Of a DNA stretch of 59,445 nucleotides, positions 1 to 59,445 are shown in pieces. A model generated the notes under the pieces. The model searched no databases and was not told the DNA's origin. It saw nothing but the letters and a program-made list of their open reading frames with translations. Every line of letters starts with the position of its first letter. Positions within the stretch are counted from its first letter, which is position 1. The position numbers were made by a program, and so were the translations under genes. Source of the stretch: Candidatus Daviesbacteria bacterium (GTDB lineage: Bacteria; Patescibacteriota; Microgenomatia; Daviesbacterales; UBA10151); contig JAUYKM010000005.1 of assembly GCA_030699125.1 (NCBI GenBank), forward strand, positions 1 to 59,445, in the 5' to 3' direction.

Positions 1-633
1 GCTGATCAAAATATTAAATGCAACTTTGATGCTCCTTTTTGCATGAGAAACTTTTTCTGGGTCAAAGATGTGCCCTTTAACTCAATAATGGTGGAAAACT
101 TAAGATACCTTTCACAAATTGCTGAAAAAATTGGTAAAAAAGGTGATTCCATCTATTTCACAACAAAAGCTGCGGAGACATCTAAGGCTATGAGAAAGTT
201 GATGTTTGAAGATGGGATCTTTTGGTCCACCTTTGGGGAAGATTACAAGAAAGTTAAAGTTAAAACTTGGGCAATGTTTGCTCCTTTGTTTGCCAGGGTT
301 CTGACTCATGATGAAGCTTGGAAATTAGTAAACGGGCATTTGCTTAATTCCAGTGAATTTTGGACAAAATATCCCATACCTACAGTATCTATAGATGAAC
401 CTTCCTTTGATCATAAAGGTTTTTGGAGAGGGCCGGTTTGGATCGCAACAAATTGGTTTATCTATAAGGGGTTGAAAAATTACGGTTTTTATGACATCGC
501 AAAACAAATTAAGGAATCCTCCATTGCTTTAATAGAAAAATCAGGCTTTCGTGAGTATTTTGATCCGGATACAGGAGAAGGCTTTGGAGCTAAAGATTTC
601 ACTTGGGGATGTCTGATACTGGATATGGACTAG
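1..633 (+). CDS. MGH1/GH63-like (trehalase-like) glycoside hydrolase, C-terminal part; 5' end outside window
   Basis: Frame is open from base 1; motifs FWRGPVWIATNW and FREYFDPDTGEGFGAKDFTWG are typical of the (alpha/alpha)6 GH63/GH37-like C-terminus. Confidence 0.8.
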   Translation, partial: ADQNIKCNFDAPFCMRNFFWVKDVPFNSIMVENLRYLSQIAEKIGKKGDSIYFTTKAAETSKAMRKLMFEDGIFWSTFGEDYKKVKVKTWAMFAPLFARVLTHDEAWKLVNGHLLNSSEFWTKYPIPTVSIDEPSFDHKGFWRGPVWIATNWFIYKGLKNYGFYDIAKQIKESSIALIEKSGFREYFDPDTGEGFGAKDFTWGCLILDMD

Positions 634-1388
634 GCAGGTTTTTTAGAAGTTTTCTTGACCAGGCCTTCAAAAGCGCGAAGTATTTCCAGGGGGGTGACAA
701 ATACAATAGTGTTATTTTTATCAGCAGATAATTCTCCCAGAGTTTGAAGGGTTCTAAGATGCAGACCCCCCGGCGTTGAAGAAAGCCTTTCTGCTGCCAA
801 AGTAATATTTTCAGCTGCTGCTTTTTCTCCTTCGGCCCGTATAATAATTGCCCTTCTTTCCCGTTCCGCTTCGGCCTGCCTTGCGATGACCCGTTTCATT
901 TCATCCGGCAAAATTATATCTTTTAGTTCCACAGACTCCACTTTTATTCCCCAGGGATCGGTTGCTTTATCGATAATCTTTTGTATTTTATCTGCCACCT
1001 CGTTTCTTTTGGATAAAAGGTCATCAAGGGCGGTTTCTCCCACCACGTTACGCATGGTGGTTTGCGCCAGTTGGGATACGGCATAGTAGAAGTCTTCTAC
1101 CTCAATCACTGCCTTGTTGGCTAAACTAATGCGATAATAAATAACTGCATTAACCTTTGCAGAAACATTATCTTTGGTGATGGCTTCCTGATCTGGTACA
1201 TCAACCGCCTTTACCCTTATATCTATCCTGGTCCAAGATTCTATAACAGGTAAGACAAGCCTCCAGCCGGGCTCCATCAGTCCTACATATTTACCAAATC
1301 TGAATTTGACCCCACGCTCATATTGATTGACCTGTTTGATGGAGTAGAAAAGAAGCAATAATAAAGGAAGTATCAGTAAAATTTCCAT
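630..1388 (-). CDS. SPFH/band-7 (stomatin-like) membrane protein
   Basis: N-terminal TM, then YERGVKFRFG, QEAITKDNVSAKVNAV, LAQTTMRNVVG, WGIKVESVE, RQAEAERERRA. Confidence 0.92.
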   Translation of the reverse strand: MEILLILPLLLLLFYSIKQVNQYERGVKFRFGKYVGLMEPGWRLVLPVIESWTRIDIRVKAVDVPDQEAITKDNVSAKVNAVIYYRISLANKAVIEVEDFYYAVSQLAQTTMRNVVGETALDDLLSKRNEVADKIQKIIDKATDPWGIKVESVELKDIILPDEMKRVIARQAEAERERRAIIIRAEGEKAAAENITLAAERLSSTPGGLHLRTLQTLGELSADKNNTIVFVTPLEILRAFEGLVKKTSKKPA

Positions 1389-1453
1389 CTAAGTATAGTA
1401 TACCATTTTCTAAAACATCTATTTTTGCCAACAATTTTTTAAGCTATAAACTT

Positions 1454-1597
1454 CCGCGGACTGAAAGTCCGCGGTTTTCTTTAAAAGTTTACAAGAAACT
1501 GCAGAAAACCCTACCTTAAGAATACCACCGATCATTCCGCGGAAGACTGTAATCACTTAAGCATTCATCCCCGCTTTAGAAAAGCAAGGTTTTCTGC
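1454..1597. mobile_element. Miniature hairpin-bounded element; possible IS200/IS605 (HUH) end remnant
   Basis: Perfect hairpin ccgcggact-gaa-agtccgcgg (1454-1474) and imperfect hairpin ccccgcttt-aga-aaagcaagg, both followed by ggttttct; gcagaaaacc (1501-1510) is the inverse of ggttttctgc (1588-1597); no transposase present. Confidence 0.35.
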
Positions 1598-1617
1598 TAG
1601 TGATTATAATTAAGTCT

Positions 1618-1827
1618 ATGATAAATAATCCCCAGCTTACAGTGCTTGTAGCCTTCGGGTTGCTCGTATTGATTGGGGGAGTTAATTTCGTTGCTGTCCG
1701 TTTTAGCAATCAAGAGCTTTATCCTTTTTGGGTCCAGTATAGAATTCGTGAGATTACACAAGAAAGTTCTATCAAAGTCTTTGCACAAGGAACTGTAACT
1801 CAACAAAGCAATATGTGGTTAAAATGA
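1618..1827 (+). CDS. Small membrane protein, hypothetical
   Basis: 69-codon ORF with one hydrophobic segment; stop overlaps the next ATG (ATGA). Confidence 0.4.
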   Translation: MINNPQLTVLVAFGLLVLIGGVNFVAVRFSNQELYPFWVQYRIREITQESSIKVFAQGTVTQQSNMWLK

Positions 1828-2666
1828 ATACTCTTAGCAACTACATTACGAAATATTTTCATTCTATGCATTATGTAGCCATATCTGTTCTGACTGTTGT
1901 GGCAGTTGTTGAAAGTATCGGCCGAGGATTTCCTATGAATGTGGTTGTTGCAGTTCTTACGGCATCCGTTCTTGATGTTGCAATGAACAAGTTCTTGGCT
2001 TCGCCAATGAAACGATTATGGCTAAAAAGTGTACCTGCGATACCCCTATCGGCAATCATTACTGGTTTGATAGTCGGAACGGTGTCGGTGAATGCGCCCG
2101 TTCTGAGTACTTTTATCGCAACTGTTCTTGCAATACTTTCTAAGTTTATCATCAGGTGGAAAGGTTCGCATATCTTCAATCCGGCTGTGTTCGGTGTGGT
2201 TACTGTGCAGGTTTTAAATCCTGCTGCTCATGGTGCCGCTGTCCATGGCTCGTCACAGATAATGGAGGGTTTTGGGCCCGGTGGCCTTGCTGTAAGTATG
2301 TGGTTAGTGCCGCTTTTACTATTTGCTTCCTTTCGAGCAAGGAAACTGTGGGTTTCAATACCATTTCTGATCGCATCAGCATTGCTTTTCTACTTCACAG
2401 GGCTTGTTAATCTAACTTCATTGAGTACCCAAGGTATATTTAAATTCCTTGAAGTCCTGCCCTATTATTTTGCATTCATTATAGTTTCAGAGCCCAAGAC
2501 TTCCCCTTGGGTAAAAAAAGAGCAGATTATATTCGGAATCGGTGTTGCAATTTTTTCCGTTTTACCTCTCCTTCTTTTTGGTTTCTATTCCCATGTCACA
2601 GCACTTGTAACACTGCTTCTTGGGAACTTAATCTATGCGACTTATCGCCTAAAAAATAGGGACTAA
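1824..2666 (+). CDS. RnfD/NqrB-family-like integral membrane protein (stand-alone)
   Basis: Multi-TM; SAIITGLIV, KFIIRWKGSHIFNPAVFG and FIIVSEPKTSP match RnfD/NqrB motifs. Confidence 0.75.
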   Translation: MNTLSNYITKYFHSMHYVAISVLTVVAVVESIGRGFPMNVVVAVLTASVLDVAMNKFLASPMKRLWLKSVPAIPLSAIITGLIVGTVSVNAPVLSTFIATVLAILSKFIIRWKGSHIFNPAVFGVVTVQVLNPAAHGAAVHGSSQIMEGFGPGGLAVSMWLVPLLLFASFRARKLWVSIPFLIASALLFYFTGLVNLTSLSTQGIFKFLEVLPYYFAFIIVSEPKTSPWVKKEQIIFGIGVAIFSVLPLLLFGFYSHVTALVTLLLGNLIYATYRLKNRD

Positions 2667-2809
2667 CCCGCCGGAACGAGCCTCGTCTATTCAGACGGAG
2701 TGAAAGTACCTTACTGTTAGGAAGCGAATGTTGACATCAGATTTGATGATTCATCTTGGCTACAGGGATCGAAACCCTATTCCCTCTGGTTCAACTCGAG
2801 CCGGAGGTT
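2665..2809. ncRNA. Candidate structured ncRNA (6S-like closing stem)
   Basis: GC-rich intergenic segment whose ends pair (aacccgccggaacgag with ctcgagccggaggtt); internal hairpins gtct-attc-agac, catca-gatt-tgatg, aggg..ccct. Confidence 0.3.
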
Positions 2810-2831
2810 CTATTTATGATAATATTTGATT

Positions 2832-3161
2832 ATGGCTTGGAAAGTTTTATTCTTTCAAACAACAAGAGGTGACTCTCCTGTGGAGGATTTTATTAAAGAG
2901 CAGGACGAAGCTACATATGCTAAAATTTTGCAGTCCATGAGACTTCTTGCTAATAATGGACCCTTTTTGAAACCTCCTTACATCAAAAAGATACAAGACA
3001 AGTTATACGAATTAAGAATATCCGGAAAAGTAGCAATAAGAATATTTTATACAATTACCAATCATGAGTACTATTTGCTACATGCTTTTAAGAAGAAAAG
3101 TCAAAAAACGCCCTTTAAAGAAATTAAGGTAGCCCTTGACAGAATGATAGAATTAGTATAG
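2832..3161 (+). CDS. Type II toxin, RelE/HigB (phage Gp49-like) family
   Basis: SPVEDFI, KLYELRI, RIFY, LLHAFKKKSQKTP..EI..A; lies upstream of an HTH gene. Confidence 0.88.
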   Translation: MAWKVLFFQTTRGDSPVEDFIKEQDEATYAKILQSMRLLANNGPFLKPPYIKKIQDKLYELRISGKVAIRIFYTITNHEYYLLHAFKKKSQKTPFKEIKVALDRMIELV

Positions 3162-3173
3162 CATATATGCTAT

Positions 3174-3479
3174 ATGATTAAACCTAAAGACAGAAAACAC
3201 CGAGACTTCAACGATTTCTTAAATGAGTCTCTTAAAAATCCTAAAATAAAAGCTGAATATGATAAGCTGCAGCCTGAATTTGCTATGATCCAAGCGGTTA
3301 TAGATGCGAGAGTTAAAAAGGGCGTAACGCAGAAAGAACTGGCTCAAAAAATTGGGACGAAACAATCTGTTATCTCAAGACTTGAGTCTGGAAAAGCTAA
3401 CCCATCGGTTGCCTTTCTTAAAAAACTAGCTCAAGCTCTAAACTCTCATCTGGAAATTAGATTTACCAATTTTAAATAA
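3174..3479 (+). CDS. XRE-family HTH antitoxin (HigA-like)
   Basis: TQKELAQKIGTKQSVISRLESGKANPS HTH; toxin-antitoxin gene order. Confidence 0.88.
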   Translation: MIKPKDRKHRDFNDFLNESLKNPKIKAEYDKLQPEFAMIQAVIDARVKKGVTQKELAQKIGTKQSVISRLESGKANPSVAFLKKLAQALNSHLEIRFTNFK

Positions 3480-3678
3480 GTCTCTTGTACTTTACTATAC
3501 ATCTTTTAGTCTAAATGTATAAGCAAATTCTGAGCTTAGACTATCAGATAGGAATAATTCGAAGAAACTCTTTAGTCTGTTTAAGGTACTAGCCGGATCA
3601 CTGATGCTGAGTGTTCGTTCTAATCCTATTATGCTTGACAAAGTCAACATCGTTCCAGGTTCACAGATTGAATTTTCT

Positions 3679-5475
3679 TTAGCCCTCTAAATTAATTTTT
3701 CTAATCCTAATATTTTTAGGAGTGACTTCAACTAATTCTGTTTCATCAATATATTCCATGGCATTTTCTAAGCTCATAACCTTGGGTGTATTAAAATGCT
3801 CTGATGTTCCCTCACCGGAGGATCTGTGATTGGTTTGCTGTTTCTCTTTGCAAACATTAATTCTAATATCATCCCCCCGGGAATTTTGTCCAATAACTTG
3901 TCCTTTATAAACTGAGGAGCCGGGACCTATGAATAAGTTTCCTCTATCTTGAGCCCCAATTAAGGCATACAGTTTGGTGATTCCTGCTTCGTGAACAACC
4001 AGTGAGCCGTTATTTCTTTGGAATCTGGTGCCTGAATCCAGCCGGTATTCAAAAAATGATGAGCTGATTATCCCCAGTCCTTTAGTATCTGTAACAAACT
4101 GAGACCTGTAGCCGAAAAACTCCTTGGTGGCAATTAAAAACTCCAAAAATACCACTCCGTTTCCTGCTTCGCCATTAGGTGAGTCTGTTACCATATCCAA
4201 AAGCTCTCCATGTCTTAATCCCATTTTCTGCATGATGGATCCGGAATACTCCTGCGGTACCTCGATGGCCACTTTCTCATATGGAGTTAAAGTTTTTCCG
4301 TTTTCAATTTTTTCAATAACTTGAGGCTTACCTACCTGAAATTCATATCCTTCTCTTCGCATTCTCTCAATCAAGATAGCCAGATGCAACTCCCCCCGCC
4401 CTGAGACAATCCATTCCGATCCTTCAGGTTCCACCTTAAGCGCTACATCAGCTTCCTGAGCCTTCAATAATCTTTCCTGAATCTGCCTGGCTGTTTTAAA
4501 CTCTCCCTCTATGCCGGTCAAAGGAGAGGTGTTTACTCCAAACTTCATTTTTACTGTTGAAGGTTCTATATCCAAAAGGGGCAAGGATACAGGATTTAGG
4601 GGATCGGATATAGTCTCACCTATCGTGATCTCGGGAATACCGGATAAGGCTACAATATCTCCGGATCCTGCTTGTTCAATGTCAATTCTGTCCAGTCCCT
4701 CAAATCCCATAAGGGAAGTTAGTTTAAATTTTTTAATTGAACCGTCTCTTTTGATATGGGCAACTTCCTGACCCTTTTTTACAGTACCATTATAAATTCT
4801 GCCGGTGGCAATTCTGCCTTTAAAATTATCATAATTTGTATTGGTGATTAAAATTTGTAAAGGTTTGTCAAGCTCCATTAAGGGGGATGGGATATGCTTT
4901 AAAACAGCATCAAAAAGGGGGGAAATATCATCCATTTTAGATAAATCAGCATCCAGTCCTGCTTTACCCTGTTTTCCTGAAGAATAGATGGTGGGGAAAA
5001 AAGAGGTTTCCTCATCTGCTCCCAGCTCCAAAAACAAATCAAAAGTCTTATTTAAAACATGTGAGATTCTAACACCAGGTTTATCTATTTTATTGATCAC
5101 TACAATCACTTTATGGCCCATCTCCAGCGCTTTTTTTAAAACAAACCTGGTTTGCGGCATGGGACCTTCTTTGGCATCAATTAAAAGGAGGGCTCCATCA
5201 GCCATTTTTAAAACGCGTTCCACCTCTCCCCCAAAATCAGCATGTCCCGGAGTATCAATAATATTAATCTTGGTATTTTTCCAATTGATAGAAGCATTTT
5301 TGGAAAAAATAGTAATTCCCCTTTCCCTTTCCAGATCATTGGAGTCCATAATAAGGTCGCCTTTGTCCTGAATTTCTTTGGAAATGTGAGTTTGGGATTG
5401 GCGAAGCAGGGCATCTACCAGAGTAGTTTTGCCGTGATCAACATGAGCTATAATTGCCACATTACGAATGTCCAT
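3679..5475 (-). CDS. typA: Translational GTPase TypA/BipA
   Basis: IRNVAIIAHVDHGKTTLVD, ERERGITI, DTPGHADFGGEVER, GRGELHLAILIE; C-terminal VTPKNIRIRK. Confidence 0.97.
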   Translation of the reverse strand: MDIRNVAIIAHVDHGKTTLVDALLRQSQTHISKEIQDKGDLIMDSNDLERERGITIFSKNASINWKNTKINIIDTPGHADFGGEVERVLKMADGALLLIDAKEGPMPQTRFVLKKALEMGHKVIVVINKIDKPGVRISHVLNKTFDLFLELGADEETSFFPTIYSSGKQGKAGLDADLSKMDDISPLFDAVLKHIPSPLMELDKPLQILITNTNYDNFKGRIATGRIYNGTVKKGQEVAHIKRDGSIKKFKLTSLMGFEGLDRIDIEQAGSGDIVALSGIPEITIGETISDPLNPVSLPLLDIEPSTVKMKFGVNTSPLTGIEGEFKTARQIQERLLKAQEADVALKVEPEGSEWIVSGRGELHLAILIERMRREGYEFQVGKPQVIEKIENGKTLTPYEKVAIEVPQEYSGSIMQKMGLRHGELLDMVTDSPNGEAGNGVVFLEFLIATKEFFGYRSQFVTDTKGLGIISSSFFEYRLDSGTRFQRNNGSLVVHEAGITKLYALIGAQDRGNLFIGPGSSVYKGQVIGQNSRGDDIRINVCKEKQQTNHRSSGEGTSEHFNTPKVMSLENAMEYIDETELVEVTPKNIRIRKINLEG

Positions 5476-5489
5476 ATGTATCTGCCATC

Positions 5490-5514
5490 AAAAAAACCGC
5501 CTCTTTTGGCGGTT
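5490..5514 (-). terminator. Intrinsic terminator-like hairpin between the typA promoter and typA start; could also terminate the topoisomerase IB gene
   Basis: Minus strand aaccgcc-aaaaga-ggcggtt followed by a T run. Confidence 0.65.
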
Positions 5515-5529
5515 CAAAAGCAGATGCTA

Positions 5530-5558
5530 AGTATACCATTTTGGATCCTACTTGGCAA
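5530..5558 (-). promoter_or_regulatory. sigma70-type promoter for typA
   Basis: TTGCCA-17 bp-TATACT on the minus strand. Confidence 0.55.
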
Positions 5559-5570
5559 ATGTTTAGGATT

Positions 5571-6629
5571 TTATATAGCGGGTTGGTATGTTTGGAGGAG
5601 TTTAATTAAAGCATATTCATCCCAAGCAAGACCTTTTTGTTTAGATTTGGATTTAGCATAATATGCAAAATGGGGAACCAAGATATTTTTCTGATAAGTT
5701 TCAAAAATAGCTGGATGGATATAATAATTTTTACAAACAGCAGTAGTATTGGCTAAATGCTGAGAAACTTTTTTAACAGTTTGGAGAATATTTTGCTTTA
5801 GCGTTTTTTTATCCTTAGGCTCTCCCAGTTTATAAAAATTAGTGGCAGAGATATTAGTTCCTCCCCAGGTTCTGAAATCCTTGGCTGAAAAATCATCAGA
5901 GGTGATATCTTTTAGGAATAAATTAACATCAGAGGAGTCCACCACATGTCTTTCTCCCTCCGGATCAACAAATTGAAAAAGTTCATATCCCGGCAATTCA
6001 ATACACTTTTTTATAGTTTGAGAGATTTTTTTATTGGATACTTCAATTAAATGATTAACTCCACTTTTACCCCTGAATTCAAATAAAACCTGAGAGCCCC
6101 TGACTTTAACATGTTTATTTCGAAGAGTTGTTAGGCCAAAAGAGTTATTTTCCCTGCTATATTCTTCATTACCAATTCTTATAAAGGTATGTTCCAAAAG
6201 CCACACCACTGCGGATAGAATTTTTCTCTTATCAATATCTCTGCTGTCTAAATAATATGCAACTCTTTGTCTGATTTTAGGTAGAGACAAACCAAAGGAA
6301 ACTACTCTGGAAAATTTATTTTGTCCCCTTAGAAGAGTCCAATCATGATGATAAATATATTGTTTTCTATTTCTTTCATCTACTCCTGTTGCTTGAATAT
6401 GACCAGAAGGACTGGGGCAGATCCAAACATTATCCCATGCTGGAGGGATAACTAGCTTCTCAATTCTTTTTAGAGTTCGCTTATCCTTAATGGTTTTGCC
6501 TCCTAAGTCATAATATTTGAAAGTTTTTCCCAAATTTTGGCGTATAAATCCTGGACTAGAATCAGAGACAAAGTGTAAAGCTTGTTTTTTAAGTTGTTTT
6601 TGTAAGATAGGGTCAGTTTGAAGATTCAT
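5571..6629 (-). CDS. Bacterial DNA topoisomerase IB (poxvirus-like)
   Basis: IPPAWDNVWICP, GRKQY-like NRKQYIYH, IRIGNEEY, FGLTTLRNKH, FRGKSG, SAKDFRTW, LANTTAVCKNYYIHP (catalytic R/K/R/N/Y). Confidence 0.93.
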   Translation of the reverse strand: MNLQTDPILQKQLKKQALHFVSDSSPGFIRQNLGKTFKYYDLGGKTIKDKRTLKRIEKLVIPPAWDNVWICPSPSGHIQATGVDERNRKQYIYHHDWTLLRGQNKFSRVVSFGLSLPKIRQRVAYYLDSRDIDKRKILSAVVWLLEHTFIRIGNEEYSRENNSFGLTTLRNKHVKVRGSQVLFEFRGKSGVNHLIEVSNKKISQTIKKCIELPGYELFQFVDPEGERHVVDSSDVNLFLKDITSDDFSAKDFRTWGGTNISATNFYKLGEPKDKKTLKQNILQTVKKVSQHLANTTAVCKNYYIHPAIFETYQKNILVPHFAYYAKSKSKQKGLAWDEYALIKLLQTYQPAI

Positions 6630-6632
6630 TGT

Positions 6633-7067
6633 TCAGACTCTGATTCTGAATTTTTTGAGGTATTTTTTGCCTGCTTTGGTGGTATATGATATTTCTAAAC
6701 GGGCATTTTTTATGCCTGTGTGCAGCCGGCAGACGTTTTTGGAGCAGGTGCCAAAAAGCAATTCCTGAGAACTGCTGGATGCTCCTGTTAAGTTAATACC
6801 ACCTGCAGCACCTTCCTGCTGCGTGGCTGTTTGGTAAGTTAAAAGATAGGAGACAATCTTAGCATTTTGCAGATTGGAAAAATAGACTATTAAAGCTTTC
6901 CTGTCTCCTCGCAACTTAGGAGAAACCCCAATGCCCACTGTATTAGATGACTTAGTAACGGTTTGTTTCCCTGCTTTGGCAGCCTGGGGTAAAATCTTTG
7001 CCTCTGCGCTTTCAGCAAAAAGAAATAACAATAGAAACATAAATGTTATGAGGGAAATTAGTTTCAT
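6633..7067 (-). CDS. Secreted hypothetical protein
   Basis: Signal peptide ending AEA; beta-rich body with a CSKNVC motif. Confidence 0.7.
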   Translation of the reverse strand: MKLISLITFMFLLLFLFAESAEAKILPQAAKAGKQTVTKSSNTVGIGVSPKLRGDRKALIVYFSNLQNAKIVSYLLTYQTATQQEGAAGGINLTGASSSSQELLFGTCSKNVCRLHTGIKNARLEISYTTKAGKKYLKKFRIRV

Positions 7068-7101
7068 ATCTTAGATTAATATATCACATGTTATACTAAA
7101 T

Positions 7102-7704
7102 ATGGTGAATAAGAAATTAATTCTACTGCTGGTTGTGATCATTGTGCTGATTATCGGGATTGTATTGGTGTTAATGCGCAGTCAGCAAAAAGACTCACAA
7201 AGCAATCCTTTCGCAGAATCTACTTTTACAAAAATAACCCCTTCTGAAGCTTTCATTGAATATTCTGACCCTTCAGGATTTAGCTTCAGTTATCCTGACA
7301 ATCTTTCCCTGGATAAAAAAGTCTCAGAAGATGAAGCCGCCTATGCAGATTTACTCTTAAGTGCCAAGGGAGTTAACGGCAGCTTATCCTTAAGGATTGC
7401 CGATTCTGAATTGGACTCTATAGATGAATGGGTTAAGGTTAATCAAACCTCCTTCAAGGAAGATCCTAAAGAGGTGAAATTGGGAAATCTTCCGGCGCTG
7501 GAGATAAATCTAAATGATAGGATAATTACAGGTGCTTTGGATCAGGGAGTACTTTTTACTCTGGAGATGCCCAAAATAGAGGAAGAGTTTTGGATGAAAG
7601 TTTATCAAAAGATTCTGACAGATTTTTCTTTTACTACACCGGAGGCGGAGAGCGTCGTATCATCTGATGATGTGATTTTTGAAGGTGAAGAGGTGGTAGA
7701 GTAA
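7102..7704 (+). CDS. Membrane-anchored hypothetical protein (PsbP-like fold possible)
   Basis: N-terminal TM; YSDPSGFSFSYP motif. Confidence 0.65.
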   Translation: MVNKKLILLLVVIIVLIIGIVLVLMRSQQKDSQSNPFAESTFTKITPSEAFIEYSDPSGFSFSYPDNLSLDKKVSEDEAAYADLLLSAKGVNGSLSLRIADSELDSIDEWVKVNQTSFKEDPKEVKLGNLPALEINLNDRIITGALDQGVLFTLEMPKIEEEFWMKVYQKILTDFSFTTPEAESVVSSDDVIFEGEEVVE

Positions 7705-7941
7705 TTAATCCTTTTTCTGGTGTTCCAGTTCGTCTTTTCTGATCTCCTGATCTATTCCCAACTCTCCCGGATGTTCATCATCCTGATCTTCATACAGTCC
7801 CACATCTTTGGCTGACTGTAAGGTGTCATCATCCGATTCCGGATCCGGAGTAGAACCGGAAATAGAGGAATTACCACTGGAATCCATCTCATCTGCGGCA
7901 TCCTGGTGTTTCTGATCATCATTTAGATTAATGCTTACCAT
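7705..7941 (-). CDS. Small acidic hypothetical protein
   Basis: 78-aa D/E/S-rich ORF filling the space before the tRNA. Confidence 0.55.
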   Translation of the reverse strand: MVSINLNDDQKHQDAADEMDSSGNSSISGSTPDPESDDDTLQSAKDVGLYEDQDDEHPGELGIDQEIRKDELEHQKKD

Positions 7942-7984
7942 AATATTCCACCTATGATTTTAGCATAATTCTTTAAATTAAATG

Positions 7985-8057
7985 CGCCCCTGGAAGGAAT
8001 TGCACCCTCGACCGACTCGTCCGAAGCGAGTTGCTCTATCTGCTGAGCTACAGGGGC
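7985..8057 (-). tRNA. tRNA-Arg(UCG)
   Basis: Cloverleaf GCCCCTG/CAGGGGC, D-arm GCTC/GAGC, anticodon arm ACTCG-CT-TCG-GA-CGAGT, T-loop TGCAATT; CCA not fully encoded. Confidence 0.92.
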
Positions 8058-8188
8058 CTCTGTTTATTTTACCAGATTAACGAGCTCTTGACATCTAACC
8101 TTATAGTGTGAATACTATGGATATAGCTAAGAGTTTGTAGGTCGCCTCAATCATAGACTACGGCGAACCAAAGGAAGGGGGTGAAATA

Positions 8189-8872
8189 ATGGAAGTAATA
8201 ACAACAACAATTGGTACTATTTTGACCAATTCACTTCTGCAGATTGGTGTATATTTGCCCCAATTTTTGGCAGGACTGATACTGCTTTTAGTTGGTTTGA
8301 GCGTGGCAGCGCTTCTTAAAGAGGTGGTCATAAGGCTCCTAGCCTTTCTTAAAGTGGAAGATTGGTTGAATACTGTCACCGATTGGTTTAGCCAACTTCG
8401 TTCTGACAAAGAGGTTGGAGGAAAAGTATGGATTAGGTTAATATCAGAACTGGTCCGCTGGACAGTAGTGATTTTATTCCTAGTTCCGGCAGCCGAGGCT
8501 TGGGGACTGCCCAGAGTAACTGATCTTTTAAACCAATTCCTTGTATATGTACCGAATGTATTTGTGGCAGCAGTGATTGCCTTTATCGGACTGGTGGTGG
8601 CAAATTTAGTGGCAGAGATAGTTAAAAATGCCAGCCAGAGTTTAGGTGGCACATCATCAAATCTGTTATCAACAGTGGCCAGGTATGCCTTGATTTTCTT
8701 TACCGGCTTGGTGGTATTAAATCAATTGGGAGTAGCCGCAGATTTGATCAGGATCTTATTTACCGGAATAGTGGCAATGTTAGCCATAGCCGGCGGGTTG
8801 GCTTTCGGTTTAGGAGGACAAGATAGCGCCAAAAGTGTCTTGGAAGATTTTCAAAGGAAAATCGAGAAATAG
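8189..8872 (+). CDS. MscS-associated TM-helix repeat membrane protein
   Basis: Multi-TM; YLPQFLAGLIL / YVPNVFVAAVI repeats; GLAFGLGGQD C-terminal motif; SD-like ggaagggggtga upstream. Confidence 0.8.
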   Translation: MEVITTTIGTILTNSLLQIGVYLPQFLAGLILLLVGLSVAALLKEVVIRLLAFLKVEDWLNTVTDWFSQLRSDKEVGGKVWIRLISELVRWTVVILFLVPAAEAWGLPRVTDLLNQFLVYVPNVFVAAVIAFIGLVVANLVAEIVKNASQSLGGTSSNLLSTVARYALIFFTGLVVLNQLGVAADLIRILFTGIVAMLAIAGGLAFGLGGQDSAKSVLEDFQRKIEK

Positions 8873-8886
8873 GTTTTGGATATGGT

Positions 8887-9705
8887 TTAAGATTTGATAA
8901 GCTCAAGAGCTCCGTATAATCCCGGATAATCAAGCTGAGCTTTAACGAGAGTAGGTTTGGTTGGGAAAATAGTCAGGAATTGACTAAGATACCTTTGGGT
9001 TGCATCAAGTGGTATTTTGTTGGCAACAGAGCCCCCCAGAATTACAATATCCGGGGACCAGTGAACTATAGTATTATTTAGTCCAATTGCCAGATATTTG
9101 GCAGCTTCATCCCAAACCTTGTGATCCGTAATTTCCTCTGCCCGTTTGTGATATTTTTTTTCAAGATAGAACCCTCCCACATAAGTTTCCAAATGTCCTT
9201 TGCCTCCGCAATTGCACTCATTGCCATCAAGGTCAATAATTTGATGTCCAGGCTCAAACCCTAGTGAGTTCTGATCTATCTTTCCATCTACAAACCGCGC
9301 GCCACCCACACCTGTTCCTACTGCGATATAGGCCACAATATTTGTCCCTCTCCCCGCACCATAGACTGCTTCACCTAAACCTCCCAACAGGCTGTCATTC
9401 TCCAATTTAGTTGGTACGCCAAATACCTCCTCCAGTTTATTTTTGAGGGGTTTGTTGATCCACCCAGATATATGGGCGCTTGCTATGAGCATTGTTTTAT
9501 CTTTATCCAGGAGACCGGCAATTCCTCCGGCTACAGCCTGGATTTGTTCACCACCTGAAAGGACTTGCGCTATATTTTTTATAGCCTCAATGCCTTCTTC
9601 GAAATTCTGCATGGTGAGAACGCTTTTGGTGGTAGTTAAGCTCTGAGTGTCTGACGAGACTCCGATCCTGATATTTGTTCCACCTATATCAAATACTAAA
9701 TACAT
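8887..9705 (-). CDS. ROK-family sugar kinase (glucokinase-like)
   Basis: FDIGGTNI, LENDSLLGGLGE, VGTGVGG, EPGHQ, CNCGGKGHLE. Confidence 0.92.
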   Translation of the reverse strand: MYLVFDIGGTNIRIGVSSDTQSLTTTKSVLTMQNFEEGIEAIKNIAQVLSGGEQIQAVAGGIAGLLDKDKTMLIASAHISGWINKPLKNKLEEVFGVPTKLENDSLLGGLGEAVYGAGRGTNIVAYIAVGTGVGGARFVDGKIDQNSLGFEPGHQIIDLDGNECNCGGKGHLETYVGGFYLEKKYHKRAEEITDHKVWDEAAKYLAIGLNNTIVHWSPDIVILGGSVANKIPLDATQRYLSQFLTIFPTKPTLVKAQLDYPGLYGALELIKS

Positions 9706-9744
9706 ATTTACAATTTACTATTTAAATCTTACTATTACAATAGT

Positions 9745-10701
9745 ATGCGAATAGGTTTTATTGGTTTGGGTAGGATGGGGAAAAATATTGTTTTACATCT
9801 TTTGGAAGGCGGGATTGAGGTGGTGGCATGGAACAGATCTCCTGAACCCAGAGAGGAACTAGGGAAAGAGGTAAAGAATCTTAAAGGTAGTGAAAATCTT
9901 ACTATTGTTGAGACAATTGATGAATTGGTTAAAAGTTTGGAGACTCCAAGAATCATCTGGTTGATGGTTTCTGCTGAGGCTATGGATGTGGTTCTTTCCG
10001 ATTTAATATCAAAGCTAGCAAAAGGTGATTTGGTTGTGGATGGAGGAAATTCTTTTTATCGGGAAACAATAAGACGTGCCAAAGAACTCTCCGAAAAAGG
10101 TATTCACTACGTGGATGTCGGTACCTCCGGTGGGGTGGAGGGAGCAAGAAATGGAGCCTGTATGATGGCAGGAGGGTCTAAAGAAGATTTCGAAAGAATA
10201 GAACCTGTTTTGAAAGCCGAGGCTGCACCTGATGCTTACGGGCACTTAGGTCCTGTAGGAGCTGGGCACTTTGCCAAAATGGTACACAACGGGATTGAAT
10301 ACGGAATGATGGAGGCAATTGGTGAAGGAGCAGCAATGCTTAAATACTCAGATTTTAAATATGATTTAAGAGAAGTCTTTAGAGTCTATCAGCAAAAATC
10401 CATTATTGATTCAAGGCTTGTTGGCTGGACTTTAGCTGAGTTAAAAAATGATCCTAATTTGGACAACATTAGCTCTGTAATTGGTTCAGCAGGGGGTGCA
10501 GGTAAAACAAAAGGCGAGGCTCATTGGACAATAGAACTTGCAAAAGAAATGGGTATCGATGCTCCGGTTATGAAGGCCGCTGTTGATGTAAGAGATAATT
10601 CCGATAAGGACGAGGAATCCTCGCCCAATGGATTTAGAAATAAAGTTGTCGCTACTATGAGGTGGCAATTCGGCAGGCACCCAGTTAAGAAAAAAGTTTA
10701 A
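9745..10701 (+). CDS. gnd: 6-phosphogluconate dehydrogenase (short form)
   Basis: GFIGLGRMG, WLMV, VDGGNS, DVGTSGG, GAGHFAKMVHNGIEYGMM. Confidence 0.93.
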   Translation: MRIGFIGLGRMGKNIVLHLLEGGIEVVAWNRSPEPREELGKEVKNLKGSENLTIVETIDELVKSLETPRIIWLMVSAEAMDVVLSDLISKLAKGDLVVDGGNSFYRETIRRAKELSEKGIHYVDVGTSGGVEGARNGACMMAGGSKEDFERIEPVLKAEAAPDAYGHLGPVGAGHFAKMVHNGIEYGMMEAIGEGAAMLKYSDFKYDLREVFRVYQQKSIIDSRLVGWTLAELKNDPNLDNISSVIGSAGGAGKTKGEAHWTIELAKEMGIDAPVMKAAVDVRDNSDKDEESSPNGFRNKVVATMRWQFGRHPVKKKV

Positions 10702-10704
10702 CTT

Positions 10705-12135
10705 TTATATTCTGCAAAACTCCGTTGATGGTTCAAGCCAGGATCTGCCATCCGCTTCAAGTAGCTCATCAGCCTCTTTTGGACCCCAGGAACCTACTTT
10801 ATAGATACGGGGCTTCTCCCTTTCGGCAAACAAAGGATCTATAAAGGTCCACTGGGCTTCTATTTCCCGGGCATCATTAAAAAAAGTCTGATCGCCATTT
10901 ATAGTATCAACAATAAGTCTTTCATAAGGATCCGGAATATAGTGGGTATGGGGATCTAATCTGTAGCAATATTGCATATATTCCGGCTCCAGCATTATTT
11001 TATGCCCTGGAATCTTGGTTAATATTTTAAAGACAATCCCCTCATTGGGCTGAATTCGATAAATTAAAATATTTGGCTCATCAGAGGATTCCGGCATTTT
11101 TTTAAATAATTTATTAACTGGCTTTTTAAAGACAATAGATATTTCCGTGGCTGTTTGTTTTAACTTTTTTCCGGCTCTGATATAAATCGGCACATCCTCA
11201 AATCTCTCGGACTCTATATAAGTTTTCAGGGCATAAAAAGTATCTGTTCGGGAATCTGGGTTGACATTTTTTTCTTTGGTATACCCCTCATATTGCCCAT
11301 ATACCACCTTATCAGGTAAAGGTATCAAATTTTTAAGAATTTGAATACGTTCGTGCGTTATGGCCTTATTGGTAAACTGCGAAGGTGCATTCATAGTGGC
11401 AAATGCAAGCATCTGCAGTTGATGGTTTTGCCCAACGTCTTTCAAAGCTCCGACCTGATCATAATATCCTCCTCTTCTGCCTATCCCGAAATCCTCCGAG
11501 GCAGTAATTTGGATATGATCAATATAATCTTTATTTATTAAGGGTTCAAAAATATCATTGGCAAACCTAAAAGTCAAAATATTTTGTAAAGTTTCCTTTC
11601 CTAAATAATGATCCAAACGATAGATTTGATCCTCATTAAAATAATTGAGGAGTAATTGATTTAAATTTTGGGCAGATTTTAGATCATTGCCAATTGGTTT
11701 TTCTATCATCAGCCGTACCCAACCCTTAGGAGATTTATTCATTTGATTTTTTTGTAGATTTTCAAAAATATGATGATAAAGTTCCGGATAGGTGGCCAGA
11801 TAATAAATTCTGTTATTTGAGTTTCCCAAAAATTCTTTTAGTTTTGGATAAAAGTTGGGATCGTCAATATTGCCGGATAGGTAATTTATTCTCCGGCATA
11901 ATTTCCTAAAAACGTCTTCTTTTATTGGATGTTTATGGTGAATGTTTTCGGTATTTAATACTTCATGGAAATATTTTTGAAACTCATCTTTTGACATCTC
12001 CCGTCTGGCAATGCCGATAACGGAAATATTCTCCGGCAGTAAATCTTTTTCTGCCATGTCATAAAGTACGGGAATGAGTTTAATTTGTGCTAAATTACTG
12101 GTGATACCAAAGATAACTAACGCTAATGATTTCAT
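10705..12135 (-). CDS. zwf: Glucose-6-phosphate 1-dehydrogenase
   Basis: IEKPIG, YRLDHYLGKE, DVGQNH, VPIYIRAGK, PYERLI. Confidence 0.95.
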   Translation of the reverse strand: MKSLALVIFGITSNLAQIKLIPVLYDMAEKDLLPENISVIGIARREMSKDEFQKYFHEVLNTENIHHKHPIKEDVFRKLCRRINYLSGNIDDPNFYPKLKEFLGNSNNRIYYLATYPELYHHIFENLQKNQMNKSPKGWVRLMIEKPIGNDLKSAQNLNQLLLNYFNEDQIYRLDHYLGKETLQNILTFRFANDIFEPLINKDYIDHIQITASEDFGIGRRGGYYDQVGALKDVGQNHQLQMLAFATMNAPSQFTNKAITHERIQILKNLIPLPDKVVYGQYEGYTKEKNVNPDSRTDTFYALKTYIESERFEDVPIYIRAGKKLKQTATEISIVFKKPVNKLFKKMPESSDEPNILIYRIQPNEGIVFKILTKIPGHKIMLEPEYMQYCYRLDPHTHYIPDPYERLIVDTINGDQTFFNDAREIEAQWTFIDPLFAEREKPRIYKVGSWGPKEADELLEADGRSWLEPSTEFCRI

Positions 12136-12181
12136 GACGGATTAAAAGATATCACTTTCCGCCGCATTAGTCACTAGAGAA

Positions 12182-12694
12182 TTAATATGTAGAGAATACC
12201 TTGATTATTTTCCATTCGCTAACTTCTCCGCCTTTAATTAAAGTTATTTTATCAACTATCCATGTTGCTTCCTGTATTGCACCGATTTCACTAATGATCT
12301 TCTTTTTTAACTCCACAGGGTAGATTCCATAAAGTAGACTAAGATGAGGCATGTAAGGAGGTATATCCATTTTAAATATTTGTTTTGCTCGGTTGTGTAA
12401 ATCCTGCAAGGGTTTTGTTATTTCAGCTTTTACAAATAAAGTTTTGAAGTGAAGGTTCTCAAAGTCAACTAGTCTCAGATTAATTGGAAAAGATTTTTGG
12501 TCAGAAACTAGCTGCCCCGTTCTCTGAATTGCTTCTTCTTCAGTTATTTCAATATCACCCAATAAAGTGACATGCGGCTCAAAGATCGGTCCGTTATACT
12601 CTTCTGCTAATCCTTTTATGAGGTTACTAAGTTTAGCATAAGCTTCTCCGATTGGTATTAGCCAGAGTGTATAACCCTTGGAATACATTTTCAT
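12182..12694 (-). CDS. 2H phosphoesterase / cyclic phosphodiesterase-like protein
   Basis: Two HxT/S motifs (PHVTLL, PHLSLLYG) about 75 aa apart. Confidence 0.85.
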   Translation of the reverse strand: MKMYSKGYTLWLIPIGEAYAKLSNLIKGLAEEYNGPIFEPHVTLLGDIEITEEEAIQRTGQLVSDQKSFPINLRLVDFENLHFKTLFVKAEITKPLQDLHNRAKQIFKMDIPPYMPHLSLLYGIYPVELKKKIISEIGAIQEATWIVDKITLIKGGEVSEWKIIKVFSTY

Positions 12695-12722
12695 ATTTGT
12701 ATTGTATAATGGATTTTACACT

Positions 12723-13325
12723 ATGTTAAAACCGTTTGCTGATAGGCCGCATGAGAAGATGAAGGAAGTTTTACTGTATCCGGAGGCTAAGGGTCCGGAG
12801 ATTCACTATTACATGATCCGCGGGGGAGTGGGTAAAACTAATATTACTGTTTGGGAAACAGGACTTGTGGGAGGAGAATATATTAAAACTTACGGGCATT
12901 ATCATGTGGGCAAAATTGATGAAACTTATCACATTGTAGCAGGAGAAGGAGTAGTTTTATTGCAAAAAAGAAAAGAGGATTCTCAAGGGAATCCGATTGA
13001 TGATGAAATTGAGTCATTTTATGCTATAAAAGTAAAACCAGGAGATAATGTTTTCATTCCCTCAGGTGTGGGTCATCTGGTTTGCAACACAGGTAAAGTG
13101 TGGTTAGTAACTGTTGATGACTCGCCTGTTAATTTTGAGGAAGTAGATCCGGTTTCACTTCCCGGCCATGCAGATTATCTGCCGGTACAAAAAATGAAAG
13201 GTTTTGCTTATTATTTAGTTGATGAAAATGGTGAGCCCAAACTGGTAAAGAATCCAAATTATAAAGTAGCTCCTGAACCTGAATGGCTAACTCCGGAAGA
13301 ATATAGTGCAAGGAGTAGGGGGTAG
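12723..13325 (+). CDS. Cupin-type (archaeal-like) glucose-6-phosphate isomerase
   Basis: KTYGHYH, E.YHIVAGEGVVLLQ, VFIPSGVGH...NTG; located in the G6P cluster; ATG at 12723 preferred. Confidence 0.85.
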   Translation: MLKPFADRPHEKMKEVLLYPEAKGPEIHYYMIRGGVGKTNITVWETGLVGGEYIKTYGHYHVGKIDETYHIVAGEGVVLLQKRKEDSQGNPIDDEIESFYAIKVKPGDNVFIPSGVGHLVCNTGKVWLVTVDDSPVNFEEVDPVSLPGHADYLPVQKMKGFAYYLVDENGEPKLVKNPNYKVAPEPEWLTPEEYSARSRG

Positions 13326-13333
13326 TCGAGCAT

Positions 13334-13373
13334 ATGTTCAGGTGCGTCCTTGGTTGAGGTGCGACCTGAACAT
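13334..13373. repeat. Intergenic palindrome (REP-like, possible bidirectional terminator)
   Basis: atgttcaggt ... acctgaacat perfect 10-bp arms enclosing aggtgcgtcct / aggtgcgacct direct repeats; between convergent genes. Confidence 0.6.
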
Positions 13374-13379
13374 GCGACG

Positions 13380-14570
13380 TTACTCATGACGTAGCGCTTC
13401 AATGGGGTCTAGTTTGGCAGCTCTGATTGCAGGAGCTACACCAAATATTACTCCAACTAACATGGAGAAGCCAAAAGATAATCCAACAGACCAGAGGGGG
13501 ACTGTAGTGGTAAAAAATTTGCCAATCAGAAGAGATAATCCTATTCCTAAGATAATCCCAATTACTCCACCTAATCCGGATAAGATAATGGCCTCAATTA
13601 AAAACTGATTCCTAATATCGGATGGTTTTGCTCCAACAGCTTTTCTTAAACCTATTTCCCTGGTTCTTTCTGTTACGGAAACCAACATGATATTCATTAT
13701 TCCTATGCCACCCACAATGAGTGAAATTGCCGCAATCCCTCCCAAAGCTGCTGTTAAAACTCCTGTTACTTGAGAAATTATCGATAAAGTTTGCTCCTGG
13801 GTTTGAACAGTAAATTCATCTTCAGAAAGTCTTTTTTTAAGCAAAGCTGTGGCTCTATCCTGCACAGCTTTGACATTACCGGCAGAATTTGCCGAAATAT
13901 AAATGGTATTAAGCCTGTCTATGCCAAATTGCCTCTGGGCAGCGGAAATAGGAATATAAATTGAATTATCCAGATCAATCCCAAAAATTGCTCCCCTGGG
14001 GCCCAAAATGCCAATAACAGTGTACTTTAATCCTGCAACATCAATGGCTTGTCCGATTGATTTCCCTTCCCCGAAAAGATTGCTTTTAACCGTGGTACCA
14101 ATCACCGCCACTTTTTTGGCGGCCTGCTGTTCAGATTCCTTGAAAAACCTGCCCCGGGTCAGATTTAAAGAAATTACTTTAGGGTAAGTAGCCTCCACTC
14201 CGAAAATAGCCACGCCTTTATCATTTTTATTGCCAAACTTCAAGGCGGCATTCCGCTGAATTGCGGCAGAAACTTGAGCTTGATCTGATAATCTGTTGCG
14301 GAGATTAGCTGCATCGGAATACTCTAATCTGTTGGCCTGTACCCCACCGGGGGAGCGGGCTCCGCCAATCCGTCCCGGGATGACAATTAACAAGTTTGAA
14401 CCCAAACCTTCAATCTGGGAAGTGATATAGGTTTTAAGTCCACTGACAAGTGAAATTAGCAGTATGATAGAAGTCACACCAATCACAATTCCCAAGATGG
14501 TTAGAAAAGATCTCATCCTGTTGGCAAGTATGGAAGTTAAAGCTGATCGAGTTGTTTCTAAGATGTCCAT
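13380..14570 (-). CDS. MacB/FtsX-family ABC permease
   Basis: RSFLTILGIVIGV, GGIGIMNIMLVSVTERTREIGLRKAVGA. Confidence 0.95.
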   Translation of the reverse strand: MDILETTRSALTSILANRMRSFLTILGIVIGVTSIILLISLVSGLKTYITSQIEGLGSNLLIVIPGRIGGARSPGGVQANRLEYSDAANLRNRLSDQAQVSAAIQRNAALKFGNKNDKGVAIFGVEATYPKVISLNLTRGRFFKESEQQAAKKVAVIGTTVKSNLFGEGKSIGQAIDVAGLKYTVIGILGPRGAIFGIDLDNSIYIPISAAQRQFGIDRLNTIYISANSAGNVKAVQDRATALLKKRLSEDEFTVQTQEQTLSIISQVTGVLTAALGGIAAISLIVGGIGIMNIMLVSVTERTREIGLRKAVGAKPSDIRNQFLIEAIILSGLGGVIGIILGIGLSLLIGKFFTTTVPLWSVGLSFGFSMLVGVIFGVAPAIRAAKLDPIEALRHE

Positions 14571-15232
14571 ATCTGCCCATCCTTCATTCTAATAACTCTT
14601 TTGGCATGTTTGGCAATATCTTCTTCATGAGTAATCATAACGATTGTCTTACCCGTCTTATGAAGAGATTCAAAAATACTCATAACTTCCGCACCTGATT
14701 TGGAATCCAAATTACCTGTCGGTTCATCTGCCAGAATTATTTCCGGATCATTTACCAGTGCTCTTGCTATAGCTACCCTTTGCTGTTGCCCTCCGGAAAG
14801 CTGATTTGGGCGGGAATTAATTTTTTCCTCAAGGCCTAATTCTTTCAGGAGTTTTTTTGTTTTTTTAATCCTCTCACTGCTGGAAACCTTTGCATATATG
14901 AGCGGCAATGCCACATTATCTAGGCTGGAGGTTCTGGGAAGTAGGTTGAATGATTGAAAAACAAAACCAATTTTTTTATTTCTGATTTCTGCCAGATGAT
15001 CCTGGGAAAAACGTGATGTATCCTGATTCTCAAGGTAGTATGAGCCGGATGTGGGGCGATCCAAAAGACCAATTATATTCATCAGAGTTGATTTTCCGGA
15101 GCCGGAAGCCCCGATAATGGCAATAAACTCCCCCTTTTTAACCTCCAGATCGATATCTTTTAATGCCTGCAGGGGGATTTCGCCTGCTGAATAGATCTTA
15201 TTAACTTGGGAAAGCTTCACCAAAGGGCTCAT
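14558..15232 (-). CDS. ABC ATP-binding protein (LolD/MacB-like)
   Basis: [32 protein letters not shown]. Confidence 0.96.
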
Positions 15233-15237
15233 TTAAT

Positions 15238-16290
15238 TTATGGGTTTAGTATTACTTGATTCTCTTCTGAAATCCCATCTTTAATTTCTACTTCAGTGTC
15301 TGTTTGGATGCCAATTTTAACAATCCGTTTTTGTGGACCCTGATTGGTTTGGACAAAGACGCTATTATCATCCTTTAAGGCTTCAATCGGGATAATTAGA
15401 GTATCTTCTATTCTGCTAATTTCTATTGAGGCCTGGCCGGAAAGGCCATTAACAAATTTTTCGGGCGTATTATTGAGTTTAATTTTAACAATCACTACAG
15501 TGGCTCCGGTGGAGGTAGTGATGGTTTGGGGAATAATTTGATCGATGGCACCCTCGAAAATCTGGTCCGGGTAGCTATCTAAGGTAATATTTGCTTTTTG
15601 ATTGGGCAAGATTTTCCCAATATCTGCCTCATCCACCTCGGCATTAAAATATATTTTAGAGGTATTAATTAGTGTGATGATAACATCTTGGGTGGAAACA
15701 TTTTGCCCACTGATAAAATTTACTTCCGTGACAATTCCCCCAACCGGCGCAATTATCAGAGTATCCTCCAGGGCTTTTTGAGTAAGTTTCACTGAATCAT
15801 AGGCATTATCTCTGACAACTTCAGCAGTAGTTCTCAACTGTCTCTGGGTCATGGTTTCATTGAGGGTGCCGATATTGTCAAATCCACCCATGCCGTATTG
15901 AAAAAGATGAATATCATCTAACACTTTATCAAGTTGAGCCTGCTTGTCTCTTAAAGTATTTTGGGCTTGCTGGAGGGCAATCAATTGATCACTATTATCC
16001 AGATTTGCCAAAAATTGACCTGCATAGACTCTATCTCCCTCTTTAACATTAACCCGGGCGAGCTTACCGATGGTTTGAAATCTTAATGGAATCATCTTTT
16101 GGCCGGATAATGTACCTGCCGCTGAAACCTCTGCTACCAAATCACCTTTTCTAACTGTGGTAACCTCAGAAGGTTTTTGGTCACTTCGGGTAGAGTAAAA
16201 TATGAAACCCGTAGCAACTAATAATAAAATTAGACCTATAGCTAAATACTTTTTAGGCCATTTCCCAATGTTTCGAACCATATTTTTCAT
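15238..16290 (-). CDS. MacA-like membrane fusion/adaptor protein
   Basis: N-terminal TM, VKEGDRV, APVGGIV, VDEADIGKI, GLSEGD-like GISEENQV. Confidence 0.88.
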   Translation of the reverse strand: MKNMVRNIGKWPKKYLAIGLILLLVATGFIFYSTRSDQKPSEVTTVRKGDLVAEVSAAGTLSGQKMIPLRFQTIGKLARVNVKEGDRVYAGQFLANLDNSDQLIALQQAQNTLRDKQAQLDKVLDDIHLFQYGMGGFDNIGTLNETMTQRQLRTTAEVVRDNAYDSVKLTQKALEDTLIIAPVGGIVTEVNFISGQNVSTQDVIITLINTSKIYFNAEVDEADIGKILPNQKANITLDSYPDQIFEGAIDQIIPQTITTSTGATVVIVKIKLNNTPEKFVNGLSGQASIEISRIEDTLIIPIEALKDDNSVFVQTNQGPQKRIVKIGIQTDTEVEIKDGISEENQVILNP

Positions 16291-16328
16291 TTAGTGAATT
16301 TTACAATAAATTAAGGTAAAAAGAAAGC

Positions 16329-16901
16329 CTAGAGTATTATATGGAAGATTTTGTCAACAGTTTCATCTAATTTCCCAGGCACATTTTCTATCACATAATC
16401 ATAATTTCGCTGATACTTATGCCAGATTTTCAGATCATCCATCATCCGCTTCTCAATCTCATTGGAAGACAAGTTTCTCCTTCTCAATCTTTCTAAAATA
16501 ACTTCATCCGAAGTGGTAATGTAAATAACCAGAATGTTTTTAACGAGTCTGGATGCTTGATCGGAGGGAAAAGACCTTCTGATAAAATCCCTAATCTCTC
16601 CTGCCCTTGAGGGATCTATTTTCCAAAGTAAATTTTCATCTAAAGTCTTATCCAGCTCAATTTTGGTGGTGCCATATAGATTTCCCCCATACTCTACATA
16701 TTCAATAAAATCCCCCGCATCAATTTTTTTTTGAAAACCTTCCCTGGATATAAAATGATAATCAATATCTTGTTGCTCGCCTTCCCGGGGTGCTCTAGAT
16801 GTTGTAGTAATAACTCTTTTAACATCAGGAAATTTATGCAGGATTCTTTGCTTAATAGTATCTTTTCCTGAAGCGGTCTTTCCCGTGAGGATAATTAGCA
16901 T
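16329..16901 (-). CDS. gmk: Guanylate kinase
   Basis: GKTASGKDT, TTSRAPREGE, DYHFIS, EYGGNLYGT. Confidence 0.93.
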   Translation of the reverse strand: MLIILTGKTASGKDTIKQRILHKFPDVKRVITTTSRAPREGEQQDIDYHFISREGFQKKIDAGDFIEYVEYGGNLYGTTKIELDKTLDENLLWKIDPSRAGEIRDFIRRSFPSDQASRLVKNILVIYITTSDEVILERLRRRNLSSNEIEKRMMDDLKIWHKYQRNYDYVIENVPGKLDETVDKIFHIIL

Positions 16902-17243
16902 TTAATTAATGCAATGGGAACATTTGCAGGGAAATATATTTCTGTAGCCCCTGGGTAGGGTTAAGCCTTGTATTATTCCTCCAAAAAGGAGCCCTCTGGT
17001 AAAAGTATGATCCAGGATTGATAAAGAAGTTACCCCAGAGAGTGCCAGTAATATTGAGAGGTTCATCCAATGGTGGAAATGAAGGGTTCTCCCGAACATA
17101 TTTAGCCTAATTACGGGAAATAGCTGAAGTCTTTTGATCCTGATATTGGGAAGCCTTTTTCTGATTCTGGCATTGGGGTGGGTGGTGGCCCTGAAGGTAA
17201 AATAGCCCAAGGCTGTTGCCGGAAGTAAAGATAAATATTCCAT
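16902..17243 (-). CDS. Small membrane protein, hypothetical
   Basis: Likely start MEYLSLL at 17243 (the longer ORF overlaps the divergent gene); HFHHW motif followed by TM segments. Confidence 0.6.
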   Translation of the reverse strand: MEYLSLLPATALGYFTFRATTHPNARIRKRLPNIRIKRLQLFPVIRLNMFGRTLHFHHWMNLSILLALSGVTSLSILDHTFTRGLLFGGIIQGLTLPRGYRNIFPCKCSHCIN

Positions 17244-17325
17244 AGAGGTATGGTATTTATCATAACTGAAAGTAGCAGGATTTGCAAATTTGACATAAGG
17301 AAGGAAGAATATGGATAATGAGTAA

Positions 17326-18090
17326 GTGAAGATAAATCTGTTCCAATTTAGCCTGTTTTTAGCTTTGCTGGGGGTGGTGTTTGTAATTTTAACTACCTCC
17401 ACCTTTCCTTTTAAAAATGAAATCCTCTCAGCAATCTATCCTAAACCAAAATCACTGGCTGAGGAAGGTGTGGGTGTACCGTCGGTTGATTTGAAAGTTA
17501 TTGTGGATGGCACAGCATATGATGGTATTTTAAATGTGCCGTTGGAAAATATTTCTTATACTCTTTTTTGGGAGACTAAAGAAAATCCCACTTCCTGCAT
17601 TGGCAGAGTTTGGGGTGTATCTGATGAGGATGAGAGCTTCAAAGGCCCTAAGGGTCCCAGCGGCGGCAGGGTTCAGACGAAAGTCTTGGATAAGAATAAT
17701 CCTTATGTATACACCATTGACTGTCAGAATGGCAATGGGGACTCTTCAGGAGACAGCATAACCATAAATGTGGGTGTATCAGGTGCCAATTTTGATCCGT
17801 TTATAACTGATTTTTCTGTAAAGAGAGGTGGAAATAATCTAAATTCGGAAGTGCCAATTCAGGTTTCGGCGGGTGAGAGCGTTTCTATAGAATGGAAAAG
17901 CTCAAATACCTCTACACCCTATTCAGTTTGCGTTGCTACCGGTTCCTGGCCCACAGGATATAAAAATATCGGTGGAGCTACCATAGTGGAAAACTTTATT
18001 CTGCCGGATAAAAAAGTCTATAACTATGCAATATATTGTAGTAATGAAAGCTCTTATACACAAAAAGGAGTAACGTTTTTGGTGAATTAA
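17326..18090 (+). CDS. Membrane-anchored extracellular protein with two Ig/PKD-like beta modules
   Basis: N-terminal TM; two repeats with Cys pairs (YTIDCQNGNG / YAIYCSNESS). Confidence 0.65.
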   Translation: MKINLFQFSLFLALLGVVFVILTTSTFPFKNEILSAIYPKPKSLAEEGVGVPSVDLKVIVDGTAYDGILNVPLENISYTLFWETKENPTSCIGRVWGVSDEDESFKGPKGPSGGRVQTKVLDKNNPYVYTIDCQNGNGDSSGDSITINVGVSGANFDPFITDFSVKRGGNNLNSEVPIQVSAGESVSIEWKSSNTSTPYSVCVATGSWPTGYKNIGGATIVENFILPDKKVYNYAIYCSNESSYTQKGVTFLVN

Positions 18091-18100
18091 ACTTAAATTT

Positions 18101-19546
18101 ATGAATCTGCCTTTTCCCAAAGTACAACAAACAGATAGTCCCATTCCAATTTCATTTCAGGGTCCTAACGGGGAGGAACAGGAGAATAAAATCAGCTTTC
18201 TTAAAAAGATTGTGGAAGTTGAAGTAGGCATAAATATTGTTATTGGAGCAGTGATAATTTTTCTGGTGGTGTTGATTTTGGCATGGAAGAATGAAGCGAA
18301 GATTCAAAGTAAGGCTGGTACCGGGAACTCAGATCAAGTGAGGGTTGTCGAGCCTGCCAGTCTGGTTGAACAAAGAGTGGTTATAGCCAAAGAAGGTTTC
18401 CAGCCTCCCATCTATATTAATGAGCAGACTGTGGATATTGAAAGAGCGTTTAGTGCTCCATCTGACGGCATTACTTTAACAGTACATGGTCCCCTTAAAA
18501 AAGAGGTGATGGGCTTTCTGCCTTATTGGGTATTGGATAAAATAGAGGATATTGATATTAAAGTGTTGTCTTCGGTATCTTTCTTTGGGTTGGAGGTTGA
18601 TGGGGCAGGAAATATCATAAAAACAGATGCCGAGGGAAAAGTGACTACTCCCTGGTTTTATTTTCAAAACGGACCCAGGTTTGAGAAGTTCATACAGAAA
18701 GCTAAAAACGACAGAATTAAGGTATATTTGACCTTAAAGTGTTTTAATCAAGATAATATTGTCAAGCTGGTTACATCTCCCGAGGCCAGAAGCAAATTTA
18801 TTGAAAATGCCTTGTACCTAATGAATTCCAAATCTTTGGATGGAATTAATCTTGATTTTGAATATATCGGTACACCATCAAAGAACGTCATTGATGGATT
18901 TTCCCTTCTCGTCATTGATTTAAATAAGGAGATGAAGCGTCAATACCCCCAAGCTCAACTCACCATTGATACTTTTATTGATGCAGCTTCCAATGCCAGA
19001 ATCCATGATATTCCTGTCTTGGCTCAGCATGCAGATAGTTTAATTATCATGGGTTATGATTTTTCCACCCCCAATTCTCAACAAGCAGGTCCAGTGGCAC
19101 CAATGGAAGGGGGATATTCGATCTTTAATTTTATGAGTGCATACTTGGAAAAAGCTCCAGCAGAGAAATTAATCCTGGCAGTTCCTTATTACGGATATGA
19201 TTGGCCAGTTACATCAGCTTCTAAAAATGGAGTTGTACTTGGCAGTACAGCGGATGTAAGGATAAGAACCTATGCAGAAATAGCTGGCGCTACTGCTAAC
19301 TCCCAAATTAATTGGGATGAAAACTCACAAACCCCCTGGTTTTCTTACTCGGATTCTGGTCAGACCAGGGTGGCACATTTTGAAAATACCCGCTCGCTTG
19401 GGATTAAATATGATTTTGTAAATGATAAAGCGTTAGGAGGAGTGGCTATTTGGGCTTTAGGATTTGATGGACTGAGAAATGACCTGGCCCAGCTTCTCTC
19501 AGATAAATTTTCAGGGTCCTCTGCTACCCCAGTGGCATCCGAATAA
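18101..19546 (+). CDS. GH18 chitinase/peptidoglycan hydrolase-like protein, membrane anchored
   Basis: LDGINLDFEY (DxxDxDxE-type), IMGYDF, LAVPYYGYDW, GGVAIWALGFD. Confidence 0.9.
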   Translation: MNLPFPKVQQTDSPIPISFQGPNGEEQENKISFLKKIVEVEVGINIVIGAVIIFLVVLILAWKNEAKIQSKAGTGNSDQVRVVEPASLVEQRVVIAKEGFQPPIYINEQTVDIERAFSAPSDGITLTVHGPLKKEVMGFLPYWVLDKIEDIDIKVLSSVSFFGLEVDGAGNIIKTDAEGKVTTPWFYFQNGPRFEKFIQKAKNDRIKVYLTLKCFNQDNIVKLVTSPEARSKFIENALYLMNSKSLDGINLDFEYIGTPSKNVIDGFSLLVIDLNKEMKRQYPQAQLTIDTFIDAASNARIHDIPVLAQHADSLIIMGYDFSTPNSQQAGPVAPMEGGYSIFNFMSAYLEKAPAEKLILAVPYYGYDWPVTSASKNGVVLGSTADVRIRTYAEIAGATANSQINWDENSQTPWFSYSDSGQTRVAHFENTRSLGIKYDFVNDKALGGVAIWALGFDGLRNDLAQLLSDKFSGSSATPVASE

Positions 19547-19556
19547 TGACGCTTAT

Positions 19557-19585
19557 TTGCTTTTGGATAAAGGGTATGTTATAAT
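19557..19585 (+). promoter_or_regulatory. sigma70 promoter of the DEAD-box helicase, giving a ~160-nt leader
   Basis: TTGCTT-17 bp-TATAAT with upstream TG. Confidence 0.5.
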
Positions 19586-19655
19586 AATTGGGTTGATTTA
19601 GAATTTTAAGCTATAGAATATTTTTTCCTCTTAGGATTAACTCTTCAAGTAGCTC

Positions 19656-19675
19656 TCCTGAGCAAAGTCGAAGGA
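19656..19675 (+). repeat. REP-like unit (stem-TGAG..CGAA-stem family)
   Basis: tcct-gagcaaagtcga-agga; related copies at 22804, 22963, 36077 (inverted) and 36101. Confidence 0.55.
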
Positions 19676-19753
19676 TTTCTTTTTCAATTTTAGTTGTTCT
19701 TCTTCATCCTCTCCGCTTCATGCGGATTAGCGATGAAGAAGGATACAAGCTTT

Positions 19754-20980
19754 ATGTATTACAATAATAAATTTAGAAGAAACCGCCCTTCTATAAGAAA
19801 CAACGAATCAAATAGAAGATTTTCCAGACCAGTAAATGGCAATAGATCTCCACATGGAGGCCAGAGAAGAAGTCAGCTTGAAGGAGCTGATATTAACATA
19901 TTTATCAAAAAAGCTAATCCAGTTGTCCTTACGGAAAGTATTGCCAATATCCGTTTTGAAGATTTTAATATTTCCGAAATTTTAAAGCAAAATATCTTAA
20001 AACACGGATACAGTAAACCTACTCAAGTACAATCTCAAGCCATAAAACCAATTCTGGAAGGGCGTGATGTCATTGGTTTGGCTTCCACCGGAACTGGTAA
20101 AACAGCAGCCTTTTTGATTCCCTTAATTGATAAAATATTTAAAGATAGAAGCCAAAAGGTTTTGATAATTGCTCCAACCAGGGAGTTGGCTATTCAGATT
20201 AATGAAGAGCTAAGATCTTTTAGCTACGGTATGGGTATTTATTCAGCTTTAGTAATTGGGGGCGCAAATATGAATAGACAAGTGCAGGATATAAGAAGAG
20301 GCTCAAATATTGTTATCTCCACACCGGGCAGGTTAAAAGATTTAATTAAAAGAAGAGAAATTAATCTTTTAAACTTTTCTAATATTGTTTTAGATGAGGT
20401 GGATTTGATGGTAGATATTGGTTTTATTGCTGATGTTAAATACTTTATTTCACAAATGCCAAAAATACGCCAATCTTTGTTTTTTTCAGCCACCATTCCT
20501 CCAAAAGTACAGAGTATTTTACAATCATTTGTCACAAACCCCGTGACTATATCTGTTAAATTTCAAGAAACCTCAGAAAATGTAGATCAGGATGTAATAA
20601 AGATATTAAGCTCTGAAAAAAAGGTAGATCAACTGCATGATTTATTAGTCAAGGATGGTTTTGACAAAGTCTTAATTTTTGGCAGGACTAAACATGGAAT
20701 TGAAAAGCTAAACAAAGAGCTTGAGTTCAGAGGATTTAAGACAGGCGCATTGCATGGCAATAAAAATCAAGGCCAAAGAAGAAGGGTTTTGGAGAGTTTT
20801 AAACAAAATCAGATTCAAATACTTTTGGCAACAGATGTGGCCTCTCGTGGATTGGATATAGATAATGTCACTCACGTTATAAACTATGATTTACCCCAAA
20901 CTTATGAGGATTATATTCACAGAATCGGTAGAACAGGCAGGGCCGGAAAAATGGGCACAGCATTAACCTTTGTAGGTTAA
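19754..20980 (+). CDS. DEAD-box RNA helicase (RhlE/CshA-like)
   Basis: Q motif, ASTGTGKT, PTRELA, TPGRL, DEVD, SAT, ARG-like ASRGLDI, YIHRIGRTGRAG. Confidence 0.95.
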   Translation: MYYNNKFRRNRPSIRNNESNRRFSRPVNGNRSPHGGQRRSQLEGADINIFIKKANPVVLTESIANIRFEDFNISEILKQNILKHGYSKPTQVQSQAIKPILEGRDVIGLASTGTGKTAAFLIPLIDKIFKDRSQKVLIIAPTRELAIQINEELRSFSYGMGIYSALVIGGANMNRQVQDIRRGSNIVISTPGRLKDLIKRREINLLNFSNIVLDEVDLMVDIGFIADVKYFISQMPKIRQSLFFSATIPPKVQSILQSFVTNPVTISVKFQETSENVDQDVIKILSSEKKVDQLHDLLVKDGFDKVLIFGRTKHGIEKLNKELEFRGFKTGALHGNKNQGQRRRVLESFKQNQIQILLATDVASRGLDIDNVTHVINYDLPQTYEDYIHRIGRTGRAGKMGTALTFVG

Positions 20981-20984
20981 AATG

Positions 20985-21923
20985 CTAGGCAAGAGCTTTA
21001 ATCAGGACTTGCAGGCTGTCCCAGTTATGAATTGAGACTGGAAGTACTTTCTTTTTTGTTTTAGCTAAACTTTTTAGCTTTTTTTCTAGATCCTTCTTTT
21101 CAACTAAATCTGATTTGGTTAATAAAATAATCTCCTCCTTTTCCAAAAGCTTGGGATTAAATTTTTTAAGCTCATCCCGAATGACTTTGTAGTCACCCAG
21201 AGGATTATCTGACTGCGATGAAACACAATGAAGTAAGAGTTTCACCTTTTCTATATGTTTTAGGAATTTATGGCCCAAACCCCTACCTTCTGAGGCACCA
21301 TCTATTAAGCCCGGTATATCTGCTATAACTATTCCATTAAGCATACCCAGATTGGGTTCTAAAGTGGTAAAGGGGTAATCCCCAATTTTTGCTTGCGCAT
21401 TAGTAAGCTCATTTAAAATAGAGCTTTTACCGGCATTAGGCAGTCCAATTAAGCCAAAACTAGCAATTAGTTTTAGTTTTAATATTAATTTTCTCTCTAC
21501 CCCGGGAAGTCCGCTTTGGGCAAACCTGGAAGTAGTATTTGAAGAAGATTTAAAAAAAGCATTTCCTCTGCCGCCCAGTCCACCTTTTGCCAGTAATACT
21601 TTTTTATTTAGTTCATTTAGCTCTATTTCCTGACCTTCTTGATCGTAGATAGTTGTACCCATGGGCATTATTAAAGTAAGATCTTCTCCGTCAGCTCCTG
21701 TTTTTCTATTACCTCCGCCCAGCTGGCCATCCCAGGCTTTACATTCAGGTTGCGATAAAAATTTGTTTAATGCATAAAGATCAGATGTGGTTTGCACATA
21801 AACATCGCCACCCCTACCTCCATCTCCTCCACTTGGGCCGGCGCCCATTTTAGAATAAAAGGCCACTCTGCCTTTCCCGCCATGGCCACCTTTTACAATA
21901 ATTTCAACCTCATCAACTAACAT
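20985..21923 (-). CDS. obgE: GTPase ObgE/CgtA (short form)
   Basis: GGDGGRGGDV, GLPNAGKSS, YPFTTLEPNLG, ADIPGLI, GLGHKFLKHIE. Confidence 0.95.
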   Translation of the reverse strand: MLVDEVEIIVKGGHGGKGRVAFYSKMGAGPSGGDGGRGGDVYVQTTSDLYALNKFLSQPECKAWDGQLGGGNRKTGADGEDLTLIMPMGTTIYDQEGQEIELNELNKKVLLAKGGLGGRGNAFFKSSSNTTSRFAQSGLPGVERKLILKLKLIASFGLIGLPNAGKSSILNELTNAQAKIGDYPFTTLEPNLGMLNGIVIADIPGLIDGASEGRGLGHKFLKHIEKVKLLLHCVSSQSDNPLGDYKVIRDELKKFNPKLLEKEEIILLTKSDLVEKKDLEKKLKSLAKTKKKVLPVSIHNWDSLQVLIKALA

Positions 21924-21948
21924 AAGTCAGTGTATAGTAGCATAACTT

Positions 21949-22401
21949 ATGTGGTATACTGTATCCGTGCAAAATTCTTTCTATGCCAGCGGATTTCTTT
22001 ACAGTTTAAAAAAACATCGGATTCTCTTACTGCAATCTCCACAGAAAAATAATTTAGTTTCCTCCTGGTCTATGATGGGAGGAGAAGGAAAAGACGGAGA
22101 GGAAGCAGAGGTGACTTTCCAACGCATAATATCTAAACTATTAAATTTAGATTTAAAAAAGAAACATATTTATCCTGTCTATGACTACTTCCATAATACA
22201 AGAAATAAAATTAATCATGTGTTCTATGCTGAAGTTGGGAATACTAAAACCTTTAATTCTTCAAAAAAAGGCATATTTTCCTGGGTTAGCTTCCGTGAAA
22301 CCTTAAAGCTTCCCTTTACCAGCCAGACTAAACAGGATATTGTGGTAGGTGAGAGGGTTATTAATGCCAAATGGCGTGATGATGAAGCCAAAAAAGCTTA
22401 A
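21949..22401 (+). CDS. Degenerate NUDIX-fold protein
   Basis: WSMMGGEGKDGEEAEVTFQR resembles a Nudix box lacking the catalytic EE. Confidence 0.55.
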   Translation: MWYTVSVQNSFYASGFLYSLKKHRILLLQSPQKNNLVSSWSMMGGEGKDGEEAEVTFQRIISKLLNLDLKKKHIYPVYDYFHNTRNKINHVFYAEVGNTKTFNSSKKGIFSWVSFRETLKLPFTSQTKQDIVVGERVINAKWRDDEAKKA

Positions 22402-22431
22402 CCTGTTCAATTATTCTTCTATATTTACCAT

Positions 22432-22661
22432 CTAAATATTGGTTAGAAAAGTTACAGATTCTCTAAATTCTCCTAAAAGAACTTTTGCTACACCTCTTCT
22501 TTGGTACTCATAATCGACAGAAAGAAGACCAATTTGCACTGGTTGATTCTCATGAAAGGGAAGAAGATAATCAATCCTTCCTATGGATCGTATTCCATAA
22601 TAGGCTCTTATTATAGTCTTCGTTTTTTGTAGGGAGTGTGTATTAATTCTATTCTTTCCAC
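22432..22661 (-). pseudogene. GNAT acetyltransferase remnant (frameshifted, truncated)
   Basis: GTG-start frame MERIELIHTPYKKRRL* ends at an A6 run; the -1 frame continues ...IGLLSVDYEYQRRGVAKVLL (GNAT motif A) to TAG. Confidence 0.55.
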
Positions 22662-22709
22662 AAAGCTAGTTTAGCAAAAATAGAGTAAGATATCAAACTA
22701 TAGGTTCTG

Positions 22710-22718
22710 GGGTGGCTG
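22710..22718 (+). repeat. att-like direct repeat of the tRNA-His 3' end
   Basis: gggtggctg identical to 24898-24906. Confidence 0.35.
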
Positions 22719-22851
22719 GTCAGATTTAGTTCGTACCCAACTACAAGAATTTAAACCTTTGACTACTATTCCGGGTTACTCATCTGAGCACGACACTGGC
22801 CTGCACTGAGCCTGCCGAAGTGTTGATTTTGGGAACTTTTTACAGGAAGAA

Positions 22852-23853
22852 TTATATGTTTCCTCGTCTATATGCTTCCTGAATAAGCGCAAGTTCTTTT
22901 GTACTTATTAAAGATTTTCCTTGAGCAAGATGTCTCGCGAAATCTCTATAAACACCTCTATATTCTGAGCTTAGCGAAGAATTCAAGCTCTGCCATGTAC
23001 CAGACGGTACATGACTCTGCTTAATACGAAGTATCAAGCTCTGCTTATATTCTGACTGCTGATCAACTATTTCTCGCGAGCCATCTTCAGTCATTTGTAC
23101 TTCTCCGTTTTTGCTGAAAATATTCTTCACAATATCAACTACATATGTGTCTCCGTCTGCTGTAAATGTAACTTGTCGCACTTCAGGTCCTTTATTCATC
23201 CAGTCCATAGAAAGAGTACCAGAACCTTTGCCATACGAAAATCTAACATGTGCTTCCGTCTCAACTTTAAAACCCTCAGCTTTTTTGAATTTTGCATCTT
23301 TTACTGAGAAAGAAGTCCAATCAGGGAGAACATACGTTACAACTGAAAGTGCATTAATACCGCTATCGATAAGTACCCCACCTCCTGCAATTTCAGGATT
23401 AAAAATCCATCCAGGAGTAGCATGATAATTTGGAGCATATTCGCTATATTGAATATCAATCCCTTCAATATTTTTATCTACGAGTTCTTCTTTTGCTGCT
23501 TCAACAGCTGGATTATACCGTGCATGAAATGACATAAAAAGTACTCTTTCCTGCTGATTTGCAAAAACACTCATTTCTTCACATTGAGCTACAGTTAAAG
23601 CAGGAGGCTTTTCAACCAATACATGTTTTCCCCCGCGAAGAGCATCCATAACGAGCTGGTGATGAGTATTTGGAGGAGTATTGATGCTTACTGCTTGAAT
23701 GTTTGGATTCGTAAGTACTTCCCTAACAGATTGAGTACTAAGATCTGCGATAGCTTTGACTTGAAAGTCTTTTTGTCCAGATTTTGTTAATGCGTCATAA
23801 TGAATCTTACCTATATTACCAAAACCTATTAGTCCTAAAGAGTAGGAGGGCAT
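22852..23853 (-). CDS. Gfo/Idh/MocA-family oxidoreductase containing a 29-aa insertion
   Basis: GLIGFGNIG, TPPNTH, GKHVLVEKP, GGGVLIDSGIN. Confidence 0.9.
   Translation of the reverse strand: MPSYSLGLIGFGNIGKIHYDALTKSGQKDFQVKAIADLSTQSVREVLTNPNIQAVSINTPPNTHHQLVMDALRGGKHVLVEKPPALTVAQCEEMSVFANQQERVLFMSFHARYNPAVEAAKEELVDKNIEGIDIQYSEYAPNYHATPGWIFNPEIAGGGVLIDSGINALSVVTYVLPDWTSFSVKDAKFKKAEGFKVETEAHVRFSYGKGSGTLSMDWMNKGPEVRQVTFTADGDTYVVDIVKNIFSKNGEVQMTEDGSREIVDQQSEYKQSLILRIKQSHVPSGTWQSLNSSLSSEYRGVYRDFARHLAQGKSLISTKELALIQEAYRRGNI
22969..23055. repeat. 87-bp in-frame palindromic insertion flanked by a 10-bp direct repeat
   Basis: tatattctga at 22959 and 23046 (87 bp apart); internal catgtacc-agac-ggtacatg hairpin; tcaagctctgc occurs twice. 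Confidence 0.75.
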
Positions 23854-24674
23854 AAATTCGACTCCAATATACTCAGGATTTTTCCATCAACAGCTTCGTT
23901 GAATTTGCGGGCAAAAAAGCCTTGACTTGCCAGCAAGAATTCGGCGTCTTTGAATGTGAAGTTCCTTGGACGTAACTTTATTGTTCCTATTGGCACCCAG
24001 TCAATGGTTCTTTTATCGTCGTTTATGATAGTTCCCTTGTAGCTAGTATTCATTATTACCGTCTGAAAGAATCCTTCATCAGGGATGAAGGTGTGCCGAT
24101 AGAATCTCTTGAACCTCTCGACCTCAGGCTTGTAACTAACAAATTCACAGAACTTCCTACTCAAGATCATCCACTGATTTCCGATATAGGGAGTCACACC
24201 GGCAAGATACGGTCGTTTGATAGGAATGCGTAGTATCCTGTTACCAAACTCTATAGTATAGTTCTGTATTCGAGATAGTGTATCAGAACGGAACTTGCTC
24301 TGGTTAACCACCTTGATGAAATTTTTTCCTATATTGCGATTAAGAAAATCTTGGATGTGCGCCTGCGACTTTAGGGGGAAATCTTGTGCACTAAGGTTTA
24401 TGAAGAATTCCCATTTCAAACCCATCTTCAATAATTCCTTAATGCCCCGCAACTCAGCATCTATCAGACTGTATCCCCCCCAAAGAGTGTTTTCACTCTT
24501 CAATAAAGATGCGTTGGGAAAACCTGACAAAAAATTTTGTATCTCCGTCTGCAATCCAATGCCTGATCTCTTATCCACATGAACCAAATAATAGTTGGCG
24601 GAATGGTAAAGTGCCCTAAAGAGTCTTTTGAACTGGTTAGGGTACCGATGTACCAAGATGAGATATGCGATCAT
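23835..24674 (-). CDS. GT14 core-2/I-branching beta-1,6-GlcNAc transferase / xylosyltransferase-like protein
   Basis: AYLILVH, VHVDKRS, WGGYSL, FINLSAQDFPL, GNQWMILSR, IPDEGFFQT, FARKF. Confidence 0.9.
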   Translation of the reverse strand: MIAYLILVHRYPNQFKRLFRALYHSANYYLVHVDKRSGIGLQTEIQNFLSGFPNASLLKSENTLWGGYSLIDAELRGIKELLKMGLKWEFFINLSAQDFPLKSQAHIQDFLNRNIGKNFIKVVNQSKFRSDTLSRIQNYTIEFGNRILRIPIKRPYLAGVTPYIGNQWMILSRKFCEFVSYKPEVERFKRFYRHTFIPDEGFFQTVIMNTSYKGTIINDDKRTIDWVPIGTIKLRPRNFTFKDAEFLLASQGFFARKFNEAVDGKILSILESNLCPPTL

Positions 24675-24898
24675 AAAAGTATTAGAAAACAATTGGGTAG
24701 TTGAACTCTAAGAGTTAAACTGTCAAAAATAAATGAAGTGTAATTTCTTGCAGTCGAAATAACGTAATCATTAAGTTTTCTAAATGTTGATTATATACTA
24801 CTTACCTTAAATTAGAAACAAGCTGGATAGTAAATGCCAGTTTGATGAGTTCAAACCTCCCATCAGGGGTAGTAAAAGTTGAGGCTAAAAGGTACTAG

Positions 24899-24971
24899 GG
24901 TGGCTGACGGGAATTGAACCCGCAACATTCAGATCCACAATCTGACGCTCTGCCATTGAGCTACAGCCACC
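24899..24971 (-). tRNA. tRNA-His(GUG)
   Basis: G-1, GTGGCTG/CAGCCAC, anticodon arm TCAGA-TT-GTG-GA-TCTGA, T-loop TTCAATT, C discriminator. Confidence 0.95.
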
Positions 24972-25034
24972 AGTTGGATTGTCTAAATGACAATTCAACA
25001 CATATTTTATCAGCTTAAATATAATTTATCCACT

Positions 25035-25136
25035 AAAAATCCGACCTTGCGGCCGGATTCTTAGAGAACCTGTTACTGTTAGCTTTTGATGGCCAACGAA
25101 ACTTTCAATCTTGCGATATCAGTTTTAACAGGTTCT
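25035..25136 (-). ncRNA. Candidate small RNA / attenuator (three-way junction plus terminator)
   Basis: 11-bp closing stem agaacctgtta/taacaggttct, inner hairpins atc-GCAA-gat and gttggc-catcaaaa-gctaac, then aatccggcc-GCAA-ggtcggatt followed by a T run. Confidence 0.55.
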
Positions 25137-25139
25137 GTA

Positions 25140-25168
25140 ACTATATAATGATAAACAACTTCTGTCAA
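25140..25168 (-). promoter_or_regulatory. Near-consensus sigma70 promoter driving the candidate sRNA
   Basis: TTGACA-17 bp-TATAGT. Confidence 0.7.
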
Positions 25169-25170
25169 CT

Positions 25171-25205
25171 GGGATTAAATGGATCATATCCCATCAAAAC
25201 ACCAA
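25171..25205 (+). repeat. Array repeat A, copy 1 (partial)
   Basis: gggattaaatggatcatatcccatcaaaacaccaa; lacks ataaatgccg relative to copies 2 and 3. Confidence 0.8.
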
Positions 25206-25266
25206 ACTTGCAAACTAAACATATCAGTGCTAAAATTGCCATATAAATCTGCTTAGGAATAAATTT

Positions 25267-25626
25267 ATGCCAGAAAAAGCTAGAGTATTTATTGCTGAAG
25301 ATGAAAAAGATTGGCAACAAAGAATTGAACGTAATCTTAAAAGAAGTGAGCATGAAGTAGTTTTAACTGCCGAGACATTGGCAGAAGCCCTTAGAGCGCT
25401 TGATCGATTTGAGGAACTCCAGGTACAGGTAGCTACACTCGATGGAAATTTAAGAGGAAAATATTCTTATGGATTAGATGGTCGTGAGGTATCGCTAGCA
25501 ATTAGAAGTCGTTTCCCAAATGTAAAAATAGTTGGTTTGTCTAGTGACAAATTTCGCGGAGAAGCTGATATAGAGTTAAATAAGGCTGACACATTCAAAC
25601 TAGGAGAAGTTGTTGCAAATTTGTAA
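25267..25626 (+). CDS. Stand-alone response-regulator receiver (CheY-like)
   Basis: VFIAEDE, VATLDGNL (phospho-Asp), IVGLSS, NK. Confidence 0.82.
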   Translation: MPEKARVFIAEDEKDWQQRIERNLKRSEHEVVLTAETLAEALRALDRFEELQVQVATLDGNLRGKYSYGLDGREVSLAIRSRFPNVKIVGLSSDKFRGEADIELNKADTFKLGEVVANL

Positions 25627-25721
25627 AATCTTTAATTACGTTGAGGATCTGGAAGCTCACCTTGTATTCTTATTGCATCAATAAAAGTAGTAAATTTCTG
25701 TCAGTACACGTACTGGCAATT

Positions 25722-25803
25722 TTAGAAGGGTAAGATTTCTGAAGATTTAACTTTTAATGCAACAGATAATCCTTTCAAGATTTCAAAAGATGGGTTTTCT
25801 TCA
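25722..25803 (-). pseudogene. XRE-HTH C-terminal remnant B1
   Basis: EENPSFEILKGLSVALKVKSSEILPF*; no start codon, in-frame stop immediately upstream. Confidence 0.7.
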
Positions 25804-26055
25804 TCCTAAAATCTTTTTTATGGCTTCATTGGGAATTCCAACTCGTCTTAATTGAGTTCTATAGCTTGCTGAGGTGTTAGGATCATAGTTTCCTTTCTTT
25901 AAAATTACTATGACAAAAGGCCTGGTACCTTTTGGAACTTTTTGTGGAGTAGGATGGACGTATTTTAAATGACTGGTGGCATTTTGAGGTTCTTCAGTAA
26001 ACTTTTGATCTTTTAATAATTTACAAAGTTCTTCAGAAGTAAATGATCGAGGCAT
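25801..26055 (-). CDS. HicA-like mRNA interferase toxin
   Basis: 84 aa; ELCKLLKDQKF, TSHLKYVHP (His motif); paired with a HicB-like gene. Confidence 0.7.
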   Translation of the reverse strand: MPRSFTSEELCKLLKDQKFTEEPQNATSHLKYVHPTPQKVPKGTRPFVIVILKKGNYDPNTSASYRTQLRRVGIPNEAIKKILG

Positions 26056-26061
26056 TTTAGA

Positions 26062-26385
26062 TTAATGAAAATAAGTTTGATGCAGCTTAGGAGACACAAA
26101 GATATTAAATTTTATTAACTCCTCTAAACGGTTTTTTGGTTTCTGAACTACCGGTTCCTGAATAAAAGGTGGAATATACCATACTTTATGTTGAAGTTTT
26201 TTAGGAATGTCAAAAAAGGCATACATCAGATCATTTACATTATAGATTAATCCTATTAGATCACCGGCCTCCGTAAAGACATCTAGATTTTTTATATTAG
26301 CCAACCAGATTCCGGTTTTAGGATTTCTGGATACTTTGACATCTAATTCCTCTGGCAGTTGTTCAAGAATTTTTAAACTTTTCAT
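26062..26385 (-). CDS. HicB-like antitoxin
   Basis: WLANIKNLDVFTEAGDL...NVND partial RNase-H-like HicB N-domain; adjacent to hicA-like gene. Confidence 0.65.
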   Translation of the reverse strand: MKSLKILEQLPEELDVKVSRNPKTGIWLANIKNLDVFTEAGDLIGLIYNVNDLMYAFFDIPKKLQHKVWYIPPFIQEPVVQKPKNRLEELIKFNIFVSPKLHQTYFH

Positions 26386-26431
26386 AAGTTAAATATAACA
26401 TACTTTTTCTAAAAATGTGTAAGAAAATTTA

Positions 26432-26486
26432 GTGTGTTTAAGGGATAAATGCCGATTAAATGGATCATATCCCATCAACACACCAA
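26432..26486 (+). repeat. Array repeat A, copy 2
   Basis: gtgtgtt-taa-gggata ... tatccc-atc-aacacac-caa hairpin; 45-bp core is 44/45 identical to copy 3. Confidence 0.9.
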
Positions 26487-26558
26487 AATTTGACTTTATA
26501 CTGGCATTGGTGGATTTTATAGAGCTTTTTATCGTAAATCTAAATTACTCTTGCCGAT

Positions 26559-27263
26559 CTAGTAAAGCCTTAAGTTGGTAATCTCTACCGTATCACTAAA
26601 AACTTCTACTTCATCTATAGAACTTTTCCATGGGATTACTACATCCTTAGCTATTGTAATGGCATGTGGTTCATAAACTACCTCTGGCTGCCATGCTGCA
26701 TATACAACATCTGGTTCATCTGGATTTATATTAATTTCTGTTACTACTTTATGCTTTGTAATTATAAATGCAAATTTTTCTGGTAAATGTAAAATAGGTG
26801 GTTCATTTCTTCTAATTTCTATTAAAGGTGTATTTCCTTCAGCCCTGCGGGCTAAAATTCCATTTCCACCAAAGAGCCAAGGTTGGTCAAATGGTTCTTT
26901 AAGTGGTTCTCCATCTGGTTGGTATCTAAAACCATAGGTAAACTCAGGAAATCCTAAGTCACGAGCAGTATAAGCGCTATAAGTTAAGTGGGTAAGTGGA
27001 TATTTCCCAGGATTACTTTTTATTAGGGAAGCAACTTCCCGAAAAGTAGCTATTCCTTCACTAATCCATGACATAAATCTGTCACCTCCTTCACGACCTC
27101 TAAATCCATTAAAAAACCTTACAACTGGTCTTATTATCGGCGGTAAACCAGCAATACGCTCAGAATGTTTTGTCCATTTCTGGCTTAACTCCTCTATTTT
27201 AGATTGAAGGTCTTGGTGGTGCAGATATTTTTCTTTAATTGCTTGGTCAACCTCGGCCGTCAT
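26559..27263 (-). CDS. Hypothetical protein (cassette cargo)
   Basis: 234-aa ORF with no recognisable motif. Confidence 0.65.
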   Translation of the reverse strand: MTAEVDQAIKEKYLHHQDLQSKIEELSQKWTKHSERIAGLPPIIRPVVRFFNGFRGREGGDRFMSWISEGIATFREVASLIKSNPGKYPLTHLTYSAYTARDLGFPEFTYGFRYQPDGEPLKEPFDQPWLFGGNGILARRAEGNTPLIEIRRNEPPILHLPEKFAFIITKHKVVTEININPDEPDVVYAAWQPEVVYEPHAITIAKDVVIPWKSSIDEVEVFSDTVEITNLRLY

Positions 27264-27299
27264 ATCTTAAGGGGAATTATATCATCTATGAAACCACAA

Positions 27300-27408
27300 T
27301 TAGAAAGGTAACATCTTTGAAGATTTAACTTTTAATGCTACAGATAATCCTTTTAAGATTTCAAAAGATGGATTTTCTTCTTCTCTTTCAATTCTAACAT
27401 TATAGCTA
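27300..27408 (-). pseudogene. XRE-HTH C-terminal remnant B2
   Basis: NSYNVRIEREEENPSFEILKGLSVALKVKSSKMLPF*; 59/62 nt identical to B1 over the core. Confidence 0.75.
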
Positions 27409-27437
27409 TTGACAAATTGTACAACTCTATGTACAAT
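27409..27437 (+). promoter_or_regulatory. TA promoter with paired TGTACA operators
   Basis: TTGACA-17 bp-TACAAT; TGTACA at 27418 and 27430, 12 bp apart, as in YefM-type operators. Confidence 0.75.
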
Positions 27438-27445
27438 AAGTTTAT

Positions 27446-27700
27446 ATGAGTAATTTAATTTCCATATCTGATGCTAGAGCAAAACTTCCTGATCTTGTTG
27501 ATAAAGTTGATAAAAATATGGATAGAGTAGTAATTACAGTAAATGGTCAGCCTAAAGCAACCCTTATAAGTGCAGAAGAGCTGGAATCACTGGAAGAAAC
27601 TGCTGAAATTCTATCAATCCCCAATATTAAAAAAGATCTTGCAAAAAGTAGAAAACAAATTAAAAAAGGTGAGTTTGTTCTTCTTTCAAACCTTAAATAA
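27446..27700 (+). CDS. Phd/YefM-family antitoxin
   Basis: ISISDARAKL, VVITVNGQPKATLIS.EELESLEET. Confidence 0.92.
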   Translation: MSNLISISDARAKLPDLVDKVDKNMDRVVITVNGQPKATLISAEELESLEETAEILSIPNIKKDLAKSRKQIKKGEFVLLSNLK

Positions 27701-27948
27701 TGCAAGTTCTTCTTTCAAAGGATGCTCAAAAACAATTCAAGAAACTTCCTGAAAATGAGCAATTAAAAGTAAAAAGAAAATTACTAACACTTGAACAAGA
27801 TCCACAAGCTGGCAAAAAGCTGGAAGGAGAGTTAAGTGACTTTCGTTCTCTCAAAGTTTGGCCATATCGTATTTTGTATGAGATAAATACTCTAGAAAAA
27901 AGAATTGAAATACACAAAATTGTTCATAGACAAAGTGCATATAAATAA
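27700..27948 (+). CDS. RelE/ParE-family toxin
   Basis: GKKLEGEL..FRSLKVWPYRILYEI, IVHRQSAYK; translationally coupled to the antitoxin. Confidence 0.92.
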   Translation: MQVLLSKDAQKQFKKLPENEQLKVKRKLLTLEQDPQAGKKLEGELSDFRSLKVWPYRILYEINTLEKRIEIHKIVHRQSAYK

Positions 27949-27965
27949 CTATCACTTGAGGTGAA

Positions 27966-28019
27966 TGTGTTCGGGGGATAAATGCCGATTAAATGGACCA
28001 TATCCCATCAACACACCAA
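27966..28019 (+). repeat. Array repeat A, copy 3
   Basis: tgtgtt-cgg-gggataaatgccgattaaatggaccatatcccatcaacacaccaa. Confidence 0.9.
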
Positions 28020-28047
28020 GTAACTAATTTGACACAGAATATCAAAG

Positions 28048-29325
28048 GTGATACTGTTCATTTACAATATGGCACTTGGCGAAACTCTAAATCGTGCCCG
28101 CGAAAGATTAATTACTCCTACTGATGTTCAACTGGTGCAAAGATTTCTAGATAGTGGCATAAAAAACGTCGTAACAGTTCCCTGTTCCATCACCCAAACA
28201 ATTGATCCGATCTGGTCAGCTAAGGCAAGCGCGGGCGAGATGAATTATTGGAAAATGGTTAATGAACACTCCTTAGTGGGAGTTACTAGTGGAGTTTATT
28301 TCGGGACAGGAGAGTTAGCACTTGCCCATATGCAAAATTCTGGTATCGGAAATGCCTTAGATGGATTTGTTTCCTACGCAGGGGTATACAAAATCCCAAC
28401 CTTAACAATTGTTACCTGGAGAGGAAATGATGCCAAAGATGATTCTGAACCCCACCAGGAAATAGGCAGAAGAACAAACAGGTTAACAAGAGATGTAGTG
28501 GATAGAAAGAGTATTTTTGGTGAGAGAAACGGAAGAGGAATTCTTAGACAGGTTGACGAAGCAGTTTTGCGGGCCAGGGAGGGAAACCCATGTATTCTTA
28601 GACTTTCTCCTGATGCCTTCAAGAAAACTTATCCTATGACACTTCCGGAGATAGTAGAGACAGATTTTCTGCATATTGATCATAGAATAGAGGAGTTAAG
28701 TGCAGGAAAGGGAGATACTATGGATAGTGTATTTAAAAGAGAAAGAATTTCCAGGGCAGAAGCAGTTCAAGGAATAACCAAGGATGAAGAGAGGGCCGTA
28801 ATCTTAAGTAATGGCTTTACAGCCCGAGAAGCTCAAGAGAAGGCAGACAGATTAGGTAACTTCTATAACGCTGGTTACATGGGTGGGGGCTTAGCAATTG
28901 GATGGGGTATGGCTAAGAGTAATCCCGATATAAAGGTAGTGGTAGTTGATGGAGATCAGAATGCAGAAATGGGTAAGATGACAGAAATTTTGGCTAATGA
29001 TTATCCTGGTAATTTAGAGTGGTATATTTTGGACAATGGGTTTGGTACATCAGTAGGTGTATCTGAGAGTGTGCCTTTGCCTTGGTGGTACTATGATTTG
29101 GCGCATGTTATTAGAACTGTTCCAGATAAACCTGGTGAATTTAAATCTCCCAGAGTTGGTGGAAGAGGAAGTTATTTTGATTTACAAGAAGCTCAGGAGA
29201 TGGCGGATAGGATTGGTCCCCTTCCTGTCCATGCTAACAGATTTAGGCACTGGGTAGAGATGAAAAGTCAAGAGAATCACCAACAAAAGAGATGGAACGA
29301 ATTCCTGGAACGAGTCTCACGATAA
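28048..29325 (+). CDS. Fused TPP-dependent decarboxylase (phosphonopyruvate/sulfopyruvate decarboxylase-like); true start may be 28069
   Basis: VTVPCS, NEHSLVG, MQNSGIGN, WRG...DSEPHQEIG, GYMGG, VVDGDQN...ILDNG. Confidence 0.82.
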   Translation: MILFIYNMALGETLNRARERLITPTDVQLVQRFLDSGIKNVVTVPCSITQTIDPIWSAKASAGEMNYWKMVNEHSLVGVTSGVYFGTGELALAHMQNSGIGNALDGFVSYAGVYKIPTLTIVTWRGNDAKDDSEPHQEIGRRTNRLTRDVVDRKSIFGERNGRGILRQVDEAVLRAREGNPCILRLSPDAFKKTYPMTLPEIVETDFLHIDHRIEELSAGKGDTMDSVFKRERISRAEAVQGITKDEERAVILSNGFTAREAQEKADRLGNFYNAGYMGGGLAIGWGMAKSNPDIKVVVVDGDQNAEMGKMTEILANDYPGNLEWYILDNGFGTSVGVSESVPLPWWYYDLAHVIRTVPDKPGEFKSPRVGGRGSYFDLQEAQEMADRIGPLPVHANRFRHWVEMKSQENHQQKRWNEFLERVSR

Positions 29326-29361
29326 ACCGCTAGGGTAAAATCTTTATGCCTCAACTTTGGC

Positions 29362-29435
29362 AAAAAAAAGGGACCAGGAGCTTGTTAGGCTGTAATGCAA
29401 AAAATGCAAAACAAAAAAACAAGACTACTGGTCCC
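29362..29435 (-). terminator. Large-loop terminator-like hairpin downstream of the adhesin-like gene
   Basis: gggaccag..cttgtt / aacaag..ctggtccc followed by T8 on the minus strand. Confidence 0.55.
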
Positions 29436-29496
29436 TACTAAACAATCTTAACGATTAACGCTTTGAGAGGCTATAGCCAATAGTTCACTAGTTCCT

Positions 29497-31557
29497 TTAG
29501 TAAGGAGTGGTGAATGGACAGAGGGTGGGGCTGGGTGTAAAAAGCACCGGGACCGATTCGTTTTCGTTGATGGTATTAACCGTCAAACGCAAAGAACACA
29601 AATCCGGAGTGCCTCCGTTGAACCAGCTTGTTAAAGCCGCGTCAGCAAGTGCGATGACCTCATCGACTGTAAGACCGCTGTTGGGGTCACCTGCATTCAT
29701 GTAAGTGGCCGAACCCATTCCCGCAAACTTGCGGACATTGAGCTTTAGAGCCAACAGCTGAGCACTCAAGAGCTCATGGCAATCTCCGCTGGAATCAGCT
29801 GGAGGCAGAAATTCGCTTTCGCGACAGTCTGCTCCGTTGCCGGTTGAACACAGGTTTCCGATCTCGCCGGGTAAGGTTTGGGAGGGCTCATCGAGACTTC
29901 CATCAGCTGCAAATACAAGATCTGCATCTTCTGGAGAGTTAACGATTAAATGCCGTCCAATTGCTTGTCCAATTAAGATTGGATTAGCTGCCAGACCGTT
30001 GTAGGTCGGATCCTTTGGTGCTTCAGGAGCTGTAGCTTCTGTTCCAGAATGAGTTTTCCAGTAACCCCAGGTTAACCCACCTTCGAAAGGAATCAGGCAA
30101 ATGTTGCCGAAGTTCTTTCCGGTGACTACCTCAGGCGGCTGTGGAGAACCATCTCCTGCGTGAAGCGGGAAAGTCTCCCGATGTCCACCCGGTGCTTCAG
30201 GGTTTAAGGCTGAGCAGAGCGTATTCTGCGGTGCAGTCTGAACCCAATCAGCATCAGGAAGAACTTCACACACCAGATAGGTGCCCGGGATCAAACCAGT
30301 GAAGGCGTACTCGCCGGACGCATTAGTGTAAGTCGTGGTAATCAGCACGCCGTTCTGGTAGAGCTCGATCCTCCAGCCTGGGATAGAAACCTCATCCCTT
30401 GATGCTCCGTCACGGTTGCTGTCATAGAACTTGCGTCCTCTGATCTCGTTCAGCTGGATGTTGCCGAACCGTAGATCCTGAGCGGATGATACTTTGCCAC
30501 TGCTCTTGGTGAGAGTGACAATGTAGTATCCATCTTTTGGATCTACTGTAGTTCCTGCAGGCTGTACCAAAGGCACATCTGCATCTGTTGGATCGGTGTT
30601 CAGCCAGTTGGCTTGGAGTACCTCGTTGACAGTGTAGGTCCCTTCCTGTCGTTCACAGAAAGAGAACTGCCCAGTCGCTGAGCTCACATCCGTGGCCAAG
30701 ACAGTGCCCGTGCCGTTTGAGCCGGAACGAAGCTGAATGGTCCAACCGGACAAACCTTCTTCGCCCGTGTCGAGATCGCCGTCAGCATTGTGATCATGGT
30801 ACTTTATTCCCACGATACAGCCAAGCTGAAGTCTTTCCCGGACTTTGAAGTTGTCGGTCTTGGTGTGACCTTGCTGGAATCCAGCCAGGTTGGCTGCCCG
30901 ACAGGCCGCTACTGTGGGACTGTTACCAGGGCCTGGTACACAGGAGAGATTTCCACCGTTTCCGGTGTAGTCATCCTCACTGGTAATCCAGGTTTTGTAA
31001 ACACCCCCGTTGTTGGGCGTGTCGTCGAACTTGTCTCCGCCGCCTGAAACCGCTCTGTTGAGCTGGATGGTTTTAGCCGATCCATGTATCCCAACATCGT
31101 GGTCGTGACCTGTCTTGTGCTCACAGCTTCCAGTGACAACTACCCCTGAGATCCGACCGTTGCTGGCAGTGAAACGCCGGCATTGGGCCGCATCGTTTGA
31201 GAGTAGTACTTCCAGGTTGTTATCAGAGCCTGGTGGAGCTGTAACCATGAAGACGTACGTTCCGTCAGCCAATCCGTCGCCGCCAGGGCCATTGGGTCCT
31301 CCATTTAGGAAGACACAATCCTTGGCATTGGCTGCCGCCGGTAAACCAACTGCTGCCAGTTGTGCATTACAGTCAGTAAAACTCGGATTAGGTCCGGGTT
31401 CGGGGTAAACGTTGCCGTTTACCTGCTCACCATGAGGGTATGATGTCCAGATTGCTCCGTTAAGAGCATGAGCAGAAACCCCATTAAGGGTAATCTGAGT
31501 AAACAACACACCAGTTAGGAGAACTAGAAATGCTGTTGCCAATATTCTGCTTCGCAC
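29497..31557 (-). CDS. Secreted SdrD-B/Cna-B repeat surface protein, GC-richer than flanks
   Basis: Signal peptide; two G.KY.D.N.DG...EEGLSGWTIQL / GTYTVNEV modules; many Cys; SD ggagga before GTG. Confidence 0.8.
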   Translation of the reverse strand: MRSRILATAFLVLLTGVLFTQITLNGVSAHALNGAIWTSYPHGEQVNGNVYPEPGPNPSFTDCNAQLAAVGLPAAANAKDCVFLNGGPNGPGGDGLADGTYVFMVTAPPGSDNNLEVLLSNDAAQCRRFTASNGRISGVVVTGSCEHKTGHDHDVGIHGSAKTIQLNRAVSGGGDKFDDTPNNGGVYKTWITSEDDYTGNGGNLSCVPGPGNSPTVAACRAANLAGFQQGHTKTDNFKVRERLQLGCIVGIKYHDHNADGDLDTGEEGLSGWTIQLRSGSNGTGTVLATDVSSATGQFSFCERQEGTYTVNEVLQANWLNTDPTDADVPLVQPAGTTVDPKDGYYIVTLTKSSGKVSSAQDLRFGNIQLNEIRGRKFYDSNRDGASRDEVSIPGWRIELYQNGVLITTTYTNASGEYAFTGLIPGTYLVCEVLPDADWVQTAPQNTLCSALNPEAPGGHRETFPLHAGDGSPQPPEVVTGKNFGNICLIPFEGGLTWGYWKTHSGTEATAPEAPKDPTYNGLAANPILIGQAIGRHLIVNSPEDADLVFAADGSLDEPSQTLPGEIGNLCSTGNGADCRESEFLPPADSSGDCHELLSAQLLALKLNVRKFAGMGSATYMNAGDPNSGLTVDEVIALADAALTSWFNGGTPDLCSLRLTVNTINENESVPVLFTPSPTLCPFTTPY

Positions 31558-31653
31558 TGTTTTCCTCCAATTACAAAACTATACTCTACTGGAATTTAAT
31601 GAGCTTATTCAGAAAGCTAACAATCTGAAAAGCATACATCCCCCCTTTCTTAA

Positions 31654-31685
31654 AGGCTATATTAAATTGTTAAGGTACCTCCTTT
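31654..31685 (-). promoter_or_regulatory. Shared leader motif, copy 1
   Basis: 27/32 identical to 56764-56794. Confidence 0.6.
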
Positions 31686-31842
31686 CCGCTCTTTAGCGTA
31701 AAAGTTAGGATCTCTCTTATTACCCAGAAAGGATAAATAGGCCGCATTTGACCTTATCCTTTTATGGTTTTAAGAGAACCTATAAATTGGTTGGGGTTGA
31801 AAAAACAAGCCGCTTTTGGCTTGAAACCCTAATCCGAATCCG

Positions 31843-31871
31843 ATAGTAATAAATCCTTAGTTAAATGTCAA
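31843..31871 (-). promoter_or_regulatory. sigma70 promoter giving a ~280-nt leader
   Basis: TTGACA-17 bp-TACTAT. Confidence 0.65.
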
Positions 31872-31986
31872 GTAATGCTGATCATAACTGATAAATATTT
31901 CATGTAAATTTTGGGGACTTAGAATAATAAACTACAGGTATGACTTAATATGGCAAACTATAACAATATCTGTTATTTAAAAAAAG

Positions 31987-33708
31987 CTAGTTTGAAAAAG
32001 GAAGTAGATCCCAAAGTTCTATTGGGTTAAGGATGGCAGATAATATGTTTGGTTCCAGGGTTCCAAAGTCTAAAATATTTTCACCGCTGATTAATTCTTT
32101 TTGAATTGTTTTAACTTTATAGTTTTCCTTTTCCAGACTAAATTCAAAAGTATAACCCGGCAACAAGTATCTTGCCTCCAAATCCCCTGATTGTCCAGCT
32201 TCAGATAAAATTATTTTTTGAACTGTTTCACCTGTCGGGCCTTTCACACTAAGTAAATATTCTCCTTTGTGAACTCTTTTCCACTTAAGAAGGCTGATGA
32301 TTTTTAATATAACCGGAGATTTTACTTCTGTGGTGAATTCAACTGATCCGCTTTCAAACTGTTCTGAGCCGAAGAATAGATTTAGTACAAGATTGAATGA
32401 GCCCTTCCCAGGCGCATGCAAATCCAGCTGAAAAGTGTATTCCTGACCAGGTTCTATCTTAGTATCTGGTGGCACCTCAACTTCTTTAATTCCTAAATCA
32501 TTTCCGCCTTTTAGAGGAATAAGCTTTACTGTTTCACTATCATTCCAGATTGACTGACCGATATTTTTAAGAGTTAAATTAATTTGGTAGCTTTCACCAG
32601 ATACAATAGTATTGTAGATTTCTCCCTTGATAAGTTGAGCTCTGTGCTCTTGCACAGGTTTTCCAGCTACTTTTGGGAGATTCTTGATAGTATGATATTG
32701 CGGATAAAAAGTGTTTTGAGTACCATTGCCATTAAATTTCTTGAAGGAAAAATGATCAAATGGCCCCTCCTGATAATCTAGCAGAAATGGTGTGATGGCC
32801 ACTATCCTTTGGGATGACCAAGCAATCTCAAATGCTGATTTATAATACTGGGCTACCTTTTCAGCTGAAGGGAAGGATGAGTATGTTTGGAGTCCTTCTG
32901 CATGTTGCCAACCAGTTTCCGTAATAAAAACAGGCAAATTTTTAGTTACTCCCATCTCTCGCAGTATCTGCAGTTCCCAGTACCAGGTTCTAATTGTGCC
33001 TCTGCCATTATCATCAGGTGAACCAGTAAAATTCGGATTGGGATAGGAGTGAGAGACCCAGCCATCCAGTTTATTAAAGATACCTGGTACTTCTTCCTCC
33101 ATCTGTCTCATAAATTTAACTTGATCTTCATATAAAGGAGGCTTTGAGGGCGCTGAGGCATCAAAACCTCCGTTGAGTACAAAATAGTCTCGATTTTTTG
33201 ATTTTAGCTCTGTGATAACCTTATCTAATACTTTTGCATACATTTTAGCGTCAACAAAATTTCCCCATTCTTTACCATGATTAGGCTCATTATAGACAAT
33301 AACATATCTGTTCTTGGTAGGCCAGTTAAGGCTATTCAAAAAGTCTGCCCAGGCTTTTTCCTCTCCCTCATAAGGCCTTTCCCATCCGTCAGCTGACGGA
33401 TCATTAAGCGGCTTGGTGGCCAGCCTAACAATGGGAATTAGGTGTTTACTTCTAAGTTCATTAAAAAACGCCTGCCATTTATTATGATCTCTGTCTTTAG
33501 ATTCAATTAAGAAAGTTACATAGCCCCAATCTCCATTGGTATTTGCCAATGATGCAGCAGGGGAAGATTCATCAGGAGTAGCATGAATAATATGAATGCC
33601 AAATTTATTATTGGGAACAGATAAAGGATCATAAACTGCTTCCACAATCTTTGTTGTAACTAATAAATACAAGGCTGCAAGAAGTAATAAGGTGGCAATA
33701 ATCCGCAT
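31987..33708 (-). CDS. Secreted clan GH-A glycoside hydrolase-like protein with C-terminal Ig-like domains
   Basis: Signal peptide; IVYNEPNH (acid/base), SHSYP, PVFITETGW (nucleophile); LKNIGQSIW Ig domain. Confidence 0.78.
   Translation of the reverse strand: MRIIATLLLLAALYLLVTTKIVEAVYDPLSVPNNKFGIHIIHATPDESSPAASLANTNGDWGYVTFLIESKDRDHNKWQAFFNELRSKHLIPIVRLATKPLNDPSADGWERPYEGEEKAWADFLNSLNWPTKNRYVIVYNEPNHGKEWGNFVDAKMYAKVLDKVITELKSKNRDYFVLNGGFDASAPSKPPLYEDQVKFMRQMEEEVPGIFNKLDGWVSHSYPNPNFTGSPDDNGRGTIRTWYWELQILREMGVTKNLPVFITETGWQHAEGLQTYSSFPSAEKVAQYYKSAFEIAWSSQRIVAITPFLLDYQEGPFDHFSFKKFNGNGTQNTFYPQYHTIKNLPKVAGKPVQEHRAQLIKGEIYNTIVSGESYQINLTLKNIGQSIWNDSETVKLIPLKGGNDLGIKEVEVPPDTKIEPGQEYTFQLDLHAPGKGSFNLVLNLFFGSEQFESGSVEFTTEVKSPVILKIISLLKWKRVHKGEYLLSVKGPTGETVQKIILSEAGQSGDLEARYLLPGYTFEFSLEKENYKVKTIQKELISGENILDFGTLEPNILSAILNPIELWDLLPFSN
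33384..33401. repeat. 18-bp perfect palindrome within coding sequence
   Basis: atccgtcagctgacggat; same family as tccgccagctggcgga at 52913. Confidence 0.6.
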
Positions 33709-33803
33709 ATATTTGGAGCCTTACATTTTATCATAAATATGTTGTTTACGTTTGCTATTTGGTTAAAAGTAATGTACAATTCGGATTTAAATCTGCCTTT
33801 TTT

Positions 33804-36068
33804 ATGGAAAACAAAGTGGTTTTACAAATCCAAACTCCCAGAACTTCTGAGGAAACTCCGGAAGCAATGTCTCAATTTTTGTCAAGTTTAACTAACCTCA
33901 AAAAAATCATTCTTGTGTATTTCAGAAGGGGAATTCCCATTTCATTAGAAATAGCTGCATTTGATCAAACCATTCGTTTTTTTATAGTTATTCCGAAAGA
34001 ATATCAAACATTTGTGGAAAGTCAGCTTCTGTCACAATATCCCAAAGCAATTATTACCCAAGTTAAGGATTACCTACCTTCGTGTTTAGCGCCAATTAGT
34101 AATATTAGAGTAGCTAGATTGAGGCTAAGAAATGATTATATCTATCCTCTAAAAACTTATACAGAATTTAAAGATGTTGATCCCCTGTCTTCACTTTTGG
34201 GAATTTTATCCAAACTGGGAAATGAGGAGAAAGTAGTCATCCAATTTTTGCTTTATCCGATCTCAAACTCCTGGCAAAATAGAGGAAAAGGAGCTTTTGA
34301 AACAAAATATGATGACCTAGGCAAACCTATCCATTCTCAATACGGCAGTTATGGTAAAAAGAGCATCATGGATAAAATCAGTCAGGATGGTTTTAAAGTC
34401 GGAGTAAGGTTGCTAGTCAATAGCTCCAGTAAGGGCCTTTTAAGTCTCATTGCCGCATCATTTGGCAGTTTCAATAATCCGGAAGGCAACAGCCTAATAC
34501 TTTCCCGAACCTATTTCTATCAAAAGGATAGACTTCTTAAGGCTATTTTGAAGCGTACAAAATCTGTTATTCCATCCCGACAAGTCCTAAATTTATCTGA
34601 AGTTGCCACCATGTTTCATCTACCGAACAATAAATTGTCAACCATTTCCAATATTTCCTGGATAAAATCTATCCTTTCACAACCACCTGATAACTTACCG
34701 ATTGCTCAAAATTTAACTGATCAGGAAAAAACAGAGATTAATTTTTTTGCCAGAACCGAATTTAAGAACAAACCGCAAATTTTTGGCATCAAAAAAATTG
34801 ACCGAAGAAGGCATATTTATATTATTGGAAAAACCGGTACTGGTAAGTCTACTTTGATTGCCAATATGGCTATCTCCGATATCAGAAATGGCCAAGGCTG
34901 TGCCATTATTGATCCGCACGGAGATTTGGCCCAACTTCTGCTTAAATACATTCCCTCATATAGGGTTAATGATGTTATTTATCTTGATCCATCTGATACC
35001 AGTCATCCTTTTCACCTTAACCCCCTGGAAATAACTGACCCGGCTCAAAAGGAACTGGTAGCATCCGGCATTGTAGCCATATTTCATAAACTTTATGCTC
35101 ACACCTGGGGTCCCAGACTGGAATATATCTTAAGAAATACCATCCTGACTCTTTTGGAAACTCCTGATCCTACCTTAGTCCAGGTCCCTTCTCTTTTAAC
35201 TGATCCCACATACAGAAGGCAGTTGGTTTCCAAATTAAATGACAGGATTTTGGCCAACTTCTGGCTTAATGAATTTGAGCAGATGCCTCCCAAGTTGAAA
35301 AGTGAGTCTATTTCACCAATCTTAAACAAAGTGGGACAGTTTATCTCATCCCCCATGATCAGAAATATTGTGGGTCATTACAAATCATCTTTTAGCTTTG
35401 AAGACGTCATGAATCAGGGTAAAATTATTATCTTAAATTTATCACAAGGCAAGATGGGTGAGGATCATGCGGCACTCTTGGGTGCCATGGCCATTACCAA
35501 GATGCAGTTGGCTGCTATGAACAGGGTTAATTTGCCGGAAGAGGAGAGACGTGATTTTTATCTTTATGTGGATGAGTTTCAAAATTTTGCTACCACCTCT
35601 TTTATTAAAATTCTTTCTGAATCCAGAAAATACCGACTCAATTTAATATTAGCCAATCAATACACTGCCCAGACTCCTGAGGATGTCCGCTCAGCTATTT
35701 TTGGCAATATCGGTACTTTGATTTCTTTTTTAGTGGGAGCTGAGGACAGTCGTTACTTAGCAAGAGAATTTGCAGAAAGATTTAAGGAAGAAGACTTACT
35801 GGCTTTGGGAAATTACCAGATGCTCCTTAAATTAACTATTGATGCTGTTACATCTTCGCCCTTCTTTGCCCAAAGTCTACCTTTACCTAACAGTATAACT
35901 CAAAATAAGGACAAGGTGATCAGAATTTCCACAGAAAGATATGGAAAAAAAGCGGATGTTAGGGAGATAAATAAACCCAAAATTTTTAGGGAAGAGGTAG
36001 AACCTTTTTCTCACGCTGCCCCTCTTAATTCTATTCCTACCTCAGGAAGTATTCTTTTCTCTAAATAG
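33804..36068 (+). CDS. Type IV coupling protein-like / HerA-DUF87 ATPase
   Basis: GKTGTGKST, IIDPHGDL, LNPLE, WGPRLEYIL, LYVDEFQNF, SESRKYRL..ANQY. Confidence 0.88.
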   Translation: MENKVVLQIQTPRTSEETPEAMSQFLSSLTNLKKIILVYFRRGIPISLEIAAFDQTIRFFIVIPKEYQTFVESQLLSQYPKAIITQVKDYLPSCLAPISNIRVARLRLRNDYIYPLKTYTEFKDVDPLSSLLGILSKLGNEEKVVIQFLLYPISNSWQNRGKGAFETKYDDLGKPIHSQYGSYGKKSIMDKISQDGFKVGVRLLVNSSSKGLLSLIAASFGSFNNPEGNSLILSRTYFYQKDRLLKAILKRTKSVIPSRQVLNLSEVATMFHLPNNKLSTISNISWIKSILSQPPDNLPIAQNLTDQEKTEINFFARTEFKNKPQIFGIKKIDRRRHIYIIGKTGTGKSTLIANMAISDIRNGQGCAIIDPHGDLAQLLLKYIPSYRVNDVIYLDPSDTSHPFHLNPLEITDPAQKELVASGIVAIFHKLYAHTWGPRLEYILRNTILTLLETPDPTLVQVPSLLTDPTYRRQLVSKLNDRILANFWLNEFEQMPPKLKSESISPILNKVGQFISSPMIRNIVGHYKSSFSFEDVMNQGKIIILNLSQGKMGEDHAALLGAMAITKMQLAAMNRVNLPEEERRDFYLYVDEFQNFATTSFIKILSESRKYRLNLILANQYTAQTPEDVRSAIFGNIGTLISFLVGAEDSRYLAREFAERFKEEDLLALGNYQMLLKLTIDAVTSSPFFAQSLPLPNSITQNKDKVIRISTERYGKKADVREINKPKIFREEVEPFSHAAPLNSIPTSGSILFSK

Positions 36069-36076
36069 ATATATTG

Positions 36077-36122
36077 ACCCATTCGGTATACTCAGGGTCA
36101 ACCCTGAATAAAATTGAAGGGT
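36077..36122. repeat. Head-to-head pair of REP-like units
   Basis: acccattcggtatactcagggt and accctgaataaaattgaagggt in inverted orientation. Confidence 0.6.
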
Positions 36123-36158
36123 TGACTTTCGTATTTTATTCGGATAATGTAATAGTTC

Positions 36159-36401
36159 ATGTTAGAACTTTCCGAACCTGTTAATGTCTGGGTGTTTTTT
36201 AAAGGTACCAAAGTGGAACCCTGGTGTTTTTTCTGGCGTTCCAGACAAATCAAAGTAGACAAAATTAATCTGGTCCATACCTCAAAAGAAGGCAATACTG
36301 TTTTTTATCATTTTTCTATATCTAGTGGGGGTAATTTTTACAGATTAAAGTTTGATGCAACTAAGATGAATTGGATACTTGAGGGAGTGGAGGAAGGGTG
36401 A
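36159..36401 (+). CDS. Small conserved-looking protein coupled to dinB
   Basis: 80 aa, FFWRSRQIKV...W; stop overlaps the dinB GTG. Confidence 0.65.
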   Translation: MLELSEPVNVWVFFKGTKVEPWCFFWRSRQIKVDKINLVHTSKEGNTVFYHFSISSGGNFYRLKFDATKMNWILEGVEEG

Positions 36402-37720
36402 GAACTATACTGCATATTGACTTTAATTCATACTTTGCCACAGTTGAGCAGCAGGCTAATCCGCGTTTGCGTGGGAAACCGATTGGGGTAACCGGCGGAG
36501 ACCGCATGGCAAGAACAGTTCTAGGTGCTGCTTCTGTGGAGGCCAAAAGATTTGGGGTTAAAACCGGTATGCAGATTTGGGAGGCTAAAAAGCTTTGCCC
36601 TGAGCTTATTTTGGTGAAAGGGGATTCGGATAAGTATTTGGAGTGTACCAAGAGATTTTTGGCCATTTTAAAAGACTACAGCCCTGCTTTGGAGGTATTT
36701 AGTATTGATGAATGCTTTTTAGAGCTCTCTCCTCCTGTCATTGCGAGCAAAGCGAAGCAATCTAGTCAAGATAGAAACCCAACCCAGATTGCTTCGTCGC
36801 TACCGCTCCTCGCAATGACAATAAAACAGCGTATCAGAGCTGAGATAGGTGAGTGGATTACTTGTTCTATTGGCATTTCCTATAACAAACTGATGGCTAA
36901 GCTGGCTGGATCTTTATATAAGCCAGATGGATTGGTGGTAATCGAGGATGAGAAAGCTGCCCAATTTATTTTAGATAGGGTAGAGTTGGATGATATATGC
37001 GGGATAGGGGGGAGAATCAAAAAGAGGCTGAATAATATGGGGGTTTTTAACTTTACCCAGTTAAGAAAAGTGCCTCTAAGGGCACTTTTGGCCTCCTTTA
37101 AATCTTATGGGCAAATTCTTTATAACATGGCCAGAGGGATAGATTATTCGAAAATTATGCCATTTTATGAGAAAGAGGAAGTTAAAAGTATCGGCCACAG
37201 GCATACTATAGATCATGATACAGACAACCCCCAGGAGATTAAGCAAATCTTACTTAAACTGACAGAATTGGTAGCGAGAAGGCTTCGGGCTAAAAAGTTG
37301 GTAGGGAAAACTGTCCATTGTTGGTACAGAGAAGCTGTGAAAGAACTGGGAGCTAAGAACTATGAACTAGGAAATTATTCTCCTAGTTCCACTTTCCAAG
37401 GTGATGGGATGCAAACTACAATTAATCCCACCCAAAATGGATTGGAAATTTTTAAAGCTGCCTGGGGAATCTTTCATCAGATATGGGATGGAAATAGAAT
37501 CCGTATGATTGGGGTATCAATTTCCAACCTCAAGCTACAAAATCCAAAAAATTTGACTTTTTTAGAAAAGGATCTCCGTCAGGAAAAGATCCTGCAAACT
37601 CTGGATAAAATTAATGACAGATATGGAGAGTTTACATTACAAAGAGGACTTCTTCTTGGATCTGTCACCATGCGCCGTAAACCCAACCCCTTTTTAGCAG
37701 ACAGAAGATTCAAGCTATAA
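36398..37720 (+). CDS. dinB: DNA polymerase IV (Y family) with two in-frame repeat insertions
   Basis: HIDFNSYFATVEQ, SVEAKRFGVKTGM, SIDECFL, SYNKLMAKLA, GIG, IGVSISNL. Confidence 0.95.
   Translation: MRTILHIDFNSYFATVEQQANPRLRGKPIGVTGGDRMARTVLGAASVEAKRFGVKTGMQIWEAKKLCPELILVKGDSDKYLECTKRFLAILKDYSPALEVFSIDECFLELSPPVIASKAKQSSQDRNPTQIASSLPLLAMTIKQRIRAEIGEWITCSIGISYNKLMAKLAGSLYKPDGLVVIEDEKAAQFILDRVELDDICGIGGRIKKRLNNMGVFNFTQLRKVPLRALLASFKSYGQILYNMARGIDYSKIMPFYEKEEVKSIGHRHTIDHDTDNPQEIKQILLKLTELVARRLRAKKLVGKTVHCWYREAVKELGAKNYELGNYSPSSTFQGDGMQTTINPTQNGLEIFKAAWGIFHQIWDGNRIRMIGVSISNLKLQNPKNLTFLEKDLRQEKILQTLDKINDRYGEFTLQRGLLLGSVTMRRKPNPFLADRRFKL
36736..36820. repeat. RPE-like palindromic element in frame in dinB
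   Basis: Outer 12-bp arms tgtcattgcgag/ctcgcaatgaca; inner 11-bp arms cgaagcaatct/agattgcttcg. Confidence 0.85.
37343..37389. repeat. Heptamer tandem plus hairpin in frame in dinB
   Basis: gaactgg-gagctaa-gaactat-gaactag; gaactagga/tcctagttc 9-bp stem. Confidence 0.6.
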
Positions 37721-37726
37721 TACATC

Positions 37727-37755
37727 TTGTAACCGGCAAAATTTTACTATAGAAT
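37727..37755 (+). promoter_or_regulatory. Promoter duplicated upstream of both large paralogues
   Basis: TTGTAA-17-TAGAAT here and TTGTAT-17-TATCAT at 40776-40804; shared acatcttgta..aaaattttactata. Confidence 0.55.
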
Positions 37756-37765
37756 TATAGAATTA

Positions 37766-40700
37766 ATGCAGATTCTACCAATGAGCAATCTGGGTAAACA
37801 CGTAAGCTTTTTTCTGTCCTTTTTTATTTATTTAACTGCTTTTTTATTTTTGGGATCTATCTATCAAGCAGAGGCACTTCCTCCTGCCGATTTTGATAAA
37901 ATAAAAGTGGTTGATGGTTTGGAAAGACCGACAGCCTTTAGATTTGTATCTAATGGGGATATTTATATTGGGGAGCAATCAGGAAAAATAAAAATTCTCA
38001 GAAACGGCAGTCTTCTTCCTACTCCTTTGATTAGCTTAAGTACCTTATCTGATTATGAAAGAGGTCTTTGGGGACTGGAGATTGATCCTAACTTTTCTAC
38101 CAATGGTTATATCTATGTCTCCTATACTTCATCCACAGATAACTTGGATAGATTATCCAGATTTAAAGTAACAAATGATGTGGCAGATCCTTTGTCGGAA
38201 TTGATATTTCATCCTTCCCGTGATCCTATCTCCAATACCTTCCATCATGGCAATGATGTTAGGGTAGGACCTGATGAAAAAACCTGGTGGGTGGTAGGGG
38301 ATAATATGAATATTAACAATCCACAGTCAACTAACTCCCTGCATGGCAAGGTTAATAGATTTGATCCTGATGGCTCTCACTCAAATGATAACCCCTGGTA
38401 TGGACTGCCTAATACTGAACATGCTGTTTGGGCAATTGGGCTGCATAACCCTTTCAGGTTTATATATCTACCAAATGGAAAACCTTTGGTAACTGATTCA
38501 GGTTCCCAATGGGAGGAATTTAATATTATTGAAAAGGCCGGCAATTACGGCTGGCCTCTTTATGAGGGTGATTGTGGCAGTTGCGGCTTTATTAATCCTG
38601 TTTTTGCATACCAGCACTCTGCTGATCCGGAAAAAGATGGACAAGCTTCAGGTTTAGCTTTATATAGCGGATCAACCTTTCCAGTTGATTACCATGATGC
38701 AATATTTTACGGGGATTTAGAACAAAACTTTATTCGCTACCTAAAATTTGATTCCTCTTTTCAGACGGTATTATCCAGTGGTGATTTTGACATGGATGCA
38801 AACTCCCCGGTAGATCTACATACCGGAGTTGACGGCAACCTTTATTATCTATCCTTGGGGGAAGGTGCTCTTTATAAAATTATCCCCTCAGGGGGAAATA
38901 GAACTCCACTGGCCAAGGCCTCTGCTGATACTACGGCTGGTTTGTCACCTTTGACTGTCACTTTTTCCTCAGCTGGTTCAAATGACCCTGATGCGGATAC
39001 TACTTCCTATCTTTGGGATTTTGGAGATGGCGCCAGCTCAACTGATCCCAACCCGACGCATATATTTACTAGTAACGGCGTGTATGTTGTCACGCTGGAA
39101 GTGAGCGATGAATCAAAAAGCAACCAGGCATCTATTGAGATTACAGTAGGTAATAGAGCTCCAACTGCTACTATTACAGGACCTTTGGAAGGTATCAAAT
39201 ATAATGTAGGCTCAATCATTAGTTTTTCTGCTTCAGCGAATGATCCTGAGGATCCATCCTTACCCTCGTCCGCATACTCCTGGAAAGTAATACAACATCA
39301 CGGGACTCACCGCCACCCTTACTCAGGTCCTTTTGAGGGTATCAAATCAGGCAGCTTTACTATCTTAAATGATTACAGTAATGAAGCTAATAGCTGGTAC
39401 ACCATAGTTCTGACTGTGACTGACTCAGGAGGACTTAAAGATACTGTCTTCAGAAATATTTTTCCTAACCTGATAAATGCCGCTTTTCAATCATCTACAG
39501 AGGGTGCCAAATTTACAGTTGATGGTAGGGTTCATTCCGTGAACTTTTCCGATTCTTTTGTAGTTGGCATAAATAAAGGGGTAAGCGCATCTTCTCCCCA
39601 AAGCATAAATTCTCTGGATTACCGTTTTAGTACCTGGTCTGATGGAGGGAGTCTGACGCACAATATCACCATTCCTTCAATTAGCAATTTATACCAGATT
39701 AACTTTACTCAGATTTTACCGCTACCTAATCCCTGGCAAACAATAGACATCGGGGCTGTCAAGTTAATAGGTTCTGCTGATGCCACTACAGCTATCGGTG
39801 GATTTATTTTGACAGGAGCAGGTTCAGATATTTGGGGCACCAAAGATGAATTCCGCTATTTGTACCAGACGCTTTCCGGCGATGGTGAAATTAGCGCGCA
39901 GGTTGTTTCTCAAACCAATACTAACTCTTCTGCTAAAACCGGGGTAATGATTAAGCAGTCCCCGCAAGCTTTATCGCCTTATGTCATGATGGGAGTCACA
40001 CCTTCAGGCTATAAATTCCAATGGAATTTCTCCGGTTCCAAATCCGGAGGATCATTTACTTTTCCCAATGCCTGGGTTAAGTTAAAAAGAGTAGGGAATT
40101 CGTTCACCGCCTATAAATCCAGTAACGGTACTTCCTGGACTCAAGTTGGAAAACCGGTCAGTTTAACACTAAATTCCGATGTCACTATTGGCCTTTTTGA
40201 CACATCGCATAGTAGCAATGCTCTTTCAACTGTGGTATTTCAAAATGTAAATGTAATTGGCTCAGTTTCACCTTCTCCCACCCCAACTCCCAGCCCTCTA
40301 CCCACTCCTACTCCTTCCTCTTCACCAACATTAGTACTTAGCAACCTGCAGGTATTTGACAGTGCCAAAGCTTCTAAGTGGTCCTTGCAGCTCAATATTC
40401 AAAATGGCTTGTTGCAATATGGGGATAGAACCTATACTTTAAGCAATATTCCATTAAATCTTCTGGGGGCTCCCTGGATACGTACTGCTAATGCCTCTAA
40501 ATCCTTCACCGGAAATCCCACAGTAACATTTACTATAAATCAAGATGCTAGCGTATATGTTGCTCAGGATACCAGATTAGTAAAACCTGTCTGGATGGAT
40601 GCTTCATGGATAAATACAGGCTTAACACTTACAAATAGCGATAATAAAACATTCCTGCTCTATGCAAAAGCATACCCGGCAGGATCTGTTAGTTTGGGAC

Positions 40701-40771
40701 CGGTAACTGCTACCTCTACTACTGCCAATATGTATACGGTGATTGTTTTGACACATTCTGACCTATTTTGA
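37766..40771 (+). CDS. Secreted PQQ-dependent sugar dehydrogenase-like beta-propeller + PKD + lectin-like module + PT linker + C-terminal beta domain
   Basis: ERGLWGLEIDPNF..NGYIYVSYT, GLHNPFR, EEFN...NYGWP, YLWDFGDG. Confidence 0.85.
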   Translation: MQILPMSNLGKHVSFFLSFFIYLTAFLFLGSIYQAEALPPADFDKIKVVDGLERPTAFRFVSNGDIYIGEQSGKIKILRNGSLLPTPLISLSTLSDYERGLWGLEIDPNFSTNGYIYVSYTSSTDNLDRLSRFKVTNDVADPLSELIFHPSRDPISNTFHHGNDVRVGPDEKTWWVVGDNMNINNPQSTNSLHGKVNRFDPDGSHSNDNPWYGLPNTEHAVWAIGLHNPFRFIYLPNGKPLVTDSGSQWEEFNIIEKAGNYGWPLYEGDCGSCGFINPVFAYQHSADPEKDGQASGLALYSGSTFPVDYHDAIFYGDLEQNFIRYLKFDSSFQTVLSSGDFDMDANSPVDLHTGVDGNLYYLSLGEGALYKIIPSGGNRTPLAKASADTTAGLSPLTVTFSSAGSNDPDADTTSYLWDFGDGASSTDPNPTHIFTSNGVYVVTLEVSDESKSNQASIEITVGNRAPTATITGPLEGIKYNVGSIISFSASANDPEDPSLPSSAYSWKVIQHHGTHRHPYSGPFEGIKSGSFTILNDYSNEANSWYTIVLTVTDSGGLKDTVFRNIFPNLINAAFQSSTEGAKFTVDGRVHSVNFSDSFVVGINKGVSASSPQSINSLDYRFSTWSDGGSLTHNITIPSISNLYQINFTQILPLPNPWQTIDIGAVKLIGSADATTAIGGFILTGAGSDIWGTKDEFRYLYQTLSGDGEISAQVVSQTNTNSSAKTGVMIKQSPQALSPYVMMGVTPSGYKFQWNFSGSKSGGSFTFPNAWVKLKRVGNSFTAYKSSNGTSWTQVGKPVSLTLNSDVTIGLFDTSHSSNALSTVVFQNVNVIGSVSPSPTPTPSPLPTPTPSSSPTLVLSNLQVFDSAKASKWSLQLNIQNGLLQYGDRTYTLSNIPLNLLGAPWIRTANASKSFTGNPTVTFTINQDASVYVAQDTRLVKPVWMDASWINTGLTLTNSDNKTFLLYAKAYPAGSVSLGPVTATSTTANMYTVIVLTHSDLF

Positions 40772-40850
40772 CATCTTGTATCCCTAAAAATTTTACTATA
40801 TCATTGCGCGGCCTTAACTTAAAAAGCCTTTTTGAGCATACAGTTTATCT

Positions 40851-43800
40851 ATGAACAGACTTATAACATTTTTAATTAATTACATGGGGGTAAATTTTTT
40901 ACTACTTTTTATTATTCTTATGGTTTTTCTAGTGACAGGTGTTGTCTCTCCCGCCTTTGCTCTTCCTCCGGCAGACTTTGATAAAATTAAGGTAATTGGT
41001 AACCTGCAAGACCCGACAGCTTTCAGATTTGCTCCCAATGGCGATATCTATATAGCGCTTCAGTCAGGACAAATTGTAATATTGAGGGGTGGTGTGCTTT
41101 TGCCTACTCCGGTAATTTCTCTAAACGCTGACTCATTTAACGAAAAAGGCCTTTTGGGAATGGAACTTGACCCAAATTTTGCCGCTAATGGTTATATATA
41201 TGTATCTTATACCTCTCTAGCAGATGGTTTTGCCAGAATATCCAGAATTACTGTGGTTAATGACATTGCTGATTCATCTTCTGAGGTGATGTTTGGTCAA
41301 TCAAACCAGACTGCTGATATTTTCCATAATGCCAATGATGTCAGAGTGGGCCCTGATGGAAAAATCTGGTGGCTGATTGGTGATAATTTGCAGCCTGCCA
41401 ACTCGCAATCCCTGTCTAATGTTCATGGTAAAGTTCACAGATTCGATATGGATCTGTCATCAGCCAATGATAATCCCTGGCACGGAAAATCAGGACAAGG
41501 CATCACCGACTCGATATACGCCTTGGGACTAAGGAACCCTTTTAGAATGACATTTTTGCCCAATGGTAAAGCTATAACGGGAGATGTTGGTTCCAATATT
41601 TCAGAGGAATTTAATGTGGTTGAGCCTGGTGCAAATTTTGGCTGGCCCAATGTGGAGGGCGATTGCGGAGCTTGCGGATATGCTAACCCGATCTACTCCT
41701 ATGTTCATGGCGGATTTGGTGCAGCTGTTACTGGTATGGCCATTTACAACGGAACTGCTTTCCCTTCTCAATTTCAAAATGTCCTTTTTTATGGTGATTA
41801 TGCAAAGGGAGTTATCAGATACCTGGTATTTGATGAGAGTTACGGTAGTGTTTTATCTGATAACAGCTTCGATGATGATGCGGGAACTGTGGTAGATATA
41901 CACCAGGGGCCAGATGGCAACCTTTACTATTTGGGGATTTTTGAGAAAACTCTTTGGAAAATAATTCCTGCCGGAGGGAACAGAACTCCAATTGCTCAAG
42001 CATCGGCAGATCCTATTGCCGGCCTGGCACCCTTGATTGTAAATTTTTCTTCCTCAGGTTCATTAGATCCTGATGGTACCCCACTCGCTTACAACTGGGA
42101 TTTCGGTGATACTACCACCTCAACAGATGCCAACCCCATTCATACCTATAATACTAATGGCACTTATAATGTGGTCCTGACTGTGAGCGACGGCGAAAAA
42201 ACAGCTCAGGCTGCAGTAACTGTTACCGTTGGAAACGAGCTTCCCAATGCGGAAATTAATACGCCAATAGATGCATTTAAGTATAATGCAGGTTGGCAAA
42301 TTGACTTTAGCGGCTTAGGTACTGACCCTGAGGATGGTAATTTGCCTGATAGCGCATTTTCCTGGACCATTGTTTTTCATCATGCCCAGCATATACATCC
42401 TTTTGAAGGTCCCTTCAATGGAATAAAGAATGGCAGCTTTGTAATTCCTTTTAACATTGCCCAGGAGCATGATACCTGGTACAGAATAGAGTTGACCGTC
42501 ACTGATTCTGCAGGGCTTAAACGCAAGGTGACCAGGGATATTTTTCCCAACCTGGCCCAGCTAACAATCCAATCTAATGTAGCAGGTACTCAATTTCTGG
42601 TAGATGGAAAGCTTTATACTGAGGCCTTCACGTCGCAGGAAGTAGTAGGAGTAAATCATGGTGTAGCAGCGCTAACTCCGCAATTTATTGGAACTGACAA
42701 ATACAGATTTGAGAGCTGGTCAGATGGAGGGGCAGCCATACATACAATAGTAGTTCCTGAAACTGATTCAATATTTACAGTAAATTATAGGCTGGTGACA
42801 CCTCCTCCTCCGCCATGGCAAGCCATAGATGTGGGGAATCCAGCCTTATTTGGCAACACTGATTTTTCACTAGCTGATAATAGTTTTTATATAGAGGGAG
42901 CTGGCTGGGATATCTGGGATATGACTGATCAGTTTCATTATATGTATCAAAATCTTGATGGCAATGGCGAAATAATTGCCAGAATCACCTCCCTTTCCAA
43001 CATTGATCCTTTTACCAAAGTGGGATTAATGATTAAAGAGTCTATTGCTCCTTTATCTTCATACGCCATGGTGGCATTAACCCCTATCAATGGCACGCTC
43101 TTTCAATATAATTTCAACGGCAGCCAGGGAGGGCTGGAGATGCCCTATACTTTACCTGCCTGGGCCAAACTTGTTAGGGAAGGTAATAAATTTACTTCAT
43201 ATATTTCTCCTGATGGGATTAATTGGACCCTGGTCGGTACAAAAACCTTTGAAATGAATGCTCAAACAACAGTAGGAATTTTTGTCAACTCCCACAATGG
43301 CGGTAAGCTGGCAACTGCTAATTTTGATAATGTGAGTGTAAATGATGTGCTGGATCCTCCTAATACGCCTCCCACTGCCTTAAACCAAATAATCTTCACT
43401 CCTCAGGATAGGTCAGTTGACCTCACGCTTGCAGCTATAGATCCTGATGCCGGAAGATTGGCGCATTTTTTAACAGTCAACCCAACACATGGCATTGTGG
43501 CAGGAACGGCCCCGCAATTTAGCTATACACCTGAAGTAGGCTTTGTGGGTACAGATAGTTTCTCCTTCAAATCCAATGATGGCTTCTCAGACAGTAATGA
43601 AGCCACCATTTCAGCCCAGGTAACCACAGCTGTTGAGCCTATGCCCGCTCCCTGGACAAATTTGGATATTGGTTCTCCGCTGATGGCGGGTTCAGCAGAG
43701 TTTGCCGGCGGCATGTTCTTTATTAAAGGTGGTGGGGATGATATCTGGCAGGGAGTAACGCCGGATGTTAAAGTCGACCAATTCCATTTTGTTCAGCAGC

Positions 43801-46800
43801 CATTTTCCGAAGATGGAGAAATTGTGGCTAGAATCAGTTCGCAAACCTATACAGATGAATGGGCCAAAGCCGGGGTAATGATTAAGGAATCAAACACAGC
43901 CGGTGCTCCTTATGTGATGATGGCTACCACCCCTGGCAACGGATTTGCATTTCAATCTGATTTTATCTCGGATATACACGGGGATGTCTACAGTTTCCCC
44001 GAGGCCTGGGTTAAGTTGAAAAGAATCGGCAATACTTTCGTGGCATATAAATCCTCAGATGGAGCCAATTGGATTCAAGTTGGTTCAAAAACTCTGGCAA
44101 TGAATTCCAATGCGGTGGCAGGAATGTTTGTCACCTCTCATAACGGCAGTGCCTTAAGCAGAGTGACCTTTGATAATGTATCAGTAAATGGTGTCAGTGT
44201 CTCGCCGCTCCCTGCACCATGGCTCAGTTCTGATGTGGGTAATCCGGAAATTGCCGGATCAGCCAGTTTTGAAAATGATAAATTCATTGTTAACGGAGCA
44301 GGCATTGATGTATGGGATGTTAATGACCAATTCCACTTTGTCTATCAGGGTTTATCCGGTGATGGGGAAATTGTGAGTAGGGTATTGACCCAGACCAATA
44401 CTAATCCGGATGCCAAGGCAGGAATTATGATTAAGGAGTCAACAGAAGCCTTTTCTCCATATGCATTTTTGTCTGTAACACCCACCAATGGGGTTCGTTT
44501 TCAATATAACTTTAACGGTGAACTGATTGACGGCACCTCAACTTATCCAGTTTGGCTTAAGCTAAAGAGATTTGGCACCACTATCACAGCCTATTCCTCA
44601 GTAGATGGCCTAAATTGGACTGAGATAGGAGCAACCAATATTGCCATGCCTGCTAACGCTCTCGTTGGTTTGGCAGTAACCTCCCATGATCCGCTGGTTT
44701 TGGGAACTGCCGAATTTGACAATGTTAGTGTTACTAAGGCTTCTGCACTTCCACAGCCGTGGCAGAATACTGATGTTGGCTTTTCTCTGCCTGGCGGTTC
44801 AGCCAGTTTTGAGGGGGAAATCTTCACTGTTAATGGCGGGGGTAATGATATTTGGGGCACCACAGATGAATTCCATTATGCATATCAGTACCTTTCAGGT
44901 GATATTGAATTTATTGCCAAGGTTAACTCCCAAACAAATACTGATCCCTGGGCTAAATCAGGACTGATGATTAAGCAGTCAACAAGTGCGCTTTCTCCTT
45001 ATGTACTTTTGGCTGTCACGCCGGAGAACGGGGTACACCTGCAGTCCAACTTTGTCTCTGATATAGGAGGTGGGCCGTACTCCTTCCCGGTTTGGCTTAA
45101 ATTAAAAAGAGTGGGCGATCTATTCACGGCTTACACATCAGCTGACGGCGTAATCTGGACAGAAGTGGGATCAACTACTCTGGCTATGTCTCCAAATGCC
45201 ACATTAGGCTTGGCTGTTAACTCTCATAACGGATCTCTCCTTAATACCACTCAATTTGAAAATGTCACTATCCTGGATGTTTCCTCACCGGTAGTATCTA
45301 TCACCAATCCCCTAGACGGAAGTGTGGTTGAACCAGGTACTATTGTTAATATTACTGCCGATGCTACAGATAATTTAACTATTACCAATTTAGAATTTTA
45401 TGTTGATGATGCCCTTTTAGGAACAGATAATAGTGCCCCCTATGAAATTGCCTGGGACACCACTAATCTTTCAGGACCGCATACCATTTTTGCCAAGGCT
45501 TATGATTCAGAAGGAAATATTGGTACCTCTTCCACTATCACCGCCAGTGTTGAACCGCCTATTGAAGTATTCTCTGATAGCTTTGAGACAACAGTACCTG
45601 TTTGGGGGGCTAACTGGACAGAAGATGCTCAGGGTGACTGGTTCCAGTCCACTCAAAGGGCTACCAATGGTGCCACTTCTGCCGAAGTTGATGGCATAGC
45701 TACTGATGCTCAGCTTATTTCCAATGATATTAACATGCAGGGTCGAACACAGGCTGATATTTCCTTTTCCTGGTTTATCGAGCCTACCCTGGATTTGGGA
45801 GAATATCTGGCTTTTGATGTATCAGAAGATGGGGGAGTCACCTGGACAGAAAAAGCCAAACTACAAGGGGACATAGATTTAGAAAACTCCTGGCATGCTG
45901 TGAATGTGCAAATGACAAATGTATCCAGCCTTAAGCTAAGATTCAGAGCTAATATGAATGAGTCAGCAGAAGATGCTGATGTGGATAATGTTAAGGTGAT
46001 GGCTGGAGTACTTCCTCCTCCTGACCCTGTTCTCTATAGTGAGAGTTTTGAGGTAACTACTCCTGTCTGGGGCGGCAACTGGGCAGAGGATGCCCAGGGT
46101 GACTGGTTTCAGTCCACTCAAAGAGCCACTAACGGCTCATTTTCAGCAGAAGTGGATGGTTTAGCTACTGATGCTCAGCTTATTTCCTCTCCCATTGACC
46201 TGCAGGGAAATAATAGTGCCACTGTTTTGTTTTCCTGGCTGATTGAGCCAACTCTAGATTTGGGAGAATATATAGCCTTTGATATATCAACTGACGGGGG
46301 AGTGACCTGGAATGAGAAAGCTAAGCTGCAAGGTGATATTGATTTGGAAAATAGTTGGCAGGATGTATCTTTAGAGCTTATTAATATACCAAATTTGCAG
46401 TTTCGCTTCAGAGCCTTCATGAATGAATCAGCTGAAGACGCTGATGTGGATAATATTAGAGTTTTGGGTAAAAATGTCACACCTCCTCCCGGCAATACTG
46501 CACCGGTGGCTGATAATCAAAACCTGCAGACAAATGAGGATGTTGCCTTACCGATTACTCTGACTGCTACTGATCTGGATGGTCAAACTTTAAATTATAG
46601 TATTGTCACACCTCCAGCTAACGGGGTACTTACCGGCACTGCACCTAATTTAACCTACACACCGAATGCCAACTTTTCCGGAGCAGATCTCTTTAGTTTT
46701 AAAGCCAATGATGGATTTTTGGACAGCAATGTTGCCACAGTGAACATTGATGTTTTAGCCTTAAATGACAATCCCAATATCAGTTCATCTGCACCCACTG

Positions 46801-47957
46801 CTGCTTTTGTAGATACTTTATACAGCTACGATGTGGAGGCTCAGGATCCGGATGCAGACAGCTTAGTTTACAGCTTAACTATTTCTCCTTTGGGGATGAG
46901 TATTGATTCATCTACCGGCTTGATCCAATGGATACCGCTTGATTCTCAGCAGGGAGATCATAGTGTGGTGGTGAATGTCATAGATAATAATGGCGGAAGT
47001 GCTGACCAGTCATATACTTTGGCAGTCACTCCATTAATAACAGATCCTCTGGAGGTTTTCTCTGATAGCTTTGAGACAACAGTACCTGTCTGGGGCGGGC
47101 AGTGGGCAGAGGATGCCCAGGGTGACTGGTTTCAGTCCACTCAAAGAGCCACTAACGGCTCATTTTCAGCAGAAGTGGATGGTTTAGCTACTGATGCTCA
47201 GCTTATTTCCAATACCATAGATTTACAAGGCAGATCCCAGGCCACCATTACCTATTCCTGGTTTATTGAACCATCACTTGATTTGGGTGATTATATAGCC
47301 TTTGATGTATCAGAAGATGGGGGAGTAACCTGGACAGAAAAAGCCAAACTACAAGGGGATGTAGACACAGAGAATGTCTGGCACGATGTATCAATTGAGG
47401 TAGTTGGTGCCACTAACTTGAAATTAAGATTTAGAGGCAATATGGTTGATGGAGTTGAGGACGCAGATGTGGATAATGTTAAGGTTACGGCAGGAATATT
47501 ACCACCTCCTCCACCAATACTTTTTTCCGATAGCTTTGAGAACGGTCAGTGGAATGGATTATGGATTGAGGATGTTCAAAATGACTGGTTAACTTCCACT
47601 CAGAGAGCCACCAATGGCTCATTTTCAGCGGAAGTGGATGGGCTAGCTACCAATGCCACTATTACCTCAATTCCCGTTGATCTGCAGGGTAATAGCGATG
47701 TAACTATTTCTTTCTCCTGGCTGATTGAATCTACTCTGGATCTGGGTGAATATCTGGCTTTTGATGTATCAACTGATGGTGGAGCAACCTGGGTGGAAAT
47801 GGCTAAGTTAGACGGCGATGTTGATACGGAAAATATCTGGCACAGTGAGAGTATAACCTTAAATGGAATTAGCAGTCTACAAATTAGATTTAGAGCCAGT
47901 ATGGATGCAGGTACAGAGGATGCTGATGTTGATATGGTTAAAATCACTGCCCCCTGA
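40851..47957 (+). CDS. Giant (2368 aa) secreted paralogue: GSDH-like propeller, PKD, 4 lectin-like modules, Ig/cadherin-like domains, 4 repeats of a ~150-aa beta-sandwich
   Basis: GLRNPFR, NFGWP, YNWDFGD; four PW..DVG/DIG..AKAGxMIK repeats; DSFSFKSNDG; four FSDSFE...QRATNG...DADVDNV repeats. Confidence 0.88.
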   Translation: MNRLITFLINYMGVNFLLLFIILMVFLVTGVVSPAFALPPADFDKIKVIGNLQDPTAFRFAPNGDIYIALQSGQIVILRGGVLLPTPVISLNADSFNEKGLLGMELDPNFAANGYIYVSYTSLADGFARISRITVVNDIADSSSEVMFGQSNQTADIFHNANDVRVGPDGKIWWLIGDNLQPANSQSLSNVHGKVHRFDMDLSSANDNPWHGKSGQGITDSIYALGLRNPFRMTFLPNGKAITGDVGSNISEEFNVVEPGANFGWPNVEGDCGACGYANPIYSYVHGGFGAAVTGMAIYNGTAFPSQFQNVLFYGDYAKGVIRYLVFDESYGSVLSDNSFDDDAGTVVDIHQGPDGNLYYLGIFEKTLWKIIPAGGNRTPIAQASADPIAGLAPLIVNFSSSGSLDPDGTPLAYNWDFGDTTTSTDANPIHTYNTNGTYNVVLTVSDGEKTAQAAVTVTVGNELPNAEINTPIDAFKYNAGWQIDFSGLGTDPEDGNLPDSAFSWTIVFHHAQHIHPFEGPFNGIKNGSFVIPFNIAQEHDTWYRIELTVTDSAGLKRKVTRDIFPNLAQLTIQSNVAGTQFLVDGKLYTEAFTSQEVVGVNHGVAALTPQFIGTDKYRFESWSDGGAAIHTIVVPETDSIFTVNYRLVTPPPPPWQAIDVGNPALFGNTDFSLADNSFYIEGAGWDIWDMTDQFHYMYQNLDGNGEIIARITSLSNIDPFTKVGLMIKESIAPLSSYAMVALTPINGTLFQYNFNGSQGGLEMPYTLPAWAKLVREGNKFTSYISPDGINWTLVGTKTFEMNAQTTVGIFVNSHNGGKLATANFDNVSVNDVLDPPNTPPTALNQIIFTPQDRSVDLTLAAIDPDAGRLAHFLTVNPTHGIVAGTAPQFSYTPEVGFVGTDSFSFKSNDGFSDSNEATISAQVTTAVEPMPAPWTNLDIGSPLMAGSAEFAGGMFFIKGGGDDIWQGVTPDVKVDQFHFVQQPFSEDGEIVARISSQTYTDEWAKAGVMIKESNTAGAPYVMMATTPGNGFAFQSDFISDIHGDVYSFPEAWVKLKRIGNTFVAYKSSDGANWIQVGSKTLAMNSNAVAGMFVTSHNGSALSRVTFDNVSVNGVSVSPLPAPWLSSDVGNPEIAGSASFENDKFIVNGAGIDVWDVNDQFHFVYQGLSGDGEIVSRVLTQTNTNPDAKAGIMIKESTEAFSPYAFLSVTPTNGVRFQYNFNGELIDGTSTYPVWLKLKRFGTTITAYSSVDGLNWTEIGATNIAMPANALVGLAVTSHDPLVLGTAEFDNVSVTKASALPQPWQNTDVGFSLPGGSASFEGEIFTVNGGGNDIWGTTDEFHYAYQYLSGDIEFIAKVNSQTNTDPWAKSGLMIKQSTSALSPYVLLAVTPENGVHLQSNFVSDIGGGPYSFPVWLKLKRVGDLFTAYTSADGVIWTEVGSTTLAMSPNATLGLAVNSHNGSLLNTTQFENVTILDVSSPVVSITNPLDGSVVEPGTIVNITADATDNLTITNLEFYVDDALLGTDNSAPYEIAWDTTNLSGPHTIFAKAYDSEGNIGTSSTITASVEPPIEVFSDSFETTVPVWGANWTEDAQGDWFQSTQRATNGATSAEVDGIATDAQLISNDINMQGRTQADISFSWFIEPTLDLGEYLAFDVSEDGGVTWTEKAKLQGDIDLENSWHAVNVQMTNVSSLKLRFRANMNESAEDADVDNVKVMAGVLPPPDPVLYSESFEVTTPVWGGNWAEDAQGDWFQSTQRATNGSFSAEVDGLATDAQLISSPIDLQGNNSATVLFSWLIEPTLDLGEYIAFDISTDGGVTWNEKAKLQGDIDLENSWQDVSLELINIPNLQFRFRAFMNESAEDADVDNIRVLGKNVTPPPGNTAPVADNQNLQTNEDVALPITLTATDLDGQTLNYSIVTPPANGVLTGTAPNLTYTPNANFSGADLFSFKANDGFLDSNVATVNIDVLALNDNPNISSSAPTAAFVDTLYSYDVEAQDPDADSLVYSLTISPLGMSIDSSTGLIQWIPLDSQQGDHSVVVNVIDNNGGSADQSYTLAVTPLITDPLEVFSDSFETTVPVWGGQWAEDAQGDWFQSTQRATNGSFSAEVDGLATDAQLISNTIDLQGRSQATITYSWFIEPSLDLGDYIAFDVSEDGGVTWTEKAKLQGDVDTENVWHDVSIEVVGATNLKLRFRGNMVDGVEDADVDNVKVTAGILPPPPPILFSDSFENGQWNGLWIEDVQNDWLTSTQRATNGSFSAEVDGLATNATITSIPVDLQGNSDVTISFSWLIESTLDLGEYLAFDVSTDGGATWVEMAKLDGDVDTENIWHSESITLNGISSLQIRFRASMDAGTEDADVDMVKITAP

Positions 47958-47962
47958 TTATT

Positions 47963-48676
47963 ATGAGCAAACTAGAGAGTCTATCTGTTTTCTTTCCTGC
48001 ATACAATGAAGAATTAAATATTGCTCCCACCATCAGAAAATCCTTGTCAGTTTTGGATGGTTTAAAACTATCTGATTATGAGGTTTTAATTATTAATGAT
48101 GGCTCAACGGATACCACAGCCGACGTTTCTCACCAGCTAATGAAGGAATGCGCAAAGGTAAGGTTAATAGATCATGATAGAAATAGGGGCTATGGCGGGG
48201 CTTTAAAGACCGGTTTTGAAAACGCATCTTTTCCCTGGGTAGCTTTTGCTGATTCGGACGGCCAATTTGATTTTGCGGAAATTGATAAGTTTTTACCTTA
48301 TATAGACTCAGCAGATTTAATCCTGGGTTATCGTCTAAATAGGGCAGATCCCCTAATAAGAAGTCTGACTACTTGGGGCTGGAAAAATTTGGCCAGAATT
48401 TTAGTGGGACTTGAAGCAAAAGACTATTCCTGCGGCTTTAAAATGATCAAAAAAGAGGTTTATGAAGCTGTTAGCCCCTTAGTAGGTGAGGAAAAAGTCA
48501 CTCAGATTGAACTTCTAACTAAGGCAAAAAAGCAGGGTTTTAGATTTAAAGAGGTGGGAGTAAATCATTACCCCAGAGTTTATGGTCAGCAAACAGGAGC
48601 AGATTTAAAGGTGGTAGCTAAAAGTTTCGTTGATCTTATGAATTTGCGCGGTCAGTTGAATAAATCACCCCGCTAA
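47963..48676 (+). CDS. GT2 glycosyltransferase (polyprenol-phosphate mannose synthase-like)
   Basis: FFPAYNEE, INDGSTD, NRGYGGALKTG, DSDGQF, DYSCGFK. Confidence 0.92.
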   Translation: MSKLESLSVFFPAYNEELNIAPTIRKSLSVLDGLKLSDYEVLIINDGSTDTTADVSHQLMKECAKVRLIDHDRNRGYGGALKTGFENASFPWVAFADSDGQFDFAEIDKFLPYIDSADLILGYRLNRADPLIRSLTTWGWKNLARILVGLEAKDYSCGFKMIKKEVYEAVSPLVGEEKVTQIELLTKAKKQGFRFKEVGVNHYPRVYGQQTGADLKVVAKSFVDLMNLRGQLNKSPR

Positions 48677-48677
48677 T

Positions 48678-49421
48678 TTAGGATGTTTTTCTCACAGAAT
48701 ACTCAGCTGCTCCCAGGGAATTGATTGCTACCTCAATATCCCATCCTAGTGAATTTTTGCCCTTTCCCTTGACAGTTAGCAAATCAATATTCGAAGATTT
48801 TTCCCCAGGTGTCACAGTCATATTAAAAGGAAGGGTAAAGAATTTATTAGCAGCTCTGAGAAGTTCCGCAATCCTTGTTACTTCTTCTTCAGATCTCTCC
48901 ACAGTTTTTTCCAGAGAGCTCTCCACAGTTTTACCTGGAGTACTCTCGGTAGATTTTTGGATGGATTTTTCTGAAGATTTTGAGGGATCATCTTTTTGCG
49001 GCTTGAAGTGTTTTTTTAGATCTCCTTTTGCTACTTCATCCAATCCATTAACGTAAACGGTAAACTGGGAGTATCTTCCTCCTGGCTCATAAACCACATT
49101 TACCGCTACATCTGTTATATCTTTCTCCTCTTGCCCGAATTCGTTATGTTCAAGTGAAAATTTCCACTGCACGCCGTTATTAATAGCAGCTGGTCTGATG
49201 GATTTGTAGTTTCCTGTATAGGGTGGGTTTATTGAAGAAGAAATTATTTCTTCCAAATCAGATCTTTTTAATCTGTCTCCCTCAGTTGGAGAGGAAGGAG
49301 TAATAAGACTAACCGATCTTGGTTCTTTAATTTCCTTCGGAGTGCAACCTAAAGCTGCCAGATAGGTTAAGCTCACAGCAGCAGCTAAGCTGGTGATTGT
49401 TAATCTTTCTTTGCTATTCAT
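48678..49421 (-). CDS. Putative lipoprotein, hypothetical
   Basis: LAALG-C lipobox; low-complexity S/E/K insert with 24-nt periodic repeat (48895, 48919). Confidence 0.7.
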   Translation of the reverse strand: MNSKERLTITSLAAAVSLTYLAALGCTPKEIKEPRSVSLITPSSPTEGDRLKRSDLEEIISSSINPPYTGNYKSIRPAAINNGVQWKFSLEHNEFGQEEKDITDVAVNVVYEPGGRYSQFTVYVNGLDEVAKGDLKKHFKPQKDDPSKSSEKSIQKSTESTPGKTVESSLEKTVERSEEEVTRIAELLRAANKFFTLPFNMTVTPGEKSSNIDLLTVKGKGKNSLGWDIEVAINSLGAAEYSVRKTS

Positions 49422-49553
49422 TGCAGTATATTTACTCTTTTTAAGTACTTTTTGTCAAGGCCGAATAATCACCACTATTGGGTATTGACAGAGGCAGTTT
49501 TTTTTTGATAGTCTACATTATAATTTGCTACCTATAAAATAGGCTATAAATAT

Positions 49554-50245
49554 ATGAAAGAAAAACTACAAAACTTAATGAACGGACCAGTGTTTAAAGG
49601 AGTAAGTCTGGTTACTGCGATAGCTTAGGAACGACGCTGGGTACAGTAGGATCAATGGAGGCCCCAAGAGCCCTTGGAGAAGCAGTTTCTAACGGTAATC
49701 GTACCTCTACTATTCGTCTTCCTGAAACCACAGTTATTAATCAAGTAGAAGAAAGTCAAGTTCAAGCTTTAGAGAGATTTGTCAACGGGGCAATATCCCC
49801 ATCTGTTCACAAATTAGACCTTAATTCCCCGGAACTCAGACGTAGTTTACTAGACTTTAGAAGAACGATTTTGCCAAACGGAACCAGTTGGGATTTAGGC
49901 TGGACATTAGGATATTGCTGCCCCATTGATCTTAATCCAGGTAAGGTAAAAATAGATGTTACATTAACCACCAGGGGTAGGAATGAAGTTGATAATTATA
50001 CTTTGAATATTTATGGCCTGGATGAGATCAAGGGAGAATACTTTAAGCCAGTATCGTCAAAAAATTTATTTAAAGCAAGTTTTGATTTTTTTAACCTTCC
50101 CCCAAATTTGCATTGGTTACCTCCTAAGAAACCCGGAGATGACGGCATCATTATTCTGGAGGCATCGGGGACTGATTTAGATGGAAATACTGTAAAATAT
50201 ACCATTAACTCTGCTGGCGTTGCCCAACTGATAGTTACCAGATAA
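49554..50245 (+). pseudogene. Frameshifted paralogue of the 48678-49421 gene (signal peptide split from body)
   Basis: ATG 49554 MKEKLQ...VTAIA* stops at 49626; adding one T (gct-tta) joins LGTTLGTVGS to the 49655 ORF. Confidence 0.6.
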
Positions 50246-50255
50246 AAAAATATTA

Positions 50256-51611
50256 TTATCTAGAAGATGCTTTGATGAAAATAACACCCTTAGGTTCAAT
50301 AGTGGCTTTAAGCTGATCAGAGGATGAACCTAAATCCTTCCTATTCCAAAGATCACGTACAACTACTGGTCCTGGCAGGCCAATCTCTTTCCAAGCAAAG
50401 TTTACTTCCCGGCTTCTGGATGTACTATTAAAAAGCAAAATAGCCTTTTCCCGGGAATTTTCTAACTCCTTAACCCAGATTTGAAGTCCGGCAGTATCAG
50501 AAATTTTAGTTCCCGGACGCCCCTTTCGATCTTGATTAATGGCAATTACCTCTCCATTTAATAAAATATCTTTAGTGGACTGTGACATATTCCTAACATC
50601 ATTTCCAGCAATTAAAGGTGAGGCAGTAATTGCCCAGACAGAGAAATGTGACCTGGCTTCGGTTTCAGTTAAGCTTTTGTTGCCGACTCTTAACATATCC
50701 GCATCACTCCAGCGTCCGGGACCGGAAAAGGGGATTGACTCCTGCAAATGTGACTGATTGATAATCCCTAAAACGCTATGCTCGGATCCATCCCACTGAT
50801 CATGAATATCCGGTCCCACTCTCCACATATGTGGCCGGGCTGCATCTGGCCACTTCCAGGAGGTTGCACATCCACCGCAGCTGATGGAAAGCACCATTGG
50901 TCTGCCGGATTTTTTAATGGCATCGCTGTAGAGCTTAACGGTTTTCTGAGCTCCCTCGAAAGGGTAGTCCTTTGGCTCTCCACACCAGTCTATTTTTAAA
51001 AAATCCACTCCCCAGGAAGCATAGAATTTAACATCCTGTTCCTCGTGATTGTAACTGCCTGCTCTTTTAACATCGGTCTGACAACCGCTGCTGCCAACAG
51101 AAGTATAAATACCAAATTTTAATCCTTTTGAGTGAACATAGTCAGTCAACTCCTTAATTCCACCGGGAAAATTCTTAGTATCTATTTTAATTGTACCATC
51201 CGGGTTTCGCTCAGTTGATTGCCAGCCTTCATCTAAATTAATATATTCATAGCCTGCTTCCCTCATACAGTTTTGAGACATGGCATCTGCTACCTCCTTG
51301 ATTATTTTTTCATTAACATTATAACCAAAGCCATTAAAACCATTCCAACCCATAGGAGGGGTTTGGGCCAACTCATCAAAAGATTTGGCTTCTTGTTTGA
51401 CTCTTTTCTCTAAACCGTATCTCCCGTAGCAGTCTAGATCTCCAGGGATAGTTTGCGGTGTGGATGGGGAAACAGGGGTTTCTCTTGGAGGAGGAGCAGA
51501 CTGACAAGCAGCTAATCCCATAATGGATGCCAAAAGTAGCTGTCTTCCTAAACGCGCCGGATTTGATCTTTTAATCTGATCTAGTAAATCACCTTTATTT
51601 AATCTTTCCAT
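50256..51611 (-). CDS. GH27 alpha-galactosidase-like lipoprotein
   Basis: GLAA-C lipobox; TPPMGWN, INLDEGW, GLKFGIY, FLKIDWC, WRVGPDI, WSDADML, melibiase C-terminal domain. Confidence 0.92.
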   Translation of the reverse strand: MERLNKGDLLDQIKRSNPARLGRQLLLASIMGLAACQSAPPPRETPVSPSTPQTIPGDLDCYGRYGLEKRVKQEAKSFDELAQTPPMGWNGFNGFGYNVNEKIIKEVADAMSQNCMREAGYEYINLDEGWQSTERNPDGTIKIDTKNFPGGIKELTDYVHSKGLKFGIYTSVGSSGCQTDVKRAGSYNHEEQDVKFYASWGVDFLKIDWCGEPKDYPFEGAQKTVKLYSDAIKKSGRPMVLSISCGGCATSWKWPDAARPHMWRVGPDIHDQWDGSEHSVLGIINQSHLQESIPFSGPGRWSDADMLRVGNKSLTETEARSHFSVWAITASPLIAGNDVRNMSQSTKDILLNGEVIAINQDRKGRPGTKISDTAGLQIWVKELENSREKAILLFNSTSRSREVNFAWKEIGLPGPVVVRDLWNRKDLGSSSDQLKATIEPKGVIFIKASSR

Positions 51612-51727
51612 AAATTATTAGGCTGTTTATAGTACTTTTTAAAAGCTTTTTAAAGTTTTTTAAAGTTTTTTGGAAAATATCATATTATGAGTTTCCTGTC
51701 AATACTTAAAACTATATTTTACTTTAC

Positions 51728-52891
51728 ATGATTTCATATACTTATATATATTCCTATCTATTTATAGTTTTAGTTTATGAGATAGAAAATTCAGGCTATT
51801 TATCACCCTACGGTTCCTATCCTATTTCCTATAAGGATTATGTTGGGATAGTTGTTCAAAGATACAAGGATAATCCCAATATCTTGATGTGGCAGTTGAT
51901 GAATGAGGCAGAAAGTAAAGATACAGCTGGCACTGAGGATCCTACTTCTCTCTATAATTTTACCAAAGATATATCAGCATACATTAAATCCTTAGATCCT
52001 AATCATCTAGTTAGCCTAGGCACTATGGGTGGTGGTCAACCAGGACAGAGGAATGGCAACTATGTTAAGCTACACTCCCTTAATACAATTGACCTTTTAG
52101 AAGCTCATGATTTTAATAAGGCCACAGAGGTCTTACCAGGATCTCCTCTGCGCTCCAAAATATCTGTCAAATTATATGCCCAGGATAAAAATTCTACCTG
52201 GATCACCCTGGGGAATACCTACAAAACCATAGTGGGAGATTGGACTTTTCTTACGTCTTCTGTACCATCTACCGCTGTCTTACCCCTTAAAAAAATTGGT
52301 TTACATCTAAAAAATGACAGCAGCTATATAGGATCTATCAATATCGATGCCATTTCCATTGGCTCAAATTTTTATTCATTTGAAAACGGCACCAACGAGG
52401 GTTGGCAATATGAAGGTTCGGTTTTCTCCGGACTACAGAATTCTAATACCTTAGCATATGATGGTACAAAATCTTTATCAGCCGCACTTTCCGGAGTTAT
52501 AACTTCCGGAAAGATTTTCACAACAGATACCCAAAACTATGTTTGGGGTACCCCAATTACTATCTCTGTTTACACTCCCGCTGATGTTCCGCTCTCATCC
52601 ACCAATTCTTTGGCAGCTGATTTAAGAATTGCCCAGGATTTAAATAAACCTCTTTTTGTGGGAGAAGCGGGTATAAAGATTAACTGTACTTCATCAAATT
52701 GTTACAGTGCTGATCAGCGGGCTAAATATTTTGAAGATAAAATGAATGCTTTTTTCCAAAATAAGGGAGCAGGCTATATTATCTGGTCATACCGGGATAG
52801 TAAAGGAGAAATCAAAGATTACCAATTTGATCTAAATGATCCACTTATTTCCGTCATATCCAATATTTACAACTCATACATAAAACCCTAG
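51728..52891 (+). pseudogene. 5'-truncated GH5 (beta-mannanase-like) with inserted CBM-like module
   Basis: RYKDNPNILMWQLMNEAE (acid/base) only ~60 aa from the ORF start; DPNHLVSLG, KPLFVGEAG (nucleophile), IWSY. Confidence 0.7.
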
Positions 52892-52912
52892 AATTTCCCT
52901 TTCGTCCTTTTG

Positions 52913-52928
52913 TCCGCCAGCTGGCGGA
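52913..52928. repeat. 16-bp perfect palindrome (REP-like)
   Basis: tccgccagctggcgga between convergent genes. Confidence 0.65.
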
Positions 52929-53120
52929 TGGACTCATCAGCTCCGACACATATCGGAGGAGGGGGAAAGGAGTAAACCTAAGGAGGAGTCAGAGACTCAA
53001 AAACGAAATAAATTGCGCGAACGCAAAAAATTAAGTTTTTCCGATAAAATCGGCTCAATAGTGTTTACACCTTTCTTTCCAACTTTATTCAGTTTGAAAC
53101 CTTCTAAATTTTGTACCTCC

Positions 53121-54719
53121 TTATGCACCACTCATGAGAAGCTTTTGCTCCTCACTAACTTCTTCAACCAGTCCATGATCTGTTTTCTCCCAGTAAGAGG
53201 GATTGGTTATGAGTTGAATGAAGCCTTTCCAAGCTCCTACGCTCATCAATGCCCAATACAGGGGAGAGAGAATCATGAGAAGCGCGTTTGTGTATTTGCG
53301 TTTCAACATGCACACAACCAGCAGCTGGTGTACGAAGATGAAATTACCGAAGACCAAACACCCCAAACCCATATAGTAGACAGGCTCTGGATTAATTGCC
53401 CTGATTAAAGCAGGAACAAAAGAGAGTTCACTCTCCGGGCCTGCACCACTAGTCAGGATATAAAGGAGTGTCAGAGTCCAGTAAATGGGGTTTGCCAGAA
53501 GACAAAGAGGTGTACCTCCCACCACCAGTTGGAAGGAAAGAAAGTTCATCACACCCAATTGCCTGAGGAGCCGATAAGGATTTCGCATGTAAACCAGATA
53601 GGTCTGCATATAGCCTTTGATCCATCTTGATCTTTGACGAATCCAATTACCCAATCTGGAGTTGGCCTCCTCAAGGGTAGTGGAGTTGATCGTCTCGGTG
53701 CGATATCCCATTTCGGCCAGCCTGATGCCCAAATCACAATCTTCCGTGACGTTGTACGGATCCCAGCCGCCTACTTCCCTTAGGACTTGCGTCGGAAAGT
53801 GATTTGAGGTTCCCCCCAAAGGGATCGGTAGACCAAGTCTACTCATACCCGGCAAATCCAGGTTGAATAACTTGTCGTATTCTGCTCCGAAGCACCTTGT
53901 TAGGAAGAAGGCAATGATCCGTTTCTTAAGCTCTTTCAGATCCCCGGTTAAAACCAGCTTTGTTTCCGAGTTGTAGAACTCAAGACGGGATTGAATACAA
54001 CCTACCTTCTCTCCTGCCGATTGCCTGAATCCTGCGACTACCTTAAGCAGTTGATCTGCCTCCGGACGATCTTCCGCATCAAAGATGACGCAGTTCTCGC
54101 CAGTGGCTCGTGCAAGGCCGATGTTGCAGGCTCGAGGTTTGGTCTGAGGTTCTCCTGGTTTTGGCACTTCGCAAGCTACTATCTCAAAGCAACTGGGCAT
54201 CTGAGGTTGTAGCTCGTAGGCTACCTCAAGAGTGGTTTTTTCTCCTCTTTTGATCTCCTCTTCCTTGAGCTTTTCACTCATTTCTCCCAGCAGGAGAATT
54301 TGTAGCTTCTCCCTTGGATAGTCAAGAGCCATCAGTTTCAGGATGAGACTGGGAAGTATCCTTCCTTCTTTAAACAGAGGAACCAGTATGGTGTATGGTG
54401 GAAGATAGTCCCATTGCTTTTTAAGCTCTTCCACCACGCTCTCTGTTATAAAAATGGAAGCCTGTTGCGTGCCTAAAGAGTAGGTGGCCACCGTGGACTT
54501 AAAGAACATGACCGCAAAGTAAAAGGCAGTCATTGTTCCGTTGGCCACTATGGCATAACCACTCAGCACAGCCAGAAAGCCTTTCCAATCTCCAAAAAGG
54601 TAGGCAAAGACTAGACCCAAGGTTAGTCCAAGTACAAGTACTCGGAGAAACGCTTTTTGTCCTGGGTAGAGTGTTCTTATTGCCAACCTCTCAGGCGGTA
54701 ATCTCGTTATGGTAAGCAA
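53121..54719 (-). CDS. Processive GT2 glycosyltransferase (cellulose-synthase-like), membrane
   Basis: LVPLFKE, TKPRACN, IFDAED, LGGTSNHF, NVTEDCDLG, QRSRW (QxxRW). Confidence 0.93.
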   Translation of the reverse strand: MLTITRLPPERLAIRTLYPGQKAFLRVLVLGLTLGLVFAYLFGDWKGFLAVLSGYAIVANGTMTAFYFAVMFFKSTVATYSLGTQQASIFITESVVEELKKQWDYLPPYTILVPLFKEGRILPSLILKLMALDYPREKLQILLLGEMSEKLKEEEIKRGEKTTLEVAYELQPQMPSCFEIVACEVPKPGEPQTKPRACNIGLARATGENCVIFDAEDRPEADQLLKVVAGFRQSAGEKVGCIQSRLEFYNSETKLVLTGDLKELKKRIIAFFLTRCFGAEYDKLFNLDLPGMSRLGLPIPLGGTSNHFPTQVLREVGGWDPYNVTEDCDLGIRLAEMGYRTETINSTTLEEANSRLGNWIRQRSRWIKGYMQTYLVYMRNPYRLLRQLGVMNFLSFQLVVGGTPLCLLANPIYWTLTLLYILTSGAGPESELSFVPALIRAINPEPVYYMGLGCLVFGNFIFVHQLLVVCMLKRKYTNALLMILSPLYWALMSVGAWKGFIQLITNPSYWEKTDHGLVEEVSEEQKLLMSGA

Positions 54720-54735
54720 GTGTAACCTCCTTAGC

Positions 54736-56241
54736 CTACTCTTTTCTTTTGTAGATCTCTACCAGATCCGACTTGTGGACCAGTTGATAATCTTTCAACC
54801 GATCAGGATGCTCCTGGAATACCTTCCAGACTTTGTCCGCAGTGAATCCACCGTTGCCTTTCCGCATGAAGACCCACTTTACCTCAACTTTGTCAGGGTC
54901 AGCAAGAGCCTCATCCCATAAAAGGTATGTGCCTTCCCAAACTATATTGGAGATAGCCGGTCCCAGTCGGAATAGGGGGATTTCGTTGCCGTAAACCTCC
55001 ATTAAGATTCTGCCGTCGTCATAATGTTCTGCGATCCAGTAACCCTCCCTATCCTGTGCAATGGTTTTCCTATCCTGTTGAAACACTACGGCCTCATCAA
55101 GAGTTATGACCTTTGTCGAACCCATAAGCGATCCAACAATCACCATTGTAAGTACAACGTAGGTTATACCCCTGACCTTTGCCATGTAGCCAATTAAGAT
55201 GGCTGTCGGAATGATCATCTGTAGGGCAAACCGACTGTTGTACAAATCCCCAGTAACTTCTTCAATATGCAGTGGTCTTTGACCTGTGTAAAGCATAAAG
55301 ACGAAGAAGGGGAAGATTGCCAGTGGGACGAAAGCCACAAGAGCAGTAGGCCTAAGCTTAGTATCAACCACGAAGTAGATGCCAGCTAAACACCCTAAGA
55401 TTAGGATGGGTAGGCCAATGTTGTGTAATGTGGCCAGAAAGTAGGTTTGAAAGGCAATATCCAAATTGCCAATCACCGGCTCCGAGATGGATACCCAGTT
55501 GCTGGGTGCGGCATATTCACCCCTGGTAAAACCCAGAGGGTCGTGAGGTAGGAAGTATACCGCGTTCCAAAGGAACCAGAGAACTATGAGAAAGCCGGGA
55601 ATAACACTCCAGAAAAGAAGTGTTGCCACAGCTTTCACAAAGCTGAACCTGTACTTGATGCTACTTAGAACAAGCGATCCGATAAAGCCCAGAAAGAAAA
55701 TCCAGGCTTCATACCTCGTCCATACAGATAATCCCATTGCTACCGAACTCAAGAAGAGATGAATATCATTTTGAGATTGATTCCATCTCACCAGGTAGTA
55801 AAGACTGCCCGCAATAGTGGCAAACAGCACAAGCTCGGTCATCGGAATACTCTGCATGTAGAGCACGTTGAGATTTGCCCCAAAAACAAAAGCCCCCACA
55901 AAGGCAGCTTTTGTGTTTTCCGTAAGAGTGTAAACCGTCTTATAGATAAACACCACTGCCAGAAGATATGAGAACATAGAGAGTAAACTCCCTGCAATCC
56001 CATTCTGGTAAAGGTAGTCGTTTGGGCAAACCAGCGGCATCAGCAGGATGTGTGGCAATGGCAGCCAGACGTTTCCGAGTTGCTGCGGGTTTGGTGTTAA
56101 CGATGCGCACGTTCTTTTGGCAATCATCAGATGACTCATCCCGTCGGGATAAGTCGCTATCAAGTCCTGGCCTAGAAAATAGCCAAAACTTAGAACTGAT
56201 GCCAGTGTAGCAAGAACCAAGGTCATCTTTAGAGAGAACAT
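54736..56241 (-). CDS. GT-C fold (PMT/ArnT, GT39-like) glycosyltransferase
   Basis: Start MFSLKM after SD ggagga; DGMSHL, WLPLPH, PMTE, TRYEAW, YNSRF; multi-TM. Confidence 0.85.
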   Translation of the reverse strand: MFSLKMTLVLATLASVLSFGYFLGQDLIATYPDGMSHLMIAKRTCASLTPNPQQLGNVWLPLPHILLMPLVCPNDYLYQNGIAGSLLSMFSYLLAVVFIYKTVYTLTENTKAAFVGAFVFGANLNVLYMQSIPMTELVLFATIAGSLYYLVRWNQSQNDIHLFLSSVAMGLSVWTRYEAWIFFLGFIGSLVLSSIKYRFSFVKAVATLLFWSVIPGFLIVLWFLWNAVYFLPHDPLGFTRGEYAAPSNWVSISEPVIGNLDIAFQTYFLATLHNIGLPILILGCLAGIYFVVDTKLRPTALVAFVPLAIFPFFVFMLYTGQRPLHIEEVTGDLYNSRFALQMIIPTAILIGYMAKVRGITYVVLTMVIVGSLMGSTKVITLDEAVVFQQDRKTIAQDREGYWIAEHYDDGRILMEVYGNEIPLFRLGPAISNIVWEGTYLLWDEALADPDKVEVKWVFMRKGNGGFTADKVWKVFQEHPDRLKDYQLVHKSDLVEIYKRKE

Positions 56242-56252
56242 TGCTCCTCCTT

Positions 56253-56687
56253 TTATGCTTTGAACACTAGCCATTTGTATCCGGCGAAATTCACTACAAA
56301 AGCAGCCAGGGTGGCTACCAAAGCGCTGAAATTCGTCCAGGCAATTCCCGTCACTCCCAGCTGTAGACCCAGCACGTCGATTAGAAACGAGGCTGTTCCC
56401 ACGTTGACTAGAAGCGCACCACCGCTTATTCCCACAAATTTGCCAATTTCTCCCACTCGAGCAGTCCTTGTACTCTGAAATGTCCAACGCTTGTTCCAAA
56501 TATAGCTGTTTGCTATTCCAGCTGAATAGGAAGAAGCCTTAAACAAAGAGAGCCAAGGTCCGGAAGTGATACCGGTGAGAAATAGGAGCACGTTGAACAA
56601 AGCTATGTCCACTATAGTGTTCGCTATACCCACCAAGCCGAACTTGATACCTTGTCTGACCATCTGCCCAAATCCCTGACCAAACAC
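56253..56687 (-). CDS. GtrA-family flippase-like membrane protein
   Basis: KFGLVGIANTIVD, NSYIWNKRWTF, NFAGYKWLVF. Confidence 0.9.
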   Translation of the reverse strand: MFGQGFGQMVRQGIKFGLVGIANTIVDIALFNVLLFLTGITSGPWLSLFKASSYSAGIANSYIWNKRWTFQSTRTARVGEIGKFVGISGGALLVNVGTASFLIDVLGLQLGVTGIAWTNFSALVATLAAFVVNFAGYKWLVFKA

Positions 56688-56763
56688 TTGCTCTTCCCTC
56701 CATTACTCAAGGTCCTGATTGGTTTAAGGCTGTACGCCACCTTGAGATGCGAATTATTTTATT

Positions 56764-56794
56764 AGGTTTTATTTAGTTGTTAAGGTACTCCTTT
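56764..56794 (-). promoter_or_regulatory. Shared leader motif, copy 2
   Basis: 27/32 identical to 31654-31685. Confidence 0.6.
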
Positions 56795-56972
56795 TTTAAA
56801 GGTTAAACTGAATCTCTACTTTCACAAGATATAAGAACCTTATAGCACGCAAGATTGTGCTTTGGTTCCCAAAGGTGTATGTAGAGTTTTTTGCTATGTA
56901 TCAATCAGATTAAAACTGCCCTATTCGCAATTGAATAGTTAAGTCCCAACCTATAACTGATTAAGCTTCAGC

Positions 56973-57001
56973 ATGATATTAAGAAGGAAGCTAAAAGTCA
57001 A
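56973..57001 (-). promoter_or_regulatory. sigma70 promoter giving a ~280-nt leader for gtrA/GT-C/GT2
   Basis: TTGACT-17 bp-TATCAT. Confidence 0.55.
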
Positions 57002-57043
57002 TATAAGGATGAGATTTTAAGGTTGTGATATCATCTATATAAT

Positions 57044-58009
57044 ATGAAGATTATAGTAACCGGGGGAGCAGGTTTTTTGGGATCACATCTTTGTGATAGA
57101 CTCATCGAAGAAGGACATGAAGTTGTTTGCGTGGACAATCTACTGACAGGAAGTAGTGATAATATTAAACACCTGGAAAATAGCCCCAATTTTAAATTTA
57201 TGGAGCATGATGTTATAGAGGGCTTGCTAAATGGACTGGAAGCAGATCAGATTTATCATCTGGCTTCACCTGCCTCTCCTAACAAAAATAATCCCAAAAG
57301 CTATATTGCATACCCGTTTGAAACTATGCAGGTTAATAGTGTGGGTACATGGAAACTATGTGAGTCAGCCATAAAAATGGGAGCCAAATTCTTATTTGCT
57401 TCCACATCTGAAGTTTATGGAGATCCTCTCGAGCATCCGCAAAAAGAAGAATATAGGGGTAATGTTTCCACCACCGGTCCCAGAGCTGTTTATGATGAGT
57501 CAAAAAGATTTGGGGAGACTATCACCTCTTCTTTTGTCAGATCCAAAGATTTGGATGGGAGGATTGTGCGCATTTTTAATACCTATGGACCTAGAATGGC
57601 TCCCGATGGCAGAGTAGTGATTGAGTTTGTGAATGCAGCTTTGCAAAATAGGCCTTTTCCGGTCTTTGGAGATGGAAAACAAACTAGATCTTTCTGTTTT
57701 GTTTCCGACATGGTTGATGGCATAGCTGCTGCCATGGAAAAAGGGGAAGGGGGAGAAGTTTACAATCTAGGTAATCCAAATGAAATTTCTGTTCTGGATC
57801 TAGCTAATATAGTGAAGAAACTGACCAATTCCGCCTCTAAAGTAGAATATGTGGAGGAAATTCCCGAAGATGATCCTATTAGAAGATGTCCGGATATTAC
57901 CAAAGCAAAACAGAATTTGGATTGGGAGCCAGAGGTTAGTCTGGAAGATGGATTAAAAAAATTAATTGACTATTTGTACGCCCAGAGGGATTCGAACCCC
58001 CGACCTTGA
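57044..58009 (+). CDS. UDP-glucuronate decarboxylase (UDP-xylose synthase)-like SDR
   Basis: TGGAGFLGSHL, HLASPASP, ASTSEVYGDP, YDESKR, RIFNTYGPRM, QTRSFC, DDPIRRCPDI. Confidence 0.92.
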   Translation: MKIIVTGGAGFLGSHLCDRLIEEGHEVVCVDNLLTGSSDNIKHLENSPNFKFMEHDVIEGLLNGLEADQIYHLASPASPNKNNPKSYIAYPFETMQVNSVGTWKLCESAIKMGAKFLFASTSEVYGDPLEHPQKEEYRGNVSTTGPRAVYDESKRFGETITSSFVRSKDLDGRIVRIFNTYGPRMAPDGRVVIEFVNAALQNRPFPVFGDGKQTRSFCFVSDMVDGIAAAMEKGEGGEVYNLGNPNEISVLDLANIVKKLTNSASKVEYVEEIPEDDPIRRCPDITKAKQNLDWEPEVSLEDGLKKLIDYLYAQRDSNPRP

Positions 58010-58049
58010 CGTTAGAACCGTCCTGCTCTATCCACTGAGCTATGGGCGC
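57977..58049 (-). tRNA. tRNA-Arg(UCU)
   Basis: GCGCCCA/TGGGCGT, D-arm GCTC/GAGC, anticodon TCT, GGGGG-TTCGAAT-CCCTC. Confidence 0.92.
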
Positions 58050-58111
58050 AAGTTAGTTAATTCTACCAATTTATGCTTCAGTTGACAAACAATGACTTAA
58101 TTTGATAAAGT

Positions 58112-58801
58112 ATGACGATGCGAGATAATCCTACCATGCCCAAGTTTACAGCCTTAATTGCGGCAGCAGCACTATTCTTGGTACTCTCCTTCTCCGCATT
58201 AGCTAAGGATGCCACCCCGACAACTTCTGCCAGAGATGGAACCCAAACCAGGATTGAAGACAAAAGAGCTCAGCTTGAAGTAAGAAGAGAAAATATCCAA
58301 TCAAAGTTGGAGATGAGAAGAGCGGAGATAGCTTCCAAAGCAGCGCAACTTAGACAAAGACTTCAACAATTCAAAGATCAAACTAAAGCTTTATTGGTTG
58401 ACAGAATTAACACTGTTTTGGATCAAATTAACCAAAGACAAACTCAACAAATGAAGAAACATCTGGAAAAGATGTCTGCAATACTGGATCGTGTTGAAGA
58501 AAGAGTCAATGAAGCCACCACCAGCGGTCAGAATACAGCTTCTGCCTCAGCTGCAATCGACGATGCTAATGAAGCTATTGCCTCTGCCTCAGCTGCAGTT
58601 GATGAGCAGATGACAAATGATTATATAATAGAGGTATCAACCGAGAGTGCTGTCAGAGCAGATGCCAAAGAAGCTAGGGATTCTCTGCATGCAGATTTAA
58701 AAGAGGTCAGAAGTTTAGTAATTGCTGCTAAACAGACTGTGGCCAATGCCATCAGAGTAACAGCTCAAACTTTGAAAGGATTAAAATATGGACAACAATA
58801 A
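58112..58801 (+). CDS. Secreted coiled-coil protein
   Basis: Signal peptide ending ALA; long helical A/E/K/Q-rich body. Confidence 0.75.
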   Translation: MTMRDNPTMPKFTALIAAAALFLVLSFSALAKDATPTTSARDGTQTRIEDKRAQLEVRRENIQSKLEMRRAEIASKAAQLRQRLQQFKDQTKALLVDRINTVLDQINQRQTQQMKKHLEKMSAILDRVEERVNEATTSGQNTASASAAIDDANEAIASASAAVDEQMTNDYIIEVSTESAVRADAKEARDSLHADLKEVRSLVIAAKQTVANAIRVTAQTLKGLKYGQQ

Positions 58802-59186
58802 TCAAACCCAACCTCAGCAACCGCAAGCAACCCAGGCCATGGACCCAGGAGCTTTGGGTCAAACTCCAAATGTTCCTGGGCAACCGGTCACCCTGGAACG
58901 GCCAAACCCCGGTAGTATGGATAATACCCCCACGAAGGAACCATCTTCTAATAAAACAGTAATTATGATTGTAACCATTTTGATAATAGCGGTGATACTG
59001 GCAATAGGAGGATATTATCTGTATATGAATTCGCAAACAGGTCAGCCCAAAACTGAGGAAACAACTATGACTAAACCTACACCTACTCCCTCAATTGATC
59101 AGATGGAAGGTGAACTGAATGCTGTTAATGTTGAAGATGTTGATAAAGAATTTACCCAGGTAGACCAGGACCTCCAGAAACTATAA
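58788..59186 (+). CDS. Single-pass membrane protein with low-complexity tails
   Basis: P/Q/T-rich N-terminus, TM, TKPTPTP. Confidence 0.7.
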   Translation: MDNNNQTQPQQPQATQAMDPGALGQTPNVPGQPVTLERPNPGSMDNTPTKEPSSNKTVIMIVTILIIAVILAIGGYYLYMNSQTGQPKTEETTMTKPTPTPSIDQMEGELNAVNVEDVDKEFTQVDQDLQKL

Positions 59187-59445
59187 AAACTATAATCTAA
59201 TGAGCTGGTGACCGTACTTTGCTCGAACCTAAGACCTCTTGTCGAGCCTAGTTTGGAACTCCAGCTTAATCTTCTTAAAGAACATATTGGCATTGAATCT
59301 TTCGCTGCCGTTTATCAATGACACGTCCCTATTTTACTTCATTAACCCCTGTGGACACAAGGTTGTTTCTGTTACTTTCTGTTGTTGTGCTGATCTTGAG
59401 TTAGATGTATTGTATAATACCTGTAACCTACATTAAAGATTATTC

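Follow-up and report, generated by a model that had tools for sequence, protein, structure and literature searches.

How does an 85-nt nested palindrome come to lie inside the reading frame of a DNA polymerase gene, shortly after the codons for the catalytic residues, and is it decoded there as if it were ordinary coding sequence? The gene is dinB of a Candidatus Daviesbacteria bacterium, in a stretch of 59,445 nt (positions 1–59,445 of contig JAUYKM010000005.1) that is called the window here. The answer that we regard as highly probable, and which draws direct support from the palindrome and its family, a link to a nuclease gene, an allele with the site empty, the conserved frame and an enrichment at dinB, is that the palindrome is a non-autonomous miniature of a GIY-YIG nuclease element, inserted in frame in a loop of DinB.

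The host gene and the palindrome within it

The product of the host gene has the IMS palm/fingers, thumb and little-finger domains and the catalytic Asp and Glu of a Y-family Pol IV. A profile search identified the Pfam domains IMS (4.5e-40), IMS_C and IMS_HHH_1, comparison with solved structures matched DNA polymerase IV (best PDB entry 7yll, E = 4.5e-51), and in an alignment of 120 orthologues, 66–80% identical and mostly from Candidatus Daviesbacteria, D104 and E105 are invariant and D8 nearly so. The catalytic SIDE motif is formed by aa 102–105 (36701–36712). The small ORF preceding dinB in the operon (Table 1) is also kept in L123, L150, L284, L286 and L287.

The first-pass annotation had reported an 85-bp nested palindrome with perfect arms of 12 and 11 nt, in frame after SIDE, and both the arm pairing and the ORF bear this out. 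The outer arms, 36736–36747 (TGTCATTGCGAG) and 36809–36820 (CTCGCAATGACA), pair over 12 nt at 100%, as do the inner arms, 36753–36763 (CGAAGCAATCT) and 36786–36796 (AGATTGCTTCG), over 11 nt, and the peptide VIASKAKQSSQDRNPTQIASSLPLLAMT (V114–T141, 36737–36820) is encoded in frame with no stop codon. Relative to shuffled sequences the palindrome folds with z = -6.4 and -6.5 as RNA of the two strands and with z = -6.3 on each strand as DNA; none of 200 shuffles was as stable. This stability belongs to the doublet, as a lone unit of the window has just a 5-bp ATTGC/GCAAT stem (-2.6 to -2.7 kcal/mol, z about 0 versus -6.3), and in many unit copies elsewhere the variable piece contains a GC stem in addition.

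Table 1. Positions in the window of dinB, its operon partner and the parts of the inserted element
Feature	Position	Strand	Basis
dinB, host gene (DNA polymerase IV, 440 aa)	36398..37720	+	ORF list, Pfam, solved structures, orthologues
80-aa ORF, in operon with dinB, overlapping the dinB start by 4 nt	36159..36401	+	ORF list
CT-rich leader CTCTCTCCTCC, accompanying the element	36725..36735	+	absent from the empty site of L284 (DNA alignment)
Nested palindrome, 85 nt: two inverted repeat units and an 18-nt spacer; encodes V114–T141	36736..36820	.	arms, folding; layout as in at least 19 strict full copies
Left unit, GTCATT-GCGAGCAAAGCGAAGC-AATCTAG, NTS-like flanks GTCATT...AATC-YRG	36737..36765	+	relaxed frame match; metagenome depth
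Spacer between the units	36766..36783	.	holds the 96-aa GIY-YIG gene in the full-length copy of L150; sequence varies among copies
Right unit, GTCATT-GCGAGGAGCGGTAGCGACGAAGC-AATCTGG	36784..36819	-	relaxed frame match; flank divergence in metagenomes
Second variable loop of dinB (about aa 313–335)	37334..37402	+	alignment, pLDDT, related genomes

Might this be an ordinary lineage-specific loop, palindromic by chance, with no repeat element involved? Over 59 kb it is not uncommon for the two arms of a 12-nt inverted repeat to fall within 150 nt of DNA; a lone one is unremarkable there, the window having other pairs of 11–12 nt, and so the case rests on nesting and on family membership. Here the arms are both nested and perfect, with z about -6.3, the same sequence recurs hundreds of times elsewhere, and one orthologue has an empty site, so that the chance reading is left with virtually no probability and is already refuted. 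A second copy of the palindrome was sought within the 59-kb window and there is none.

An empty site and a conserved frame

The orthologue in L284 is an empty site: in the DNA alignment 33 nt of it stand opposite 96 nt of the window (36725–36820). On this alignment a better reading of the inserted DNA is 96 nt in all, with the palindrome preceded by an 11-nt CT-rich leader; it replaces 33 nt of the ancestral loop and thereby adds a net 63 nt (21 aa). Of the initial claim of an in-frame 85-bp insert, the frame stands and the size does not, 85 not being a multiple of three. The gap predicted for orthologues is present: across 120 Daviesbacteria DinB sequences the stretch from SIDE through CSIGIS has a minimum of 39 aa versus 60 aa in the window. 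Pyrimidine-rich leaders like that of the window precede GTCATT in many other copies, for instance in L222, where GGCTCTCTCCT is followed by GTCATTGCGAG. No target-site duplication or other transposition footprint was found at the window copy or at the 19 full copies examined elsewhere.

Is the insert decoded? At all 50 of the 50 species-level dinB loci identified by tblastn, the loop after SIDE is 111–258 nt in length, always a multiple of three and always stop-free, and since the frame is kept at every one of them the insert is most likely translated as part of DinB. An intervening sequence, removed from RNA or protein and adding no peptide, would be a contrasting explanation, and the perfectly paired ends of the palindrome are such as would join the gene halves in RNA. 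But removal before translation would lift the constraint on frame, and the frame kept by inserts of many lengths and families counts against it; moreover, 85 nt is below the size of a self-splicing intron, nothing intein-like is present, and a search of Rfam with 36400–37200, at E up to 10, gave no meaningful match (one lncRNA only). We judge this explanation very improbable.

The unit is very high-copy in the source metagenomes and the assembly graph breaks there into short contigs, so an assembly artefact, with a repeat misthreaded into dinB or two genomes joined, deserves consideration. Against it, contigs of run X1 at depths 40, 50 and 38 overlap and tile both junctions, the same dinB frame continues in both flanks, and independent assemblies (L147, L203, L285 and L286) have full A-type elements at the same dinB site; an artefact is very improbable.

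Where in the protein would the added residues lie? In an AF2 model residues 111–128 are a low-confidence coil and a helix begins at 129, so the model, as had been anticipated, puts the insert in a low-confidence surface loop, with an apparent extension of the helix. Matches to human Pol kappa split at DinB query residue 112, and alignments with Pol IV from E. coli and other sources are gapped there. Pol kappa has a long disordered insertion at this position. The palm loop of Y-family polymerases such as Pol kappa is thus alike in place, directly after the catalytic Asp-Glu strand, but consists of ordinary lineage-specific sequence rather than copies of a dispersed repeat, and in solved Pol IV enzymes the loop is shorter than that of the window. 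Presumably DinB protein is made with the insert and the enzyme still works.

A dispersed repeat and its nuclease-bearing form

The unit of the family is GTCATTGCGAG, a variable piece, and then GAAGCAATC-YRG. The further copies that the first-pass annotation had led one to look for are present at the same site or near dinB in relatives, and well beyond them. A half-element pattern search of a viral collection gave at least 185 half-matches on at least 120 contigs; strict full palindromes elsewhere number at least 19 (66–119 nt), sharing the window's layout, with pieces of 6 nt and 13 nt on their two sides; and the unit is also in Novosphingobium and Methylosinus replicons, with at least 40 places on one of the Novosphingobium replicons. 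In GenBank records of phages the repeat has partial matches only. Within the source metagenomes the summed depth of the unit is 1,270–5,930 against about 40–60 for dinB, a 30- to 100-fold excess, and the ends of the right unit are marked by contig flanks that diverge at 36786/7 and 36819–22 in four metagenome runs. Is coding by such repeats widespread? Compact copies elsewhere are in long stop-free frames in 8 of 43 cases, which is weak evidence, most being on GC-rich contigs where chance gives such frames, and a protein search with a 56-aa concatenate of two natural inserts gave three weak matches, to tiny hypothetical ORFs. VIASEAKQS...LAMT, HCEERSDEAI, SLRGAKRRSNL and peptides of that kind in proteins from metagenomes are now recognisable as translations of the repeat.

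Two known classes of repeat were considered and rejected: an integron attC site, as R boxes are absent, and a CRISPR repeat, as a tandem spacing of 33 nt, seen in L040, is too small.

The link to a nuclease is seen in the full-length copy in L150, where positions 5514–5888, immediately upstream of dinB, hold a 96-aa ORF between two units of opposite orientation. This ORF matches Pfam GIY-YIG with E = 4.6e-18, and its Y7, Y18 and E65 are spaced as are Y6, Y17 and E64 of SsnA, the residues mutated in the study of that enzyme (PMC11893778). Among 80 metagenomic relatives of the nuclease that were collected, the unit is upstream in 51 and downstream in 53 of 76 assessable flanks, and 40 of the 72 relatives that could be assessed have it on each side; two relatives, with identity about 60%, have canonical NTS units instead. 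That the L150-type nuclease may be of CDD family cd10448, and may cut the unit solely as single-stranded DNA, has indirect support from its GIY-YIG domain, its Tyr/Tyr/Glu spacing and its 60% identity to a relative with canonical NTS; its nearest solved structures are UPF0213 proteins. In the source metagenomes GIY-YIG fragments occur at a depth of about 10–60, and on one contig of run X1 a unit is linked to the beginning of the gene. The association of unit and nuclease emerged only when the nuclease gene was the starting point of the search; beside the viral-collection copies, among the matches listed, there is one GIY-YIG gene (L080), frameshifted and flanked by a different hairpin type. 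Because inverted units flank the GIY-YIG gene in L150 and its relatives, the window copy is interpreted as a gene-less doublet.

How closely does this correspond to systems already described? The Ssn family comprises site-specific single-stranded DNA nucleases with an 'NTS-ssnA-NTS' architecture (Chenal et al. 2025, Nat Commun, PMC11893778), the NTS of Neisseria, CGTCATTCCCGCGMAVGCGGGAATCYRG, being their target (PMC11893778). Related units have a 5′ (C)GTCWY head, a 3′ RNC-YNB tail and a palindromic core, expressed in the published SRM pattern HGTCWYN(0-2)YYVSBRHN(0-5)WNVSBRGN(0-2)RNCYNB (PMC11893778). Both units of the window share the NTS flanks GTCATT...AATC-YRG (TAG in one, TGG in the other), and likeness extends to inverted units around a single-domain GIY-YIG gene of about 96 aa (L150 and metagenomic relatives), to high copy number and to clustering around particular genes. 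The differences are several. The core is GCGAG...GAAGC rather than CCCGCG-MAV-GCGGG, and as it starts TGCGAG where YY is required, the SRM pattern has no match on either strand of the element, which is consequently filed as a variant and not as a member of the class as currently defined. The hairpin of a single unit is weak, with its 5-bp stem against the 8 bp of NTS, stability coming from pairing of unit with unit; and dinB is the site favoured here, in a CPR host. Few NTS (2%) are intragenic, and the study that reports this describes no in-frame copies and no gene-less doublets as such (PMC11893778). Elsewhere in the window the SRM pattern has two matches, one on each strand.

With MITEs the element shares perfect 12-nt terminal inverted repeats, the same ends flanking the nuclease gene in L150, and like MITEs, REPINs and PATEs it is a gene-less derivative that keeps just the structured ends of a gene-bearing element. 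As in REPINs, a doublet of inverted units forms a long hairpin, and as for MITEs and REPINs the miniatures outnumber the gene copies, with a depth ratio of roughly 30–200 to 1. Unlike a MITE, the window element has no target-site duplication; unlike REP sequences its head is GTCATT, with no GTAG-type head; and unlike the REPIN/RAYT and IS200/IS605-PATE systems, the associated gene is GIY-YIG and not a DDE or HUH (Y1) transposase. The window element's class, in contrast to MITEs and REPINs, is not known to transpose.

Short palindromic elements in frame in protein-coding genes of Rickettsia (RPEs) were reportedly described by Ogata et al. in 2000. RPEs add surface peptide without destroying the protein. 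The comparison with them made in the first-pass annotation holds as a way of working, a palindromic repeat being in frame in a protein-coding gene with peptide added at the surface, the likeness being one of arrangement. It differs in that the loop of one gene has been struck repeatedly by several families across the lineage, and in that a full-length, nuclease-bearing form is identified. Given that Rickettsia is among the genomes with more than 300 SRMs (PMC11893778), a real relationship between RPEs and Ssn elements is possible; no paper linking RPEs to GIY-YIG was found in the literature.

The sequence of events in the origin that we favour would be as follows. The full element is a single-domain GIY-YIG gene, of roughly 96 aa, between two inverted hairpin-type units, whereas in the window element just 18 nt of spacer separate the terminal units and the nuclease gene is missing. 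A doublet with its CT-rich leader would have taken the place of 33 nt in the loop after the catalytic SIDE strand, and copies that keep the frame would survive because the DinB loop tolerates extra residues. In the translated protein the left arm and spacer would together make up a surface loop that is disordered, with the right arm (TQIASSLPLLAMT) lengthening the next helix at its N-terminal end. As the window encodes no GIY-YIG gene, a cognate nuclease in the genome is assumed; such an enzyme, of the L150 type and encoded elsewhere, would recognise the units as single-stranded DNA and drive their spread. For Ssn elements themselves we know of no mechanism of spread.

The dinB operon as a hotspot

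Why dinB? Of the 12 exact motif sites in 846 kb of Daviesbacteria DNA, 11 are in or adjoining dinB, which was unexpected, and about 29 of 37 convincing units are in it or within about 300 nt of it, a region that is roughly 10% of the total; unit density in the dinB loop is 34-fold above that elsewhere. The borders of the 80-aa ORF are further insertion points of these elements (L123, L134, L142, L147, L150 and L156). In the second variable loop, which spans 26–60 aa across the alignment and to which the window adds 18 aa, with pLDDT below 50 at residues 320–331, relatives have units of the same repeat families (L162 at 3944, L126 at 10970–11035). A sliding 90-nt MFE scan of the 846 kb was GC-dominated and, moving in 30-nt steps, missed the window's element, and it was dropped as a test; it did draw attention to a second structured region in dinB. 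Several hairpin families share dinB as a hotspot throughout the lineage, and the dinB operon collects elements at four points. The earlier suggestion that the family is active in this CPR lineage is true mainly at that operon, as the repeats are rare in other Daviesbacteria DNA.

Would tolerance alone suffice, with insertion random and the dinB loop one of few harmless coding sites? The loop is variable across the Y family, as the gap in Pol IV indicates, it is a low-confidence coil in the model, and every retained insert is in frame, which means that selection filters the survivors. Yet intergenic DNA is at least as tolerant and very few units are found away from dinB, while the intergenic borders of the operon have been struck too, three of the hits being full elements with a nuclease gene, from two subfamilies. 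Tolerance as the whole explanation is quite improbable.

Retention of the hairpins at dinB for a function is compatible with the origin proposed above, and though unlikely it merits some weight. Candidate functions would be sites of single-stranded DNA cleavage that limit recombination, mRNA structures that lower the amount of an error-prone polymerase, or homing-type targets near the SIDE-coding DNA. The concentration of exact sites and convincing units at dinB and their density in its loop are in keeping with this, as are the sharing of that loop by three or more sequence types (A, B and C) and the perfect arms of the window copy, where those of L285 and L286 have one mismatch each; in Neisseria, NTS clusters around particular genes and modulates transformation (PMC11893778). 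On the other hand, in 48 of the 120 orthologues the loop is short and no insert can be recognised, and the element is half-deleted in L121, L123 and L287, from which it follows that the hairpin is dispensable, and insertion beside existing copies could by itself give the clustering.

A more ambitious proposal, which we consider speculative and rather doubtful, is that GIY-YIG (Ssn-like) hairpin elements target the operon of the small ORF and dinB, and that the in-gene hairpins are used by the cell. The elements might find their target by recognising the conserved SIDE-coding DNA in a homing-type manner, or might insert next to copies already resident, and the hairpins might serve as single-stranded DNA cleavage sites that limit dinB recombination or might hold down the expression of a mutagenic polymerase. 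If true, targeting and use would tie a single-strand nuclease system to translesion synthesis, and in-frame insertion of a repeat would be a regulated feature rather than an accident.

The preferred reading, a gene-less miniature inserted in frame, joins in-frame palindromes of the RPE type with the recently described hairpin repeats of Ssn nucleases, and indicates that a gene-less doublet of nuclease-linked units can turn into coding sequence. It extends this class of repeat to a sequence type missed by the published pattern, and to CPR bacteria. The dinB operon, with its four collecting points and in-gene inserts that are always in frame, is a natural experiment on the places at which a Y-family polymerase tolerates added peptide, and raises the testable question of whether such elements choose their targets.

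An in-frame insert in DNA polymerase IV

The outer arms of the palindrome within dinB, TGTCATTGCGAG with CTCGCAATGACA (12 nt), and the inner arms nested between them, CGAAGCAATCT with AGATTGCTTCG (11 nt), are both perfect, and the fold is ~6.3–6.5 SD more stable than those of dinucleotide shuffles, as RNA or DNA and on either strand. The palindrome encodes V114–T141 in frame after the catalytic SIDE motif (DinB residues 102–105), as the first-pass annotation had it. The nearest relatives of this DinB are Candidatus Daviesbacteria proteins of 66–80% identity.

Is the segment an addition? Counted from SIDE to the end of CSIGIS, 120 orthologues have between 39 and 85 aa, and the window has 60 aa. 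An empty site is present in a related locus, L284, whose orthologue (P0039) is 79% identical: GAG, then the 33-nt ATTGGGGTCGAACCCCTGAAAATCGCTCAAGAG, then ATAAAA. The window counterpart of those 33 nt is 96 nt, being the leader CTCTCTCCTCC plus the 85-nt palindrome, and the net gain of 63 nt, or 21 aa, bears out the expectation that orthologues would lack the segment. A small palindrome, GGGGTCGAACCCC, is present in the empty L284 loop too. In three loci (L121, L123, L287) the right half-unit alone is retained, joined to ATWAA exactly at the window's junction, while full elements whose units are, like the window's, of sequence type A end 12 nt (L285, L286) or 18 nt (L147, L203) further upstream; going by these sequences, either several insertion events or eroded junctions would be involved.

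Removal of the inserts before translation would lift any constraint on frame. However, in 50 species-level Daviesbacteria-type dinB loci (47 retrieved by tblastn, and so independent of gene calling, plus L121, L123 and the window) the loop DNA, of 111 to 258 nt, is a multiple of three and stop-free in every one, which argues against such removal, and we infer that the insert is translated. In an AlphaFold2 model with a mean pLDDT of 83.5, a strand (105–110) is followed by low-confidence coil (111–128) and a helix (129–149), so that the left arm and spacer would form a floppy surface loop, the location anticipated for the insert, with the right arm lengthening the next helix and, in the model, standing where the usual ‘..IAQE’ helix start would be. 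In solved Pol IV structures the corresponding loop is shorter, and the matches to Pol kappa are interrupted at residue 112.

The same loop carries other inserts among the 120 orthologues. A-type peptide signatures (VIA[RS].., ..LAMT, ..RND., DCH/DCF) are found in 28, type B (VIPAKAGIQ..RGDD, with the NTS-like GTCATTCCYGC) in five and type C (EILRL..AQDD..SEAKNL) in three; others are of peptide types D to G, while 13 long loops are unclassified and 48 short ones have no recognisable insert. The reverse complement of type C, GTC-ATCCT...AGGAT-CTC, has the same template as the other units. A second indel hotspot, of 26–60 residues across the 120 orthologues, is at DinB aa 303–346, where palindromic peptides such as HPRGE..LHPGG are frequent; the window has there a 9-bp inverted repeat (GAACTAGGA/TCCTAGTTC), and related genomes have A-type and B-type units in frame (L162 3944–3975, L126 10970–11035). 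One contig (depth 24) from the metagenome run X1 skips 37335–37439, which suggests a co-occurring strain with a different second-loop site.

Features of the dinB region in the window and of nuclease genes at related loci
Feature	Location	Details
80-aa ORF	window 36159–36401	overlaps dinB start by 4 nt; kept 5′ of dinB in related genomes
dinB, 440 aa	window 36398..37720 (+)	three Pfam Y-family polymerase domains; matches to solved DNA polymerase IV structures
Nested perfect inverted repeats	window 36736–36820	arms 12 nt + 11 nt
Second variable loop	window 37334–37402	dinB aa about 313–335; window +18 aa, pLDDT below 50
GIY-YIG gene	L134 5717–5941	between small ORF and dinB
GIY-YIG gene	L156 274–516	between small ORF and dinB
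GIY-YIG gene	L150 5558–5848	between small ORF and dinB

A hairpin family and GIY-YIG nucleases

The window has no further copy of either arm, but the copies predicted to exist elsewhere are present in viral-collection contigs, in Alphaproteobacteria and at related dinB loci. The half-element pattern GTCATTGCGAG-N4-14-GAAGCAATC matched at least 120 contigs of the viral collection, where by our estimate roughly one is expected by chance, and among the matches listed are 185 half-matches and 19 strict full palindromes of 66–119 nt. In layout the full copies agree with the window, having a 6-nt piece (e.g., CGAAGC), a 13-nt piece of GAGCnnnnGCGAC form on the opposite side, and a spacer that varies; in those examined no target-site duplication is visible. 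In family copies GTCATT is often preceded by a pyrimidine-rich leader. One Novosphingobium resinovorum replicon has the family in at least 40 places, and it is also in Methylosinus and Methylobacterium plasmids.

Contig L040 has a tandem array (2695–2818) of four A-type half-units in one orientation, 33 nt apart and not palindromic. In L142 an inverted unit pair, GTCATGCTGAAC.. / GTCATCCCGGAC.. (15345–15403), is within a long ORF (15243–16073, minus strand), a possible in-frame insertion in a non-dinB gene. Elsewhere in the window, overlapping imperfect inverted repeats (14–27 nt, 70–93% complementary) cluster at 1451–1597 and at 25061–25199, just 3′ of tRNA-His (24898–24970), and GTCATTTCATGCACGGTATAATCCAG (23508–23533, minus strand) matches, probably by chance, the relaxed frame GTCATT...AATCYRG without the family core.

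The full-text literature match to a sister motif, GTCATTCCCGC, was Chenal et al. 2025 (PMC11893778), in which the Neisseria NTS is defined as CGTCATTCCCGCGMAVGCGGGAATCYRG. The NTS flanks the gene for SsnA, a small GIY-YIG protein which binds the NTS hairpin and cuts nearby, acting on ssDNA only, and SsnA homologues across bacteria have hairpins of a related kind, ‘SRM’, at their flanks (PMC11893778). The window units, GTCATT-...-AATCTAG and GTCATT-...-AATCTGG, have conserved flanks identical to those of the NTS but a different core, and neither matches the published degenerate SRM pattern.

Decisive for the family's identity is a related genome, L150, in which two inverted A-type units (5514–5545, 5850–5888), directly 5′ of the dinB start, enclose a 96-aa ORF. 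Its product has a GIY-YIG domain (Pfam E = 4.6e-18), and Y7, Y18 and E65 of this protein have exactly the spacing of Y6, Y17 and E64, the SsnA residues mutated by Chenal et al. Its metagenomic relatives (n=80, 52–73% identity) have an A-type unit upstream in 51 of 76 assessable cases and downstream in 53 of 76, and of the 72 loci assessable at both ends 40 have one at each; two relatives (L239, L241) have canonical NTS-type units instead. The window has no GIY-YIG gene, and an 18-nt spacer is at the position where one would stand. Since units flank the gene in L150 and its relatives, the window element is the two ends of such an element, gene-less and, as a miniature, alike in form to a MITE or REPIN.

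Abundance, and concentration at dinB

Four metagenomes (X1, X3 and X4 among them), from groundwater and freshwater, hold sequence similar to the window dinB, and in all of them contig depth climbs steeply over the element: in X1 from ~40–60 over dinB to 1,270–2,810, in X4 to as much as 5,930, and in X3, where most of dinB has no coverage, to 70–206. The flanks of the high-depth contigs diverge at 36786/7 and 36819–22, the ends of the right unit. Nuclease-gene fragments are at depths of ~10–60, and on one X1 contig a unit is joined to the nuclease gene start. In an X4 contig 24 nt connect a right-unit end (36819) with a left-unit start (36737); head-to-tail arrangements of the element, similar to BIME-like clusters, thus exist as well.

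The exact 11-mer GTCATTGCGAG has 12 sites, against about 0.4 expected, across 846 kb of Daviesbacteria-like DNA: seven in the first dinB loop, three just 5′ of dinB, one in frame at the second loop (L162) and one elsewhere. Generic units (GTC-W-Y, a 5-bp stem, then C) number 20 in 8.5 kb of loops versus 58 in the other 837 kb, making the loops 34-fold denser in units; many of the remaining convincing ones are at operon borders or the second loop, and the few distant from dinB are mostly intergenic. Full GIY-YIG genes, of two subfamilies, precede dinB in 3 of 50 genomes, the second subfamily, with CTTCGACT-type hairpin flanks, being placed precisely at the boundary of the small ORF with dinB (L134, L156). 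The sole Pfam match of that ORF in the window, to the I-TevI DNA-binding domain, is sub-threshold: it scores 17 bits where 27 are required (E = 0.005). In L151 and L203 tRNA genes adjoin further GIY-YIG genes.

Why dinB? Tolerance of the loop to insertion does not on its own explain the pattern. The options are insertion beside resident copies, as the NTS clusters similarly in Neisseria, homing-like recognition of conserved DNA, and selection for hairpins in dinB.

Our literature search found no report of such repeats from CPR bacteria, from within dinB or as in-frame inserts. Both what the first-pass annotation saw and its reading, of a family comparable to Rickettsia palindromic elements adding peptide to a core enzyme, stand; the resemblance to those elements is in the in-frame manner of insertion, and no RPE class is assigned. 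As it fails the defining pattern, the element is not classed as an SRM as published; the description that fits it best is that of a new sequence variant among the Ssn-related hairpin repeats, in the form of a gene-less doublet.
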